A stretch of 64,000 bases of DNA from Candidatus Poribacteria bacterium (GTDB lineage Bacteria; Poribacteria; WGA-4E; WGA-3G), in contig JAJDWI010000010.1 of assembly GCA_022825665.1 (NCBI GenBank), positions 2,912 through 66,911 on the forward strand, given 5' to 3'. Numbering within the stretch: the first letter of the stretch is position 1; every line of letters starts with the position of its first letter. Under the pieces are notes generated by a model. That model had not been told where the DNA came from. It searched no databases and saw only the letters and a program-made list of their open reading frames with translations. The position numbers and the translations under genes are program-made. Positions 1 through 64,000 of this stretch are shown here, piece by piece.

Positions 1-906
1 GGCGTTGCACATTATAATAGTAACGTGTTGCCACGTAGTAAGAAATTTACGCAATACGGAGACCAAATTGCGCAGTGTGTTGAGGCAGCACATAAACACA
101 AACTTCAGGTTCATGTGTGGAAGATTACGTGGAATTTGGAAGGTGCACCAAAAGAATTTGTAGATGAACTACGAAAGGCAGGACGTACACAGGTTTCATC
201 TACAGGAGAACCTATTGATTGGCTCTGTCCTTCACATCCAGAAAATGTTAAGTTAGAATTGAATAGTATCATGGAAATTGTGCAGAATTACGATGTTGAT
301 GGGATACATCTGGATTATATCCGTTATCCAGGAAGCCATGCTTGCTTTTGCAAAGGATGTCGTAAAAGATTTATGCTGGCGACACGACGTTATATTACAG
401 ACTTTCCCGCTTCTGTTTTACCTAAAACGGGAGAATACGGGGAATCCTACAATAAATGGCGAGTCCATCAGATAACACGTTTAGTTCGTTTAATCAGCAA
501 AAGGGTGCGTGAGATAAAACCTCATGTTAAGGTATCGACTGCTGTTTTCGGTGGCTATCCATCGTGTGTTACATCCATTGGTCAGGATTGGATTTCTTGG
601 GCAAAAGAAGGTTATATTGATTTTGTTTGCCCGATGAACTATACTGAGGATTCCAAATATTTTACGGATCTTTTGGAAAATCAACTTGCTCTAATGCCAA
701 AAGATGTTGCGATTTATCCGGGTATCGGTGCTACTGCTTCTAATTCCTTACTAACAGCGGATGCTGTCATTGGTCAGATACATCTCGCACGGTTCTTAGG
801 GGCTTCGGGTTGGACAATTTTCGACTACTCTGTGAACATCTCGGATACTATCTTACCTGCCATTCAGATGGGGGTTGGCAAACGAAAAGCAACACCTACG
901 CATTGA
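1..906 (+). CDS. Glycoside-hydrolase-like family 10 (GHL10/DUF187-type) protein, 5'-truncated by the window edge
   Basis: The frame is open from nt 1, with no stop upstream of the GTG at 25, and ends at TGA 904-906. Motifs DGIHLDYIRYP and IDFVCPMNY fit my recollection of the GHL10 TIM-barrel family. Confidence 0.55.
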   Translation, partial: GVAHYNSNVLPRSKKFTQYGDQIAQCVEAAHKHKLQVHVWKITWNLEGAPKEFVDELRKAGRTQVSSTGEPIDWLCPSHPENVKLELNSIMEIVQNYDVDGIHLDYIRYPGSHACFCKGCRKRFMLATRRYITDFPASVLPKTGEYGESYNKWRVHQITRLVRLISKRVREIKPHVKVSTAVFGGYPSCVTSIGQDWISWAKEGYIDFVCPMNYTEDSKYFTDLLENQLALMPKDVAIYPGIGATASNSLLTADAVIGQIHLARFLGASGWTIFDYSVNISDTILPAIQMGVGKRKATPTH

Positions 907-969
907 CATAGTCAATTACTAATCTAAACATGAGTTTGATAATTAAATCCAATTACGCCTGTAGGTTGA

Positions 970-1036
970 ATTGAGGGACGAAACCCAACAGATAATGCTC
1001 TATAATGAGGAAAGATGTTGGGTTTCGTCCCTCAAT
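970..1036. repeat. Perfect 21-bp inverted repeat hairpin with a 25-nt loop
   Basis: attgagggacgaaacccaaca (970-990) is the exact reverse complement of tgttgggtttcgtccctcaat (1016-1036). It lies downstream of the GHL10 gene. Confidence 0.85.
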
Positions 1037-1038
1037 CC

Positions 1039-1127
1039 ATAGGTGTCAACTCAGTGATTCTTGCTTGTCTGAATTGCTTGTTGTCTGAACCAGGATTTAC
1101 AAGATTTCAGGATTTCCAGGATGAGAG
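1039..1127. repeat. Dispersed intergenic repeat module ('ataggtgtcaa...ttgtctgaacc...ggatttcc')
   Basis: About 85 bp is closely similar to 48716-48805 in the same orientation. A shorter copy, ttgtctgaaccaggatttacagg, lies near 52889-52922. Confidence 0.8.
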
Positions 1128-1270
1128 TATTGACAATCACGTTCCTTGCCAAGTATCTACTGTTCTGTATCTACTATTAATGATTATGTTTCAATTATTA
1201 GAAGGTGCTTTTGATAAGAAGCATCCTGTAAATCCTGTAATCCTGGGGAATGCCAAAAGGCAGTGAGTAT

Positions 1271-1310
1271 GCGGGCGAGGAAACCTCGCCCCTACGGAAT
1301 GTAAGAGGTG
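1271..1310. repeat. GC-hairpin + CCTAC repeat module (gcgggcgaggaaacctcgcccctacggaatgtaagagg)
   Basis: The stem is cgagg/cctcg. Related copies lie at 48961-48995, 52750-52770 and 52871-52896, and the 'aatgtaagagg' tail recurs at 4178-4190 and 4268-4280. Confidence 0.8.
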
Positions 1311-1336
1311 CTTAACACATTTACGAAAAACCCAAC

Positions 1337-2863
1337 TCAAAATTCAAGCAGCAGCTGCGGTATTATAGCGGCACTTCGCGTGGATTTTTCAACGTTATTC
1401 ACTTGATAAACAACTCTTGCTAAAGCACCTTCTGCGAAATGCCATGACAATGCTCCGCCAAGTGTTGTCCAAACCTGTTCATCTTGTTCTCGGTTGAATG
1501 TCATCGTATTATATCTTGCTGTATTTGGATTCCAGACATCATATTTCAACCGAATATCTAAGGTTTCTGTTAACGGCAATTCAGCGTGTAAATAATATCC
1601 CTCCACCGTTGCCTTACGATCTTCCGCAGGTATGGGAATATTTAGGTATTTTAACAGTTGTGTATCCTGTCCACGAACCCATTCCGCTGCTAAGTCAAAC
1701 CTCCATAACTTAAAACTTGTTGCGAGACCGACGCGGCGTTTGTATAACAAAGTTGATGGGTTGACATCACCATTTATCGGATTAAATGGATAGCTATTGC
1801 CATCAAAATAGGATGTTCCAAGCCATATCCGTTTACCGAAAATCGGTAGTGTGCCATTTAAATGTAAGAACAGTGGAGGGCTGTTATTTCGTATCGGTTT
1901 CAAAACACCACCACCGCTTCCGTGTGGACCGATTCGGATACCTGTTGTTATTGTCCCATCAGTCACAGTGCGTAAGGAATCCGGTCCATCGGCAAGTGAT
2001 AATGTATAAGAGACGGGTCCAACGAATCCGTTGAGTTGTAACCCGCGATCAGAAATAAAACCGATATTTTTCCGCACCAGATTGTATAAAGGATTAGCCG
2101 CAGCATCTGATTTAGTGTCAATGCCGAAACCGTGTCGAAACCGTCCAACTTTCAGCGATGCTCCTTTTGGTAAAACGGGAAGTCCTGTCAAAATAGCGTA
2201 GATAAAACCGTGGTCGTCCGCAACCTGTGTTCCTAAATGCGAGGTTGTCAACAACTGTTCTCCCAATATACTGACATGATCACCAACATTCGTTGTTACG
2301 ACAAACTCTGCAACATGGATGAGTGTTGTGCCGGTATCCCAATTAGTGGCATCGGGTACTAAGTCTTGTCCGCGCGTAATTCGACGAATATCTAATGCAC
2401 CACCAAATACTAAGTTTCCAAACGCACCGCCAAGAAAGTCTGAACCACCAGTATCTCCTGATGCTTCTACGTCATTAAAACTAAAAACATCCTCATCACC
2501 ACTCTCAAAGGCATCTTCCGATTCAGAAAGTTCGTCTGGAGACTCAGTATTATCAGGGGTGCTGGCAGCGTCTCCAGGATAGGAACGAGCGATAATTTCA
2601 GCGATGTTGCTGAACCCGTCTTTATCTGAATCCACCTCTGCGATACGGACGAAGGTTGACAGGTTCATCCCGTTGTGTAAGAAGGCTCTGCCATAGGGGT
2701 TCGGAGAGTCACCACCCTTTTTGGAGAAATGGCATACATTACAACCTCCTGCCCACTCATATTTTGAGCGGAACATCTTGTAGAACGCTGGCAGAGCAAA
2801 GGACTGTTCAGCAATTAGAATAAAAAAGAAAGCAATTGAAAAAGAGACAATGAATTTTCGCAT
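1337..2863 (-). CDS. Secreted protein: N-terminal single haem-c motif module fused to a putative outer-membrane beta-barrel (porin-like)
   Basis: It has a signal peptide, then CNVCH at aa 41-45 (nt 2729-2743), a DSDKDGFSN Ca-binding-type motif and an acidic linker. The C-terminal ~370 aa has alternating beta-strand character and ends ...LLLEF, a terminal Phe typical of OM barrels. Confidence 0.5.
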   Translation of the reverse strand: MRKFIVSFSIAFFFILIAEQSFALPAFYKMFRSKYEWAGGCNVCHFSKKGGDSPNPYGRAFLHNGMNLSTFVRIAEVDSDKDGFSNIAEIIARSYPGDAASTPDNTESPDELSESEDAFESGDEDVFSFNDVEASGDTGGSDFLGGAFGNLVFGGALDIRRITRGQDLVPDATNWDTGTTLIHVAEFVVTTNVGDHVSILGEQLLTTSHLGTQVADDHGFIYAILTGLPVLPKGASLKVGRFRHGFGIDTKSDAAANPLYNLVRKNIGFISDRGLQLNGFVGPVSYTLSLADGPDSLRTVTDGTITTGIRIGPHGSGGGVLKPIRNNSPPLFLHLNGTLPIFGKRIWLGTSYFDGNSYPFNPINGDVNPSTLLYKRRVGLATSFKLWRFDLAAEWVRGQDTQLLKYLNIPIPAEDRKATVEGYYLHAELPLTETLDIRLKYDVWNPNTARYNTMTFNREQDEQVWTTLGGALSWHFAEGALARVVYQVNNVEKSTRSAAIIPQLLLEF

Positions 2864-2924
2864 GGTAAATTCCTTATATAAAATACTTTTCGGATGTTAC
2901 TATCAACACTAACTGTTCAAGCAT

Positions 2925-3902
2925 TTAATACGATTCAAGGTCAATTTCTTCTTCGCTAAAACGGATGTGTGCCTGTTTTATTAGGGCATCAATCGCTTCC
3001 CACTGCTTACGCGTGTCGTCAGTTATACCGTTTTTATCAATTGCTTCAGCAAATTCTTTGAGCATTTTGCTAAACTTATCCTGCATCTCAACATATTCTT
3101 CTTTCTGATCAGCATTCTTCGGTGGCTCAAATTGAGAGATTGCTTTAGTATAGGTCGCGAGTTTTTTGGCAGCTTCAACTGCTTCCGCTTTGCCTTCCTC
3201 TGTGTCAAAATAGTCATAGATGACAAAATATTCATCCACCATTAAGATCATGAGTTCCTTAAGGTCTTCAACTTCAGGTAACTCTTCTGGTTCTTCAGGT
3301 TGTGGTTTCTTTTCCACATCTGTCTTTGGTTTGCGTTTAAGGAAAAGGGCATAACTCATGACCAATGTTTTTTTGGGAAGCAACGCGACTGCTTTTGAGG
3401 CTTCTTCCTGTCCCTTAACAGCCTCAATATCATCACCTACCTTAAAAGCATCGTCTATGCCTTTATCTATGAACTGTTTTAGGAACTTCTCTGATGTAAT
3501 CGCATCCGATTCTTTATGTTCATAGACAGCAACTTTTACCACTTTTCCCTTCATATTGAGACCAACAGCACCATCAATAGTCCCGCGCGGTCCCTTCACA
3601 TCAACAAATAATATTAAACCCATAGGTTTCTTTAGTTCACTAATTGCGATATAGAAGATCGGTTTATGGTCTTCTTGTCGTAATTTTGATCCGAGTTCTT
3701 TCTCAATTGATGCGATTTTCTCTTTTGTAAGCACAACATTTCGTTGAACAAATTTCTTTGCTTTTGGGAATATAGCCGCAAGTTTCTCACCGGGCCATTC
3801 TGTTTCGTGAGCATTACTAAAGAGCGGTGAAATTACCATTAAGAAAACTAACGCAAACATAATGCTTGAACTTTTGGAACGGTAGTGTTGGAATAACATC
3901 AT
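2925..3902 (-). CDS. Secreted protein with an FMN_bind-like domain and a C-terminal helical domain
   Basis: It has a signal peptide. The segment GLILFVDVKGPRGTIDGAVGLNMKGKVVKVAVYEHKES resembles RnfG/NosR-type FMN-binding domains, but the SGAT flavinylation motif is not evident. An acidic linker and a helical C-terminus follow. Confidence 0.4.
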   Translation of the reverse strand: MMLFQHYRSKSSSIMFALVFLMVISPLFSNAHETEWPGEKLAAIFPKAKKFVQRNVVLTKEKIASIEKELGSKLRQEDHKPIFYIAISELKKPMGLILFVDVKGPRGTIDGAVGLNMKGKVVKVAVYEHKESDAITSEKFLKQFIDKGIDDAFKVGDDIEAVKGQEEASKAVALLPKKTLVMSYALFLKRKPKTDVEKKPQPEEPEELPEVEDLKELMILMVDEYFVIYDYFDTEEGKAEAVEAAKKLATYTKAISQFEPPKNADQKEEYVEMQDKFSKMLKEFAEAIDKNGITDDTRKQWEAIDALIKQAHIRFSEEEIDLESY

Positions 3903-3952
3903 TAATCTCCTTCTAATGTAGTTGTCTGCTGCCGCTGTTTTTTATTACAGTC

Positions 3953-4368
3953 TATCTCATAAATCGTTAAACTGATCTCTTGCAGAAAATCACATTTTCA
4001 TCGTAGGGTGAAGTTGCCTCACTCCATAAGCGTGAATTTTGCGAGGAACGTTAGTGCATCTGATACACCTTTCGCCCCTCTGGGGCTAAGGTTATAATGT
4101 ATCACGTGTTCTATACACCTTTCGCCTCTCCGAGGCTTTAGTGTGCATGTCGTAGGTCGCTATGCACCGACCTACGATAATGTAAGAGGCGCAATGAATT
4201 GCGCGACTACAAACGCATCTTCTCCTTAAACTGACGCTTATACGAACGGGGAGACCCGTCCCTACGATAATGTAAGAGGCGCAATGAATTGAGCGACTAC
4301 AAACGCATCTTCTCCTTAAATTGACGCTTATACGGGGAAACCCGTCCCTACAAGTGATTTATGAGATA
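3953..4368. repeat. TIR-bounded mosaic repeat block (MITE-like)
   Basis: tatctcataaatc (3953-3965) is the exact reverse complement of gatttatgagata (4356-4368). The interior is built from hairpin modules shared with 52698-52836 and 48900-49030. Confidence 0.75.
4171..4334. repeat. Tandem duplication of a 74-bp unit at a 90-bp period
   Basis: cctacgataatgtaagaggcgcaatgaattg.gcgactacaaacgcatcttctccttaaa.tgacgcttatacg occurs at 4171-4244 and 4261-4334 with 2 mismatches. A related unit lies at 48985-49030. Confidence 0.9.
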
Positions 4369-4394
4369 CGATCCAGCAACAGCAGAACAGTATT

Positions 4395-5405
4395 TTAGTC
4401 TACAACTTCGACCATGAAAGTAGGAAACAGAATTTGATCAGCATGCTTGAGCTGTCCGAAAATCTGATATTTTCCTGCCTTTGAAAAAGTGGTCATGAGC
4501 ATCACCTTAGGTCCAAATTTCTCTGGAGTAATACCTTGATGTTGATGCCCTGTTGATTCTTTCTTTTTCATTTTATGTTCAGCATGCGGATCTTTCTCTG
4601 CCATTTTTTCCATTTTCCCACTCATAGGAACTGTACCATGCGTATGTAGTATACCATCTAAACGGGTACTTACGATAGCAAAATGCATCGGTGCATCTAA
4701 AAATGGAACAAGATCGGTGATCGGTTTTCCATCACGTGAAAAATGATAGGTAATATGAACCATCTCACCCACCTTAATCTGTTCAGGCACTTCTATTTTC
4801 ACCTGATATTCGGAAGTGCCATTTTCATCGGTAACGGAAATCGCTTTTGTGAACCGATCTCCACCTTCTTCCTTATAACCGAAAACTGTTTTTTCCGTAC
4901 GAAGGTCTTCAGATATATCCGCCATCTTCTTCTCACCCGCGACATCTACATACAAGTATTTTGCGAATTCGTTATCTGCGGTCATCACATCAAGTGCTAA
5001 TATGTATCTGCCGGCAAAGGGAAATGTGAAGTGCACTGTATAAGTTCCTTCAAGTTCCGCCATCATATCACGCGACTCAAAATCTTCTGGGTGGACATGT
5101 CCAACAGTCTGTAAATTCTCACTGACGATTAGCACGTGGAGAATCCGATCATGATGTATCATCAAATCGGTAAACGGTTCACCCATTGCATCGGTGAGTT
5201 TGAACATGAGAGTTGCAGGTTTCCCAACCTCAATTTTCTGCGGTTCAGTGTGAAGTGCAACATTTAAGGTGCTGGTTTCTTGTTTCTTATGTGTGTCATG
5301 CTTTGCATGTTGTTCAGCATAACTGAAGTTTACAAATAACAACATGGTCAAGACGATTGCTATGGCATTACGAAAAATGTAAAACGTGAAATTCCGGGCT
5401 TGCAT
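4395..5405 (-). CDS. Secreted His/Met-rich protein with two tandem Ig-like repeats (possible metal binding)
   Basis: It has a signal/TM segment and an internal duplication: IEVGKPATLMFKLTDAMGEPFTDL...LHVLIVSENLQTVGHVHP versus IKVGEMVHITYHFSRDGKPITDL...MHFAIVSTRLDGILHTHG. A Met/His/Lys-rich loop (MSGKMEKMAEKDPHAEHKMKKK) is also present. Confidence 0.4.
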   Translation of the reverse strand: MQARNFTFYIFRNAIAIVLTMLLFVNFSYAEQHAKHDTHKKQETSTLNVALHTEPQKIEVGKPATLMFKLTDAMGEPFTDLMIHHDRILHVLIVSENLQTVGHVHPEDFESRDMMAELEGTYTVHFTFPFAGRYILALDVMTADNEFAKYLYVDVAGEKKMADISEDLRTEKTVFGYKEEGGDRFTKAISVTDENGTSEYQVKIEVPEQIKVGEMVHITYHFSRDGKPITDLVPFLDAPMHFAIVSTRLDGILHTHGTVPMSGKMEKMAEKDPHAEHKMKKKESTGHQHQGITPEKFGPKVMLMTTFSKAGKYQIFGQLKHADQILFPTFMVEVVD

Positions 5406-5521
5406 TATTATTCCTCCAAGTATAATCCTTAGTAAAATAGGTATAATTAATAGTCAATTTCCATTGCAAGTGTAAGTAGATGGACAGAATAGTCGTTAAA
5501 TCTTCTGATTGAATGTACTCT

Positions 5522-5947
5522 TTAAGAACGGGTATTAGGAGGACCGCGGCGGGAAAGGTTGCGGTTGAGTGATGAGATAACTAATTTTGGTGGAAGAGTG
5601 AAATGAAGTAATTGTTCCTGAGCAACTGGCTGAGTTAAAAATAATGGAACGTTAGGGACAAGGTGATGTTCCACAGGTTCACGAACAGAGTCGGCATTGT
5701 ATGTATCATTAGGAAGAACAATTTCTAAACCTAATACACAGCACGATGTGTCTGTCTCTGACGGCGTTTCAGACTCCTCTGTTGCATCAGTCTTCGCTTT
5801 TTGGCAACAAGACGAAATAGATTCAGCAGCCGACATACTTCTGTTGCACATTTTGTGTTCATAAGCCGCACAGAAAAGCGGACATACGAAAGTAACACAA
5901 ACCAGTGCAACAAGTAATATCTGATATTGCCAATATTTATGTGTCAT
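5522..5947 (-). CDS. Small Cys-rich membrane-anchored protein, function unknown
   Basis: It has an N-terminal TM helix with several Cys, and CC pairs at SSCCQK and TSCCV. It is the first gene of the minus-strand cluster and is divergent from msrP. Confidence 0.4.
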   Translation of the reverse strand: MTHKYWQYQILLVALVCVTFVCPLFCAAYEHKMCNRSMSAAESISSCCQKAKTDATEESETPSETDTSCCVLGLEIVLPNDTYNADSVREPVEHHLVPNVPLFLTQPVAQEQLLHFTLPPKLVISSLNRNLSRRGPPNTRS

Positions 5948-6179
5948 TGCTCAAAACTCCACTGCTTCTTAATGATAGGGAACAAATTTATTCTTTTAGG
6001 GTATTATACACCACAATCTGAAATAGTTGCAAGAAAATAAGTAACATCAAAACACAGTCCTAAATAAGGATTGCACATGAAACAGGTAACCTGTATAATG
6101 TGTATCATACAATTAACCCAAATATAATATAGTTTCACAGTGTGAACATATAAGAGAATAAAAGTCAAAGGAGAATCCG

Positions 6180-7139
6180 ATGGCAAACATAAAGATTCCA
6201 AAAGGATGGGAGATCCCAGAAAACCGTATTACTCCTGAATCAGTTTATATTAATCGTAGAAAGTTCATCAAAGACCTCGGCATAGTAGGAGCGGGGGCTT
6301 TATCACTGTTCGGTTCGAGTGCATGTGCACAGAATAAAGGTGTAGCAAAACAACTTGAAGCTTATCAAAAAGAAAAACTCTCAGCAGTAAAGAATGAAAA
6401 TTTCACTGTCACAAGACCACAAACTAAGGAAATCGTCGCTGCAACCTACAACAACTTCTATGAGTTCACATCCTCGAAAAGTACCGTCTGGAAACGCGTT
6501 GAAAGGTTCAAAACGCGTCCGTGGGAAGTTGAAATTACCGGTCATGTTGAAAATCCGATGACCATAGATGTGGATGACTTAATTAAACAGATGCCACTTG
6601 AAGAGCGTATCTATCGTTTTCGCTGTGTGGAAACTTGGGCAATGGTAGTACCGTGGATCGGTTTCCCGATGAAAGCACTCCTTGAAAAAGTGCAACCGAA
6701 ATCTTCTGCAAAATACGTTCGGATGGAGACGTTTTTTGACCCTGATGTGGCATCACATCAAAACGATGCGCGTCTGCCGTGGCCCTATGTTGAAGGCTTA
6801 ACGCTCGCGGAAGCCATGAATGAACTTACACTTATGGTTGTTGGTATCTACGGACATATTCTACCACCACAACACGGCGCACCTCTGCGATTGATTGCTC
6901 CTTGGAAATATGGGTTTAAAAGCATCAAATCAATTACCAGTATAGAACTGACTGACAAAAAACCACGTAACTTTTGGAATGTTATTCTTCCGAGGGAATA
7001 CGGTTTTGAAGCAAACGTGAATCCAAAAGTTCCACATCCCCGTTGGTCACAAGCTTCTGAATGGATGATTGGCTCAATGGACCGATATCCGACAAAGATA
7101 TACAACGGTTACGGTGAATATGTAGCGCACCTTTACTAA
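6180..7139 (+). CDS. msrP: Protein-methionine-sulfoxide reductase catalytic subunit MsrP (YedY, molybdopterin)
   Basis: It has a Tat-type signal (RRKFIKDLG). NNFYEF, EERIYRFRCVETWAMVVPWIGFP, QHGAPLRLIAPWKYGFKSIKSI and HPRWSQA track E. coli MsrP along its whole length. Confidence 0.9.
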   Translation: MANIKIPKGWEIPENRITPESVYINRRKFIKDLGIVGAGALSLFGSSACAQNKGVAKQLEAYQKEKLSAVKNENFTVTRPQTKEIVAATYNNFYEFTSSKSTVWKRVERFKTRPWEVEITGHVENPMTIDVDDLIKQMPLEERIYRFRCVETWAMVVPWIGFPMKALLEKVQPKSSAKYVRMETFFDPDVASHQNDARLPWPYVEGLTLAEAMNELTLMVVGIYGHILPPQHGAPLRLIAPWKYGFKSIKSITSIELTDKKPRNFWNVILPREYGFEANVNPKVPHPRWSQASEWMIGSMDRYPTKIYNGYGEYVAHLY

Positions 7140-7175
7140 GGACAACGCTAATTTACGAATTCTGACATTCTCAAA

Positions 7176-7240
7176 GGTAGGAGAGAACTCCGATTCCCGA
7201 CTACAAACAGGTCGCGATTCGGAGATCGCTCCTACAGAAA
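7176..7240. repeat. Pair of inverted hairpin + CTAC modules directly upstream of serpin 1
   Basis: gtaggagagaactccgattcccgactac is followed by gtcgcgattcggagatcgctcctacag, and the two are diverged reverse complements. The second matches 55219-55244 and 52929-52953. Confidence 0.75.
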
Positions 7241-7272
7241 TAGCAAATTACAAACAAAGATGGAGGAAGCAG

Positions 7273-8535
7273 GTGAATAACAAACACATAGTCGGAAAAT
7301 CCGTGCCAAGTTTGATGATTCTCGTATTTCTGTTATTTGCCGGATGTTTTGATTCTGTTGTGGATACACTTAACCAAGCGAAGGAGGATGCTGAAGTTGC
7401 CTCCATAGATTCCAACGTTCCATCTGGAAATACCGAATTCGGTTTTAACCTATTCAATACAATCTGGGAATCTGAACAGAACCAGAATATCTTTATTTCT
7501 CCGTTCAGTGTTTCCACAGCCCTTGCAATGACCTTAAACGGTGCAGCTGGTGAAACAGAAGAAGCAATGATTGATACGTTACAACTACAAGGTATTACCA
7601 CCAATTCAATCAATTCCAGTTACTATCAATTACTCCAGACACTTCAGACATCAGACCCGAAAGTTACACTCACAATAGCAAACTCGCTTTGGGCGCGCGA
7701 AGGGGTGCCGTTCAAGCAGGATTTCCAACAGCGAAATAGCCAATATTTCAATGCGGAAATCACAAGCTTGGATTTTGCAGATCCAAATTCCCTAACAACA
7801 ATTAATCAGTGGGTAAACACCAACACAAACGGCAAGATCAAAAAAATACTTGATGAGATTGAGTCGAATGCAGTGTTATTTCTCATAAATGCAATCTATT
7901 TCAAAGGTGAATGGAAAACAGAATTTGACCCGTCAGCAACGAGTGATAGAGATTTCCATCTTGTAACTGGTAGCACAAAGCAAGTGCCAATGATGGCGAG
8001 GAAAGGTAATTACGCATACTACGAAAATCACCACGATAATTTCCAAGCGATTAGCCTTCCTTATGGAGAAGGACAGATGGGTATGTACATCTTCCTCCCG
8101 TCCAACAAATCCAACCTAAATACCTTTTTAGATTCATTGAACGCAGAAAATTGGGAAAATTGGATTTCACAGCTGCGGGAACAGGAAGTGATGGTCTATA
8201 TTCCAAAGTTCAAAATGGAATACGGAACAAAGGAACTCAACGACGCGTTGACAAGTCTCAGTATGGGTATCGCTTTTGATGATGATAACGCTGATTTCAG
8301 CCGTATGGCATCTTTAGACGATATCGGTGGCAATCTATATATAGAAAAAGTAGCACATAAAACCTTCATAGAAGTCAACGAGGAGGGTTCAGAGGCTGCT
8401 GCTGCAACCAGTGTTGGGATAGGGATTAGATCAATCCTACGTACAGTATTTAATGCGGATCGACCATTTTTCTTTGCTATCCGTGATAACGAAACAAAAA
8501 CGATTCTGTTTATGGGAACTGTTGTGGACCCATAG
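7273..8535 (+). CDS. Serpin (lipoprotein-type signal), predicted P1 = Arg
   Basis: GTG start lies 5 nt after GGAGGA. A lipobox-like LFAGC is present. Serpin hallmarks are FISPFSVSTALAMTLNGA, the hinge EEGSEAAAAT and DRPFFFAIRD. Counting 17 residues from the hinge Glu puts P1 at Arg386 (nt 8428-8430). Confidence 0.9.
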   Translation: MNNKHIVGKSVPSLMILVFLLFAGCFDSVVDTLNQAKEDAEVASIDSNVPSGNTEFGFNLFNTIWESEQNQNIFISPFSVSTALAMTLNGAAGETEEAMIDTLQLQGITTNSINSSYYQLLQTLQTSDPKVTLTIANSLWAREGVPFKQDFQQRNSQYFNAEITSLDFADPNSLTTINQWVNTNTNGKIKKILDEIESNAVLFLINAIYFKGEWKTEFDPSATSDRDFHLVTGSTKQVPMMARKGNYAYYENHHDNFQAISLPYGEGQMGMYIFLPSNKSNLNTFLDSLNAENWENWISQLREQEVMVYIPKFKMEYGTKELNDALTSLSMGIAFDDDNADFSRMASLDDIGGNLYIEKVAHKTFIEVNEEGSEAAAATSVGIGIRSILRTVFNADRPFFFAIRDNETKTILFMGTVVDP

Positions 8536-8579
8536 GATGTACGAAGTAGAAGTATACATTAAAAAGGAGACCTACTCTG

Positions 8580-9836
8580 GTGAACACAAAATATAGAAAA
8601 ATATGTGAAATAAATCTTATCCTCATGATGTGTGGATTGACACTACTTATTTTCATAGGTTGTGAACGTGAATTAGATCCAGAAATCATCAAAAGTGAAC
8701 CTGGAACTTTTGACCCAAATGTCGTCTCTGCTAATACCAAATTCGGCTTTAATCTATTCAATGAAATCCGAAAAATTGACCAAGATAAGAATATCTTTGT
8801 TTCTCCGTTTAGTGTTTCCGTTGCGTTGGCAATGACGTTAAACGGTGCAGCAGGTGATACAGAGCAAGCGATGGTCAATACTTTGCAGCTACAAGGGTTA
8901 GGCAACGAGTTAATCAATTCCGGTTATTCATACTTGAATCAGACACTTCAGACAGCAGATCCGAAGGTGACACTCACGATAGCAAACTCACTCTGGGGAA
9001 AACAAGGGATACCATTTAATCAGGATTTCTTGGATAGAAACGCACAATATTTCAACGCAGAGATTACAACACTGGATTTTAGCGATCCGAGTGCATCACA
9101 AACGATTAATATGTGGGTTGATAACAGTACCAATGGCAGAATACAGAAAATCGTAGACGATAACATTGACCCTCAAATGGTGTTATTTCTAATCAATGCA
9201 ATCTATTTCAAGGGATCTTGGCAAACAAAATTTGATTCCGAAAACACGCGTGATGCGGCGTTCCATCTTGAATCAGGAAGCACTAAGCAAGTGCCGATGA
9301 TGAATAGGACAGATGAATATATGCACTACGTAAACCTTGAGGATAATTTTCAGGCAATTAGCCTTCCTTATGGTGATGGACAGATGAGTATGTATATCTT
9401 CCTACCCTCGCGTGAATCCGATCTTAATACATTTTTGGATAGTTTGAATGCAGAAAATTGGGAAAATTGGATTTCACAGTTCCAAGAACGTAAAATATGG
9501 GTGCAAATTCCGAAATTTTCATTAGAATATGAAACAAGTCTTATTGATACGTTAACATCACTTGGTATGTCGGTAGCATTTGATGAAGGAAAGGCAGATT
9601 TTAGCCGTATGGCATCATTTGAGAACTTGGATAGAAATTTGTATATTGCAAAGGTGAAACATAAAACTTTCATAGAAGTTAACGAAGAGGGTTCGGAAGC
9701 TGCCGCAGTGACCGGTATCGGTATTGCTGTTACATCACTTCCACCACAGTTTATTGCAGATAGACCATTTTTCTTTGCAATTCGCGATAACAAAACTAAG
9801 ACGGTGCTATTTATGGGTACTGTGGTAGATCCATAG
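8580..9836 (+). CDS. Serpin paralogue (lipoprotein-type signal) with a different, one-residue-shorter reactive-centre loop
   Basis: The body is highly similar to the upstream serpin. It has lipobox-like FIGC and the hinge EEGSEAAAVT, and its RCL is GIGIAVTSLPPQF compared with SVGIGIRSILRTVF in serpin 1. Confidence 0.9.
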   Translation: MNTKYRKICEINLILMMCGLTLLIFIGCERELDPEIIKSEPGTFDPNVVSANTKFGFNLFNEIRKIDQDKNIFVSPFSVSVALAMTLNGAAGDTEQAMVNTLQLQGLGNELINSGYSYLNQTLQTADPKVTLTIANSLWGKQGIPFNQDFLDRNAQYFNAEITTLDFSDPSASQTINMWVDNSTNGRIQKIVDDNIDPQMVLFLINAIYFKGSWQTKFDSENTRDAAFHLESGSTKQVPMMNRTDEYMHYVNLEDNFQAISLPYGDGQMSMYIFLPSRESDLNTFLDSLNAENWENWISQFQERKIWVQIPKFSLEYETSLIDTLTSLGMSVAFDEGKADFSRMASFENLDRNLYIAKVKHKTFIEVNEEGSEAAAVTGIGIAVTSLPPQFIADRPFFFAIRDNKTKTVLFMGTVVDP

Positions 9837-9848
9837 GCGTAAGCATGT

Positions 9849-10769
9849 ATGACGTTTCAAATGAAATACGTTGTTTTTGTTTTATTATTACTTCCGTCAT
9901 TCTCCGTAGGTGCTTCATGGGAAACATCAGAAAGCACGCATTTTCGCTTATACTACAGAGAAAACACAGCAGATCCCGCGTCTATACTCGAAATAGCGGA
10001 AGATTTCTATGCTGAGATGCCTCGGATAACACGTCATATTCCAGATGAAACGATTAAAATATATATTTGTGATACCCAAAGAGCGTTTCAAGCCTTTGTT
10101 CATGCACCAATACAGGATTGGGCGGTTGGATGTGCGTTTCCGTTGAGTCGGCGTATTGTCATCCAAAATCCGAAACAGATAACAGTGGCGAAACTCCAAT
10201 TAGCGCAAGTTCTTCGACACGAAATTGCCCATGTTCTTTTTGGACAATATACTAAGAAAGCGGTTAAAGGAATGCCGTTATGGTTTGTGGAAGGTATTGC
10301 AATTCACTTCTCAAAGGAATGGGTGCCCGGTCGGCACGAAACCTTACTGAAAAATGTCTTCACAAAATCTATTTTACCGCTTAATGAGTTAACAAATAAA
10401 TTTCCAGTTTCACAGAATGGTGCGGATTTGGCTTATGCACAAAGTCAAGATGCCCTACGTTGGTTCGTTGAAGTTAATGGTACAGAACCATTATGGGCAG
10501 TTATTGACCTACTACATACAGGATCGAATCTCAACACTGCATTTAAATCAGTTCTCGGCTATGATCTTACAATCTTTGATATGCAATGGCGAGAATCACT
10601 ACCAAAACGTTATCATTGGGCATCTCTGCTATCCAGTTCATACATTTTTTGGGGTGGTTTGGCAGTGTTATTTTTGTTTTTCTATTTTATCAGTTGGAAT
10701 CGTAGACGAATGCGACTCAATAAACTTGCACAACAGGAAGAAGTCGTAGATGCCTTCTTCAGAAAGTAA
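9849..10769 (+). CDS. Peptidase MA-like zinc metalloprotease (HEXXH) with a C-terminal membrane anchor
   Basis: It has a signal peptide, LRHEIAHVLF (HEXXH) followed by WFVEGIAIHF, and a C-terminal TM helix with a basic tail. It starts 12 nt after serpin 2. Confidence 0.65.
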   Translation: MTFQMKYVVFVLLLLPSFSVGASWETSESTHFRLYYRENTADPASILEIAEDFYAEMPRITRHIPDETIKIYICDTQRAFQAFVHAPIQDWAVGCAFPLSRRIVIQNPKQITVAKLQLAQVLRHEIAHVLFGQYTKKAVKGMPLWFVEGIAIHFSKEWVPGRHETLLKNVFTKSILPLNELTNKFPVSQNGADLAYAQSQDALRWFVEVNGTEPLWAVIDLLHTGSNLNTAFKSVLGYDLTIFDMQWRESLPKRYHWASLLSSSYIFWGGLAVLFLFFYFISWNRRRMRLNKLAQQEEVVDAFFRK

Positions 10770-10775
10770 ATACCT

Positions 10776-11753
10776 ATGAATACTTACCTTTTTCCCCTCA
10801 CCCTTTTGCTCGTATGTTTCACAATGGTTGCAAATACACAACCGAAAAACCTATCACAATATCCTAATGAGTACACACGAGATGGACACGTAGTCGTCCT
10901 GCCTGACCACGGCACTGTCTATATTATTGCTGACCTACATGCACACTGGAACGATTTTAATCAGTGGCTTGGACAAACACGACTGATTGAACGTATAGAA
11001 GCAGGTGAAGATGTTTATGGAATTATGCTTGGGGATGTGATTGATTATAAACCTGATGAAAAGCCTGAACCACCTTATGGCGACATACAAATTGTTAACC
11101 GTGTGATTGAAATACAGCAACAACTTGGGGATAATGGGAAGAGACTTATCTATATTAGAGGAAACCACGAATTCGCGGCAGCAGACACTTACGCTGTGAT
11201 GAAAAGAAGCGGAATGTCCGATGATAATAGAAAGATTTTCATTGATAGATTATACAACAGCATAAACGGTAGTTACTATAAACAATTTAATTTCATTGAG
11301 CGAATGAATGATACACATTTTGATTTCATTATGAACCTTCCAACGGTCGTTATCGGTAAAAAGGGATTTGTGGCAGTTCATGCAGGTCCAGCGCGTAATA
11401 TTAATAGCATATCAGACCTTGTTACACCCGCTAAAGATACACTGGATGAGATGCTATGGGACCGATCAAAAATAGTCATGTTTGGCGGATATACATTGAA
11501 ACATACCGAGAACTTTCTCAACGCTCTCAATGCAAGATTTTTAGTTGTTGGACATACCCCCGTGGGACTTTTCCCACCAAGAAATGTTAAAGATGGTGTA
11601 GTCAGACTCGGAGGAAAACAGCTCATCTTTTCCACAGGTTACAGCGGAACCAAAGGTGGACAAACCTATATAGAAATTGATTTAGCCAAAAACTATTCCT
11701 CTGTTGATGAATTACAATTCGGTGTTAACATTCATCTTCTCTACCCGAAATAA
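10776..11753 (+). CDS. Secreted calcineurin-like metallophosphoesterase (PPP-type)
   Basis: It has a signal peptide and the motifs IIADLHAH, GDVIDY, RGNHEF and VGHTP. Confidence 0.75.
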   Translation: MNTYLFPLTLLLVCFTMVANTQPKNLSQYPNEYTRDGHVVVLPDHGTVYIIADLHAHWNDFNQWLGQTRLIERIEAGEDVYGIMLGDVIDYKPDEKPEPPYGDIQIVNRVIEIQQQLGDNGKRLIYIRGNHEFAAADTYAVMKRSGMSDDNRKIFIDRLYNSINGSYYKQFNFIERMNDTHFDFIMNLPTVVIGKKGFVAVHAGPARNINSISDLVTPAKDTLDEMLWDRSKIVMFGGYTLKHTENFLNALNARFLVVGHTPVGLFPPRNVKDGVVRLGGKQLIFSTGYSGTKGGQTYIEIDLAKNYSSVDELQFGVNIHLLYPK

Positions 11754-11770
11754 TAGTAGAGTGTCGTTGT

Positions 11771-12673
11771 ATGCGTGCGTTAATCTACATAATGACCCCT
11801 ATTCTGATTCTGACGATTATTCTTGCATCGCGCTTCGTATCATGGGAAAGACTAAAAGGGTTTGACAGTGATGCAGATAAACACCTAACTGACGGAACAC
11901 AATTGCTTGGAAAAGGGAAATTTTACCGATCCATATCCGAACTTACCCGTGCAATTGAGATTGAGCCAAAATATGCAGAAGCATACATCAATCGTGGACG
12001 TGCATACTACTATCTGGCACGATACAAAGATGCAATAGCAGATTATACACAGACCATATCACTCAATCAGTATATAGCCGATGCTTATGCCAGTCGTGGG
12101 GACGTTTATCGCGTCTTAAATGATATTCCACAGGCTATTGACGATTACACCGAATCACTCAAAGCAAGAAAAAATGCTCTTGTCCTGTCAAAACGCGCAA
12201 AATGTTATCTGCTGTCAGGAAAACCTGATGAGGCAATTCGCGATTATACTGACATTGTTAAGCATCGTCCTACCGCAATTGCCTACAACAACCGTGGCAT
12301 AGCATACCATAAAAAGTATCTATTATCAGATAAGAACGATAAATCGCAAAAGCACGCCTTAGCGGATTTTGACAAAGCCATTGAAATGCAACCACACTTC
12401 GCAATTGCGTATCTGAATCGTAGCGATATTCATGGAGATTTGGGGCAACAAAATTTGAAAGATGCCGATTTAACCAAGTCTATTGAACTGCTAACAGAGG
12501 CAATTGATAACTGGGAAAATGAACAGTATGAATTAATCCCTATTTATCTATGGCGTGCCGTAGCATTAAAGAAAAACAACCAGATTGACAAAGCACGACA
12601 CGATGTTAAGAGGATTTACGTGCTCATCAGCCAATTTTTCTTGAATAATATAAAGAATTTTGATATACTATAA
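11771..12673 (+). CDS. Membrane-anchored TPR-repeat protein
   Basis: It has an N-terminal TM helix and repeated 34-aa TPR signatures (AEAYINRGRAYYYLARYKDAIADY, ADAYASRGDVY, AIAYNNRGIAY, AIAYLNRSDIH). Confidence 0.8.
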   Translation: MRALIYIMTPILILTIILASRFVSWERLKGFDSDADKHLTDGTQLLGKGKFYRSISELTRAIEIEPKYAEAYINRGRAYYYLARYKDAIADYTQTISLNQYIADAYASRGDVYRVLNDIPQAIDDYTESLKARKNALVLSKRAKCYLLSGKPDEAIRDYTDIVKHRPTAIAYNNRGIAYHKKYLLSDKNDKSQKHALADFDKAIEMQPHFAIAYLNRSDIHGDLGQQNLKDADLTKSIELLTEAIDNWENEQYELIPIYLWRAVALKKNNQIDKARHDVKRIYVLISQFFLNNIKNFDIL

Positions 12674-12786
12674 GACAGATTACAAATTCGATAGGGTTAT
12701 TTAGTTTAGGACTTACGTATTTTCCATGATTTATCCAATAATTATGAACAAAATGGTTCAATTTTCAGTTGAATAGTGAGTATTTT

Positions 12787-12810
12787 GCGCGCTTACAAAG
12801 CGCGCCTACC
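12787..12810. repeat. gcgcgcttacaaagcgcgc + CTAC hairpin module
   Basis: The same module occurs at 25868-25890 and 31225-31247. Here it sits inside a longer imperfect palindrome (taggacttacg...gcataagtccta, about 12707-12830). Confidence 0.8.
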
Positions 12811-12938
12811 GTTCATGCATAAGTCCTATAGTTTTAAGATTTCTAAGTAGATGGGTGTTACTTAAGCGTTTATATGGATTGTGAAAACTATATAACTCGG
12901 TAAATTCCACAACACACAATTAGGAGAAACAGGTATCA

Positions 12939-13211
12939 ATGACTGGAGAAGCATTAGGATTGGTTGAGACAAGAGGATTGGTTGGCAGTATTGAGGCAGC
13001 TGATGCAATGGTAAAGGCTGCGAATGTTCGACTCGTCGGGTACCAACAGATTGGTGGTGGATATGTCACTGTGATGGTGCGTGGAGATGTAGGTGCTGTA
13101 AAAGCTGCTACAGATGTTGGCGCAGAAGCTGCTGCACGTGTAGGCGAAGTTGTTTCAGTCCATGTGATCCCAAGACCACACAACGATGTTGAAACTATTC
13201 TACCAAGTTAA
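12939..13211 (+). CDS. Bacterial microcompartment shell protein, BMC-H (PduA/EutM/CcmK-type hexamer)
   Basis: [27 protein letters not shown]...[20 protein letters not shown] is a canonical single BMC domain. AGGAG lies upstream of the ATG. Confidence 0.9.
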
Positions 13212-13267
13212 CCTTAATTTCAGGAACAATCCTTAGGAATGTTTGAATACATAGAAACATAGTTAAG

Positions 13268-13975
13268 ATGCATGACCAAGACTTAGTCAAACTAATTACC
13301 CGCAGAGTAGTGGATCAATTGTCTAATGACCAATCTTGCAGCGGGTGTGCTTTGCGAACTTGTGATGCGGGTAATCGTGCATGTGATGTCGCATTAGCGA
13401 ATCAGAAAATACCGGTCGGTGTTTCTGCCAGACATGCACACGTGACACAGGAAGACCTTGAAATCCTTTACGGTGCTGGACATCAACTTACCGTCTATGC
13501 GCCACTATATCAACCCGAAGCTTTTGCTGCAAATGAAACAGTTACTGTCGTTGGTAAACGGATGCGTGCAATTGAACATGTTCGTATTCTTGGTCCGGTA
13601 CGAGATTATTCACAAGTAGAGGTCGCAAAGACAGAGGCAATCCGCCTCGGTATAGACCCACCTATAAGGGATTCAGGCGATCTTGATGGGGCTGAAGCGA
13701 TAACACTCGTAGGTCCTGCTGGAAGTGTTTATTTAGAAGAAGGTGCAATCTGTGCAGCGAGACATATTCACATGAAACCTGAGCAGGCTGTAGCGTTTGG
13801 TATCACAGAATCAGATGAATTAAAAATTCGTATACCGGGTGAACGTGCATTAACATTTGAAAATATCCGTCCGAAAATTCATGAATCTTATGTGCTTCAG
13901 ATGCATCTGGACACTGATGATTCAAACGCCGCTGGTTTGAAAGGTGGCGAAGCTGTTGAACTACTACGCGACTAA
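13268..13975 (+). CDS. pduL: Phosphate acyltransferase PduL with an N-terminal encapsulation-peptide-like helix
   Basis: It carries two PduL repeats (PVGVSARHAHVTQEDL and ICAARHIHMKPEQA). An extra ~35-aa N-terminus contains the amphipathic DLVKLITRRVVDQLS. Confidence 0.85.
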   Translation: MHDQDLVKLITRRVVDQLSNDQSCSGCALRTCDAGNRACDVALANQKIPVGVSARHAHVTQEDLEILYGAGHQLTVYAPLYQPEAFAANETVTVVGKRMRAIEHVRILGPVRDYSQVEVAKTEAIRLGIDPPIRDSGDLDGAEAITLVGPAGSVYLEEGAICAARHIHMKPEQAVAFGITESDELKIRIPGERALTFENIRPKIHESYVLQMHLDTDDSNAAGLKGGEAVELLRD

Positions 13976-13977
13976 AC

Positions 13978-14718
13978 ATGACACCAGAACAGATCGAACA
14001 AATTGAAAAAATAGTTGAGCGAGTGCTTCAAGAACATAACAATAGCACCCAAGAATCCGAAAAACATCTACTGTCAATACTTGGCGCAACACAACTCCCA
14101 TTAGAACAGATACTTCAACAATTCCAAACATGTATGCAGGAAGGATGGAATATTCGAATTATTTTATCCGAACTTGCAACTAAAGTATTAAATCTTGAGT
14201 CTATTAATTCGACTTTTGGTAAAGAAAACATATTGCTGGAAAACGAGTTAACTGATATTCCATCTATTGTTGAAAGTTATTCGCAGATTGTACTACCCGC
14301 ACTTTCCTATCCAATGGCTGGAAAATTGGCTTTGAAGTTAGTTGATACGCCTTGTACCTATTTGGTCTACCAAGCACTGTGTTGCGGAAAACGGGTTATA
14401 GCAGCATCAGATCTTACGAATACAAAAAAGTATGTAGATAAAAAATCACAGACTCTTGACCAAATTGAACTGGAGCATGTAAACACGTTAACCGAATTTG
14501 GCGTTCAATGGATAACAGTTGATCAGATTGCGGAAACAGTTCGTGAAGGTGGTTTGCCAAATCGAGCAAATATATCAACACCTGTCATCAGTGCATCTAC
14601 TATCTCGAATCTGACATCTGATGTCCAAGAGTTGGTTTATACAGAACCTACTATCATTACACCTCTGGCGCGCGAGCAAGCGCAAAAACGGGGTATCAAA
14701 CTCACACCAAAGTCGTAA
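13978..14718 (+). CDS. Hypothetical BMC-associated protein with an encapsulation-peptide-like N-terminus
   Basis: It starts 2 nt after the pduL stop. The N-terminal PEQIEQIEKIVERVLQEH is an amphipathic helix followed by a polar linker. I recognise no domain in the rest, apart from a weak Rossmann/flavoprotein-like pattern. Confidence 0.4.
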   Translation: MTPEQIEQIEKIVERVLQEHNNSTQESEKHLLSILGATQLPLEQILQQFQTCMQEGWNIRIILSELATKVLNLESINSTFGKENILLENELTDIPSIVESYSQIVLPALSYPMAGKLALKLVDTPCTYLVYQALCCGKRVIAASDLTNTKKYVDKKSQTLDQIELEHVNTLTEFGVQWITVDQIAETVREGGLPNRANISTPVISASTISNLTSDVQELVYTEPTIITPLAREQAQKRGIKLTPKS

Positions 14719-14875
14719 TATAATATGTGGTAAATTAGAAAAATAAATATACACTTTTCCAACGGTAGGTAAGGTTTTCTAACCTCGCAGATGCAAAGTG
14801 TCCAATTTGATTCTAATATTTACCATAGTCGGATTTCAAAGAGAAACTTCTGTAATCTGACGCGTATTATGACCC

Positions 14876-14904
14876 TTGACAATTTTGTGAAGAAATAGTA
14901 TAAT
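14876..14904 (+). promoter_or_regulatory. Consensus sigma70-type promoter (TTGACA-17-TATAAT)
   Basis: Both hexamers are exact and the spacer is 17 nt. It lies about 190 nt upstream of the 15095 CDS. Confidence 0.55.
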
Positions 14905-15094
14905 TTTAGCAATTATGATAGAAAAGCGATATTAAGATGGAAACCTTATTTATATCAGATCCACAATAACCTAAAACAAGGACGAGTAATAACAGAATTA
15001 ATTGAGATAGAACAGAAGAAATAGATATATTAATTGATCTTGTTAACCATCAATTATCCATGATGGTATAAGATGCTTACTTAGGAGAGTTCTC

Positions 15095-16672
15095 ATGATA
15101 AAACGAATTTTTACTTTAACAATCGCAGGACTCCTCGGCTGCATGCTATTAGGAACGTTAGCATCAGTGAGTTTAGCCGATTACGACTATTACACTGACA
15201 GACTGAGTCGTGAACATAGAATCGCAAGTGACGTAGATGAATGGATAGAACGCGGCAACGCAACAATCACTGCAAGCCCTATATTTGAAAACGGAATGCG
15301 TCTTACCGCATGGGCAAGTACACATCAAGAACCGGATAACTATGAATTTGCAATCGCAAGTGGTGTATACCTTTTTGAGATACCAAGCAGTGCACAATCT
15401 GTTGAAATAGTAGTACGATACAAAGGTGAACCCAACAAGTTTGAAATAAACGATCATTATGAACCTGTTGCAGGACGTGTTTGGATTCGTAACCTCAAAC
15501 GTGAAACGACACGTCGGGGGTACAACGACCAAAATGCATCGGAAACAAGGTATGGTGATACCTTTGTCCTACGGGCAAAAAACCGTTCTGAAACTATCAA
15601 GATACCGGTCGCAGGACATGTTGACCGAGGGTGGATGGAGCTTCATATTGTTGCTGAAGGTGGTGAACAACTTGATGTTGAATATATTGAAGTTTCAACA
15701 TATCGCAGAGCACCTAAAGTCCGTGTAGTTCAGCACTATACCCCAACGTATCGTTGGCGTCCATGGCATAGATATACTTATCTATACTTTTACGATGGAC
15801 CTATTTTTTACCACTCTGGATACAACTCCTACCTGTGTTGGAGTTACCCAGTCTACGATCATAATTTCCTTACAATTCGTTCTTATTATGGCGGATACTT
15901 AGGACGTTACCGTACATACTACCCATCACGATATGTGTATTACCACTCACCTTATTATTATGGTAGTTACGGTAGAGTTACACCAGTATATCGGAAACGG
16001 ACACAGTTAAATAGATGGAGTGCAAAACACGAATCGGTACGCAAGCAATATTCTCGGAGTCGGTTGGCAACACCTTCGCGAACTGCAGAACGAACACAAA
16101 CTCAGACTGATGTTCGTGCTGTAGTCGAAAACCATCGAAGGCAAGCACCGCCCTCAACAGAACGTGTTAGCAGGTCAACCATCATTTCTCAGAAACAACG
16201 AGCATCAGTGGCAAGGTTGACACCTCAACAGAATAATACTGTCCGGTCATATAGTAGTAGAACACGTTCTTCAGTCCAGACAACAGATAGACAACGGAGA
16301 CTGATCCTTAATTCACGCTCAAGTGTGAATACAAACAGGAGTAGGACTTCAGCAATAAATGATAGATCTTCCACATATCAAAGAAGATCATTATCTTCTT
16401 CAAGTCGGACGAGTACTTCCTCAAGTTCACGGACGAGTAGTACCATAGACCGAACAAAACAACGCAACTCAACTGTTACGTCATCAAGGTCTACTCCGAC
16501 GCGGACCCAATCACAAAGGGTTAGTCGTACGCCATCGTCCAGTTCACGCACTCGGTCGTCAACCTCTACTCGAACATCAACAAGTTCAAGTTCGAGTAAT
16601 GATGACGATGACGATAAGAGTACTACCCGGAGTCGGACATCAACATCCGAAAGGTCAAAACGAAGAAGATAA
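15095..16672 (+). CDS. Secreted or lipoprotein-like protein with a Tyr-rich segment and a long Ser/Arg/Thr-rich basic tail
   Basis: It has a signal peptide (LLGC), a ~190-aa N-terminal domain and a Tyr-rich stretch (YYHSPYYYGSYGR). The last ~220 aa are dominated by S, R and T, with SSSSNDDDDDK near the end. Confidence 0.5.
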   Translation: MIKRIFTLTIAGLLGCMLLGTLASVSLADYDYYTDRLSREHRIASDVDEWIERGNATITASPIFENGMRLTAWASTHQEPDNYEFAIASGVYLFEIPSSAQSVEIVVRYKGEPNKFEINDHYEPVAGRVWIRNLKRETTRRGYNDQNASETRYGDTFVLRAKNRSETIKIPVAGHVDRGWMELHIVAEGGEQLDVEYIEVSTYRRAPKVRVVQHYTPTYRWRPWHRYTYLYFYDGPIFYHSGYNSYLCWSYPVYDHNFLTIRSYYGGYLGRYRTYYPSRYVYYHSPYYYGSYGRVTPVYRKRTQLNRWSAKHESVRKQYSRSRLATPSRTAERTQTQTDVRAVVENHRRQAPPSTERVSRSTIISQKQRASVARLTPQQNNTVRSYSSRTRSSVQTTDRQRRLILNSRSSVNTNRSRTSAINDRSSTYQRRSLSSSSRTSTSSSSRTSSTIDRTKQRNSTVTSSRSTPTRTQSQRVSRTPSSSSRTRSSTSTRTSTSSSSSNDDDDDKSTTRSRTSTSERSKRRR

Positions 16673-16758
16673 ACCAGCAGAAGTAATATAGTGATATTGA
16701 CATATACGATGCCTCGTGCATTTTTTGCGCGGGGCATCGTCAACAATAAGAGGAATTA

Positions 16759-17310
16759 ATGCGTTTTTTATTGACCCTTCTGATTTTGTTGTTGAGCATA
16801 CAATTTTGTTTCGCTCAAGAGGTTAACAACCTAAATGTTCCCGCTGAACCTGAAAAATCCATAAGACTTATTTCACCTATTGGTACAATGGTCCGTTCAA
16901 CTGTTTTTCCCAGTTGGGGACAATTTCATAGTCGCAACTACTTTCGTGGAGGTTTAATTCTTCTCGGAATTGGAACTTCAGCAGTTGGAGCATATTTCGC
17001 AAATCAATCTTTACAAAGTCAATATGACAACTACATACTTACCGCAAGTTATGAACCAGATAATTCTGACCTTGTATTAGCAAGTTACGACAAGGCAAAT
17101 CAGAGATATAAACTCAGAATGTTTTTTATTTATACAGGTATAGGAATCTGGGCATATAGTATTATAGATTCTTATGTAAGTGCGAACTTTTATAATGCTA
17201 ACTCACAAGTTCGTTCAATTCAAGAGGATGCACAAAATATTGAGAAATTGGGGCTCCAAGTTGGAATCAATCCATCACGACTTTATTTAGGAGTCGTCAA
17301 GACATTTTAA
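16759..17310 (+). CDS. Membrane protein, DUF5683-like
   Basis: It has a signal peptide. FPSWGQFHSRNYFRGGLILLGIGTSAVGAYF and a second TM helix resemble the DUF5683 architecture as I remember it. Confidence 0.4.
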   Translation: MRFLLTLLILLLSIQFCFAQEVNNLNVPAEPEKSIRLISPIGTMVRSTVFPSWGQFHSRNYFRGGLILLGIGTSAVGAYFANQSLQSQYDNYILTASYEPDNSDLVLASYDKANQRYKLRMFFIYTGIGIWAYSIIDSYVSANFYNANSQVRSIQEDAQNIEKLGLQVGINPSRLYLGVVKTF

Positions 17311-17328
17311 TTTGGAGGTTAGATTACT

Positions 17329-17889
17329 ATGTTAAAGGAATTAGGAAAAATAAGCAGTGTGCTCGTTTTAGTAGCATTTATTATTGGATGCGGAGATGTT
17401 GATAAAGTGAATCAAGTGCCACCCGAAGACTTTTTGGCTATTAACGGGGTTTTGAAACGGTGGCGAGAAGGTTATGAAACTGAAGACGTTGAAACCTATA
17501 TGAGTGCCTATTGGGCACAAGGGTTCCGCTACGTATCTGATATGGGAACTGATGGCGACAAAACTGATGATCTGGAGTTTGACGATATCAGAGATGAACG
17601 TGATTCTGCAACTCGCGTCTTTAGCAGGTTTCAGGATATTGAAATAGAACTTTCTGTCCCCCCCGAAATATCTATCAATGAAGACGGGGATCAAGCCGAA
17701 GTTAGAAATCATTACCGAATCCAAGGATTTGTAGCAGATGGCGAATCGCTTGAAGGTGGATACACAGGCTGGTTCGCAGAAGGTGATAATCTGTTTATCT
17801 TTGAGAAAAGAGATGGCGAATGGCGTATTACCGAATGGTATGACGAAGCCTTCAACGATGAAGAAATTCGCATTGCTAACAATTTATAA
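17329..17889 (+). CDS. Lipoprotein with an NTF2-like (SnoaL/DUF4440-type) domain
   Basis: It has the lipobox IIGC. The pattern WREGYETEDVETYMSAYW...EKRDGEWRITEW is typical of NTF2-like folds. Confidence 0.5.
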   Translation: MLKELGKISSVLVLVAFIIGCGDVDKVNQVPPEDFLAINGVLKRWREGYETEDVETYMSAYWAQGFRYVSDMGTDGDKTDDLEFDDIRDERDSATRVFSRFQDIEIELSVPPEISINEDGDQAEVRNHYRIQGFVADGESLEGGYTGWFAEGDNLFIFEKRDGEWRITEWYDEAFNDEEIRIANNL

Positions 17890-17943
17890 AGTTATACAGT
17901 CTTAAGGAAGGAGGACAATTTTCTCTCGATTCTTCGACGAAAA

Positions 17944-19359
17944 TTGACATACATGCCTCAAAAAGAGGAACCGTTGCATGACTACCTACATTTTGTTCGG
18001 AAGCATATATTTGTAATTTGCTTGTGCACATTATTGGTTTTAGGAACTGCCTTGGTCATTTCACTTCGTATTCCTAAAACATATTCGGCTTCCACGTCAA
18101 TGCGTCTGATCCAATCAAGTTCCGCCTCTCCTATCTCTTCTGCTAACTTGTTTCAATCGGTATTTTCAGGTGGTATGAACAGGAGAGATATGGCAACAAT
18201 TAGTAAAAGATTTTCAACGGAATCAATGCTAAACGCTGCAGTTGAAAACTTGGAAGAAAATAACTTGGGAGGTATACGACACTTCCCAAGTGTTGGGAAC
18301 CTAAAGCGTAAACTGAAAGCGCAGATAGACCCTGAGGCTGATTATATTGAACTGTCAATTGAATTAACGGAATCCGAAGGGGGAGAACGTAACGCAGCAC
18401 TTCTGGTTAACCAACTGGCACGAGACATGCAAACGCTACGGAGCGAAGATGAAAAAACGAAGTTGGCAAGACGTCAGAAATTCTTACAGCAGAAACGAAC
18501 GGAAATTGACATAGAAATACAACAACTCATAAGCGAAACCCGTAACTTCATCCGTGAAAATAGGAGTCCTGAGACGTGGTACCCTATGTTAGCAAATTTG
18601 TTGGAACAGCATCGGAAATTGCAAGAACGTCTTGGGATCTCTGAACAGGCACTTCACACAGCACGTGGACAATTAACCCATTATAAAACCCAACTTGAAA
18701 ACCTTCCAAAACAGGCACAAATCTCAGAAACCCATAATCTGAATCCACTTTGGCTACACCAGCAAGAGAAAATTATTGATTTAGAAACTCAGCGCATCGG
18801 TGATAGTGAAAAAGTTGGAAAAAGTTCCCATGAAATTGCGGGTTTAGATGCGCAAATAGATAATATCCAAAATCAAATTGAAACAACTCCCCAAACAACC
18901 ACTACCAATACATTTGGAACCTCTGCACATTATACCTATATACAAAATCAACTAATCGAATTGCCACCAATCATAGATGGTTATGAGAACGAAACAATAC
19001 AACTCAGGAAAGAACTACGAGATATCAACGGAGAACTACAAAAGTTATTAAACCAAATCCCTGAAAATCAACATACCTTGACGCAATTACGCACAAAAAT
19101 AGAACTTGCTGGATCAATAAAGGAAGAAATTGAAAAACGTTATCTTGAATCCGAGATTATAAGTGCTGAGACCGATGTTACACCTAACCAGAAGGGTGGA
19201 ATTGAGATTGTTGATATCGCTGTACCGAGAAAAGTTCCAGTTAGTCCACAACACAAACTGATTGTTATATTGGCAGGAGTTGTTGGATTATGTCTCGGTA
19301 TTACTCTTGCTTTGTTAATTGAATATATTACCCATACTAAAAATAGTTTCCAAAGTTGA
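17944..19359 (+). CDS. Polysaccharide chain-length determinant (Wzz/GumC-like) without a kinase domain
   Basis: It has an N-terminal TM helix followed by PKTYSASTSMRL, a long coiled-coil periplasmic region and a C-terminal TM helix. The start is uncertain: TTG at 17944 or ATG at 17953. Confidence 0.65.
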   Translation: MTYMPQKEEPLHDYLHFVRKHIFVICLCTLLVLGTALVISLRIPKTYSASTSMRLIQSSSASPISSANLFQSVFSGGMNRRDMATISKRFSTESMLNAAVENLEENNLGGIRHFPSVGNLKRKLKAQIDPEADYIELSIELTESEGGERNAALLVNQLARDMQTLRSEDEKTKLARRQKFLQQKRTEIDIEIQQLISETRNFIRENRSPETWYPMLANLLEQHRKLQERLGISEQALHTARGQLTHYKTQLENLPKQAQISETHNLNPLWLHQQEKIIDLETQRIGDSEKVGKSSHEIAGLDAQIDNIQNQIETTPQTTTTNTFGTSAHYTYIQNQLIELPPIIDGYENETIQLRKELRDINGELQKLLNQIPENQHTLTQLRTKIELAGSIKEEIEKRYLESEIISAETDVTPNQKGGIEIVDIAVPRKVPVSPQHKLIVILAGVVGLCLGITLALLIEYITHTKNSFQS

Positions 19360-19497
19360 ATCACAATTCCCAATGTCATTTCGTTGATTTGGGAGTTTTT
19401 GTGTACTTTGGAAATATTTTTTTATTGTTGCAATATTTTGACACTTATGGTATGATTTTTCTGAATTATATAGTTACGATCATTTACTTTTGATAAC

Positions 19498-19526
19498 TTG
19501 ACAAAAAATTACATCTTTGATATTCT
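19498..19526 (+). promoter_or_regulatory. Sigma70-like promoter (TTGACA-17-TATTCT)
   Basis: This is a hexamer match only. It lies about 315 nt upstream of the 19842 CDS, inside a 480-bp AT-rich intergenic region. Confidence 0.4.
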
Positions 19527-19841
19527 AAACACTTAATAAGCGTTTTGTGGAGAGTTACTCCCAAAACATCCTTAAATAATGGAGAGAACCAATTTCTGCT
19601 TATCAATAATATCAAATATCATAGGCAGATATGAAATATAACCGAATGGTGTGTAAATAACTAAAATACGGTATCTGTTACAAGACATAACGGGTATTTT
19701 CTCTTTCGGTTTACAAATAATAATTACTGGTTCAATTCATTATAAGGTTTCGGAAACCAGATGCCAGCACATAACCGTTACATATTATTGTAGGTTTCTA
19801 ATATCCGAACTAATATTTTCCTAAGGAGGAATACCAAACTA

Positions 19842-22800
19842 ATGAACAAGTTAAAACGAATTATTGATGTTTTGCTTGTAGTTACTTGCATCCTAAGCAT
19901 AATTGTGCTATACGGTTGTGGAGCACAAAGTCTTGGACCGCAAGAACCTCTCTTGCCTACTATTGAGGGAGACTCTAAATTCTCAGACCGTTTCCGATTA
20001 GAAGAGGAACCGAAGTTCTTCTATGACCTATTTGGTAAAGAACTACTGGAAGGTAGTGAAGTACACAACTACCGTGAAGAGAAACAGTTTAATCAGAACG
20101 GTGAATTGGTTGTCGGTTGGACAGGTCAGCTTGATAGTGAACGTTTCACAATACAGTTGGACCGGACAATCTTGACAGAAGATTCGTACAGAGGTCGATA
20201 TACTGAGTTTGCAATTGGTGACCACATACGTCTTAAACCGTCTACCCTATTCCCAAATAGGTATGCAATATACAAAACAGAATTTGATGGATTTCGGTGG
20301 GATATCTCTTTTGCACAAGAAAGACATCTCTTTACCCTAATCAATTCACGTATCTCAAACCCTGTGCAACTTGCAGACGCAGCAGCAAACCTTGCACCTA
20401 ATCTTGGGCGTAGAAATGGGTTAAATGAAGATGCAGGTTTACGACATATTGAAAATGCACGTCTTGTAGGTTTCCGTGGACAAGGTCTTTTAGGAGACAT
20501 TTTTCGTGTCGGGTTTACCTATATCAACTTGCATAAAGAACATCCAGAACGCGTAGAAAACCCGTTTATGGGAACCGTTGCAAATACCCCACCAGAAAGC
20601 ATTACTGTCGTCTTTCGTGATGATTCTCCTGAAGACAATCACCTATATGAAACCTTTATTAATACGAATGACCGAGCAGGACTTTCGGGAGATGAACTCC
20701 AGAATATCCTTCAGGATAGGTTCCAAGGTGGTGTCGGTGCGGCTTTCAAAATGATGAAAATCACGGTTATTACACAAGCACTTGAAGAAATAAGCGCAGA
20801 TGACATTGAAGCGGGAATTGAACCTAATCTTCTACCTGAAGCGCAACAAGAAATTGATATTTTTATTGATGACATAGAACCTGTTGATCCTGCAGTTGAC
20901 CAAGTACAGGATTCCGTTGATGGTGAATGGAAAATCGCTGAAGGTTTCAGTAAAATGAAATATGACCTAATATTTGCTGATCACGATATTGACCCGCGGA
21001 CAGTTAAAGATGTGATGTTTGAAATGGTCGTTGCGGGTGATTACAACATTGCCGTTATCGGTTTTAGTGAGGCAAATTTAGCCGAATCCGATCCCGAAAT
21101 TCAAGAATGGATTAAAACTGAAGATGGGCATATTCAAATGCCGTATCGTGACATTATTGAAGCTCCCGGAAACTACGGTCAGTCTTCGGATTATACTGAC
21201 AACAGAGCAAGTCTCCGTCATAATCCTGCTAATTGGGAAGGTGAGGGAAGACCTCGAAAAGTCACATACCGTTATGGTGCCGCAAGAGCTGCGCTTCTCT
21301 ACGGTTTAGACCTGGAAGGCACAGTTGGAAATGTATTTGTAAGGGCACACTATTCCATTAATGGAAAATATAAACAGTATCCTACTATTCCTAAGGATCA
21401 GGTTGGATTTAGTCGTGTCAAAACCGTTATTGAAACAGAAGACGGGGAAGAAACGACTAATATTTCAATCGGTGCAGATGGAGTTGCCATTGATGCCAAC
21501 GGTATACCGACATACTCAGAAGCCACGGGTGAACGTTTTGAAGCGAGGCTCGGTGGAGATGGCACAGATGAAGACGGAGATGGAATGTTGGGAAGAGAAA
21601 CCGCATGGTTCGTCCAACTGAAATCACGTTTTGGCAAACTTTATCTTGAAGGTGTCTTATACCACATTGATCCTGGTTATACTACCACTTATTTAAACTT
21701 CGGTTCAAATGGTGGACGTGACCAAACATATACTCTTCCTCCTGCTGGACCTTCTACGGAACGAGCTCCGTGGGATGAAACTAATTATGCGTTAGTTGAA
21801 GACGACGATGATGATGACGATTGGCCTGATGATTTTGACTTTGATGGTGTTCTCCCTCGCGCTGATGATAGGGATCAGAACGGTATCTTAGACTACCAGG
21901 AAGATTTCCTTATTTTTGAGGCAGACCCACCGGTCTTTACTGACTTAATCGATTTGAATAATAACGGAACCATCGATTCGTTGGAAGATGATTTTGAGCC
22001 ACAATACGAATACGGCATTGACCGAGAAGGTTATCACCTCAAAGCAGAATACGACTTACTTGATAACCTATCCCTTCATGTCGGATGGTTGAATGAAAGT
22101 GAAGTCTCAAGCCGTCGAAAAAATGACTCTAAATACCTACACGTCATCTATCAACGGGACATTCCCGATTTCGGTACTGTTCTCTTCCAAAATAGATTCG
22201 TCCGCGTAAGAGATGATATCCCTGATTACACCATCACACTGCAGGTAGGTGAATTGGAAGCCGAACAAACCGAGGATGAACTTGATTACTACAATGCTCG
22301 CGTAAACACAACAACGTTGCAATTCCTCTATCAGGCAATACCAAACCTGACACTGGAAGCAAAACTTCTCGTCGTTTTGCAGAAGCAATTTGAACTTGAT
22401 GAAGAAGATGCAATATTTTTGGATGTTGAATACGATTCGGGAGCTGAGTTGTTTGAACCGGATGAACGGATAGATTTCCTTGTACCTGATGAACAAGTTC
22501 GAACAAGTGGACAAAGGAGAGAATATCCTTTCTATCCTGACCATGGCATTAACGCACTTGATCCTTCTGATACCGGTCTAATTTACGATGTAGATAACTG
22601 GAAGTTACGTCGTTACCCCGAAAGGAACATACGTAGCCAACAGACTATTCTCAAGGCAAAATATGAAATCCCACTCGGGGATCTTCCGTATGTAGATAGA
22701 ATCGGTGAAGATTTGACGTTGACACCGATGGTCAAATATATATGGGACCGTGCTTTTGATAGAACTGCAGAAGAAATTGGTGAAGTTCTCAACGCACGGC

Positions 22801-23174
22801 ACTTCGTTCCTACAGACGATGAACCAGTTGAATATCTGCGTTTCAACCGTAGAAGTAGAGAAGATGTCCTTGGTATACGTCTCGATTACCAATTTTCACC
22901 GAGGATGAACATCTTAGGTGGATTCCAATACAGAAAGTTTACGAACCGGGACAATAACTTTAGAGTCTATCTGGCTAAATTCGGTCCAGATCAACAGGTG
23001 CCAATTCGCTATAGACCAGATTTGCGGACTCGGATATTTGAAATACAAGCAATTAACAGAGGTGAATGGCTTGGTTTCAATATCGTCATTCTGGCTGGTT
23101 ACCGCAGAACAACTATTCTACTTGAGAACACAACCAGTAATACAACGTTTGTCCGAGCAATGATGGGTTTCTAA
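19842..23174 (+). CDS. Large (1110 aa) lipoprotein-signal outer-membrane protein with acidic Ca-binding-type repeats
   Basis: It has AGGAGG upstream and the lipobox LYGC. The central DDDDDDDWPDDFDFDG...DDRDQNGILDY...DLNNNGTIDSLEDD repeats are thrombospondin-3-like. The C-terminal ~350 aa is beta-rich and ends ...AMMGF, a terminal Phe. Confidence 0.5.
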   Translation: MNKLKRIIDVLLVVTCILSIIVLYGCGAQSLGPQEPLLPTIEGDSKFSDRFRLEEEPKFFYDLFGKELLEGSEVHNYREEKQFNQNGELVVGWTGQLDSERFTIQLDRTILTEDSYRGRYTEFAIGDHIRLKPSTLFPNRYAIYKTEFDGFRWDISFAQERHLFTLINSRISNPVQLADAAANLAPNLGRRNGLNEDAGLRHIENARLVGFRGQGLLGDIFRVGFTYINLHKEHPERVENPFMGTVANTPPESITVVFRDDSPEDNHLYETFINTNDRAGLSGDELQNILQDRFQGGVGAAFKMMKITVITQALEEISADDIEAGIEPNLLPEAQQEIDIFIDDIEPVDPAVDQVQDSVDGEWKIAEGFSKMKYDLIFADHDIDPRTVKDVMFEMVVAGDYNIAVIGFSEANLAESDPEIQEWIKTEDGHIQMPYRDIIEAPGNYGQSSDYTDNRASLRHNPANWEGEGRPRKVTYRYGAARAALLYGLDLEGTVGNVFVRAHYSINGKYKQYPTIPKDQVGFSRVKTVIETEDGEETTNISIGADGVAIDANGIPTYSEATGERFEARLGGDGTDEDGDGMLGRETAWFVQLKSRFGKLYLEGVLYHIDPGYTTTYLNFGSNGGRDQTYTLPPAGPSTERAPWDETNYALVEDDDDDDDWPDDFDFDGVLPRADDRDQNGILDYQEDFLIFEADPPVFTDLIDLNNNGTIDSLEDDFEPQYEYGIDREGYHLKAEYDLLDNLSLHVGWLNESEVSSRRKNDSKYLHVIYQRDIPDFGTVLFQNRFVRVRDDIPDYTITLQVGELEAEQTEDELDYYNARVNTTTLQFLYQAIPNLTLEAKLLVVLQKQFELDEEDAIFLDVEYDSGAELFEPDERIDFLVPDEQVRTSGQRREYPFYPDHGINALDPSDTGLIYDVDNWKLRRYPERNIRSQQTILKAKYEIPLGDLPYVDRIGEDLTLTPMVKYIWDRAFDRTAEEIGEVLNARHFVPTDDEPVEYLRFNRRSREDVLGIRLDYQFSPRMNILGGFQYRKFTNRDNNFRVYLAKFGPDQQVPIRYRPDLRTRIFEIQAINRGEWLGFNIVILAGYRRTTILLENTTSNTTFVRAMMGF

Positions 23175-23515
23175 ATACCTTAATTTTATGCTGTGCTGGG
23201 GGCAATTCTTTCTTTGCATCCAGCACCACATATTCAAATAATATGGTTATGTTTTTACGTCTATTATCAAATGTAGCGCAACTCCATATCCATTCAGGTG
23301 TTACCTTATATGAGTATATTGTTCAGGAAAATTACTTTAACCTATAGCGTAAATAGTCTAAAGACAACGTTTCTTTTGAAGTTATCATGTGTTGATAATT
23401 CAGAAGTAACTCATAAACTATAGCACATTTGGAGATGTGCTGTTTATATTATTAGATTGTTCTTATTGATAATATACTGCCGAATAGGCATTTTAATAAA
23501 GGAGAACCAGGACGA

Positions 23516-24574
23516 ATGACTCGTTTAAGTTTAATTCTAATGTTAGTAGCATGTATGTTTATGTCTGCTGGCATAGTTTTTGCCCAAGATGAAGAAGTCG
23601 AAGCACCGACTGTTGATGCTGCAGAGGAAAGTGCAGAAGATGTCGATACTATGGGTGTTGGCGCAACAATTAAAGGTGAAATTATTGATACTTCTACAGA
23701 ACAGAAACCAATTGAAGATGTTACCGTTAAAATCGTGAATAGTGCTGATGGACAAGAGTATATAGTGAATACAGACAAAGACGGTATCTATGAAAAAACA
23801 GGTCTACCCGCTGGACGTTATACGATTAGTGTTTCAAAAGAAGGTTATGGTGACAGATTTGGTAAGTCTAAGGTCGTTGCAGCTGGTGGTGAAATTTTTG
23901 ACCGTATCAAAATGAGAGAAAAAGATAACATTATATCTTTTTTCAAGAAATTTGGTTTTGTGTTCTACCCGTTAGCAATATGCTCTGTTGTAGCATTAAC
24001 CTTCATTATTGAAAGACTTTTCACATTTGTTCGTAGCCGTTCACGAATTGGCACTGAGCAGTTCATTGCAAGCATTGCTGATTCATTACGCAAAGAGAAC
24101 ATTATGGAAGCGGTCTCAACTTGTGAAGAAGCTGGAGGTCCACTCGCTAACGTTTTAAAGGCTGGGTTACTCAGATATAGTCAAGCCCAGATTGAGGAAA
24201 GAGATATTACAAAAGAGGAAATCCAAGAAGCCATAGAAGAAGCAAGTCTTCTGGAAATTCCGGAATTAGAACGGAATCTCCCAGTGCTTGGAACAGTCGC
24301 AGTTGTTTCACCTCTGTTCGGTCTGCTTGGAACTGTTACAGGTATGATTACAGCCTTTACCACAATCGCACTTGAAGGTACTGGTGATCCGCAACAGCTT
24401 GCAGGCGGTATCTCACAGGCTCTTCTAACGACTGCTGGTGGTTTGACAGTTGCTATTCCTTGCTTGATTTTCTTCCAACTTTTTGATAGTTGGGTTAATA
24501 GGCACATGGTTGAAATCTCACAGGTTTCAACGGAAATTGTCAACCAGTTGATTGTTGGTGAAGCAAACGCGTAA
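23516..24574 (+). CDS. exbB: MotA/TolQ/ExbB-family proton channel with an N-terminal CarboxypepD_reg-like domain
   Basis: After a signal peptide comes IKGEIIDTSTEQKPIEDVTVKIVNSADGQEYIVNTDKDGIYEKTGLPAGRYTISVSKEGY, a carboxypeptidase-regulatory-like beta-sandwich. Three TM helices follow, with the ExbB signature GLLGTVTGMITAF...ALLTTAGGL. Confidence 0.8.
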   Translation: MTRLSLILMLVACMFMSAGIVFAQDEEVEAPTVDAAEESAEDVDTMGVGATIKGEIIDTSTEQKPIEDVTVKIVNSADGQEYIVNTDKDGIYEKTGLPAGRYTISVSKEGYGDRFGKSKVVAAGGEIFDRIKMREKDNIISFFKKFGFVFYPLAICSVVALTFIIERLFTFVRSRSRIGTEQFIASIADSLRKENIMEAVSTCEEAGGPLANVLKAGLLRYSQAQIEERDITKEEIQEAIEEASLLEIPELERNLPVLGTVAVVSPLFGLLGTVTGMITAFTTIALEGTGDPQQLAGGISQALLTTAGGLTVAIPCLIFFQLFDSWVNRHMVEISQVSTEIVNQLIVGEANA

Positions 24575-24635
24575 TTATAGCCTGGCGCGGGGCTTTGGCT
24601 CCACGTCTTGCTCCTAAATAAGGGAGAATCCTGAA

Positions 24636-25085
24636 ATGCAACAACTTGGTGAAGCCAAATTAAGCCTTATGGCAACGCGAATACGCGAACGTAAACCGCC
24701 TACGCTCAGTATGGCTCCTATGATTGATTGTGTATTCCTGCTCCTGATTTTCTTCATGGTGTCCACAACTTTTGCTCCTATGCCGGGTATTCGGGTGCAA
24801 CTACCACCTCCGGGTGAACCTTCAAAGGACAAACCAAAAGGACTTGTTGTCAAAATCGATAACCCTACTGTTAGCGATAAAGATGGCACAATGCTCTTGA
24901 ATGGAGTGGTTGTACAGTTTGATGAAATGTTTTCACTCCTTCTGAATGCACCTGAAGAACAGAAAACAATGCTTATTATCCAATCCCAACGTGACGTGCT
25001 TCATGAACAGATTGTTAGGGTAATGGATACAGCAAAAGATGCGGGTATTGATAAAATTGGATTTGCTATTACCGCGCGAGAATGA
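24636..25085 (+). CDS. exbD: ExbD/TolR-family protein
   Basis: It has the motif APMIDCVFLLLIFFMVS and a C-terminal periplasmic domain. Confidence 0.85.
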   Translation: MQQLGEAKLSLMATRIRERKPPTLSMAPMIDCVFLLLIFFMVSTTFAPMPGIRVQLPPPGEPSKDKPKGLVVKIDNPTVSDKDGTMLLNGVVVQFDEMFSLLLNAPEEQKTMLIIQSQRDVLHEQIVRVMDTAKDAGIDKIGFAITARE

Positions 25086-25133
25086 CGCGTGTAATCTGAT
25101 TACAGTTCCAACCATTATGGAAGGAGGATACAC

Positions 25134-25574
25134 ATGGCTCTCCAAATGAGACGTAGACGAAATACCGGTAGTGATGACGATATACCGATGGCTCCTATGA
25201 TTGATTGTGTGTTTCTATTACTCATTTTTTTCATGGTGTCTGCCATCATGCGGGTTCCACCGCCATTTAGCGTCACTTTGCCGGATTCCTCGACAGAACA
25301 CGAATTTCCGAGGAAAAAATATAACTTGTTTATCAGCAGCGATGGTAGAATCGCTATTGATGATCGTGAGATGCAAACTTTGGAAGAGGTAGGACTCTTT
25401 ATAGCTGCCAATGAACACCAAATTAGCACTTTGATTATTAAAGCAGATAAACGTGCAAAACATGGACGTGTCATTGACGTGGTTGAACGAGCAAAGATGC
25501 GATCCGCTAAAGTTGAAGGACTTGAAGTTGCATTCGCTGTTGCTGAAGACGAAGGCGGCGGATCAGCTAATTGA
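25134..25574 (+). CDS. exbD: ExbD/TolR-family protein (second paralogue)
   Basis: It has the motif APMIDCVFLLLIFFMVS and an acidic C-terminus. Confidence 0.85.
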   Translation: MALQMRRRRNTGSDDDIPMAPMIDCVFLLLIFFMVSAIMRVPPPFSVTLPDSSTEHEFPRKKYNLFISSDGRIAIDDREMQTLEEVGLFIAANEHQISTLIIKADKRAKHGRVIDVVERAKMRSAKVEGLEVAFAVAEDEGGGSAN

Positions 25575-25688
25575 AAGCACGATGCATAGATTGTGAGTTA
25601 GACTCTTTGTCCTAAAATCATTGCATTATATGCTACTCTCATACTTTAGTATCACTATTCAGTGAAGTTAGATTAGAACAAATAGCAT

Positions 25689-25727
25689 AAAGCCTCTTAT
25701 GAAATTTCATAGAGGCTTTTTGTTTTT
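25689..25727 (+). terminator. Rho-independent terminator downstream of the exbB-exbD-exbD genes
   Basis: aaagcctct(t)atgaaa pairs with tttcatagaggcttt to give a long hairpin, which is followed by ttgtttttc. Confidence 0.7.
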
Positions 25728-25744
25728 CTGACACTACAATGGTT

Positions 25745-25988
25745 TATAGTAAAATTCGTAATTACTTATATACACTTGGTAGGTTGGGTTAGGAAACCGA
25801 ACCTGTGTAAAGAGTGCGGTTAGATGAAGATTAAAAAATAGATTCGGTAAGTTATTATTGAAGTCCAGCGCGCTTACAAAGCGCGCCTACAGGTATTCGG
25901 AAATTAAAATTACCGAAAGAATAAATTAATCTTCATGAAACCGCACCTATCATGGAGTGTGCACATATTTTTGGATTTCACAATATTA
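25745..25988. repeat. Intergenic repeat element, a copy of 39618-39746 that carries a nested insertion
   Basis: Both flanks align with 39618-39746: tatagtaaaattcgtaattactt...ggtaggtt...gtgcg on one side and aaaccgcacct...catatttttg.atttc on the other. Confidence 0.8.
25824..25937. mobile_element. 114-bp TIR-bounded MITE-like insert nested inside the 25745-25988 repeat
   Basis: It has perfect 11-bp terminal inverted repeats, atgaagattaa (25824-25834) and ttaatcttcat (25926-25936). It interrupts the gtcg.ttag|aaaccgcac hairpin that is intact at 39686-39704. A related copy lies at 31200-31297. Confidence 0.6.
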
Positions 25989-26018
25989 GGAAATTGGTTG
26001 AATTTGATGAGAAATTAG

Positions 26019-29000
26019 TTACTTTTTCTTACGAGGAGTCCTTCTTGTTCTGCGATTCAGCGTTGGAGGTGGCGGTGTAACTATTTTCCAGAAAAGAGGA
26101 AAAAACTTATCCCATTCAGCGAGGATATGTTCTGAACGTTGGCTTCCAGTCAACTCAAGATGCTTTTGTATCAATCCAACCAACGTATCTTCATCCACTT
26201 TTTCAGTAATACGTTCTAACTTGATTAGTTGTGGATTAATTTTATTTTCAAATTGTTGGTTTTCATCAAGTACATAGCCTGTTCCTCCTGTCATTCCTGC
26301 ACCGAAGTTTCGTCCTGTTTCGCCCAGGATGACGATGGTGCCCCCTGTCATATATTCACATCCATGGTCTCCTACTCCTTCAACAACAGCAGTTGCTCCG
26401 CTGTTCCGGACACAAAAACGTTCACCGGCTGTACCTGCGGCGTATAGGGACCCGTTTGTAGCACCGTATAGCACAGTGTTACCAATGATGGTATTTTCAT
26501 GGGTTTCGAATCGGACATCAGGTGAAGGTTTAATAACCAGTTCCCCACCTGCCATTCCTTTACCGACATAATCATTTGCTTCACCAGTTAAAACAAGCTG
26601 GATACCGTTGATACAGAAAGCCCCAAAACTCTGTCCTGCACTACCCGTAAAGTAGATTCGGATAGTTTCTTTGGGCAAAGGGGCATCTCCATACCGATAG
26701 GCAATTTCACCAGACAACTTAGCACCCACCGTTCGGTGGGTATTGCGAATCGGATATGAGAGTTGAATTGGTTCTTTCTTCTCAATTGCAGTTGCAGCAT
26801 CAACCAAAATCTGATCATCTAAGGGAATATCTACACGGTCATTACGTTCTTGTAAATGATAACGAGGCATCTCTCCTGTTGGATCAGCAGATGAGAGGAT
26901 TTCCGTAAGGTCAAGGGTTGCTGCCTTTGGATATTCAACTAAGTCAGCAAGTTCTAACAACTCAGGACGACCGATAATATCATTGAGACAACGATGTCCA
27001 AGATTTGCAAGGATTGATCGGACTTCATTTGCTACACCGAGCATAAAGTTGACAACCATTTCAGGAGTGCCAGGATATTTTGCCCGAAGTGCTGGGTCTT
27101 GTGTAGCAACACCGACAGGACAAGTGTTTAAATGGCATTGTCGTGCCATTACACATCCTGTTGCAACCATTGCGGTTGTACCAAAGCCGTATTCCTCAGC
27201 ACCTAACATAGCCGCAATGACGATATCACGACCAGAACGCATACCACCATCAACCCTTAGTACAACACGGTCACGCAATTCATTTTCAACGAGGCGATGT
27301 TGTGTTTCTGCAAGACCGAGTTCCCATGGTGTTCCAGCATTTTTGATGGAGCTAAGTGGAGAAGCCCCAGTTCCACCTTCATGTCCACTTATCTGGATCA
27401 CATCTGCGTATCCTTTCGCAACGCCTGATGCAATTGTCCCTATCATAAATTCTGATACGAGTTTTACAGCGACTTTTGCCCGCGGGTTCACCTGTTTTAG
27501 GTCATAAATTAACTGTGCGAGGTCTTCGATCGAATAGATATCGTGATGTGGTGGTGGTGATATTAAGGGGACCCCAGGAATTGAGTGGCGAATCTTTGCT
27601 ATCTCAAGTGTAACTTTGTGTCCAGGAATTTGTCCACCTTCTCCAGGTTTTGACCCTTGCGCCATCTTAATTTCCAATTCCCGTGCGGATGCGAGATACT
27701 GCGGTGTTACGCCAAAACGTCCAGAGGCAACCTGTTTGAGAGCACTGGATGCCAGATCACCATTCGGTTGTTTTTCGAATCGACCACTGTCTTCTCCACC
27801 TTCACCACTACCTGATTTGGCACCGAGACGGTTCATTGCAATAGCCAAGGTTTCGTGTGTTTCACGGCTTAACGCACCAAAAGACATACTTCCAGTGGTA
27901 AATCTACGAACAATATCTTCTGCGGGTTCTACCTCTTCAATAGGTATGGGAGTACTTGGCTTGAAAGCGAGCAAATCTCGTAGACTGGAAGGTTCTCCCA
28001 CTTCTACTGCTTCAGCGTATTCGGTGTAATCTTCAGCATCCCCGCTTTTTACGAACTTGTGTAATGCTTTGAACACGGTCGGATTAAATGCGTGAAATTC
28101 ACCGTTTCTCCGAAATCGGAAATAACCTGCTTCTTGTAATGTTTTTCTATCATCAACCCCACCAAACGCTTTAGTATGGAAATGGAGTGTTTCTGCGGCA
28201 ATATGCTCAAAACCGATACCACTTAACCTTGATGGCGTTCCGACAAAACATCTATTGATAACAGAAGAATTGATGCCTATTGCCTCAAAAATCTGTGCGC
28301 CGCGATAACTCGACACAGTAGAAATGCCCATCTTTGCCATAATTTTCAAGATACCTTTTTCAACCGCTTCTTTATAGTTATGTATTGCTTGCTCTGATGA
28401 AAGTTCCTCAAATTCGTCGTTCTCGGCAAGTTGAACAATGGTTGAGAAGGCGAGGTAGGGATTGATAGCATCCGCCCCATATCCAAGTAGGACGGCATAA
28501 TGATGTTCTTCACGCGGATCTCCTGCTTCAACGATTAGACTGACCTGTCTACGTTTACCTACACGGATCAAGTAGTGATGGACCGCACCAACCGCGAGTA
28601 GCATTGGTATCGGAGAGAAATCAGCGTTGACATCTTTGTCACTCAAAATCAATAGTGTATTCCCAGCGGTTACAGCATCTGAAACTGTATCACACAAAGT
28701 ATCTAAAGCACTTTCCAATCCCTGTGTTCCTGAAGCAACAGGAAAATAGACAGGTATAGTGGTATGCTTGAACTCAGGTAATTCTTGTGTTTTTAATGCT
28801 TCCAATTCTTCATTTGTCAATATTGGTGAGGTCAATCGGATTACGTGGGAATGTTTATCGGTCTCTGTCAGCAGACTGTGTCGCTTTCCGAGATAGGTCG
28901 TCAGAGACATTACCAATCGTTCACGTAGGGAATCAATTGCTGGATTGGTAACTTGTGCAAAAAGTTGTTTAAAATAGTGATAGAGTAAACGTGGATGCCG

Positions 29001-30491
29001 TGAAATGACTGCAGGAGGTGTATCATCACCCATTGATCCAACCGCTTCCTTTGCTTGCAGAACCATCGGTTTAATAAAACGTTCCACATCTTCAATCATA
29101 TATCCGAATGCTTTCTGTTGTGTCTGCAAGTTATCGGGTACTGAGGTTATTGTTCCTATGGGTTTAGGTTTTAATTCATCTAAATGCGTAATCTGTTTAA
29201 CCCATTTGCTGTATGGCTTTTGATTCGCCACTTCAGTTTTGATGTCTGTATTCATGAGCAATTGCCCGCGTAAAGTATCAACAGCGATCATCTGTCCTGG
29301 ACCTAAACGTCCTTTTTTGACGACACGGCTATCGTCCAATTCAATAATCCCTACCTCAGAACCCATTACAACAAGTCCATCATCAGTAACTTTATAGCGA
29401 GCCGGTCTGAGACCGTTTCTGTCTAAACTGGCACCAACGACGTTCCCATCTGTGAATGCTACTGCAGCCGGACCATCCCACGGTTCACTTACACAAGAGA
29501 GGTATTCATAGCACGCTTTTAGAGCGGGAGGCATGTCTGGTATTTGTTCATAAGCTTCTGGCATTAGACACATCATTGAATGGAGAATACTACGATCAGA
29601 ATGTGTTAGCAACTCCAAGACGTTATCAAGACTCATAGAATCGCTGCCGTGCGGGTTAATAATCGGGGCAAGTTTCTTGATATCTTCATTCCATACAGGT
29701 GAGTTCATTTCGGCTTCACGTGCGCGCATCCAATTCCTATTTCCCATCAACGTGTTTATTTCACCATTGTGTGCAAGCGTTCTGAAAGGTTGTGCCAATG
29801 CCCAAGTTGGTGATGTATTTGTACTGTAACGTTGGTGAAAAACTGCTAATGATGCTTCAAAGTCTTCGTCTTGCAAGTCTGAATACAACGTTGCAAGTTG
29901 AGAGGCAACAAGTAGTCCTTTATAGACAATAGTCCGATGTGAAAAAGAGGCGATGTGGAATCCATCAAGGTTCTCATCTGTAATTTTATGTTCCAATTCT
30001 TTACAGATAAGATAGAGACGACGTTCAAACTGGTCAGTGTGTATATGGGTTGGTCTACCAATAAGTACCTGCTGAATTAATGGCAATGTAGCTAACGCCT
30101 TTTCACCGAGAGCGGAAACATCAATTGGGACTGAACGCCATCCTAAGAGTGGGAATCCGTATTGTTGTAAAATGTTAGCGACGATTTCACGTCCCCGTTC
30201 TTGTGCAACAGGGTCATTCCTTGGCAGGAAAATCATACCAACTGCGAGGTCGTTACTTGAATCCAGGTTTACTCCGAGTTTCTCTAATTCTTTTTTAAAT
30301 AGTTTCTCCGGAATCTGTGTCAGGATGCCTGCACCGTCCCCTGTTTTTGCATCAGCAGCAACTGCCCCTCGGTGTGTCAGATTTGTGACTGCTTGTATCG
30401 CCATTTTCAGGATTTCATGACTTTTACTCCCTGAACGATTTGCAATAAAACCGACACCGCAAGCATCTTTTTCATATAATTGCTCGTACAT
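26019..30491 (-). CDS. gltB: Glutamate synthase large subunit (GltB-type, 1490 aa)
   Basis: The N-terminal Ntn amidotransferase begins at CGVGFIA. The central, FMN/Fe-S (GEGGED, PPPHHDIYSIEDL) and C-terminal GXGXG domains are all present. No gltD is adjacent. Confidence 0.95.
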   Translation of the reverse strand: MYEQLYEKDACGVGFIANRSGSKSHEILKMAIQAVTNLTHRGAVAADAKTGDGAGILTQIPEKLFKKELEKLGVNLDSSNDLAVGMIFLPRNDPVAQERGREIVANILQQYGFPLLGWRSVPIDVSALGEKALATLPLIQQVLIGRPTHIHTDQFERRLYLICKELEHKITDENLDGFHIASFSHRTIVYKGLLVASQLATLYSDLQDEDFEASLAVFHQRYSTNTSPTWALAQPFRTLAHNGEINTLMGNRNWMRAREAEMNSPVWNEDIKKLAPIINPHGSDSMSLDNVLELLTHSDRSILHSMMCLMPEAYEQIPDMPPALKACYEYLSCVSEPWDGPAAVAFTDGNVVGASLDRNGLRPARYKVTDDGLVVMGSEVGIIELDDSRVVKKGRLGPGQMIAVDTLRGQLLMNTDIKTEVANQKPYSKWVKQITHLDELKPKPIGTITSVPDNLQTQQKAFGYMIEDVERFIKPMVLQAKEAVGSMGDDTPPAVISRHPRLLYHYFKQLFAQVTNPAIDSLRERLVMSLTTYLGKRHSLLTETDKHSHVIRLTSPILTNEELEALKTQELPEFKHTTIPVYFPVASGTQGLESALDTLCDTVSDAVTAGNTLLILSDKDVNADFSPIPMLLAVGAVHHYLIRVGKRRQVSLIVEAGDPREEHHYAVLLGYGADAINPYLAFSTIVQLAENDEFEELSSEQAIHNYKEAVEKGILKIMAKMGISTVSSYRGAQIFEAIGINSSVINRCFVGTPSRLSGIGFEHIAAETLHFHTKAFGGVDDRKTLQEAGYFRFRRNGEFHAFNPTVFKALHKFVKSGDAEDYTEYAEAVEVGEPSSLRDLLAFKPSTPIPIEEVEPAEDIVRRFTTGSMSFGALSRETHETLAIAMNRLGAKSGSGEGGEDSGRFEKQPNGDLASSALKQVASGRFGVTPQYLASARELEIKMAQGSKPGEGGQIPGHKVTLEIAKIRHSIPGVPLISPPPHHDIYSIEDLAQLIYDLKQVNPRAKVAVKLVSEFMIGTIASGVAKGYADVIQISGHEGGTGASPLSSIKNAGTPWELGLAETQHRLVENELRDRVVLRVDGGMRSGRDIVIAAMLGAEEYGFGTTAMVATGCVMARQCHLNTCPVGVATQDPALRAKYPGTPEMVVNFMLGVANEVRSILANLGHRCLNDIIGRPELLELADLVEYPKAATLDLTEILSSADPTGEMPRYHLQERNDRVDIPLDDQILVDAATAIEKKEPIQLSYPIRNTHRTVGAKLSGEIAYRYGDAPLPKETIRIYFTGSAGQSFGAFCINGIQLVLTGEANDYVGKGMAGGELVIKPSPDVRFETHENTIIGNTVLYGATNGSLYAAGTAGERFCVRNSGATAVVEGVGDHGCEYMTGGTIVILGETGRNFGAGMTGGTGYVLDENQQFENKINPQLIKLERITEKVDEDTLVGLIQKHLELTGSQRSEHILAEWDKFFPLFWKIVTPPPPTLNRRTRRTPRKKK

Positions 30492-30788
30492 TTGTAAGCT
30501 AATACTCCAAGTAATATAAATTATTGGTATCCGTTAAAATTATGTATAATAAGAAAATAAAGATAATATATGATTTGGATACCGATTCGTTAGCACGTAT
30601 AGGCTTTTCTGCCTTCAATTCTCCTTAGGTTAACTCTTTTATCAAGTTAATAGTATATCCTAAATCCATTAAATCGTCAAGTATATTTTCCTAATGAACG
30701 AGGTCGTTTATGGTGAATTATTGAATAAGTTGACCTTATATTCGACATGTGTTTCCTCCAAATTTATTGGCAATTTCCTCCTTTAAAA

Positions 30789-30808
30789 AAGATACCGTAC
30801 GGTATCTT
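30789..30808. promoter_or_regulatory. Perfect 20-bp palindrome aagataccgtacggtatctt in the gltB upstream region (candidate operator)
   Basis: The sequence is self-complementary. Further GGTATC/GATACC copies lie at 30526-30531, 30578-30583, 30822-30827 and 30915-30920. Confidence 0.4.
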
Positions 30809-31199
30809 ATTTTTGCATCACGGTATCTTTTGGTGCAATGGGTCTGAGTATAGTCTCCATCTATGTTTACGGGTTGTAAAAATCGGTTTTTTCAGTGTAA
30901 AAAATTTTAAATTTGGTATCTTTTGTATTTGCTGTGTATTTTTCGATTTTTGGCTGCGATTCTGTGTATTTTTTCCTTTATTTATAATTTGGACAATGTG
31001 AAATGTTGACATCAATACATTTCCTGAAAACTAACAATTATAAATGATATACATATTATAACATAAGTAAATAATTAACGTCAAGTTAATTTTCACATAT
31101 ATGTTATATTTTTCTCAAAATTTGCGTATTTTCATTTGAAACACATAAATTTCATATCTACTACAGAGGGAACAATTCCAGAATCAGATGTAGGCTGGG

Positions 31200-31297
31200 T
31201 TCGGTAAGTCAATATTGAAGTCCAGCGCGCTTACAAAGCGCGTCTACAGGTTTTGGGACATTAATATTACCGAAAGAATAAATTAATCTTCATCTAA
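31200..31297. repeat. Copy of the 25843-25937 element (ttcggtaagt...gcgcgcttacaaagcgcg.ctacagg...ttaccgaaagaataaattaatcttcat)
   Basis: It has about 85-90% identity by eye, in the same orientation as the copy on the other side of gltB. Confidence 0.8.
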
Positions 31298-31337
31298 CTG
31301 CTCTGTATTAGGTGCGAGATCACATTTTTGTTCTTTT

Positions 31338-31556
31338 TTAACGCTCTTCATCCAGAATTGCGCTCTCCGCTGCATCCATAACAAGTTGGAGTGAGTGGAG
31401 ATATGCCATCTCTGCTTTGATAAGACGACTCGTCTCTCCTAAGCCTCCATTTGCACGCATCTTCACAAGCATGTTCCAGTTTTGCGCCAGTCGCTGATTT
31501 GCTTGTTCAAGTTGACTAAAATGTAAATCAGAAATCATATTTTTCTCAGCAGCCAT
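31338..31556 (-). CDS. Small helical hypothetical protein (72 aa)
   Basis: This is an ORF with an ATG start and no recognisable domain. Coding status is uncertain. Confidence 0.3.
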   Translation of the reverse strand: MAAEKNMISDLHFSQLEQANQRLAQNWNMLVKMRANGGLGETSRLIKAEMAYLHSLQLVMDAAESAILDEER

Positions 31557-31926
31557 AGTTATGTATTTTCCTTTTCTGTTCTGACGGGACAGGACTATTC
31601 ACTATAAGGCAGTATCCAACCACAACAATCTGTTTCAGAGGTTTACCTTCCTGATTACTACTCCAGTAGTTATAGCAAACTCCACCAAAGATGATCATTT
31701 AAGTTGATGATTTTTTCTCGCGCTTGTGTGATTTTCCCATAATAGATTTTTCGATCAACAGCCATTTCTTACCTCAACCAACTTCTTAAGTGATTAATTA
31801 ATGATAACGTATGTTAATAGTTTTAGCAACAAAAAAAATAATAAAAAGTTAACATAAAGGTTTTTTGTTTGTTGATTTTGACTTTATTTTACCAAATATG
31901 TTATTATGTGATTAAAACCTTATTGA

Positions 31927-32373
31927 TATATTAACCAACCAAACGGTCAACAAATTCTGTATACGGAAGCAGATTTGCATATCATTGAAAATGTAAATGA
32001 GAACGGTGGTAAAAATATCAGTATTAGACCTGCAGGGACATATTGATATATTATCCGCAATGTAGATGGTGGTGGTGAAAGAATCTTAGATATTCCGAAA
32101 GGTTGGTGGGATCATTCTGTCGCTTGGATGGATAATGGCGAGGCGGTGCTTATCTGTGCTTTTGATGATGTTGATCACATAAGAGATCCGGATCGTTCTA
32201 CGCAACTCTATAGATATGATCTCGCGATGGATGAAATCACGCAGTTAACACATAACCTTGAATCTAAAATGCATGTAGATTGGATTAATGATGAGGTGTA
32301 TGCTGTCTCTCCGACAGGTAAGTATCCAGTTCGGTGGGGTGAACTCAAGAAGACTTATTCAAATACACAGTGA
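31927..32373 (+). pseudogene. Remnant of a beta-propeller-type periplasmic protein (no N-terminus, in-frame stop)
   Basis: Translation in frame with the 32128 ORF gives ...HIIENVNENGGKNISIRPAGTY*YIIRNVDGGGERILDIPKGWWDHSVAWMDNGEAVL..., with TGA at 32044-32046 and further stops upstream. No start, signal peptide or RBS is present. Confidence 0.4.
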
Positions 32374-32463
32374 TAAATGTCCAAGTTTCAGACACAATAC
32401 AGTTAACCTAATTGATAGGGCTGACAGGTTCATTCTAATACCATTTCTAATTGACAAATTGTC

Positions 32464-32565
32464 ATAATGTCCTGTAGGTCGGGTTGAGGAACAAAATCCG
32501 ACAGGACACTCTAAAAAGTCGGGTTTCGCTACCGCTTCTACCCGACCTACGAAATAATGTCCTGT
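32464..32565. repeat. Palindromic intergenic repeat block
   Basis: It contains the direct repeat ataatgtcctgt (32464-32475 and 32554-32565), the inverted pair gtaggtcggg (32474-32483) and cccgacctac (32541-32550), and an inner gtcctgt/acaggac hairpin. Confidence 0.75.
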
Positions 32566-32592
32566 TATCATATAGAAATGGTATAAATTGGT

Positions 32593-33384
32593 TCACTGGG
32601 TTCTTTTTGCTTTAACTGCGTACATGGGCCAAGAAAAATGGAAATCATCACCATCGGGTTCAATAGTATAATGTTTTTTTGCTTCCTCAGTTGAAAGTTG
32701 CGCGAATGCTTCGCGGATTTCTCGTACCACTTCTGGCGGATTTTTCTGGGGACGCACCCACCATAAAAATGACATCTGCGCGTTTCGCGTATGTGTTGTC
32801 TTTTCAATTTCAAATCCAGTATTGGAAATCATTGTATCCCACTGGGATGGTGGATACCCAAACACATGAGAATCGTCGCGTAATTTCTCAACATAATTCT
32901 GCCACTTTATCATTTTTTCTGATTCAGGAGAAACAGAATCAACAAAACAAAAAAGTCCGTCCTTTCGTAGAACGCGATGGACCTCGCTTAAGAATTTTGG
33001 GACATCTTGAAAGTGGTGGGGTGCAAGTCGGACGGTCACTAAATCAAATGAAGCAGTAGCAAATGGCAAAGATTCCGCAGCGGCAACAGAGAAAGTGATG
33101 TTTTTAATCGCTTGTTCTTGTGCTAACTCAGATGCTTTAGTGACCATCTCGGGGGTTAGGTCTGTAGCGACTACATGCGAAACTTTGGGTGCAAGTGCAA
33201 ATGCTGTAAATCCAGTGCCTGTTGCGATATCCAGCGTTTTTTCTGTTCCCTTAGGATCTGCAAAGTCAAGAATTACATCAAGGGTGTCGCCTTTGGCATG
33301 TGCGCTACTTTGCGCGTAGTATTCAGCATGTTGGCTAAACTGCTCACGGACAGATGTGTGGATGGACTTCATTTTAGTGTCCAT
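32593..33384 (-). CDS. Class I SAM-dependent methyltransferase
   Basis: It has motif I LDIATGTGFTAFALA and a Methyltransf_11-like core (DLVTVRLAPHHF, LRKDGLFCFVD). Confidence 0.8.
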   Translation of the reverse strand: MDTKMKSIHTSVREQFSQHAEYYAQSSAHAKGDTLDVILDFADPKGTEKTLDIATGTGFTAFALAPKVSHVVATDLTPEMVTKASELAQEQAIKNITFSVAAAESLPFATASFDLVTVRLAPHHFQDVPKFLSEVHRVLRKDGLFCFVDSVSPESEKMIKWQNYVEKLRDDSHVFGYPPSQWDTMISNTGFEIEKTTHTRNAQMSFLWWVRPQKNPPEVVREIREAFAQLSTEEAKKHYTIEPDGDDFHFSWPMYAVKAKRTQ

Positions 33385-33401
33385 TGATTGTTACATGAGT
33401 G

Positions 33402-34505
33402 TTAATTAAAGGTGATAACACCGCGTGCGTTTTCACCGGCTTCCATATCAGCGAACGCTTCATTGATCTGATCAAGTTGATAGTGTTTTGTAATCAGTTC
33501 GTCTAACTTCAACTTTCCTTCGGTATAAAGATTGAGGAGTTTCGGCATGTCAACACGGGGTTGACATGAACCGTAGAACGAACCGATTATCTGTCTTTCA
33601 GTTGCGACGAAATGCTGCGCTGGAATGCTGAATTCCTTTTGATGGTGTGCCATTCCGACAATTACAGCAGTGCCAGCAGCCCGTACCATGCGATATGCTT
33701 GAACGATAGTATCTGGATTTCCAATTACTTCAAACGCGTAATCTACACCGCGACCTTCTGTCAACTCACGAACCGCTTCAACAGGATCATTGTCTGTAGC
33801 GTTGACGACATCTGTAGCCCCAAAGCGTTTGGCGAAGTCGAGTTTTTTCTCAGCAATGTCAACAGCGATAATCTTTTTTGCTTTTGCAAGCACTGCCCCT
33901 TGTATTGCGTTTAGACCGACACCGCCAGTTCCGATAACTGCAACAGAACTACCGGGTTCAACTTTTGCTGTGTTAAGAACTGCACCGACACCGGTTGTCA
34001 CGCCACATCCCACAAGTGCTGCTTTTTCTAATGAATGGCGATCATCAATTTTAACGAGGTTTTGATGGGGTACGACCATATATTCTGACATCGTTGCAAT
34101 CCTTGCCATCTGAAGGATACCTTGTCCTGATTTGTTGTATAAGCGATATGTACCATCCAATTGATACCCGCGTGGCACGTCGTAGGACTCGCATAGGCAA
34201 ACTTTTTCCATTCGGCACATTTTGCAATCGCTACAATAAGTAACAAAAGAGAGGATAACATGGTCTCCAACATGGAAGTCAGTCACATCTTTTCCAACAT
34301 GCTCAATTATGCCAGCACCTTCATGTCCGAGAACAACAGCAGCATCGTAGTAGATGGCACCCGTAACGACCGATAGGTCAGAGTGACAAACACCGCTTGC
34401 AGCAGTACGCACAAGCACCTCGTTTGCCTTCGGATCTTCTAACTCCAAATCTTCAACAACCACAGGTTGGTTGTGCTCATACATAACAGCAGCGCGTGTT
34501 TTCAT
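33402..34505 (-). CDS. Zinc-dependent alcohol dehydrogenase (MDR family)
   Basis: It has GVCHSDL, GHEGAGIIEHVG, a structural-Zn Cys cluster (CSDCKMCRMEKVCLC) and the NAD fold VIGTGGVGLNAIQGA. Confidence 0.85.
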   Translation of the reverse strand: MKTRAAVMYEHNQPVVVEDLELEDPKANEVLVRTAASGVCHSDLSVVTGAIYYDAAVVLGHEGAGIIEHVGKDVTDFHVGDHVILSFVTYCSDCKMCRMEKVCLCESYDVPRGYQLDGTYRLYNKSGQGILQMARIATMSEYMVVPHQNLVKIDDRHSLEKAALVGCGVTTGVGAVLNTAKVEPGSSVAVIGTGGVGLNAIQGAVLAKAKKIIAVDIAEKKLDFAKRFGATDVVNATDNDPVEAVRELTEGRGVDYAFEVIGNPDTIVQAYRMVRAAGTAVIVGMAHHQKEFSIPAQHFVATERQIIGSFYGSCQPRVDMPKLLNLYTEGKLKLDELITKHYQLDQINEAFADMEAGENARGVITFN

Positions 34506-34538
34506 TTTTCCCTCTACGATTAGTAATTTGCCATCGGA

Positions 34539-35036
34539 CTATTCTTTCATAGTAGCATTGTTGGGATTGGGTGGTGGTGGTTCATTAAATGGGATTCCCT
34601 TCTCAGCTGCATCCTGCTTTCGTTTTTCCCACTCAGTATACCAAGCGTGGTATACTTCAATGCGTCCCTGTTCAATGCCTTGTTTTATGCCTTGTTCAAT
34701 GCCTTGTTTTATGCCTTGGGCGATAGCTTGTTGTATTTTATGCGTGTAACGAAGCATGATTTCACCTCCTATTTCAAATGCCCCTACTATATAGATGAGT
34801 GCAAGTTGGAAGAAAGGGACAACTTCCTTTATAGTAATTTTAAATGTTTCTAATCCTGTTTGTGATGTTTTTCCACTCTCATCTATCCAAATTATTACGG
34901 TATAAACAACGGTAGCAACGAATAGTATAAATATCTCCAGAACAATCCAATCTATCCGTGCGGATAACAACGGCGATCTTGTATTTGTTTTCAAAGTTTT
35001 CCTTTGTTCGGATTCTATATATTTTATTCTATCCAA
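34539..35036 (-). CDS. Membrane protein with a QGI(K/E) repeat and a Pro-rich C-terminus
   Basis: It has two TM helices, then AQGIKQGIEQGIKQGIEQGRIEVYHAWYTEWEKRKQDAAEKGIPFNEPPPP. Function is unknown. Confidence 0.45.
   Translation of the reverse strand: MDRIKYIESEQRKTLKTNTRSPLLSARIDWIVLEIFILFVATVVYTVIIWIDESGKTSQTGLETFKITIKEVVPFFQLALIYIVGAFEIGGEIMLRYTHKIQQAIAQGIKQGIEQGIKQGIEQGRIEVYHAWYTEWEKRKQDAAEKGIPFNEPPPPNPNNATMKE
34670..34717. repeat. Perfect 2 x 24-bp tandem repeat inside the 34539-35036 CDS
   Basis: gttcaatgccttgttttatgcctt occurs at 34670-34693 and 34694-34717. It encodes the QGIKQGIE repeat on the minus strand. Confidence 0.9.
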
Positions 35037-35132
35037 TTTCTTGAGATATCAAAGTTAGAATTGGAATAGTGTGTATAGTATTTTTCAATTGCCTCCCCTA
35101 TATATGATTTTATTATTTCATCTACAATTTAT

Positions 35133-35933
35133 TTAAAGTAAGGATTCCAGATAACTTCTTGCTTTACGCATTGATTCAATTGGATCGGATTGACCTTCAT
35201 ATACAACTGAAAGACATCCGTTATAACCGACACCTCGCAATATTTCCAAAACCCTCGGATAGTCTAACCATTCCTCAACGCCGCTATCAATCTGATAAAA
35301 CTTGGTTCGGACATAAACGGCATGAGGTGCTGTCTGTTCAATACTTGCATAGCAGTCGTAATCAGGATGTGGTGAACCGCGATGTCCACTTGCCCCCGGA
35401 GAACCTGCGTATTGTCCTGTATCCAAGATGTGTGTGAAATATGGATGATCAGTTTCATTTAGTGCCCGTAGTACCGCATCTCCATCGCGAGTCACATTAT
35501 TGTGGTTGTGGTTTTGTAGACCGACAAGGATCCCAGATTCATATCCGTATTCAGCGACCTCTTTGAAACCTTCAATCATTGGTTGCCATAAAGTCTCCTC
35601 ATCTTCGCAGTCTGCTGGTACATAAGCCGCAAAAACACGGACTATAGGACAACTCATAAATGCTGCTACATCAATCCATTTTTTAATAAGATCGATCTGT
35701 TCGGGATGTTCTGCGACAGGCTTACCAAAATTATTGCTGATACCAATGTAACCTAATGGTAAACCTTTACGCATAAGGTCTTTCTTCAGTTCACGTAAGT
35801 AGTTTACATCGGTGGATTCAAATGCTCCGTAATGCAGTTCAATCACATCAAAGCCGAGGTCATATACGATCTGTGCAAATTCAGTTGCAGTAGTGCCTTT
35901 TACATTCAAAGACATAGTGCCAATTTTCATCAT
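35133..35933 (-). CDS. Sugar phosphate isomerase/epimerase (xylose-isomerase-like TIM barrel)
   Basis: The AP_endonuc_2-type pattern is present (FDVIELHY, VRVFAAY, LVGLQNHNH, LSVVYEG). Confidence 0.75.
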   Translation of the reverse strand: MMKIGTMSLNVKGTTATEFAQIVYDLGFDVIELHYGAFESTDVNYLRELKKDLMRKGLPLGYIGISNNFGKPVAEHPEQIDLIKKWIDVAAFMSCPIVRVFAAYVPADCEDEETLWQPMIEGFKEVAEYGYESGILVGLQNHNHNNVTRDGDAVLRALNETDHPYFTHILDTGQYAGSPGASGHRGSPHPDYDCYASIEQTAPHAVYVRTKFYQIDSGVEEWLDYPRVLEILRGVGYNGCLSVVYEGQSDPIESMRKARSYLESLL

Positions 35934-35976
35934 AAAACGGCACTCCTTTCAGCATTTATTTCAAGTTTAGTCGGGG

Positions 35977-36888
35977 TTAATTTTCTGGGTTGAAATCATC
36001 AGGTTCATTACTGACTTCTTTTAGCAATGCTTGTGTCTGCCGGGTTGATGTTCTAAAGTAGGTTGCTAAGGTATGATGTAACTTCTCAAGTTGTTGACGG
36101 TCAGTTTCAAGAGAATTAAGGCGTTTATCAAAGTTATTCATATTGTTGAGTTGATCGAAAATGTCTTGTAGCAGTTTATCTTGTTCTTGGATACGTTGTC
36201 GTTCTTCCTCTAATAATTGGACTCTTTCAGCTAATATAGCGAGATTTTCCGTTGTTTCTTTCAATTCAGACTGCAGTGTCCGCGTAAAAGTGATTAATTT
36301 TTCTAATGTATTTGTTGTTTTATATACAGGTACTTCTGTATCCGTAGTAGAGAAACTTTTTGGAATAACGGATTTTTTACTTTTATTTTGTATCTCTTGT
36401 GGCGTGTCTTCTTCAGGAATAGTAGTATTAGTTATTTCAGTTTGTTCGGGAATATCAGTTGCTGGAACTTGTGAATCCGCATGTTGAATCTGAGAGGTGC
36501 CTAACAATTTGATATTATATGAAGCCGCAGTATAACTCTCTTTTCGTTCCGAATAAGTAATTTGGACACGAAGTTCCTGGTCAATTCGTAGAGAATTCAG
36601 ATGGGTGTGGATGTTCCTGATTGCAACTTCATTATATCCGAATGCTTTATTTGATTTTGGATTTAATTGTCGAAGATATCGGTAGAGCTCCATCACATCG
36701 GTGCTTTCTCGTGATATGCCTTCTTTCGTTAAAACGCCGATTATATCCTCATCCTCAGAATCCAATGTAGGCATATTCGGTATAACAATGTCCAAGGGAA
36801 CTTCCCCTTGAATTGCTTTCATTCCGATAGTCCATTTGTTTTCTGCAATCCTACCACTGAATGCAATGAAGTCATAAGTAATTGTCAT
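35977..36888 (-). CDS. Hypothetical protein with a C-terminal coiled coil
   Basis: This 303-aa ORF has a Thr/Pro/Glu-rich linker and heptad-like C-terminus (LAERVQLLEEERQRIQEQDKLLQDIF). I recognise no domain. Confidence 0.45.
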   Translation of the reverse strand: MTITYDFIAFSGRIAENKWTIGMKAIQGEVPLDIVIPNMPTLDSEDEDIIGVLTKEGISRESTDVMELYRYLRQLNPKSNKAFGYNEVAIRNIHTHLNSLRIDQELRVQITYSERKESYTAASYNIKLLGTSQIQHADSQVPATDIPEQTEITNTTIPEEDTPQEIQNKSKKSVIPKSFSTTDTEVPVYKTTNTLEKLITFTRTLQSELKETTENLAILAERVQLLEEERQRIQEQDKLLQDIFDQLNNMNNFDKRLNSLETDRQQLEKLHHTLATYFRTSTRQTQALLKEVSNEPDDFNPEN

Positions 36889-36920
36889 TATTTTTCCAAT
36901 TTTATCATTTCCTAACCATT

Positions 36921-37253
36921 TTATAGTTCAAACACGGGTTCCATTTGTGCCCACCATTCATTTGGTTGTGCTTCGTCAACAGGTTCCTGAAAGGTACGCA
37001 TTAATTCATCCCACTCTCTACACTTTGGATGTTGTTCAAGATAACGCGGAAAATCGCGTTCTAAATCAAAGGTATCAACGGTCTCCATTGCCATAAACAG
37101 TCGTCTTCCTATCAGGTATATATTCATTTTTGTTATACCGACTGCTTTCAGTCCAGCTAATGTTTCTGACCAAGCCTCCCGATGATAAACTTTATATTCT
37201 TCAATGATATTTGGATCATCTTTTAGGTTTATTGTTAAGCCGAAGTGTTTCAT
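36921..37253 (-). CDS. rhaM: L-rhamnose mutarotase family protein
   Basis: It is 110 aa. MKHFGLTINLKDDPNIIEEYKVYH...W and FMAMETVDTFD fit the RhaM/YiiL family. Its ATG overlaps the upstream NUDIX stop as ATGA. Confidence 0.7.
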   Translation of the reverse strand: MKHFGLTINLKDDPNIIEEYKVYHREAWSETLAGLKAVGITKMNIYLIGRRLFMAMETVDTFDLERDFPRYLEQHPKCREWDELMRTFQEPVDEAQPNEWWAQMEPVFEL

Positions 37254-37678
37254 TTTAGTCTTTTTAATGCAGTGTGAATGATTTCATTATGGTCAAATGC
37301 GATTTGAGGCAAATCTGATGTTGGAAACCATGTAACTTCCGATGCATCGGAACCGGCTATGGCTATATGTTGTTCAGATTTTACTATACCGAGGTAAGCC
37401 ACGGTGATTACCCATCCGCGTGGATCACGGTTTGGATTCCCAAACACACCTATCTGTGTCAATTGGACGTTTGATATACTTGTTTCCTCGTGTAACTCGC
37501 GAAGTGCAGCCGTCTCAAGGGTTTCATCCATTTCCAGAAACCCTCCTGGTAATGCCCACAAGCCTTTAAACGGTGTATTCTTACGACGAATTAATAGAAC
37601 TTGTGGATGCGGGGACTCATCCGTGAAAAGCACAATATCAACAGTAACAGAGGGGCGTGGATAATCATAACAATACAC
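37250..37678 (-). CDS. NUDIX hydrolase
   Basis: The Nudix box is GGFLEMDETLETAALRELHEETS. Confidence 0.85.
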   Translation of the reverse strand: MYCYDYPRPSVTVDIVLFTDESPHPQVLLIRRKNTPFKGLWALPGGFLEMDETLETAALRELHEETSISNVQLTQIGVFGNPNRDPRGWVITVAYLGIVKSEQHIAIAGSDASEVTWFPTSDLPQIAFDHNEIIHTALKRLK

Positions 37679-37811
37679 TTACAACGTATAATATCAGATT
37701 TTAATCGTTTTTGTCAATTATTTTTTACCTCTGGATTTCACTTGCCTTAAGTGCCAGAATTAACTATACTTTAATAAAATATAAATTTCATAAATGGTAA
37801 AAAGGAGAGAG

Positions 37812-38561
37812 ATGTACGAGATTGACAAATTAAAAATCAAAGACCTCCCCAAAGATGAACGACCCAGGGAACGACTATACAAACACGGACCTTCACATTT
37901 AAAAACATCAGAACTGATAGCACTTATTCTTAAAAGTGGTTTCAAAGGAACTACAGCACTCCAACTCGGTGAACAGATACTGACTGAATATAATAACGAC
38001 TTAAAACGGATGGCAGAAAACCGTCCGAAACAATTTGAATCGATCAAAGGTGTTGGTGCTGCGAAGGCTGCACAACTCGTAGCTGCTTTTGAATTAGGAC
38101 GTCGTTTAGCTCGTTCACATGCTGATCGTGTTAAGATATCTTCTCCAAGCGATGTTGCTGATTTATTGATGCCACTCATGCGCGATCTACGAAAGGAGGT
38201 CGTTTGCGTGATGTGCCTTGATACGAAAGGTGGTATCACAACGCGCGGCATCGCTGGTGACGCTGATAATGAGATTCAGTGGGGCAAAAAACTTCTCTCT
38301 GAAGATACAGTGTTCGAAGGAACACTAAACGCAAGCGTATTTCATCCCAGAGAGATTTTCCGATTTGCAATTGAGGAGTCCGCTAACTCGATTGTCTTGG
38401 CACATAATCATCCTTCTGGTGATCCAAAACCGAGTCAAGAAGATATACGAGCAACAAAGCAGTTAATTGAAGCGGGAAACTATGTTGGTATCAAAGTGTT
38501 AGATCACATAATAATAGGTGACGGTATTTTTTATAGTTTAAAGGAGGAGGGTATTATTTAG
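37812..38561 (+). CDS. radC: RadC-family JAB-domain protein
   Basis: It has IKDLPKDERPRERL, a helix-hairpin-helix region and the JAMM motif AHNHPSGDPKPSQED. I prefer the ATG at 37812, which is preceded by AGGAG, over the ORF-track start at 37794. Confidence 0.85.
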   Translation: MYEIDKLKIKDLPKDERPRERLYKHGPSHLKTSELIALILKSGFKGTTALQLGEQILTEYNNDLKRMAENRPKQFESIKGVGAAKAAQLVAAFELGRRLARSHADRVKISSPSDVADLLMPLMRDLRKEVVCVMCLDTKGGITTRGIAGDADNEIQWGKKLLSEDTVFEGTLNASVFHPREIFRFAIEESANSIVLAHNHPSGDPKPSQEDIRATKQLIEAGNYVGIKVLDHIIIGDGIFYSLKEEGII

Positions 38562-39291
38562 GAGCACGTTGTCGGAGAATTTCGTACAGTAGTACCCCTG
38601 CTGTAACAGATACATTTAGTGAGGAGATTTGTCCTAACATCGGTAGATGTACGAGATAATCACATTTTTGCTTAACCAGTCTACGAATTCCATCACCCTC
38701 GTTACCTAAAACGATGCAAGTTGGCACTGTAAAGTCTGCAGAAGTATATTGCATTTCGGCATCCTCAGCAGTACCTACAACCCATATTCCAACTGCTTTG
38801 AGTTTTTCGATGGTTTGGGCGAGATTCGTTACTTTGGTAATAGGTGTATATTCAGTACTTCCTGCCGCCGCTTTGTGAACAGCAGCGGTAATCTCTACTG
38901 AATTGTTTTTCGGTATTAGCACACCATCTGTATTCGTAGCGTTGGCAGTCCGTAAAATCGCACCTAAATTTCTTGGATCATGGATCTGATCTAACATGAT
39001 TAAGACTGCCGGAATATCCTTTTTCTTCTGAACATTTTTAAGTAAGGAGGATAAATCCGTATATTGGAATTCGCTGATGTAAGCAATGATACCTTGGTGA
39101 TTCGGATGCATTCTATCAAGTTGATGTCTTGGACAACGTTGATAGGGAATTCCTTTCCGTTTTGCGGTATTAATTATTTCATGTAGCCGCTTATGTTCAT
39201 TACCTTGAACAATCCATATTTTTTCTATCTGTCGCGCACCGCTACGGAGTGCTTCAATGACCGGATTCCTACCGACTATTTTTTCCGACAT
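38554..39291 (-). CDS. rlmB: SpoU/TrmH-family rRNA 2'-O-methyltransferase (RlmB-like)
   Basis: It has an N-terminal substrate-binding domain (GRNPVIEAL) and SpoU motifs (DPRNLGAILRTA, VLGNEGDGI, SLNVSVTAGVLLYE). Confidence 0.8.
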   Translation of the reverse strand: MSEKIVGRNPVIEALRSGARQIEKIWIVQGNEHKRLHEIINTAKRKGIPYQRCPRHQLDRMHPNHQGIIAYISEFQYTDLSSLLKNVQKKKDIPAVLIMLDQIHDPRNLGAILRTANATNTDGVLIPKNNSVEITAAVHKAAAGSTEYTPITKVTNLAQTIEKLKAVGIWVVGTAEDAEMQYTSADFTVPTCIVLGNEGDGIRRLVKQKCDYLVHLPMLGQISSLNVSVTAGVLLYEILRQRAPK

Positions 39292-39337
39292 AAGGCTTCC
39301 TCATCAAATGAGCATACAATAGCGGCTTGTGTTTATG

Positions 39338-39577
39338 TTAATCTCCGCGAACAAATTTGACATCAGGTCCGCGCGGTGTAATCTTAATATCAGGATCGTC
39401 CACTTGACATTGAACACAAGTGATAGCACCTACATTTACGTTTTCCATGTGAGGTGCGAGTTTTCCTAATTTGAAGGCAAAATTCATCATCTCATCAGCG
39501 GGAATTGTGCCTTCACAGTTGTCACAAGGAATATCTTCACCTGCCTTAAGTTTGTTCAACAGCTCTGATGCTTTCAT
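39338..39577 (-). CDS. Small Cys-pair protein (possible zinc ribbon), function unknown
   Basis: It is 79 aa and contains CDNC...CVQC. Confidence 0.4.
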   Translation of the reverse strand: MKASELLNKLKAGEDIPCDNCEGTIPADEMMNFAFKLGKLAPHMENVNVGAITCVQCQVDDPDIKITPRGPDVKFVRGD

Positions 39578-39617
39578 ACCTTTTGATTCTCCTTTTATAG
39601 ATATGTTAGATTCAAAT

Positions 39618-39746
39618 TATAGTAAAATTCGTAATTACTTGGACACTTTGGTAGGTTCGGTTTCCTAACCGAACTTATGTAAATAGTGCGATTAGAAACC
39701 GCACCTACCAAGGGGTGTAGACATATTTTTGAATTTCGCTATAATA
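39618..39746. repeat. Intergenic repeat element, the 'empty' version of 25745-25988
   Basis: The sequence is tatagtaaaattcgtaattactt..ggtaggttcggtttcctaaccgaac...gtgcgattagaaaccgcacctacc...catatttttgaatttc. Confidence 0.8.
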
Positions 39747-39809
39747 GACATCACAGTAGGCGTACTATGTTGTGAATCTATTTGAGTTGTTTCATAATTT
39801 GTAATGGTA

Positions 39810-41678
39810 TTAACTAAGGAAATATCGCTCTTTCTGTTTTGCTTCCTCATAGTCTTGATATGCTTGTTTTGCAGTATCTACTTCTGACACTTCTGCGACA
39901 GGTACATCCCACCACGACTCGTACTGGGGAACCCTTGTGTCAAAATGGACATCAATCTTGACGACAGTTGTTCGGTCTGCATCTCTTGCATCTTGCAGTG
40001 CAGCCTTTAACATCTGTAGCGTTGATACTTCAATAACATTTGCACCGAGACTTTTCGCATTTGCTGCAAGGTCAACGGGTAGAATGTCACCTTCAAGTTC
40101 TCCAGAGTTATCATCACGGTAACGGAATCGGGTTGCAAAACCTTGTGCTCCAGTTGCATCTGATAATCCACCGATACTGCTGTGTCCATCGTTATTTATC
40201 AGTACAATAATCAATTTGTAGTTTTCCTGAATTGATGTGATGATTTCTTGTGCTAACATTAGATATGAACCGTCTCCGACAAGGACGTAGACATCGCGCG
40301 TGGGGTCCGCCATTTTTATTCCCAATCCTCCAGCAATTTCATAACCCATGCAGGAATAACCGTATTCCAGATGAAATTGTTTAGGATTACGAGTCCGCCA
40401 CAGTTTATGTAGGTCCCCAGGAAGGCTACCAGCTGCACAGACAACAACATCTTCTGGACGCGAAAACTCGTTAACAATTCCGATTACTTCACTCTGACTT
40501 GGTAATGGTTGGTTATCAAGATGGAAAAGCCGTTCGACTTCTTCCTCCCAAGCATCTCGGTAATTTTCGATCTGTGTTGCGTAATCGTTATTGATATGAT
40601 ATGTGCCAATAGCCTGAGATAACTCAGACAGCGTGACACGAGCATCGGCAACTAACGGTAAGGCTGCGTGTTTTGCTGCGTCAAATTCAGCAATATTAAT
40701 ATTGATAAACCGTACATTCGGATTTTGAAAGGCTGTTTTAGAAGCGGTTGTGAAATCACTCAGTCGTGTTCCGATGGATATGATTAAGTCGGCTTCGCGT
40801 GCAGCTATATTTGCACCGGGAGTTCCGGTTGCACCAATTGCACCGAGATTTTGTGGATGGTCATATCTTAATGAACCTTTACCAGCAAATGTCTCACCTA
40901 CGGGGATTCCAGTCTGCTCTGCAAATCTTGCTAACTGTTCAGTTGCTTCGCTATATATTACACCACCACCCGCGATGATCAATGGACGTTCACTGGATGA
41001 AATCCATTCTATTGCACGTTGGCGTAGGTTCTCATCAGCACGCGGTCTTGGAATGGAATAGACTCGTTTTTCAAATAGTTGTTCAGGGTATAGGTATGCT
41101 TCTGCTTGAACGTCTTGCGGTAATGCTAAGGTAACGGTTCCTGTTTCCGCTTGTGATGTGAGTACACGCATTGCTTCTGGAAGTGCGGTAATTATCTGCT
41201 CAGGACGGTTGATGCGGTCCCAGTAGCGAGAAACTGGTTTGAAGCAATCGTTGACTGAAAAATCTTGCGAATTGGGGGATTCTAACTGCTGCAATACAGG
41301 CGCGACTAAACGCGTCGAGAAAATATCTCCCGGCAATAGCAGTACAGGGAGTCGGTTGATGGTCGCTCCCGCAGCACCTGTGAGCATGTTAGTTGCTCCA
41401 GGTCCAATAGAGGAGGTACAAGCAAAAGTGCTTAGCCGATTTGACATCTTGGCATAGGCGGCTGCAGTATGTACCATTGATTGTTCATTGCGTGTCTGAT
41501 AAAATCGGAATACATCTGAATATTGGTGCAATGCTTGACCAATCCCCGCGACATTTCCATGTCCAAATATGCCAAACATACCTGCAAAGAAAGCCGTTTC
41601 AATTCCATCACGTTCAACGTATTGATGTCTGAGAAATTGTATTATAGCCTGCCCCATTGTTAGTTTACGTGTTTTCAT
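39810..41678 (-). CDS. iolD: 3D-(3,5/4)-trihydroxycyclohexane-1,2-dione acylhydrolase (TPP enzyme IolD)
   Basis: It resembles B. subtilis IolD from end to end as recalled (LTMGQAIIQFL, FGHGNVAGIGQAL, KPVSRYWDRINRPEQ, HLEYGYSCMGYE, SWWDVPVAEVS). Confidence 0.9.
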   Translation of the reverse strand: MKTRKLTMGQAIIQFLRHQYVERDGIETAFFAGMFGIFGHGNVAGIGQALHQYSDVFRFYQTRNEQSMVHTAAAYAKMSNRLSTFACTSSIGPGATNMLTGAAGATINRLPVLLLPGDIFSTRLVAPVLQQLESPNSQDFSVNDCFKPVSRYWDRINRPEQIITALPEAMRVLTSQAETGTVTLALPQDVQAEAYLYPEQLFEKRVYSIPRPRADENLRQRAIEWISSSERPLIIAGGGVIYSEATEQLARFAEQTGIPVGETFAGKGSLRYDHPQNLGAIGATGTPGANIAAREADLIISIGTRLSDFTTASKTAFQNPNVRFININIAEFDAAKHAALPLVADARVTLSELSQAIGTYHINNDYATQIENYRDAWEEEVERLFHLDNQPLPSQSEVIGIVNEFSRPEDVVVCAAGSLPGDLHKLWRTRNPKQFHLEYGYSCMGYEIAGGLGIKMADPTRDVYVLVGDGSYLMLAQEIITSIQENYKLIIVLINNDGHSSIGGLSDATGAQGFATRFRYRDDNSGELEGDILPVDLAANAKSLGANVIEVSTLQMLKAALQDARDADRTTVVKIDVHFDTRVPQYESWWDVPVAEVSEVDTAKQAYQDYEEAKQKERYFLS

Positions 41679-41709
41679 TTTCTAATCCTTTATCATGTGT
41701 CAAGATATA

Positions 41710-42720
41710 TTATAACCCACCTTTCTGTTCAACAAAGGTGTTGACTTCTGCCATGGTAGGCATGAAGTTTGCACATCCGTGTCGTGTGACAACAATTGCT
41801 CCGGTTGCATTACCAAGACGAGCTGCTTTCTGCCAACCCCATCGGTTTAAGATGCCGTAGATAAATCCACTTGCGAACGCATCCCCTGCACCGAGAGTAT
41901 TATATATTTCGACTGGAAAAGGTTCTGCGTGTAGGATTTTACCATCTTTTAGATAGATATCTGCCCCGTCACTACCACGTTTCACGACAAGCGCATTAGC
42001 ACCTGCATTCAGTATTGTTGCGACAGCAATGTCCATATCTCCTTCAATTGTTGGATTTGAGATTTGAGAATGTTCTATTGACATCTGTGAAACATCGGTA
42101 AGAGACGCAGCCTTAATCTCCTCCTCTGTTCCAATTGCAATATCAACATTGCATAAGATAGCTCGAACACAGACACCGAAAGCGCGTGGGTCATGCCACT
42201 GGTCTGCGCGAAAATCCAAATCCAGAAATACTTGACATCCCATCGCTTTTGCCTGTTCTGCTGCATACATCGTAGCACTTCGACTGGGTTCCTTACTGAG
42301 ACCTGTTCCAGATATCAACACGGCGCGGCTTTCTGCAATTGGTGAAGCAATCACATCGTCAATTGTGAGTTCAATATCCGCACAGTTATCACGGTAATAA
42401 ATAAGTGGAAATCGATCAGGTGGTTCAATTCCGAGAACAACAGCACTTGTGCGATGCCCAGGTTTATTGACAATGAATTGTGTTTCAACACCTTCATCAT
42501 TTAAGAATTTAAGCAAGAATTCCCCGACAGGATCATCACCAACTGCGGTGAGAAGGACTGATCTAAGTCCAAGACGCCGTGTTCCAACACTTATGTTTGT
42601 AGGACATCCTCCGACGAATGCTCCAAAACTCGTAATTTCAGGAAAAGGTCTCCCAACATCGTTGGAATACAGATCTATGGAACTCCTACCTATCGCAAGA
42701 ATATCATATCTATCTACCAT
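41710..42720 (-). CDS. iolC: 5-dehydro-2-deoxygluconokinase (PfkB family, IolC-like)
   Basis: It has YDILAIGRSSIDLY, VGGCPTNI, LIYYRDNCAD and GAGDAFASGFIYG. Confidence 0.8.
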   Translation of the reverse strand: MVDRYDILAIGRSSIDLYSNDVGRPFPEITSFGAFVGGCPTNISVGTRRLGLRSVLLTAVGDDPVGEFLLKFLNDEGVETQFIVNKPGHRTSAVVLGIEPPDRFPLIYYRDNCADIELTIDDVIASPIAESRAVLISGTGLSKEPSRSATMYAAEQAKAMGCQVFLDLDFRADQWHDPRAFGVCVRAILCNVDIAIGTEEEIKAASLTDVSQMSIEHSQISNPTIEGDMDIAVATILNAGANALVVKRGSDGADIYLKDGKILHAEPFPVEIYNTLGAGDAFASGFIYGILNRWGWQKAARLGNATGAIVVTRHGCANFMPTMAEVNTFVEQKGGL

Positions 42721-42877
42721 ATCCTGACCAATAGAGCGAACTGGTTGTTACTCGAACACCATAGACACTGTTATTCAGTTTTAACAGGCGGTAGAGATTT
42801 CTGTCCCACCTACAGTTTACGTACTCCAGGTCTTGTGTGATCTGGAACACCCATACCGGGTGTTTTTACAAAAGGAC

Positions 42878-44872
42878 TCAACCAGTATTTTCTTTCCATA
42901 TTTCTTCGACTAATTTTTGTGCCTCAATGACGGATCTTGGAGGGTTTTGTAGATTCTCTCCGATTGATAGGATACGCATACAATAATCGTATGCAGTTTG
43001 TAGATCTCCATTGAGATGTGCGCTTTCGGCTGCGTTGAAATAGCAAACGGTAGCGGAGGATTCGCACTTTTCTTCTTCCAGTTCAAGTTGTGCAAAACGG
43101 TAGTTATCTGCAGCGAGGATATATGATTTACCCGCTTCTGTCCATGCACGTTGCATCTCTAATTGTCGTGCCAAATGGACGTAATATACAGCACCGTTTT
43201 TTGCATTTTTCCTTGCTATTCGGTGCTTTTTTGAGGCAGTATAGGCAAACCGTGCCCGCGTATAACAATTTGCAACGAGTTCTACCTCGTCCATTTTTAT
43301 GAAACGTCTTGCGTGTCTGTGGTAAAAAGCCCCCAGTCTCCTATATTGGTTGAGACATTGACGTGTGTTTTCTTGTTGGGTGTAAATTTGTGCTTGTTGG
43401 TAAATATAAGCTGCTTCTTCTTCGTGATGGTATTGAATATCTTGATGAACTTTATCCAACAGAAATTCAGGAGATGCTTCCTCTATAAGGACACGATAAT
43501 CACCTGCAGATTGCCCTCGATGTTTAGATAAATAGGGTTTAACATATTCTTCTTGCTCAACAAATTCATCGTCAAACTGTTCTTCTGGTATAGGTTGTTT
43601 TTCTGGCTTAAGTATTTCTTCAACTAAACTGAACCTGTCAAGGAGATTCATTTTATCTGATTCAGACAATTTCTGAATCAACTCAGCGATTTCATTGACG
43701 GTCAGTGTATTTGAGTCTGGAACGATAGTGGTTAGTTCCTTAAAGAGTATATCTGCTTGTGCAACAAATTCAGCATCTTGTAAAAAGAGGTTATGTGCTT
43801 TATGAAGTTCATGAAGTGTTGCATCTATATCTTGTTTTTGAGCGTATTCTATTGCATCTGCGTAGTGTTGTTTAATACGTATCTGTACTCTTTCGCGATT
43901 CTCTTTTTCGACCTTACTTCGCATTTCAAAGAATAGGTTTTGATTGATTTGCTCTGCAATATCAATATGTAATCTGAATGTTTTTCGACAACGTTCAAGT
44001 GCACCTGCCAATTCGGTTTCAGGTGAATCAGCACTTTCCGCAATCAGCACAGAGGCTTGTTGTTCATATTGCCAGCGTCGTATCCTGTCAAGTTCGTCGT
44101 ACATTTCCTCCGCGGTTTGGAACCGTTTATCGACCTCTCTATGAAGTGCTTTTATGGCAAAGTTTCTAAATTCCTCTGGACATTTTTCAAGGTTTTCTAT
44201 TTCTCCAGAGGCTTTTTTTCTATCTATTTCATCGGCTTCACCGGAAAAAGGAAACTGTTTTGTCATCGCTTCATATAGTACTAAGCCTGTTGCATACAGG
44301 TCTGCCCGATAATCATAAGCACCATAATTTTGTTCTGGTGCCATATAGCGTCGTGTTCCAGTCATTGTGACAGCAAATTCAGTAGATTCTCCGAAGATAC
44401 GAGCGATGCTAAAGTCGGCTATTTTTGCTTCTTTCTTTGAAGTAAGTAATATATTTTGTGGTTTTATATCTCGGTGCAGGATATTATGGGCATGTGCTGC
44501 TTTTAAACCGTTGCAAATATCAATTCCTATATTTAGGACATCTGTTAAAGTCAAGTCCCCTTTTTGAACAAGTTTTTGAAGGTTATCTCCCTCAATATAT
44601 TCCATCACTATCCAAGCGAGATATTTATCTTTACCCGGTTCAACAGTGTGGATTGAAACAATGTTTGGATGTCCCCAGATATTTGACATTGCTTGAAGTT
44701 CAGTTAACAGATAGCGCATTCTGTCTGCAGGGTAAGCATCTCTGGAAATTGCCTTGAGAGCAACGGTACGATTCGTCATTTCTTCGCGTGCACGAAAAAC
44801 AGACGAAAAACTACCCGAATTGAGAAATTCAAGCAGTCTATATTTACCTAATATCAATTCGTTAATCTTCAT
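42878..44872 (-). CDS. Ser/Thr protein kinase with a C-terminal helical-repeat (TPR-like) region
   Basis: Hanks kinase motifs are present: the VALK lysine, HRDIKPQNILL, DFS and APE. About 380 helical residues follow. Confidence 0.85.
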   Translation of the reverse strand: MKINELILGKYRLLEFLNSGSFSSVFRAREEMTNRTVALKAISRDAYPADRMRYLLTELQAMSNIWGHPNIVSIHTVEPGKDKYLAWIVMEYIEGDNLQKLVQKGDLTLTDVLNIGIDICNGLKAAHAHNILHRDIKPQNILLTSKKEAKIADFSIARIFGESTEFAVTMTGTRRYMAPEQNYGAYDYRADLYATGLVLYEAMTKQFPFSGEADEIDRKKASGEIENLEKCPEEFRNFAIKALHREVDKRFQTAEEMYDELDRIRRWQYEQQASVLIAESADSPETELAGALERCRKTFRLHIDIAEQINQNLFFEMRSKVEKENRERVQIRIKQHYADAIEYAQKQDIDATLHELHKAHNLFLQDAEFVAQADILFKELTTIVPDSNTLTVNEIAELIQKLSESDKMNLLDRFSLVEEILKPEKQPIPEEQFDDEFVEQEEYVKPYLSKHRGQSAGDYRVLIEEASPEFLLDKVHQDIQYHHEEEAAYIYQQAQIYTQQENTRQCLNQYRRLGAFYHRHARRFIKMDEVELVANCYTRARFAYTASKKHRIARKNAKNGAVYYVHLARQLEMQRAWTEAGKSYILAADNYRFAQLELEEEKCESSATVCYFNAAESAHLNGDLQTAYDYCMRILSIGENLQNPPRSVIEAQKLVEEIWKENTG

Positions 44873-45124
44873 GTCAGTATTGCGCTAAAAGTATTTAAAA
44901 TTATTAGTTGGTGAGGAAGGCGTTTGTGTATATTAATGAAATTATCAAATAATCTATTAACTGTCAATACAAAAATGATTGTCTAATCCAATTAATGTAA
45001 GTCACGGTTAATTATACTGCATCCATGGGATTATTATAAAAGGAACACATTCAAAATGTTTACCGAATATTACAAAATATGTAATTGATTATGTGACGTT
45101 GATCGCGCCATTTATGTTTATCTG

Positions 45125-45778
45125 TTACTTGACAGATTTTACGGCAGCAACCAATTTTTCTGCTCTTTCAGTTAGCACAGTAAAGTTTCCCGAATCAATA
45201 ATATCACTACTAACGAGTGCGCTTCCGACTCCAAGTGCGGATGCACCCGCCTTAAGGAATTCTGCTGCATTGTTAACATTGATACCACCGGTTGGAATTA
45301 GCGGTATCTGTGGCAGCGGAGCTTTTATATCTTTGATGTAGGATGGACCGACACCGCTTGAAGGAAACACTTTAACATAGTCAGCCCCTGTTTCCCAAGC
45401 ATATAAAATCTCTGTAGGGGTAAATGCCCCAGGAATAACCGCTTTACCATAACGATTGCAGATTTCAATGATGTCTGGCTTTGTAACGGGACTAACGACA
45501 AATTCTGCGCCAGCCAGCATTGCTGCCCGTGCTGTTTCAGCATCCAGAACCGACCCAACCCCAATTAAAACTGCATTCCCTAAGCGTGCAGATACCTCTC
45601 CAATAACTTGTAACGCATCAGGTGTCGTCATCGTTATCTCAATAACGTCAACACCCCCCGTTTGAATAGCTACTGCTGCTTCAATCAGTTCATTTGAACT
45701 ATTTGCGCGAATTATTGCGACTATGCCACATTCCTCAATACGTTGCATCTGTTCTAATTTTGTCATAGGCTGCCTCAT
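45125..45778 (-). CDS. eda: KDPG/KHG aldolase (Eda family)
   Basis: It has GIVAIIR, IEITMTTP, GVGSVLD, FVVSP, the VKVFP lysine and IPTGGI. Confidence 0.85.
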   Translation of the reverse strand: MRQPMTKLEQMQRIEECGIVAIIRANSSNELIEAAVAIQTGGVDVIEITMTTPDALQVIGEVSARLGNAVLIGVGSVLDAETARAAMLAGAEFVVSPVTKPDIIEICNRYGKAVIPGAFTPTEILYAWETGADYVKVFPSSGVGPSYIKDIKAPLPQIPLIPTGGINVNNAAEFLKAGASALGVGSALVSSDIIDSGNFTVLTERAEKLVAAVKSVK

Positions 45779-45871
45779 TTTTGTATAGTTTGACGTAATA
45801 TTAGTATCTTCATTTAGCGGTTTAAATGCAACTATAATTTTGTAGGAGATTTCAGTGTTGATATATTATTG

Positions 45872-45900
45872 TTGCGTTTAACTTGTTAACATGTTATAAT
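45872..45900 (+). promoter_or_regulatory. Sigma70-like promoter (TTGCGT-17-TATAAT)
   Basis: This is a hexamer match about 110 nt upstream of the 46009 CDS. Confidence 0.4.
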
Positions 45901-46008
45901 ATTAACACTAAATTGTTCATTTGTCATTGAACGTGCATTTTTATAACACCAGAAACTGAGGTTTAGCACCCTGGACGAATATCTTATCAACCATCGTCAC
46001 TCAAAAAA

Positions 46009-47352
46009 ATGGAAGTCCCACTACTATATTATCTGATTGGTTTGGTAGGTTTACTCCTCCTCTCCGGTTTTTTCTCTGGTTCTGAGACGGCACTGTGTGC
46101 TCTAACACAGGTACAGATTGAAAAAATACGTCTCAAACGGGGAAGTACATCGGCAATTGTCAGTTTTGTTGACAATCCGCGCCGGTTGTTTATTACTGTC
46201 CTACTTGGTAATAATCTGGTTAATGTCACCTTTGCGATATTAATGTTACAACTTGTGTCGCAAGAGTTTAGTCAATTCGCTGAAACAATTCGGTTTGTAA
46301 TTGCGACAGCACTGAGTGTAATTCTCATGCTTATTTTTGGTGAGATGACCCCGAAAACTTACGCGATTAAGCATGCAGAGTCCTTTTCCAAAATAACCGC
46401 CCCACCTTTATGGGTATTTTCCATCTTTATTTCTCCCTTACGCGCATTATTGCGTAAAATCATTGATTTCCTTGTTCCAATATTTGGTGGACAGTCAACG
46501 TCGAAGGAAGAACTCACTACAACAGATTTACACGAATTCTTTAAGACCTTCCCTGAAGAAGCCCTTCCATCCGATGAACGTGAAATTGTCAGCAACATTT
46601 TTCAATTACGAGAGATTGAAGCAAAAGAAATTATGGTACCCAGAACCGATGTTGTTGCCGCAGCTACTTCAAACACAATCCAAGATACCTTAACCCAAGC
46701 AAAAGAGTATGGAATATCTCGGATACCTGTCTATCGTGAAAATATAGATAAAATCTGTGGAATCTTCTATGTCAAAGATTTTGTCAAATGGCGGCATGTT
46801 GGGGTCAATTCACTTACCATTGATGAATTTATTGCAAAGCGAGAGCAAATCCAAGGAATTGCAGAAAGTGCTCCGCTCATACGCGAACCTATTTTGGTCC
46901 TCGAGACTCGGAAAATCGGAGTGTTGTTGCTACAACTCAAGCGTGAAAAAACGAAAATTGCGATCCTCCTTGATGAATATGGTGGAACTTCGGGTATTGT
47001 CACGACTGAAGATATAATTGAACAGGTCGTCGGTGACATAGCGGATGAACATGACAAGGACGATTCTCCACCTGAATATATAAAACGATCAGAAGATCCG
47101 CTGGTAATTGAAACTACTGGTCGTCTGAGTATTCGAGAACTCAACCAGCAATTAGAACTAAAAATAGAGGAAGATGATGTAGATACTATCGGTGGCTATA
47201 CCATCGGTCTCTTCGGACACATTCCTTCTGTAGGTGAATCCCGCATTGACGAAAATGGCATTGAATTTGAAATTACATCCACTGAAGGCAACCAAATTAC
47301 GGGGTTGTTAATTAGAGTTCCTTCACCTGAAACGTCCGAAATGCAAGTCTAA
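46009..47352 (+). CDS. CNNM/CorC/TlyC-family transporter (DUF21 + 2 CBS + CorC_HlyC)
   Basis: It has an N-terminal 4-TM DUF21 (SGSETAL, GEMTPK), a CBS pair and a C-terminal transporter-associated domain. Confidence 0.85.
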   Translation: MEVPLLYYLIGLVGLLLLSGFFSGSETALCALTQVQIEKIRLKRGSTSAIVSFVDNPRRLFITVLLGNNLVNVTFAILMLQLVSQEFSQFAETIRFVIATALSVILMLIFGEMTPKTYAIKHAESFSKITAPPLWVFSIFISPLRALLRKIIDFLVPIFGGQSTSKEELTTTDLHEFFKTFPEEALPSDEREIVSNIFQLREIEAKEIMVPRTDVVAAATSNTIQDTLTQAKEYGISRIPVYRENIDKICGIFYVKDFVKWRHVGVNSLTIDEFIAKREQIQGIAESAPLIREPILVLETRKIGVLLLQLKREKTKIAILLDEYGGTSGIVTTEDIIEQVVGDIADEHDKDDSPPEYIKRSEDPLVIETTGRLSIRELNQQLELKIEEDDVDTIGGYTIGLFGHIPSVGESRIDENGIEFEITSTEGNQITGLLIRVPSPETSEMQV

Positions 47353-47366
47353 CTGGAAAAGTTAAA

Positions 47367-48692
47367 TTGAAACCATTCTTATTATTTTTTATTATAATCG
47401 GTGCTGGAAGTTCTATACCTATAACAATACTTATCAGTTTGTTGGCATTTGCTGTACTTGTATGCCTTGTCCTGTCAGCATTCTACTCCGGTTCAGAAAC
47501 AGCCCTCGTCTCTGTCAATAAAACCTACATTAATCAACTTGTTGAAACTGAAGATACAAAGGCAAAAATAATCCATCGTATAGTTGATTCACCCGATAGA
47601 ATGCTTGCTCTCGCTTTGGTAGGAACAAACCTTGCTAATGTCCTGATTTCACTATTTGGTGATCGCTTGACTGTAAATATATTACCTGAACTTCCAGAGA
47701 ATTTACAAAGTTCAATTTCAGTTATATACATAACTGTTTTACTGCTTATCTTTGGTGAAATCCTTCCAAAGACTATATTTCGGGTTAAGGCAGATGTTCT
47801 TGCACTCCGTTTCGCTTATGTTTTACGGTTATCTGAGTATGTATTAGCACCTCTTATTGTATTTGTGCAAACAGTGACTAAATTTCTCGTCAAAATAATT
47901 GATAGAGGTACGAATCAAACAAACCCCGATGCACAACGCGAAGAGTTACGGTTACTTGCTACAATGGGTGAACAATCAGGTAACTTGCTAGCAGAACAGC
48001 GGCGAATGATCCACAGTCTCCTCAACTTCCAAAACCGGACTGTTGCACAAGTTATGGTCCCCCTTGTTGATATTGTGGCAATTGAAAAAACAACTAAATG
48101 TGAAGAATTTTTACAAATTGCTGCTGAGTCTGGATATTCCCGGATCCCTGTTTATGAAGGACGTATTTACGATATTGTTGGTATTGTCAATCTTTTAGAT
48201 GTTATATATGCAGATAATCTACCTGAAACGGTAGAACCGTTTATCCGTACAGATCTGCATGTCGTGCCTGAATCCAAGAATATCAACTCTCTACTAAAAG
48301 AAATTCAGAATACGCATCATACGATGGTATTCGCTGTTGATGAATACGGTGGCACTGTTGGACTTGCAACTGTGGAAGACCTTGTTGAAGAGATAGTAGG
48401 TGAATTTGCCGATGAACGCGATGACCCTGATTTGGTCCGTATTATCGCACCTGATATCCTTGAATGTGAAGGAAGAACTGAAGTTGACATTTTGCAGGAG
48501 CATTACGGACTTTCTATTCCACAAGGTGATTACGAAACGATTGCTGGCTATATCCTTGAACGGACAGGAACTATACCCGAAACTGACTCAGAACTTGACC
48601 TTGGTGATTCGGTTATCACTATTTTAGATGCTGATACCCGCGCAATTCGTAAGATTCGTATTCGACGACGGCTTGGGAGATTCAATAGCTGA
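47367..48692 (+). CDS. CNNM/CorC/TlyC-family transporter (paralogue)
   Basis: The architecture matches the upstream gene (SGSETAL, GEILPK, CBS pair, CorC_HlyC). Confidence 0.85.
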   Translation: MKPFLLFFIIIGAGSSIPITILISLLAFAVLVCLVLSAFYSGSETALVSVNKTYINQLVETEDTKAKIIHRIVDSPDRMLALALVGTNLANVLISLFGDRLTVNILPELPENLQSSISVIYITVLLLIFGEILPKTIFRVKADVLALRFAYVLRLSEYVLAPLIVFVQTVTKFLVKIIDRGTNQTNPDAQREELRLLATMGEQSGNLLAEQRRMIHSLLNFQNRTVAQVMVPLVDIVAIEKTTKCEEFLQIAAESGYSRIPVYEGRIYDIVGIVNLLDVIYADNLPETVEPFIRTDLHVVPESKNINSLLKEIQNTHHTMVFAVDEYGGTVGLATVEDLVEEIVGEFADERDDPDLVRIIAPDILECEGRTEVDILQEHYGLSIPQGDYETIAGYILERTGTIPETDSELDLGDSVITILDADTRAIRKIRIRRRLGRFNS

Positions 48693-48715
48693 AAACTATT
48701 GGGAATTACGACAAG

Positions 48716-49030
48716 ATAGGTGTCAATTTAGTGATTCTTGTCCATCTGAATTGCTTGTTGTCTGAACCAAGATGGACAGGATTACAGGATTTCCAAGATT
48801 AGGAGTTGGTGAGTATATATTCCGTTGTCCAGGATGAAAGGTTACCTTTTGCAAAGGAACATTGGCATACAAGTCTCTTATCCTGAAAATCTTAGTTCAG
48901 ACATAATACATGTCGTAGGTCGTTTTGCTCGTTCCGACCTACGGGACTGTATGTGAACATACAGGCGAGGAAACCTCGCCCCTGCGGAATGTCCGAGACG
49001 TAATGAATTAAGCGACTACAAACACATTTC
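48716..49030. repeat. Mosaic of dispersed repeat modules
   Basis: Region 48716-48805 matches 1039-1127. tgtctgaaccaagat pairs with atcttagttcagaca (about 48889-48903). The hairpins gtcgtaggtcg...cgacctacgg and caggcgaggaaacctcgcccctgcgg, and the tail gtaatgaattaagcgactacaaac, match modules in 3953-4368. Confidence 0.8.
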
Positions 49031-49051
49031 GTTCTTTGGTGCGGTCTCACG

Positions 49052-49804
49052 TTACAATATTCCGAGCGGTGGCATTACAACAATCTCTTCTGTAACCATT
49101 CCTAATGGCTGTTGGCATACTGACAACACAGTATTTGCGACATGTTCCGGTTTGAGCATTTTTTCAAAGTCAGGATGTTGCGGAATATCGTCCCAAAATG
49201 GAGTTTCAACGGAGCCGGGTAGGACTGCTGTCACTCGGATATTCTGATGACGCACCTCAGCAGCCAGAACTTTGGTTAATGCAAGCGCGCCTGCTTTTGC
49301 AGCACAATAGGCACTTGATGCAGGAAATGCAACTTTCGCAGCGACTGAAAGCACGTTGATAATTTGTCCTCCACCATTTGCTAACAGATGCGGAAGGGCA
49401 TATTTTGCACAGAGAAAAACACCTTTCAAATTGGAATTGATGACACTGTCCCAATCTGTAGGATCAAAATCTTCAACAGTTCCAAATATTCCATTTCCTG
49501 CGTTGTTGATTAGAATATCTATATTTTGATAGGTGTCTACTGTTTGTTGTATGAGATTCTGAACAGCGTCAACATCCGTTACATCGGTGGGGACAGCAAT
49601 TGCCTTCGCGCCTGTGTTTCTTAGGTCTGCTGCGGCTTGTTCAACAACATCTCGTGTACGCGCTGCGAGAACAACCTTTGCTCCAGCACCTGCTAAGGAA
49701 TCAACTATTGCCTTTCCAATACCTTTAGATGCCCCAGTGACAACCGCAACTTTTCCTTTTAGATTATATGGTTGTAATGTGTTGATACTGTTTTGTTTGG
49801 ACAT
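49052..49804 (-). CDS. Short-chain dehydrogenase/reductase (possible sepiapterin-reductase-like role)
   Basis: It has TGASKGIG, NNAG and the YCAAK catalytic Tyr/Lys. I prefer the ATG at 49804 (MSKQNS...), which avoids overlap with folE. Confidence 0.8.
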   Translation of the reverse strand: MSKQNSINTLQPYNLKGKVAVVTGASKGIGKAIVDSLAGAGAKVVLAARTRDVVEQAAADLRNTGAKAIAVPTDVTDVDAVQNLIQQTVDTYQNIDILINNAGNGIFGTVEDFDPTDWDSVINSNLKGVFLCAKYALPHLLANGGGQIINVLSVAAKVAFPASSAYCAAKAGALALTKVLAAEVRHQNIRVTAVLPGSVETPFWDDIPQHPDFEKMLKPEHVANTVLSVCQQPLGMVTEEIVVMPPLGIL

Positions 49805-49848
49805 GTTATATCTCAATGGGTCGTTGGATAAGGGTGTGCCTACTACTA

Positions 49849-50457
49849 TTAAGAAACTTGGATACACCTCAGAAATTCAGAGCGCGTTAAACTGTCACTA
49901 CGAAAAGTGCCCCGCATAGCATTTGTTGTCATCTTTGAAGTTTGTTTCTTAACACCGCGTGCCATCATACACATGTGTTGTGCCTCCATTACGACTCCGA
50001 CTCCTGTTGGATCCAGAGTTTCTTGCAGTGCTTCAGCAATTTCGCGGGTTAAGCGTTCCTGTACCTGCAAGCGTCTCGCAAACATGTCCACAATTCTCGG
50101 AATTTTACTAAGACCGATAATCCGTTTTCGTGGAAGGTAACCGACATGGCATTTCCCCCAAAACGGTAGGATATGATGTTCACAAAGACTATAAAACTCA
50201 ATATCCTTGACAATGACCATTTCATCAAAATCTTCGTCAAAGATAGCTTCATTTAATATTTTATTTAGATCTTGATTATAGCCACTGGTTAGAAATTCTA
50301 ACGCTTTTGCTGCACGGAGTGGTGTCTTTATCAAGCCTTGACGTTTGGGATCTTCATCCAGATTTTCAAGAATCTGTGTGTAAAGCGATTCTAAATTCGC
50401 TGTCGTATCCTGCAAATCGTTTTTATGATCTGCTTCACTATCTTGCTCAGTATTCAT
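49849..50457 (-). CDS. folE: GTP cyclohydrolase I (FolE type I)
   Basis: It has [44 protein letters not shown] and HMCMMARGV. Confidence 0.9.
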
Positions 50458-50463
50458 AAATTA

Positions 50464-51294
50464 TTATGATTCTCCGTAGTAATCAAAATGGTTCTTAGGT
50501 GTTTCTCTCAAGCGTAGTCGGTGCAAAACCGCAGGTCGTAAATTCGGTTCTAACACATCCCAGAGAACTTTTACAAAGTTTTCAGATGTTGGATTGAGCG
50601 TTTCGAATTCTGGTGCATCAAGATTTAGATGTTTGTAATCAAAACGGGTATAAACCTGTTTTTCTACTGCCTCGTCAAGAACATTCAAACCAACCACCAG
50701 ACCCGTTTTCTCATCAACTTTACCTTTCACGGTAACTTCAAGGACATAGTTATGTCCATGTCCAGCAGGATTATTACACTTTCCAAAGATTTCTTGATTT
50801 TCTTCGTCAGTGAGAACTTGGCTATGTAAACGATGTGCTGCACTGAATTCGTAGACCTTAGTGTGATAAACCATCCGATCTTCCCCGTAATAGTCGACAA
50901 ATGTGGTTGAACTCTCATACAACCGTACTCGGTGCAATAACCCCTCTGTGAGAGATGTTGCGAGTCGTTGCCATATATCAATAGTGATGTTTTCACATGT
51001 CGGTAGCAAATGTGGATTCGCAGAAAAAACAGGGTGTTGACTATTCAAATGCTTATGGTCGTAATTGGCATTTACTTCCGACTTCAACAATGCATCTAAA
51101 TCCGTTAAATTTATGACCATTCCATCATTTGCGTCTACGTTGCCTTTAACCATTACCTCAAGCACATAGTTGTGCCCATGGCTATTTGGATTTGCTGCAG
51201 CACCGAACAGTTCATAGTTCTCGGTGTCGCTCAACTCAGAAATCCGATTGTAATGAGATGCTTCAAAGGCAATTTGCCGAGTTAGATAATACAT
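50464..51294 (-). CDS. Tandem (two-domain) 6-pyruvoyl-tetrahydropterin synthase, eukaryote-like PTPS
   Basis: The second half (FGKCNNPAGHGHNYVLEVTVKGKVDEKTGLV) nearly matches the mammalian PTPS motif CNNPNGHGHNY. The first half (FGAAANPNSHGHNYVLEVMVKG) has Ala in place of the catalytic Cys. Confidence 0.85.
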   Translation of the reverse strand: MYYLTRQIAFEASHYNRISELSDTENYELFGAAANPNSHGHNYVLEVMVKGNVDANDGMVINLTDLDALLKSEVNANYDHKHLNSQHPVFSANPHLLPTCENITIDIWQRLATSLTEGLLHRVRLYESSTTFVDYYGEDRMVYHTKVYEFSAAHRLHSQVLTDEENQEIFGKCNNPAGHGHNYVLEVTVKGKVDEKTGLVVGLNVLDEAVEKQVYTRFDYKHLNLDAPEFETLNPTSENFVKVLWDVLEPNLRPAVLHRLRLRETPKNHFDYYGES

Positions 51295-51328
51295 GGGACA
51301 TTTGAAAATAAGTGTTTATCAAAGACAC

Positions 51329-51622
51329 TTAATGTGTTTGTGTTGGTGTTGGTGTTTTGAGTTCATCACCAACCGATTCGTATTGAACCGTCATGACCCA
51401 TTCGCCGGTTCCTCGCAATTGCACGTTGCATTTCTTCAACCACTCAATGAGTGTAATTTTATCACGCGCTTCCCATTCGCATATCATTCTTCCTGATAAT
51501 GTATCACACAACACACGGATGTTATTGACATCATCGTTCGCTTCTTCTTGGAATCGTTTCAGTAGTCGTGTTACATCTTGCCGTGTCATACATGCGATTG
51601 CGTGTGCAGAAAGTAATCTCAT
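51329..51622 (-). CDS. Small hypothetical protein, possibly DUF4242-like
   Basis: The ATG at 51622 (MRLLSAH...) is preferred. The pattern IRVLCDTLSGRMICEWEARDKITLIEWL weakly recalls DUF4242. Confidence 0.3.
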   Translation of the reverse strand: MRLLSAHAIACMTRQDVTRLLKRFQEEANDDVNNIRVLCDTLSGRMICEWEARDKITLIEWLKKCNVQLRGTGEWVMTVQYESVGDELKTPTPTQTH

Positions 51623-51682
51623 AATGACTCTTTCGCATTTGCCATAAAAATAGAGTAATATCAACACTACCCCATTTTATAT

Positions 51683-52531
51683 TTAATCACGCGCAATAGG
51701 TGCACCGACCAGATTACCCCATTCTGTCCAGCTGCCATCATAGTTGCGAACTTTCTCATAACCGAGTAGGTATTTTAGGACAAACCATGTATGCGATGAA
51801 CGTTCACCAATTCGGCAATAAGCGATTGTCTCTTTGGTATTGTCTACACCTGCGCCGCCGTAGATAGTTTCTAATTCATCATGAGACTTAAATGTGCCGT
51901 CTTCAGCGACCGCGGTTGCCCATGGGATATTCGCTGCGCCGGGGATGTGTCCGCCTCTTTGTGCTGTCTCGTTCATTCCTGGCGGTGCAATCACTTCACC
52001 AGAAAATTCTGCGGGTGAGCGAACGTCAACAAGATTGATAACACTTTGCTCAAGTGTAGGTAGAATATTGTCTTTTGTAGCACGGACGTTGTCATCTGGA
52101 AATTTTGCTTGATACCCAGTAGCAGCATAAGAAGGAACGTCTTTAACAAGGTCTCTGCCTTCATCAATCCACTTTTGTCGCCCACCGTTCATCACTTTTA
52201 ACAAGCTTTCATCGTGTCCATAGTAGCGGAATTGCCACAATGCATAAGTAGCGAACCAGTTGTTGTTATCACCATAGAAAATGACGGTGGTGTCGTTTGC
52301 TATACCGCTGTCGTTGCAGAGTGCTTCAAACTGATCTCTTGTTAGGATATCGCGTCGAACTTGATCGCAAAGCTGCGTCTGCCAATTCAATCCGACTGCT
52401 CCAGCAATATGTCCTTCTCCATAAGCAGAGGTATCCACATCCACTTCAAGTAGACGGATACCAGCATCACTGCCGTGTTCCGCGACCCATTCCGTACTTA
52501 CTAACACATCTGGATTAGCGTAATCAGCCAT
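51683..52531 (-). CDS. Two-domain rhodanese (thiosulfate sulfurtransferase type)
   Basis: It has the active-site loop CRIGERSSHTWF in the C-terminal rhodanese domain. I prefer the ATG at 52531, which lies 8 nt after GGAGGA, over the TTG at 52570. Confidence 0.85.
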   Translation of the reverse strand: MADYANPDVLVSTEWVAEHGSDAGIRLLEVDVDTSAYGEGHIAGAVGLNWQTQLCDQVRRDILTRDQFEALCNDSGIANDTTVIFYGDNNNWFATYALWQFRYYGHDESLLKVMNGGRQKWIDEGRDLVKDVPSYAATGYQAKFPDDNVRATKDNILPTLEQSVINLVDVRSPAEFSGEVIAPPGMNETAQRGGHIPGAANIPWATAVAEDGTFKSHDELETIYGGAGVDNTKETIAYCRIGERSSHTWFVLKYLLGYEKVRNYDGSWTEWGNLVGAPIARD

Positions 52532-52697
52532 ATCTGTCTTTCCTCCATTTACCGGACTCTGTCCGGACAATAATCATAAGTAACTTATGTATATAAATAT
52601 CGCATTAATCGTATTCATGCTTGTAATTGTTTATATTATACGCTTTTGAATTTGATTTGTCAAATATTGGTGGTTTTTCTCAGGATTATTTATAGTA

Positions 52698-53006
52698 TAT
52701 CTTAAAAATCGTTTACCCGATCTCTGCAGAAGATCATATCTTCATCGTAGGGGCGAGGTTTCCTCGCCTCAGAATCAGAAAGGGAGTTTCTAATCGGGCG
52801 GGGAGACTCCGTCCCTACAAGTGATTTATGAGATACGCTCGCTCCGACCTACAGGACTGAATGTGAGAATGCGGGCGAGGCAACCTCGTCCTACGATGTT
52901 GTCTGAACCAGGATTTACAGGATAAGAGGTCGCGATACGGAGAGTTCTCCTACAAAGGGAAGCTTAATATTGAAAATAATAGGATTTGGAAAACTAAATG
53001 GCTCTA
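52698..53006. repeat. Mosaic of dispersed repeat modules
   Basis: Region 52698-52836 is a short version of the 3953-4368 element, with the same ends (tatcttaaaaatc...gatttatgagata). Hairpin + CTAC modules follow, then a 78-bp module (52929-53006) that matches 55219-55296. Confidence 0.8.
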
Positions 53007-53015
53007 TATTTGCAC

Positions 53016-53044
53016 TTGTCACACTTCCTTATAAATGCTAAACT
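53016..53044 (+). promoter_or_regulatory. Sigma70-like promoter (TTGTCA-17-TAAACT) abutting the 53051 start codon
   Basis: This is a hexamer match. The -10 element ends 6 nt before the ATG and no SD sequence is visible, so the transcript could be leaderless. Confidence 0.35.
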
Positions 53045-53050
53045 GAAAAC

Positions 53051-53956
53051 ATGAGAGTTTTTATTCAAATAGGTCATGGCATTATTGGAGCTGGTGTAAT
53101 ATCGTTCCTCTGTATCTTCCAAGCAGGTAGTTTCGGTGAAGCGCGGCATACTATTAGCATCATAGGGGCAATTGCTATTCTTATTGCAAGTCTCTATCTT
53201 CTGAGAAGTCGTTGGATACGGTGGGGGAATCGACAGTTATGGCTAAAATACCATCAACGGCTTGCGTCTCTTGGTCTGTGTCTTGTGCTGTTCCATTCTG
53301 CATTTTATCCGCTTGCGTGGCATTCGTGGCTAACCTTTATTCTGGCATTGTCAAATTTAGGCACAGGAATAGCCGTCAGTCTTACTGCTCGTAAAACACG
53401 CCAGATACTGCTGAGATTCCATCTCATACTCGCACCAATTCTGTTGATTAGTATAGTCTTTCACGGACAAGCAAAACTTGACCATGATGACTTCTTTCCA
53501 CTTTCCGATGTGCATGATGTTCCGTGTGCGAAATGCCATACATCTGATCCCTTACTTTTTCATGTTGATACCACACCACAAAATGATTTGGACACTTCGG
53601 ATACGATTCCAGAAGATTTACATTGGTGGTTCATACAACACGATATAAAGATATCTCCGTCTGCTAAAATATCGGTCAGGGAAATCAGCAAGACATGGAA
53701 AATTGATGATGAAGAAAATCACCGTAGTTATATTGCCAAGAAAAAAACGGATCAACTTGCACTCTTTGCCGATTCTCCTTACCGCAGTTACACCTGCATC
53801 ACCTGCCACGAACATAACACACCAGAAATAATTTCTGCCCATGAACTGCACGGTGTTACTGATTATCACAGATGTCTTGTTTGTCATCAGACTGAATTAA
53901 ACGGTACACGATACGGCAGACAACGCACAAATTGGGACTACGACCCGAATTGGTAG
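53051..53956 (+). CDS. Membrane protein: 5 TM helices with conserved-looking His residues, fused to a C-terminal tri-haem c domain
   Basis: TM helices span about aa 1-140 (LVLFHSAFYPLAWHSW, ISIVFHGQ). Three CxxCH motifs are present: CAKCH 159-163, CITCH 249-253 and CLVCH 275-279. Confidence 0.5.
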   Translation: MRVFIQIGHGIIGAGVISFLCIFQAGSFGEARHTISIIGAIAILIASLYLLRSRWIRWGNRQLWLKYHQRLASLGLCLVLFHSAFYPLAWHSWLTFILALSNLGTGIAVSLTARKTRQILLRFHLILAPILLISIVFHGQAKLDHDDFFPLSDVHDVPCAKCHTSDPLLFHVDTTPQNDLDTSDTIPEDLHWWFIQHDIKISPSAKISVREISKTWKIDDEENHRSYIAKKKTDQLALFADSPYRSYTCITCHEHNTPEIISAHELHGVTDYHRCLVCHQTELNGTRYGRQRTNWDYDPNW

Positions 53957-53970
53957 ATTCCCCAACCAAT

Positions 53971-54009
53971 AAAAAAGGCTTGAACCCAGTGTAATACCGA
54001 ATTCAAGCC
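53971..54009 (-). terminator. Rho-independent terminator for the LamG gene
   Basis: The ggcttgaa/ttcaagcc stem (53977-53984 and 54002-54009) is followed on the minus strand by a T6 run (A6 at 53971-53976 on the plus strand). Confidence 0.5.
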
Positions 54010-54035
54010 AACAACAAAAACTGACTTCTAAAGTA

Positions 54036-54818
54036 TTATTGTGCCTTAATGTTTCCCCAAGTTGTTGTGAGTTTGTCAGCGGGTTTCACATCAAGAAATC
54101 CACCGTCTTTAACCTCGTTAATCTCATTTTCGGATAAAGCACGACCAAATAGGTAGTACTCATCCAGCAATCCAATATACCAACGATCATTTTTATGATG
54201 TCCGATTCCTGCTGTAACACTCCAATCATCTGATAGTTTTCCGTTGCCTTTCGCAGCGTGAGTTTCCTTACCATCAACGTAGATTTTTATATCTCCGCTA
54301 CCGCTATCATAAGTTCCAGCGAAATGGACCCATTTATTGGCTTCAAGTACAGGACCCGGGTTGATATTAAAGACTTCAGTGTTTGTGTTATCACGATGGA
54401 AAAATCTAAAACCGGCAGGACGAATTTCCATGTGGTAGAGTCCGCTTGCATGTCCCCCACCTATTGCGTCAAGCAGCGTTTGTGGATTGCCGGAACCGGT
54501 ATGGTTAACCCATACTGCCAGTGTGAATCCATCAACCGGACCGTTCTTAAATTCCGGTCCATTCATATTTATCCACACGTTGTTCTCTAACTTAATAGCT
54601 TTACCAATAACACCTTCCTCCCAATCAGTCTGTCCTTCCAATTTTCCATCGTTACCGTTCGGTGATCCATCTTCAATAGTTCCACCTTCTTTGTCAAAAC
54701 TATAGTAGACAGATAAGGCAGGGTCTTTAAGGTCAGCATTGACCGAGAGTACAAACGCTCCCATAAATAACATTACGATTATATAGATGTAAATAGATCT
54801 TATCATATCAAAACGCAT
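54036..54818 (-). CDS. Secreted LamG (Laminin_G_3, concanavalin-like) domain protein
   Basis: It has a signal peptide. GNDGKLEG...W.EGVIGKAIKL, FTLAVWVN, WVHFAGTYD and IYVDG are typical of LamG_3. The C-terminus is VKPADKLTTTWGNIKAQ. Confidence 0.75.
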   Translation of the reverse strand: MRFDMIRSIYIYIIVMLFMGAFVLSVNADLKDPALSVYYSFDKEGGTIEDGSPNGNDGKLEGQTDWEEGVIGKAIKLENNVWINMNGPEFKNGPVDGFTLAVWVNHTGSGNPQTLLDAIGGGHASGLYHMEIRPAGFRFFHRDNTNTEVFNINPGPVLEANKWVHFAGTYDSGSGDIKIYVDGKETHAAKGNGKLSDDWSVTAGIGHHKNDRWYIGLLDEYYLFGRALSENEINEVKDGGFLDVKPADKLTTTWGNIKAQ

Positions 54819-54840
54819 TATGTTCTCCTATATGTTTTCT

Positions 54841-54961
54841 AACGTGAGTTTGATAATAGGTATATGAACTTCATTTTTCAAAAAATCACCCTTATAGACC
54901 CCGGTAGATGCGATTTCCTAACCGCACCGAATATAAAAATCTGATCTATCAAACTCACGTT
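54841..54961. repeat. 121-bp TIR-bounded MITE-like element
   Basis: It has perfect 15-bp terminal inverted repeats, aacgtgagtttgata (54841-54855) and tatcaaactcacgtt (54947-54961). The interior ggtagatgcgatttcctaaccgcacc is related to the 39650-39705 modules. Confidence 0.7.
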
Positions 54962-55218
54962 TTTCTATTTATAAATAGGCAGAGAAATGATATCCTAACA
55001 GGATTATCAGATGATCAATTCTCATGCAAATCGTTCCATAGACTGTTTATTACCAATTCTCTGGTATGAGTAATTTCTATCCTTCAATCCTTATGCAACA
55101 GTACTATGAGACATAAAGAATTGTCCTAAATTTATCAGATAACAACATTTTTATCAAGTAATATTAAAGTGAGGCAGAGCCATTCACTTTTCGTTAATTC
55201 ATAGAAATATATCGTAAA

Positions 55219-55296
55219 GTCGCGATTCGGAGAATCGCTCCTACAAAGGAAGGCTTAATATTGAAATGAATAAGATTTGGAGAACTGAATGGCTCT
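55219..55296. repeat. 78-bp repeat module (gtcgcgattcggagaatcgctcctacaaagga.ggcttaatattgaaa...ggctct)
   Basis: It has about 85% identity by eye to 52929-53006, in the same orientation. Both copies end about 10 nt before a promoter-like -35 hexamer. Confidence 0.85.
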
Positions 55297-55304
55297 CTGC
55301 TAAT

Positions 55305-55333
55305 TTGACAACCTTACCTTGATGTGATAGAAT
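55305..55333 (+). promoter_or_regulatory. Sigma70-like promoter (TTGACA-17-TAGAAT) for lpdA
   Basis: The -35 is exact, the spacer is 17 nt and the -10 is good. It lies 29 nt upstream of the ATG, with AGGAG at 55352-55356. Confidence 0.55.
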
Positions 55334-55361
55334 TGTATTCATTCAGAGAATAGGAGCAGAT

Positions 55362-56738
55362 ATGTCTACTTATGATGTCGGGATTATTGGTGGAGGACCT
55401 GGGGGTTATGTTGCTGCCATAAGAGCAGCTCAGTTGGGAGGCACTGTTTGTCTCATTGAAAAAGGTCAGTGGGGTGGTACTTGCCTAAATAGAGGATGTA
55501 TTCCTACAAAGACCCTGTTTTCTATAGCACATCTTGCGGAGCAGGTTCGCAATACACCTGCTCTAAATGCCCAAAACACAACCGTTGACTATTCACAAAC
55601 ATTGACACATAAAACGGAAGTCATTGAAAAGTTAACAGGTGGGATAAGTCAACTTCTTAAACGGAATAAAATCCAAACCTTGATTGGTAATGCCTCGCTT
55701 ACGGATAAAAACACAATTGTGGTCAATAAAACAGATGGGACATCCGAACAAATTAAGGTGAAAAACGTTATTATCGCTACTGGGTCTGAACCTGCAGATC
55801 CGCCTGTTTTTGAGATTGATGAGACCGATGTGTTGACAACGACTGGAATCCTTAACCTGACAGAACTACCTGAAAGTCTAATTATCGTTGGAGGTGGTGT
55901 TTCAGGTTGTGAATTTGCTTCTATCTTCAATGCATTTGGTTGTAAAGTGACCGTGTTGGAATTGCTTCCTACCATTTTGGCAACAGAAGATGTTCAAGTT
56001 GTTCGTCATATCCAACTTTTCATGAAACGAAAAGGTATTTCTATCCAGACAGGTGCAAAAATTACCAGTGTCAAGAAGTCGGAAGAGGGTGTTACTGCTG
56101 TTCTTGAATCTGGTGAAAGTGTTAAAGCAGAAAAGATGTTGGTATCAATCGGTAGACGTTACAATTCGGAAGGAATAGGGTTGGAAAAGGTTGGCATCCA
56201 CATAGACAACGGCAAAATCGTTGTGAATGAAAAGATGCAGACGAACATTCCCGGAATTTACGCTGTCGGTGATGTCGCGAGTCGATATCTGTTGGCACAT
56301 GTTGCTTCTGCTGAAGGAAAGGTTGCCGCGCAAAACTGCCTTGGTGAAACAACTGAGATGGATTATCAAGTTATCCCATGGTGTGTTTTCACGTTACCGG
56401 AAATTGGGCATGCTGGTATGACAGAAAAAGAGGCTACAGATGAGGGTTATGAGGTTAAGGTCGGTAGATTCCCTTATGGTGCAAGTGGCATGGCGTTAGG
56501 GATGGGAGAAGCAGACGGATTCGTGAAGACTGTCATGGATGCTGATAGTGGTGATATACTCGGGGCACATATTGTTGGTGTCCATGCTTCAACGCTTATT
56601 CATGAGGCTGCAGTTGCAATACGTATGGGTGCATCTGCGATGGATATTGCGCATACTGTGCATGCACATCCTACGCTTTCTGAGATGGTGATGGAATCTG
56701 CTGAGGCTGCGTATGGTAGGGCAGTGCATGTGTTTTAG
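55362..56738 (+). CDS. lpdA: Dihydrolipoyl dehydrogenase (E3)
   Basis: It has GGGPGGYVAAIRAAQLG, the redox-active CLNRGCIPTK and HAHPTLSE. No E1 or E2 genes are adjacent. Confidence 0.9.
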   Translation: MSTYDVGIIGGGPGGYVAAIRAAQLGGTVCLIEKGQWGGTCLNRGCIPTKTLFSIAHLAEQVRNTPALNAQNTTVDYSQTLTHKTEVIEKLTGGISQLLKRNKIQTLIGNASLTDKNTIVVNKTDGTSEQIKVKNVIIATGSEPADPPVFEIDETDVLTTTGILNLTELPESLIIVGGGVSGCEFASIFNAFGCKVTVLELLPTILATEDVQVVRHIQLFMKRKGISIQTGAKITSVKKSEEGVTAVLESGESVKAEKMLVSIGRRYNSEGIGLEKVGIHIDNGKIVVNEKMQTNIPGIYAVGDVASRYLLAHVASAEGKVAAQNCLGETTEMDYQVIPWCVFTLPEIGHAGMTEKEATDEGYEVKVGRFPYGASGMALGMGEADGFVKTVMDADSGDILGAHIVGVHASTLIHEAAVAIRMGASAMDIAHTVHAHPTLSEMVMESAEAAYGRAVHVF

Positions 56739-56816
56739 GTTGTGGTCAGTCAACAATTATGATAAAATATATCAAGATTACAACAAGTATTCACTTATTC
56801 AAAAAAGGATTGCAAT

Positions 56817-57908
56817 ATGACAGCTTATGCATTTTGGAATAACAAAGGTGGTGTCGGTAAGAGTTTTTTAAGCTTTGTTGCAGCAACTGAGTATGCCCGT
56901 ACTTACCCGGATACAGATGTCTATGTAATAGATCTTTGTCCACAGGCAAATATTTCCGAGATGCTGTTATTATATTCCGAAATTTTAATTAATACCAGTG
57001 AACAACATCCAATGTTTACTTATGATGTCCTACGCGAAAATTTTGATCCAATACATAAACTGATTGGACAGACACCACGGGCTACAGTCGCGGGGTACCT
57101 TGAAGCACGTCTAAATTCTCCGTTTGAACCAATCAAGAATGTGTCTCCTTATGTGTGCCGACCTATAGATTTTAACAAAAAATTACCAGTAAATTTACTT
57201 TTAGTTTGTGGGGATTACCTGTTAGAAATCTTATCAGAAGCGATCCGTCAAACATCTCAACTCGCTGTCCCAGTAGATGCTTGGAAACAAGTCCTCAGTT
57301 GGGTCAAAGATTTAACAGTTGCATTACGTAAGCAGAGTGGAAACAGAGATGCCCTTTTTATTCTTGACTGTAATCCGAGTTTCGCTATCTATACCCAATT
57401 AGCTCTTGTGGCAGCTGACAACCTTGTTGTCCCGCTTACTCCTGACGACAGTTCGCGTCGAGCTGTAGAAAATGTCGTTGCTTTACTTTATGGGTACAGT
57501 ATAGATGACCCAAAAATAGAAACTTATGCAAGTATCAACTTTGCCAATAAGGCAAAGGAAGAAGGCTTAGATGTTCCAAGGCTACATACTTTCGTCAGCA
57601 ATCGTGTAACTCTCTATCGTAACAAAGCGAGTAGAGCTTTTGAGGCAGTAAGCAAGTCAATTAAGGAGACAGTGGATGTACTTCATAAAAAACATCGACA
57701 AATCTATGCAACTCCAAAAGAGTTACCAAGTAAAAGGTTCATAGAGATACCAGACTATCATAGTGCTTGTGTCGTTATGACAGTTAAAGGCATACCCTTA
57801 AGTAGTCTTCGACACAATTTTATGGTTCATGGCGAACCAGTTCAACTTGATCCTAAACGTCTAGAACGGTATCGAAAAGCACTCACAGAATTTGTTGATT
57901 GTCTCTAA
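56817..57908 (+). CDS. ParA/MinD-superfamily P-loop ATPase, unusually long (363 aa)
   Basis: It has a deviant Walker A with signature Lys (NNKGGVGKSF), a Walker-B-like LFILDCNPSF and VVPLTPDDSS. Extra insertions and a C-terminal extension distinguish it from ~210-260-aa ParA proteins. Confidence 0.75.
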   Translation: MTAYAFWNNKGGVGKSFLSFVAATEYARTYPDTDVYVIDLCPQANISEMLLLYSEILINTSEQHPMFTYDVLRENFDPIHKLIGQTPRATVAGYLEARLNSPFEPIKNVSPYVCRPIDFNKKLPVNLLLVCGDYLLEILSEAIRQTSQLAVPVDAWKQVLSWVKDLTVALRKQSGNRDALFILDCNPSFAIYTQLALVAADNLVVPLTPDDSSRRAVENVVALLYGYSIDDPKIETYASINFANKAKEEGLDVPRLHTFVSNRVTLYRNKASRAFEAVSKSIKETVDVLHKKHRQIYATPKELPSKRFIEIPDYHSACVVMTVKGIPLSSLRHNFMVHGEPVQLDPKRLERYRKALTEFVDCL

Positions 57909-57917
57909 AGGTATCTC

Positions 57918-58496
57918 GTGTCATCACCAGCAGCATCAACGTATATAACAGCAGTAGAACGTATACAAACACTTCGTAAGACAGCAACGGATAAGCGATT
58001 GCGCCCAATGTCGCGTGATGAGATACAGGTTTTCTACCACGCAGCACTTACTGCTTACGTAGCTGCATGGAACGCGTATATAAAAAACTTGATTACTGAT
58101 TTCTACGATGTAATATCAGATCCATCGCAATCTAAATTTCGCGCCATTTACACAATCGCTCGAAAAAGAGCAGAAAACGCAATAACAAGATTTAACACGC
58201 CAAATTCTGAGAATACACGTAATATTCTTATTCAATACACAGGATATGATCCAATTAACACCACACTTTGGATTCAACGTAGAAAATTAGATGATATAGT
58301 AGAAGTTCGCCATAGTTTCGCACACGGTTTTGATATGCCATCTAATGTTTGGACACAATCATTAAGCAGAAGAGGACAGTTAACAAGTAAAGCCATTCAA
58401 GAAACTGAGATGTTCTTCAGAAAGCTTGTTAAAATTACGGATAAGGGTATGAAAAAACATATTTTGTTAACTTACGGACTGACAGGATTTTGGTAA
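57918..58496 (+). CDS. Hypothetical helical protein with a HEPN-like Rx4H motif
   Basis: GTG start lies 9 nt after the ParA-like stop. It carries EVRHSFAHG (R131...H136, nt 58308-58325). The HEPN assignment is inferred from the motif and its context only. Confidence 0.45.
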   Translation: MSSPAASTYITAVERIQTLRKTATDKRLRPMSRDEIQVFYHAALTAYVAAWNAYIKNLITDFYDVISDPSQSKFRAIYTIARKRAENAITRFNTPNSENTRNILIQYTGYDPINTTLWIQRRKLDDIVEVRHSFAHGFDMPSNVWTQSLSRRGQLTSKAIQETEMFFRKLVKITDKGMKKHILLTYGLTGFW

Positions 58497-58527
58497 TTAA
58501 ACAAGAAATTAGCATATAGATATTTGT

Positions 58528-58794
58528 ATGAACCGTAGAAAAATACCGCAAATAGACTCAATTCAAGAACTCGCCAATTTTTGGGATACACATGATTTAA
58601 CCGAATTTGAAGATGATCTTGAGGAAGTGGAAGAACCTGTGTTTGAACTTCAAACTGAACTGATTGTTCCATTACAACCTGATGAGTTAGAAGCTCTAAC
58701 AATACTTGCGAAAACCCATGACACTTCTCCTGTAAATCTAATTCGTGAATGGGTTCTTGAACATATTGATAATACAGCCGCAGAAGTTCAATGA
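58528..58794 (+). CDS. BrnA/CopG-type ribbon-helix-helix protein (antitoxin-like)
   Basis: It has an N-terminal FWDTHDLTEFEDD box and a C-terminal RHH pattern (LIVPLQPDELEALTILAKTHDTSPVNLIREWVLEHI), as I recall for PF12441-type antitoxins. Confidence 0.6.
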   Translation: MNRRKIPQIDSIQELANFWDTHDLTEFEDDLEEVEEPVFELQTELIVPLQPDELEALTILAKTHDTSPVNLIREWVLEHIDNTAAEVQ

Positions 58795-58842
58795 TTGAAT
58801 TATATTAAAAATAAAGGATTCGGAGTGAGTCTGATTACACTC

Positions 58843-59751
58843 TTAGAAACGCACCGCTTCCTGCAGTTCCTCATACCGCGCCTCAATTTCGCTAAACTGC
58901 ACAGACTTCTGCCGATTGATGCTGAAATCTTCAATGTTAAACGAGGCGACAACAGTACCATACATCATCGCTTTACGGATTGAACCTTCCGATACATCAT
59001 CTACAGATGCCAAATAACCCATAAAACCACCTGCGAAACTATCGCCTGCGCCTGTAGGATCAGTAACTTGTGTAAGTGGATATGCTGGTGCGCTAAAAAA
59101 GGATGATTCCGTGATACTGATTGCACCGTGTTCCCCTTTTTTGACAATAACTCGCTTAGGTCCATAACGTAAGATTGCACGTGCTGCCAGCAATAGATTA
59201 GATTCACCCGTGAGTAATTTTGCCTCACTATCATTTAGGATAAGTATGTCCACGCGTTCTATTGTTTTCTCTAACGCTTCTCGTTCCTCATTTATCCAGA
59301 AATCCATCGTATCACAGACAACCAGTTTAGGGTTTGATGTTTGCTCAATAATGCTCAGCTGCAATTGCGGAGGGTCGTTCGCTAAAAATAGGTAAGAAGT
59401 GTCTTTGTAGGAATTGGGTAAGGTCGGGTGAAAATCAGCAATAACATTCAATTCTGTGAAAAGCGTGTCGCGCACGTTAAAATCTTCAGAGTATCTACCA
59501 CCCCATCGGAAAGTTTTACCATTTTCCACACGTGTCAGTCCTTCAAGGTCAATTCGCTTGTCATTGAGAGAGTCTGTATATGTCTGTGGAAAATCAGCCC
59601 CAACTACACCGACGAGACGGACAGGACTACAAAAAAAACTTGCGGCAACGGCAGCATAAGTACCAGAACCTCCAAGGACATCTTCAACCCGTTTCTGTGG
59701 GGTTTCTACGGTATCTAAAGTAACCGTTCCGACAACTAAAACTCCCATCAT
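58843..59751 (-). CDS. PfkB-family carbohydrate/nucleoside kinase (adenosine-kinase-like by context)
   Basis: It has VVGTVTLD, GGSGTY and the C-terminal TGAGDSFAGGF. I prefer the start at ATGATG 59751, which is preceded by GGAG. It is the last gene of the metK-ahcY operon. Confidence 0.7.
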   Translation of the reverse strand: MMGVLVVGTVTLDTVETPQKRVEDVLGGSGTYAAVAASFFCSPVRLVGVVGADFPQTYTDSLNDKRIDLEGLTRVENGKTFRWGGRYSEDFNVRDTLFTELNVIADFHPTLPNSYKDTSYLFLANDPPQLQLSIIEQTSNPKLVVCDTMDFWINEEREALEKTIERVDILILNDSEAKLLTGESNLLLAARAILRYGPKRVIVKKGEHGAISITESSFFSAPAYPLTQVTDPTGAGDSFAGGFMGYLASVDDVSEGSIRKAMMYGTVVASFNIEDFSINRQKSVQFSEIEARYEELQEAVRF

Positions 59752-59767
59752 TTCTCCATTCTTATTG

Positions 59768-59998
59768 CTAAAATGGTCCTGGACGGTTTTTGTTTTCACG
59801 CATAGCACTAATAACTCGTCGCACACGTCTCACTAAAATAACAGCAAGCACGAGTATAAGCGGGATACGTAGATACTCAAGTATAGTGAAAATGGTCGGA
59901 GGGAATTCGACTTTTCCAGACTGTGCTAACCATATTGGCAGCAGGAGCACTGCTGCAAGAAGTAAAATTACTCCCTCCCAAATTTCTGCCTTTTTCAT
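59768..59998 (-). CDS. Small two-TM membrane protein
   Basis: The ORF lies between ahcY and the kinase gene and has two hydrophobic helices. The start is uncertain (MKKAEI... preferred). Confidence 0.35.
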   Translation of the reverse strand: MKKAEIWEGVILLLAAVLLLPIWLAQSGKVEFPPTIFTILEYLRIPLILVLAVILVRRVRRVISAMRENKNRPGPF

Positions 59999-60088
59999 AA
60001 GAATGGTTATGGGTGCTTGACAGGTTGAGATAGGTTCATTATGCACGTCGTCAGGTGCCTTACACACCCGTGTACAAAATGGAGTTGC

Positions 60089-61351
60089 TTACGTCCCCAT
60101 TTCCCATGAGTTAAGGTATTTTTCTTGCTCAGCCGTTAACGTGTCAATCTCAACACCGAATGCCGCTAACTTTAATCTGGCTACTTCCTCGTCAATGGAT
60201 GTAGGGACATCATAGACCCTATTTTCAAGTTTTTTCTGGTTCTGTGCAATAAATTCAAGGGATAATGCTTGGTTAGCAAAACTCATGTCCATGACACTTG
60301 CCGGATGTCCTTCTGCTGACGCTAAGTTTACCAATCGACCTTCCCCGATGAGAAACAGTGTTCGTCCATCGTCAAGTGTGTAGGATTCTACGTATTCGCG
60401 TGCTGTTGCTTTTTCAACTGCAAGTTCTTCAAGTGCTGGAATATCTATTTCAACATTAAAATGACCTGAATTAGCAATGATTGCCCCATCCTTCATAGCT
60501 TCAAAATGTTCTTTACGAAGGACATGAATATCGCCTGTTAGTGTGATTACAAGGTCTGCTTCTTGAACGGCTTTTTGCATAGGCATCACTCTGAATCCAT
60601 CCATTACTGCTTCCAATGCCTTCAATGCGGTTACTTCCGTTACAATAACGTTAGCACCTAATCCACGTGCCCGACTTGCGACACCTCTGCCACACCAACC
60701 GTAACCTGCTATAACGACAGTCGTTCCTGCGATGAGTAGGTTCGTTGCGCGGATAATGCCATCTAAAGTACTTTGCCCAGTGCCGTATCGGTTATCAAAG
60801 AAATGTTTAGTATCTGCATCATTTACAGCGATAATGGGATATTTCAGTACACCTTCCGCAGCCATGCTTTTAAGCCTGATAACACCAGTGGTTGTTTCTT
60901 CTGTTCCCGCAACAACCTGTTCGACAAGTGCTGGATTTGTTTCTTCTGAATGTAGTTGCGATACCAAATCAGCACCGTCATCCATTGTGATATTAGATTG
61001 TGTTTCAAGTGCTGCCTGTATATGTTGATAGTAGGTTTTGGTATCCTCACCGTTAATAGCAAATACCGCAATGTTGTCATTAACAACGAGAGATGCAGCA
61101 ACATCATCTTGCGTACTAAGCGGGTTAGATGCACATAACGCCAATTCGGCACCACCTGCCTTTAAAGTTTGCATTAGGTTTGCTGTTTCCGTTGTAACAT
61201 GTAAACACGCGGCAACTTTTAATCCTTGCAACGGTTGTTCTTTGGCAAAACGTTCACGGATAGTTGTTAAAACAGGCATAAACCTGTTTGCCCAATCAAT
61301 TCGCTGCTTACCCACATCTGCAAGGTCTGTATTCTTGATATCGTAGTCCAT
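60089..61351 (-). CDS. ahcY: Adenosylhomocysteinase
   Basis: It has the short-type (420 aa) AhcY pattern, with [30 protein letters not shown] and the DxxVTEV NAD fold. Confidence 0.95.
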
Positions 61352-61359
61352 CTTCCTCC

Positions 61360-62487
61360 CTATACTTTAAGCTTTTCAACATAATCAGTTTTTTCCCACG
61401 TGAACCCTTTTCCAGTGCGTCCAAAATGCCCGTAAGCAGCAGTATTTCTGTATATTGGTTCTCGTAGTTTCAATCTTTCAATGATGCCTTCTGGGGTTAA
61501 ATCGAAGTGTTGGTTGACTAATTTAGCAGCCAATTCATCATCGCCTGTTCCAAATGTATCAACCATAACCGAGACAGGTGCTTTACATCCGATTGCATAA
61601 GCAATTTGGATTTCGCATCGTTCTGCTAATCCAGCAGCCACAAGATTTTTAGCTGCATGTCGTGCAGCATAGGTAGCACTTCTGTCAACTTTTGTTGCAT
61701 CTTTTCCAGAGAGTGCACCGCCACCATGTCGTCCAGTACCTCCATAGGTATCCACGATGATTTTCCGTCCAGTTAATCCGGCATCCCCATGGGGTCCTCC
61801 TGTAACGAAACGACCTGTCGGGTTAATATGGTATACAACATCAGGACTCATCAAGTCGTCGGGAATAATTTTTTTGATTACTTCTTCTATTATTCCTTCT
61901 TTGAGATCAGAATCTGCAACATCAGGATCGTGCTGTGATGAAACGACTACAGTGGTTACTCGTGTAGGTTTGTTGTCAACATATTCAACTGTTACTTGGG
62001 ATTTTCCATCGGGGCGGATGTAATCAAGGATACCCTCTTTGCGCACTTGAGCTAAACGGTGGGTCAATTGGTGTGCTAAAGTGATCGGCAAAGGCATTAG
62101 TTCAGGTGTCTCTGTGCATGCATAACCAAACATTAGACCTTGGTCACCAGCACCTCCTGGATTGACACCCATTGCAATATCTGGAGATTGTTTGTCAATT
62201 GTAACTAATATTGCACTATGCTCTGCATCAAATCCGTAGTTTGCATCGGTATATCCAATGTCTGCTATGACTTCACGAGCAATCTCTTGCAAATTTGGAC
62301 TGGCTGTGGTTGTTATTTCTCCTGCAATAATGACAAGTCCAGTTGTAACGAGCGTTTCACATGCCACTCTTCCTAACGGGTCTTCTGTTAGAATGGCATC
62401 AAGAACAGCGTCAGAAATCTGGTCAGCGATTTTGTCCGGATGCCCTTCTGTTACAGATTCGGACGAAAACAAAAAATTACGACTCAA
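61360..62487 (-). CDS. metK: S-adenosylmethionine synthase
   Basis: It has [42 protein letters not shown] and DTYGG. The start is TTG, preceded by AGGAG. Confidence 0.95.
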
Positions 62488-62818
62488 TTCAGTTCTCCTG
62501 TCAACATATTTTTCTTATCTCCTACATATTTTCGTTGAAAGAACGCGTTTTTGTACATAACTTACCCAATGTCATCCAGAAATACCTCAGTGTTAAACGA
62601 ATACAAAAGATATTAATCTAACATACTTACTTGCGACAATACATAATGAGGTAGTATCCTGATAACTACACCCTACCCAATAATTCATTTGATGCATAGG
62701 GTTCGGTATGTCTCGCATTTAGGTATTCACGAGGGGTGGGTACAAAACAGAAAAGATGTAGGCATCATTGCATAAAACTAAATTAACTATAGGAATCCTC
62801 AGTCATCCCAGGTGAATA

Positions 62819-64000
62819 TTAACCCTCAGGATTTTCAGAAGTCTCAGTTTCTTCCGTGTCTGCGGATGCTTCCGAATCTTCAGAAGTTTCAGTTTCTTCA
62901 ATGTCTTCAGCTACCTTAGAAGTATCAGTTTCATCGGAAACACCTATGTCTTCAGGCACCTCTGGTGCAACAGAATCTTCGGTAACCTCAGTATCTTCAG
63001 TGCTTTCAGGGGCATCGGGAATCTCATTTTCCTGAGAATTCATAAGATTATCTACATTGTTTTTTCCCATTTCCTGCTTGAGCAGAGCACCCATAATGGT
63101 TTCCTCTTCCTCAACAGGTTTAGGACGTCTTGGTTGACGTTCACGTACAGGACGTTCACGTCTGGGTCTTTCTTGACGTTCCTCTGGAGGCGTGGTAGCC
63201 CGTTCCTGATCAGCGATTGCAGCTTTCAGACTCAATCCAATACGTCTTCCTTTTGGATCAAGGTTGATGACTTTGACATCTAATTCATCTCCTACTGAAA
63301 CAACCTCTTCTGGTCTTTCAATACGTCGATCAGCAATTTCAGAGATGTGAATTAATCCATCTATACCTTCCTCAAGTTTCGTGAAAGCCCCAAAACTGGT
63401 TAAGTTGACAATCTGTCCTCTTACAACAGAACCGACCTTGTATTTTTCTGGCACTTCATCCCAAGGGTCAGGCTGTGTCTGTTTAAGTCCCAATGAGACA
63501 CGGCGTTCAGATGCATCAATTTGCAGCACAACGACTTCTACTTCGTCACCTTCCTTGAGCATTTCTTGTGGATTGGAGGCACGATCAGTCCAAGATAGAT
63601 CAGATGTATGAATTAAACCGTCAATACCCTCTTCAATTTCAACAAATGCCCCAAAATTAGTTAGATTCCGGATACGTCCAGTTATTTTTGTACCTACAGG
63701 ATACTTTTGTTCTAAAAGTTCCCACGGATTCTGTTGTAATTGTTTAATTCCTAATGAGATTCTTTTTTCCTCTTTAGAAATTTCAAGGACAATCGCCTCA
63801 ATTTCATCACCTTTGGTAACAATGCGTGACGGTGCGACATTACGTCGAGTCCATGCCATTTCAGAAACGTGAATCAATCCCTCAACCGCTTCTTCAAGCT
63901 GAACAAACACACCGTAATTGACAATGTTCACAACCGTTCCACTAACTTTAGAACCGATGATATATTTTTCTTCAACGTTTTCCCAAGGATCGCTTGTTTT
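62819..64000 (-). CDS. rpsA: 30S ribosomal protein S1, 5'-truncated by the window edge, with an Arg/Glu/Pro linker and an acidic C-terminal tail
   Basis: It has four or more S1 domains (G.V..I..FGAFV..EEGIDGLIH.S). The frame stays open to nt 64000. The tail is ERQERPRRERPVRERQPRRPKP followed by acidic TE(D/E)-rich repeats. Confidence 0.9.
   Translation of the reverse strand, partial: KTSDPWENVEEKYIIGSKVSGTVVNIVNYGVFVQLEEAVEGLIHVSEMAWTRRNVAPSRIVTKGDEIEAIVLEISKEEKRISLGIKQLQQNPWELLEQKYPVGTKITGRIRNLTNFGAFVEIEEGIDGLIHTSDLSWTDRASNPQEMLKEGDEVEVVVLQIDASERRVSLGLKQTQPDPWDEVPEKYKVGSVVRGQIVNLTSFGAFTKLEEGIDGLIHISEIADRRIERPEEVVSVGDELDVKVINLDPKGRRIGLSLKAAIADQERATTPPEERQERPRRERPVRERQPRRPKPVEEEETIMGALLKQEMGKNNVDNLMNSQENEIPDAPESTEDTEVTEDSVAPEVPEDIGVSDETDTSKVAEDIEETETSEDSEASADTEETETSENPEG

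Follow-up and report, generated by a model that had tools for sequence, protein, structure and literature searches.

An ATPase gene of the ParA/MinD type (ORF1) and the HEPN-domain gene that follows it (ORF2) form a conserved two-gene unit, a strictly co-inherited pair that behaves as a horizontally mobile operon. This dyad is probably a conflict module of an abortive-infection-like or toxin–antitoxin-like kind, in which the ATPase would regulate a HEPN RNase. A third gene, ORF3, that lies close downstream does not belong to the unit.

Organization of the locus

The dyad is located on the forward strand of the window (the whole 64-kb stretch of DNA that was analysed), within a cassette of three co-directional ORFs separated by gaps of 9 and 31 nt. 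ORF1 (56817–57908) encodes 363 amino acids from an ATG start, ORF2 (57918–58496) 192 amino acids from a GTG start, and ORF3 (58528–58794) 88 amino acids from an ATG start. Direct reading of the sequence confirmed the three ORFs, the gaps, and every motif quoted in the initial annotation at their coordinates. The cassette is flanked on one side by lpdA (55362–56738, + strand) and on the other by convergent genes for a PfkB kinase, ahcY, and metK. A scan of positions 56500–59000 for promoters and terminators yielded a number of sites no higher than in shuffled sequence.

The comparison covered 235 related loci, 75 in one set and 160 in the other, which span more than 10 phyla.

ORF2 is a HEPN-family protein

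ORF2 (57918–58496, + strand) is a RiboL-PSP-type HEPN protein and the predicted effector of the module, a putative metal-independent endoRNase. It matches PF18735 (HEPN_RiboL-PSP) over residues 29–176 with a score of 41.9 bits (gathering cut-off 28.4), and PF18735 is the sole family matched by 24 of 24 diverse ORF2 relatives. PF18737, the MAE_28990/18760 family, scored 14.5 bits, under its cut-off of 26.8, and a match to a Las1 motif was weak (E=0.1).

The HEPN catalytic motif, R131-H-S-F-A-H136-G137 (Rx4H; 58308–58328, + strand), occurs in the sequence EVRHSFAHG, with R131 through H136 encoded by nucleotides 58308–58325. Among 97 intact dyads, R131 is conserved in 96 and H132, H136, and G137 in all 97, and the Rx4H motif is invariant in alignment A4, down to 22% identity. 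The assignment of ORF2 to the HEPN family in the initial annotation, made from this motif, is borne out by its conservation and by the PF18735 score. A second family-invariant motif, NTPN (N93-T94-P95-N96; 58194–58205, + strand), lies upstream of it; N93, T94, and P95 are invariant in alignment A4 and are found in 94, 96, and 97 of the 97 dyads, respectively. ORF2 homologues also share the N-terminus M-x-S-P-A-A, and this conservation supports the GTG start. The family is rare, with 336 representatives among 1.84 billion.

An AF2 model of ORF2 (alignment A1) was predicted to be all-helical, but at low confidence (mean pLDDT 45.4). Sequence and profile searches of the PDB with ORF2 (alignments A1 and A4) returned no meaningful relative. 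The genes neighbouring two distant PF18735 members (L072 and L074) were uninformative as to a partner.

ORF1 is an enlarged ParA-like ATPase

ORF1 (56817–57908, + strand) is a ParA/MinD-type (SIMIBI) ATPase that belongs to a HEPN-linked clade, and is predicted to be the regulator or sensor of the module. It matches PF13614 (AAA_31; 45.8 bits, cut-off 27) and phrog_164 (‘ParA-like partition protein’; 111 bits); PF01656 (CbiA) scored 22.1 bits, under its cut-off of 25.4. A profile search of the PDB led to 3pg5, delta’, ParA, and Soj.

The deviant Walker A motif read from the sequence, NNKGGVGKS (residues 8–16, signature lysine K10 and K15; 56838–56864, + strand), is invariant in alignments A2 and A3 and in the 97 dyads. 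Walker A’ is D39-x-C-P-Q, and a Walker B-like motif, FILDCNPS (residues 181–188; 57357–57380, + strand), contributes D184, which is present in 97 of 97 dyads. Conservation of K10, K15, D39, and D184 is ~100% (96–97 of 97 dyads). The motif VVPLTPDDSS is found as well.

The protein is ~100 amino acids longer than the solved ParA and Soj chains (255–276 amino acids); this excess and the profile matches agree with its earlier description as an unusually large ParA-like ATPase. The enlarged size is a family trait, since relatives range from 342 to 374 amino acids. A lineage-specific variable insertion of ~22 amino acids (residues ~53–75; 56973–57041, + strand), evident in alignments A2 and para_div, is missing in the forms of 342–345 amino acids. 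Pfam scans of residues 78–178 and 215–363 gave no match. The AF2 model of ORF1 (alignment A2) had a pLDDT of 44.7, too low for a reliable structure; the AF2 input alignments were too shallow, with 18 sequences at ≥60% identity.

The ATPase and HEPN genes are strictly linked

In metagenome and viral loci (second scan), a HEPN gene is directly downstream of the ATPase gene in 40 of 40 cases in which the latter is at least 42% identical to ORF1. The same arrangement was seen from the other side in genome loci (first scan), where the ATPase gene is immediately upstream of the HEPN gene in ~70 of 71 informative loci. The linkage is confined to this clade, as none of 103 more distant ATPase relatives has a HEPN gene next to it.

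The junction between the two genes suggests translational coupling. It reads TAA-AGGTATCTC-GTG (57906–57920, + strand), in which the stop codon of ORF1 is followed by AGG, a Shine-Dalgarno-like triplet, and then by the ORF2 GTG, located 9 nt past the stop. Such a junction of stop, AGG, and GTG is found in most loci from Poribacteria, Caldilineaceae, and cyanobacteria, and proteobacterial loci have an overlapping TGATG or TAAATG junction.

Distance matrices computed for the ATPase and for the HEPN protein are correlated (Mantel r=0.87, p≤0.001; 97 dyads). Mean identity is 0.63 for the ATPase versus 0.48 for the HEPN protein, with the ATPase the more conserved in 97% of pairs. This is unusual for an antitoxin and counts against the function that we propose below. 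Frameshifted copies of the dyad are frequent among related loci. At a few loci (L028 and L071), the ATPase gene is disrupted and the HEPN gene intact; these sequences come from MAGs, in which indel errors are possible.

The dyad is mobile and occurs within type III restriction-modification operons

Comparison with a sister genome (L083) delimits the mobile unit. By blastn, L083 is 94% identical to the window up to position 56737 and 93% identical from position 58528 on, with no match between. The indel unit bearing the dyad (56738–58527, + strand) is 1.79 kb in length, bounded precisely by the lpdA stop on one side and the ORF3 ATG on the other. The sister genome has in its place 614 bp of filler DNA, which matches dispersed repeats elsewhere in the window; remnants of ORF1 or ORF2 were sought in this filler and none was found. 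Across the related loci the flanks of the dyad vary, the pair is spread over more than 10 phyla, and four dyads sit on IMG/VR contigs. Most copies from outside the Poribacteria lie amid housekeeping genes. The dyad is a horizontally mobile two-gene operon that enters varied chromosomal sites as an indel.

In at least 24 Poribacteria loci, the dyad is located between res and mod of a type III restriction-modification (R-M) system, with ResIII/REase_III domains encoded on one side and N6_N4_Mtase/MTase_III domains on the other. The order in these operons is res, ATPase, HEPN, a variable slot, and mod, and the slot holds an Mrr-like nuclease in nine loci. One locus (L015) carries the whole res–dyad–mod block in the same site between lpdA and pfkB that is occupied in the window. 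The dyad of the window is a stand-alone copy in this hot spot, and no homologue of Res, Mod, or Mrr was found in the 64 kb. The absence of an R-M neighbour from this copy, along with the housekeeping surroundings of most copies outside the Poribacteria and a null result with PADLOC v2 for ORF1 and ORF2, stands against a conflict function.

At 34–41% identity, the relatives of ORF1 are solo genes of temperate phages and plasmids. One such sister-clade ATPase gene directly follows the CI repressor gene in phage phi297. The position of this solo clade beside phage repressors hints at a broader conflict role of the ATPase family.

Proposed function of the dyad and alternatives

We consider it probable that the dyad is an ATPase-regulated conflict module, composed of a ParA-like dimerising ATPase (ORF1) and a translationally coupled RiboL-PSP HEPN endoribonuclease (ORF2). 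The HEPN protein would be the RNase effector, or toxin, produced at lower output from its weak GTG start. The ATPase, translated first and in excess, would bind the HEPN protein and keep it inactive in a nucleotide-dependent manner. A cue derived from a phage or plasmid, or failure of a linked R-M system, would then switch the state of the ATPase and release the RNase, which may cleave tRNA, mRNA, or rRNA and so arrest the infected cell. Such a module would act as a second line of defence in the manner of PrrC and RloC, with the NTPase and the nuclease on separate polypeptides.

An unlikely alternative, reminiscent of Las1-Grc3, is that the HEPN RNase depends on the ATPase as a subunit that activates or targets it, making the pair a two-component effector; the ATPase could, for example, bring the HEPN protein to foreign DNA or the nucleoid. 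The higher conservation of the ATPase points in this direction, as do the weak Las1 motif match of ORF2 and the solo phage and plasmid ATPases, which imply that the ATPase has a function of its own. The disrupted ATPase genes beside intact HEPN genes, if real, speak against the ATPase as an obligate antitoxin and are equally compatible with it as an activator, but their origin in MAGs makes indel errors possible. Also against activation is the order of the genes, regulator first and effector second with a weak GTG start, which is typical of antitoxin–toxin operons.

More doubtful is the idea that the HEPN-linked ATPase is an orphan ATPase captured by the host from a phage or plasmid and kept as a guard or decoy, providing R-M-coupled abortive infection with a ParA-type sensor. 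The invader would be sensed via its homologous ATPase, partner, or DNA, or by way of a type III R-M enzyme beside the dyad being inactivated, and the ATPase would respond, according to its nucleotide state, by releasing or activating the HEPN RNase.

It is improbable that the two genes are a housekeeping pair for RNA metabolism with no conflict role. Many copies outside the Poribacteria do lie amid genes such as Dus, radical SAM, FtsK, and lpdA, and protein conservation is high. However, the pair is patchily distributed and can be present in one and absent from the other of two near-identical genomes, the family is rare, frameshifted copies are frequent, and the dyad is found embedded in R-M operons and on viral contigs.

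A function in DNA partition or positioning, which the initial annotation had offered as an alternative, is very improbable. In that case ORF1 would serve as the ParA motor, ORF2 as an adaptor with a non-catalytic HEPN fold, and ORF3 or another protein as the centromere binder, and ORF1 does match ParA profiles (phrog_164, and Soj, ParA, and delta’ in the PDB) and has distant relatives on plasmids and phages that are annotated as ParA. No HEPN gene accompanies these plasmid and phage relatives, however, and ORF1 falls far short of the NCBIfam equivalog for ParA_partition (NF041546; 38.5 bits, cut-off 180) and of TIGR03453 (19.4 bits, cut-off 348). ORF2 retains an invariant RNase motif, neither a ParB nor an RHH partner is conserved, and the dyad occurs inside R-M operons. 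The locus lies on the chromosome, and the sites vary. A search around the cassette found no iterated repeats of the centromere type, and positions 56500–59000 hold only chance two-copy repeats. The chromosomal context and the lack of such repeats are in keeping with the principal proposal of the initial annotation, that of an uncharacterised conflict-type module and not an ordinary par locus. Genes of the ORF1 type should not be named partition proteins.

Should the dyad prove to be an ATPase-gated HEPN RNase, it would be a tractable two-gene addition to the defence and toxin–antitoxin modules, and a ParA-type ATPase would have a job unrelated to DNA segregation. The module is missing from current defence-finder catalogues. 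The idea of RNase back-ups borne by R-M systems is long-standing and little tested. The res–ATPase–HEPN–slot–mod operons of sponge symbionts offer a natural test of whether such back-ups fire once restriction is defeated, which would generalise PrrC.

ORF3 is a resident neighbour

ORF3 (58528–58794, + strand) is an orphan RHH gene, unrelated to the dyad and present before it. It matches PF12441 (CopG_antitoxin) with 32.3 bits (cut-off 28) and contains an FWDTHD box and a C-terminal RHH; a PDB search returned nothing meaningful. No BrnT or other toxin ORF adjoins it, its upstream neighbour being the independently inserted HEPN gene and its downstream neighbour the convergent pfkB. Its description in the initial annotation as a BrnA/CopG-type RHH protein without BrnT therefore holds. 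ORF3 has 958 homologues, chiefly from Poribacteria, which lie at other loci. DUF5677, the product of a gene that neighbours some of these relatives, was considered as a HEPN protein, which would have rescued an RHH–HEPN pairing, and was rejected (hhalign probability 0.2).

The initial annotation had envisaged a tripartite toxin–antitoxin or abortive-infection module, with a HEPN toxin under joint control of ORF3 (as transcriptional autoregulator or antitoxin) and the ATPase; the comparison of loci largely refutes this reading. In its favour are the shared direction and close spacing of the three genes, the membership of ORF3 in an antitoxin family, the lack of a dedicated toxin partner for ORF3 here, and one related locus (L092) in which an ORF3-like gene likewise follows the dyad. 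In L092, however, that gene is frameshifted and split from the HEPN gene by a 245-amino acid gene. ORF3 is missing from the other 234 of 235 loci (it is present at 0 of 75 and 1 of 160 in the two sets), and its relatives elsewhere have other neighbours, such as DUF5677 and a PIN-like gene. The sister genome L083 has ORF3 (94% identity) in the corresponding place but lacks ORF1 and ORF2, and the edge of the indel coincides with the ORF3 ATG.

Comparison with known systems

A dyad of a ParA/Soj ATPase and a MAE_18760-family HEPN protein was predicted to be a toxin–antitoxin system in 2013, with the ATPase proposed as antitoxin or regulator and the HEPN protein as RNase toxin (Anantharaman, Makarova, Burroughs, Koonin, and Aravind 2013, PMC3710099). 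The dyad described here has the same architecture, that is, a gene for a SIMIBI ParA/Soj-like ATPase and a co-directional gene for a stand-alone Rx4-6H HEPN protein. The HEPN families are sisters but differ, that of the dyad being RiboL-PSP (PF18735, 41.9 bits) and not MAE_28990/18760 (PF18737, 14.5 bits), and the entries for RiboL-PSP-HEPN in that work are just ‘operon with ParB’ and a fusion to endoRNase L-PSP (PMC3710099). The present analysis shows, in addition, the strict linkage specific to this clade, the location inside type III R-M operons, and a sister clade of solo genes in phages and plasmids.

A literature search on ParA with HEPN found only the computational papers of 2013 and 2020 and no experimental work. 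In PADLOC-DB v2, ORF1 and ORF3 had no match and ORF2 only a spurious 13-bit match. The claim that the cassette matches no named system accordingly stands for experimentally named systems and for PADLOC, but the HEPN family is in Pfam and a ParA/Soj–HEPN pair had been predicted in 2013.

The orphan ParA-like ATPases of phages and plasmids (phrog_164; Pseudomonas phage phi297 gp27 and E. coli phage-plasmid WP_050594318) are homologous to ORF1 over its full length at 34–39% identity and share its family-specific middle and C-terminal regions. They differ in having no HEPN partner (0 of 103) and in being located in lysogeny or accessory regions. ORF3, for its part, shares the CopG_antitoxin family PF12441 and a C-terminal RHH with the BrnT/BrnA type II toxin–antitoxin system; unlike BrnA, it has no adjacent toxin gene, and it is independent of ORF1 and ORF2.

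The dyad resembles HEPN-MNT (HepT/MntA) in pairing a small stand-alone Rx4-6H HEPN protein with a nucleotide-using enzyme, encoded upstream, as its presumed neutraliser. The partner in HEPN-MNT is a minimal nucleotidyltransferase, whereas in the dyad it is a ParA-like ATPase and no MNT gene is present.

HEPN proteins linked to R-M systems in the manner of PrrC were also proposed in 2013 (PMC3710099). The likeness of the dyad to PrrC and RloC is that of an NTPase regulating a HEPN RNase, a role that is predicted for the dyad. PrrC lies in the type Ic R-M locus EcoprrI, as the dyad lies inside an R-M operon in at least 24 related loci, and the stand-alone copy in the window is paralleled by RloC-like stand-alone copies. 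The R-M system of PrrC is type I, however, whereas that linked to the dyad is type III (res...mod). PrrC and RloC are anticodon nucleases with a fused SbcC/Rad50-like ABC ATPase, whereas the ATPase of the dyad is of the ParA/MinD type and is a separate polypeptide.

Cassette organization and family assignment

Three co-directional ORFs, spaced by 9 nt (ORF1–ORF2) and 31 nt (ORF2–ORF3), lie between lpdA on one side and the convergent pfkB-ahcY-metK genes on the other. ORF1 (56817–57908, + strand) encodes 363 amino acids, ORF2 (57918–58496, + strand, GTG start) 192 amino acids, and ORF3 (58528–58794, + strand) 88 amino acids. The initial annotation had described this layout, and its positions and gaps were borne out on re-reading, as were all of the motifs it quoted. 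In profile searches, ORF1 matched AAA_31 (PF13614; 45.8 bits, curated threshold 27), ORF2 matched HEPN_RiboL-PSP (PF18735; 41.9 bits, curated threshold 28.4), and ORF3 matched CopG_antitoxin (PF12441; 32.3 bits, curated threshold 28). ORF1 scored far under the cut-offs of the NCBIfam partition-ParA equivalogs, and a PADLOC search of ORF1–ORF3 gave no significant match.

The large size of the ATPase is a family trait. Homologs are 342–345 amino acids in most phyla and 360–374 in many Poribacteria, the latter due to a variable ~22-amino acid insertion after the Walker A’ region. Recognizable ParA homology is limited to the N-terminal 200–210 residues of ORF1, and its middle insert and C-terminal ~150 amino acids matched no Pfam family. 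The best PDB match was 3pg5, an uncharacterized 361-amino acid ParA-like protein; delta’, ParA, and Soj ranked next. AF2 models of ORF1 and ORF2 were unusable, the input alignments being shallow, and the predicted HEPN fold of ORF2 and the nature of the ATPase extensions are based on sequence profiles.

ORF1 and ORF2 form a conserved dyad

The module comprises two genes, ORF1 and ORF2 (the dyad), which are tightly coupled, co-inherited, and mobile. An ORF2 alignment, scanned against one genome per species, yielded 75 loci, distributed among Poribacteria (the window’s own lineage), Caldilineaceae, several cyanobacterial genera, Binatia, Acidobacteriota, Planctomycetota, Alpha- and Betaproteobacteria, Chloroflexota, and Actinomycetota. 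An ORF1 homolog (53–83% identity) was directly upstream on the same strand in ~70 of the 71 loci having a close ORF2 homolog; the exception, L002, is an uninformative truncated contig. An independent second scan, with a diverse ORF1 alignment (A3) as query, detected at least 546 relatives in metagenome contigs and 150 in IMG/VR viral contigs, the latter including four dyads. A HEPN gene was adjacent in all 40 loci whose ATPase shared 42% identity or more with ORF1 and whose downstream sequence sufficed, and in none of the 103 loci with an ATPase of 34–41% identity. The distance matrices of the two proteins are correlated across 97 intact dyads (r=0.87, Mantel p≤0.001), and the genes therefore travel together. 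At the junction in Poribacteria, Caldilineaceae, and cyanobacteria, the stop codon is followed by AGG and a GTG start 9 nt past the stop; in proteobacteria the genes overlap as TGATG or TAAATG. This conserved junction points to translational coupling in which the HEPN gene has a weak start codon. HEPN proteins of this family are rare, with 336 representatives at E≤1e-3 in 1.84 billion clusters, and nearly all representatives are stand-alone proteins of ~200 amino acids.

The 34–41% sister clade, whose homology to ORF1 is full-length, consists of solo genes in phage-plasmid-like replicons of E. coli, Klebsiella, and Salmonella, in Xanthomonas and Cryobacterium plasmids, and in temperate phages. 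Examples occur in Pseudomonas phage phi297 (L256, 3459–4511), E. coli plasmid pEC190329_2 (L080, 4956–6011), and L176–L251. In phi297, the ATPase gene comes right after the gene for a CI-like repressor, both on one strand; it is annotated ‘ParA-like partition protein’ yet has no partner gene. The slot directly after a CI-type repressor is the classic position of lysogeny-expressed exclusion or defense genes, and the solo ATPase could be such a gene.

ORF3 is a resident gene separate from the dyad

The initial annotation had proposed a tripartite toxin-antitoxin or abortive-infection module, and ORF3 was found at none of the loci of the ORF2-based scan. L083, a sister genome belonging to the same sample series and 93–94% identical to the window in its flanks, has the order lpdA, a 614-bp filler, an ORF3 ortholog (94% amino acid identity), and pfkB. 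Nucleotide homology between the two ends at 56737, the lpdA stop codon, and restarts exactly at the ORF3 ATG (58528). The two genomes are thus polymorphic for the presence of the dyad, a 1.79-kb difference lying upstream of a resident ORF3. An ORF3-like gene occurs in just one of 235 other loci (L092), where it is frameshifted, has a 245-amino acid membrane protein encoded between it and the HEPN gene, and sits in a slot that gathers passenger genes. As L083 keeps ORF3 without the dyad and an ORF3-like gene appears once in 235 loci, the tripartite reading is not supported.

The filler replacing the dyad (L083, 2387–3000) is built from a dispersed repeat family also present in the window (~941–1035, 1269–1306, 4171–4331, 48908–49030, and 52741–52897). 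The units are intergenic, 40–127 bp in length, 80–93% identical, and on both strands, a pattern suggestive of MITE/REP-like elements at hot spots of recombination.

ORF3 has 958 homologs, mostly in Poribacteria, where the family is strongly expanded. Relatives elsewhere have other neighbors (a 260-amino acid unknown protein, DUF5677, or a weak PIN-like gene). A second conserved CopG locus in Poribacteria (L084–L089, L252–L255) encodes the 260-amino acid protein, CopG, in some cases a 162-amino acid PIN-like protein, DUF5677, and a WD40/trypsin protein. DUF5677 was considered as a HEPN protein and had no detectable HEPN likeness.

Linkage to type III restriction-modification

At least 24 Poribacteria loci have the dyad between a ~900-amino acid ResIII helicase-nuclease (res) and a ~750-amino acid N6_N4 methyltransferase (mod), with all genes on one strand; PADLOC calls these REase_III and MTase_III (388 bits), respectively. 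The slot between the HEPN gene and mod holds an Mrr-like nuclease (9 loci) or the p178 and p185 gene pair (~10 loci), or is empty. At the window’s lpdA-pfkB site, L015 carries the whole res-ATPase-HEPN-mod block, L004, L032, and L057 have the dyad alone, and L007 and L014 add p178 and/or Mrr, so the site is a variable defense islet in this lineage. The window, in which no Res, Mod, or Mrr homologs were found across 64 kb, has the minimal version of this islet.

The uncharacterized p178 (~160–180 amino acids; TM helices at the N terminus and an acidic tail) and p185 (~150–185 amino acids; no Pfam or PADLOC match) genes recur together with the dyad/R-M block, either in the slot (L001, L013, L020, L023, L028, L031, L035, L043, L054, and L092) or upstream of the ATPase (L007 and L014). 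The L092 slot also holds two paralogous 245-amino acid membrane proteins; these, p178, and p185 may be further accessory defense components. Elsewhere in the window, a 301-amino acid ORF (53051–53956, + strand) with no Pfam match on record has several hydrophobic helices at its N terminus together with three CxxCH heme-binding motifs (CAKCH, CITCH, and CLVCH), and may encode a membrane-anchored multiheme cytochrome.

Beyond Poribacteria, the dyad has inserted into unrelated gene surroundings: between two methyltransferases in Hormoscilla, and next to IS200, TPR-CHAT, FtsK, Dus, or radical-SAM genes in others. In Microcoleus and relatives, it is flanked by a pair of large co-directional NRPS genes (C-A-MT-PCP and C-A-PCP-TE) at ~4950–6600 in each of L037, L041, L042, L044, L046, L047, and L051, an odd yet conserved location for a putative defense module.

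Conserved residues and proposed mechanism

Among the 97 intact dyads, ATPase K10, K15, D39, and D184 are essentially invariant, and the HEPN protein retains R131 in 96 and H132, H136, and G137 in all. R131, H132, A135, H136, and G137 are still invariant in a HEPN alignment extending down to 22% identity, as are an N-T-P motif, W51, Y54, and R101. Judged from these residues, both proteins appear to be active enzymes. The HEPN protein would be a metal-independent endoRNase effector, since this role of the Rx4-6H motif is established in RNase L, PrrC, and RloC (summarized in PMC3710099). As the first protein translated, probably in excess, the ATPase would gate it in a nucleotide-dependent manner, and an infection cue or R-M failure would release the RNase and cause growth arrest.

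The direction of control has a serious, if rather unlikely, rival, in which the ATPase acts as an activator with Las1-Grc3-like logic. It is kept because the ATPase is more conserved than its HEPN partner in 97% of pairs and because 2–3 loci (including L028 and L071) have a disrupted ATPase and an intact HEPN gene; the reverse occurs in ~5 loci. Several dyad copies are frameshifted, and copies with one frameshifted or truncated gene (L028, L032, L052, L053, L058, L062, L066, L069, and L071) may be genuine pseudogenes or reflect indel errors in long reads, a distinction that bears on which partner is the toxin. Partition of DNA, the other reading offered initially, is disfavored: centromere repeats were not found around the cassette, neither a ParB nor an RHH partner is conserved, the actual partner is a predicted catalytic Rx4H HEPN protein, and the setting is chromosomal and R-M-linked. 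The patchy, polymorphic distribution and frequent pseudogenes argue against a housekeeping role.

Comparison with known systems

No experimental study of a ParA+HEPN pair was found in the literature, and the dyad is not in PADLOC v2. PF18735 takes its Pfam name from the 2013 HEPN survey, whose entries for it are only an endoRNase L-PSP fusion and an ‘operon with ParB’ (PMC3710099). The same survey predicted a ParA/Soj-HEPN toxin-antitoxin dyad for another HEPN family, MAE_18760 (PMC3710099); ORF2 falls short of the model for that family (14.5 bits, cut-off 26.8). The dyad can be classed with the NTPase-linked HEPN conflict modules, a computationally known kind. The features that appear to be new are strict clade-specific linkage of the ATPase and HEPN genes, conservation of the coupling junction, the res-ATPase-HEPN-slot-mod operon of sponge-symbiont lineages, and the solo phage/plasmid sister clade of the ATPase. 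As predicted from sequence, the dyad is a solid, testable candidate system, though of a kind that specialists would expect. The proposed ATPase-gated HEPN scheme agrees with both the ParA/Soj-HEPN toxin-antitoxin proposal and the PrrC-like ‘R-M plus HEPN’ multi-pronged defense model of Anantharaman et al. 2013 (PMC3710099).
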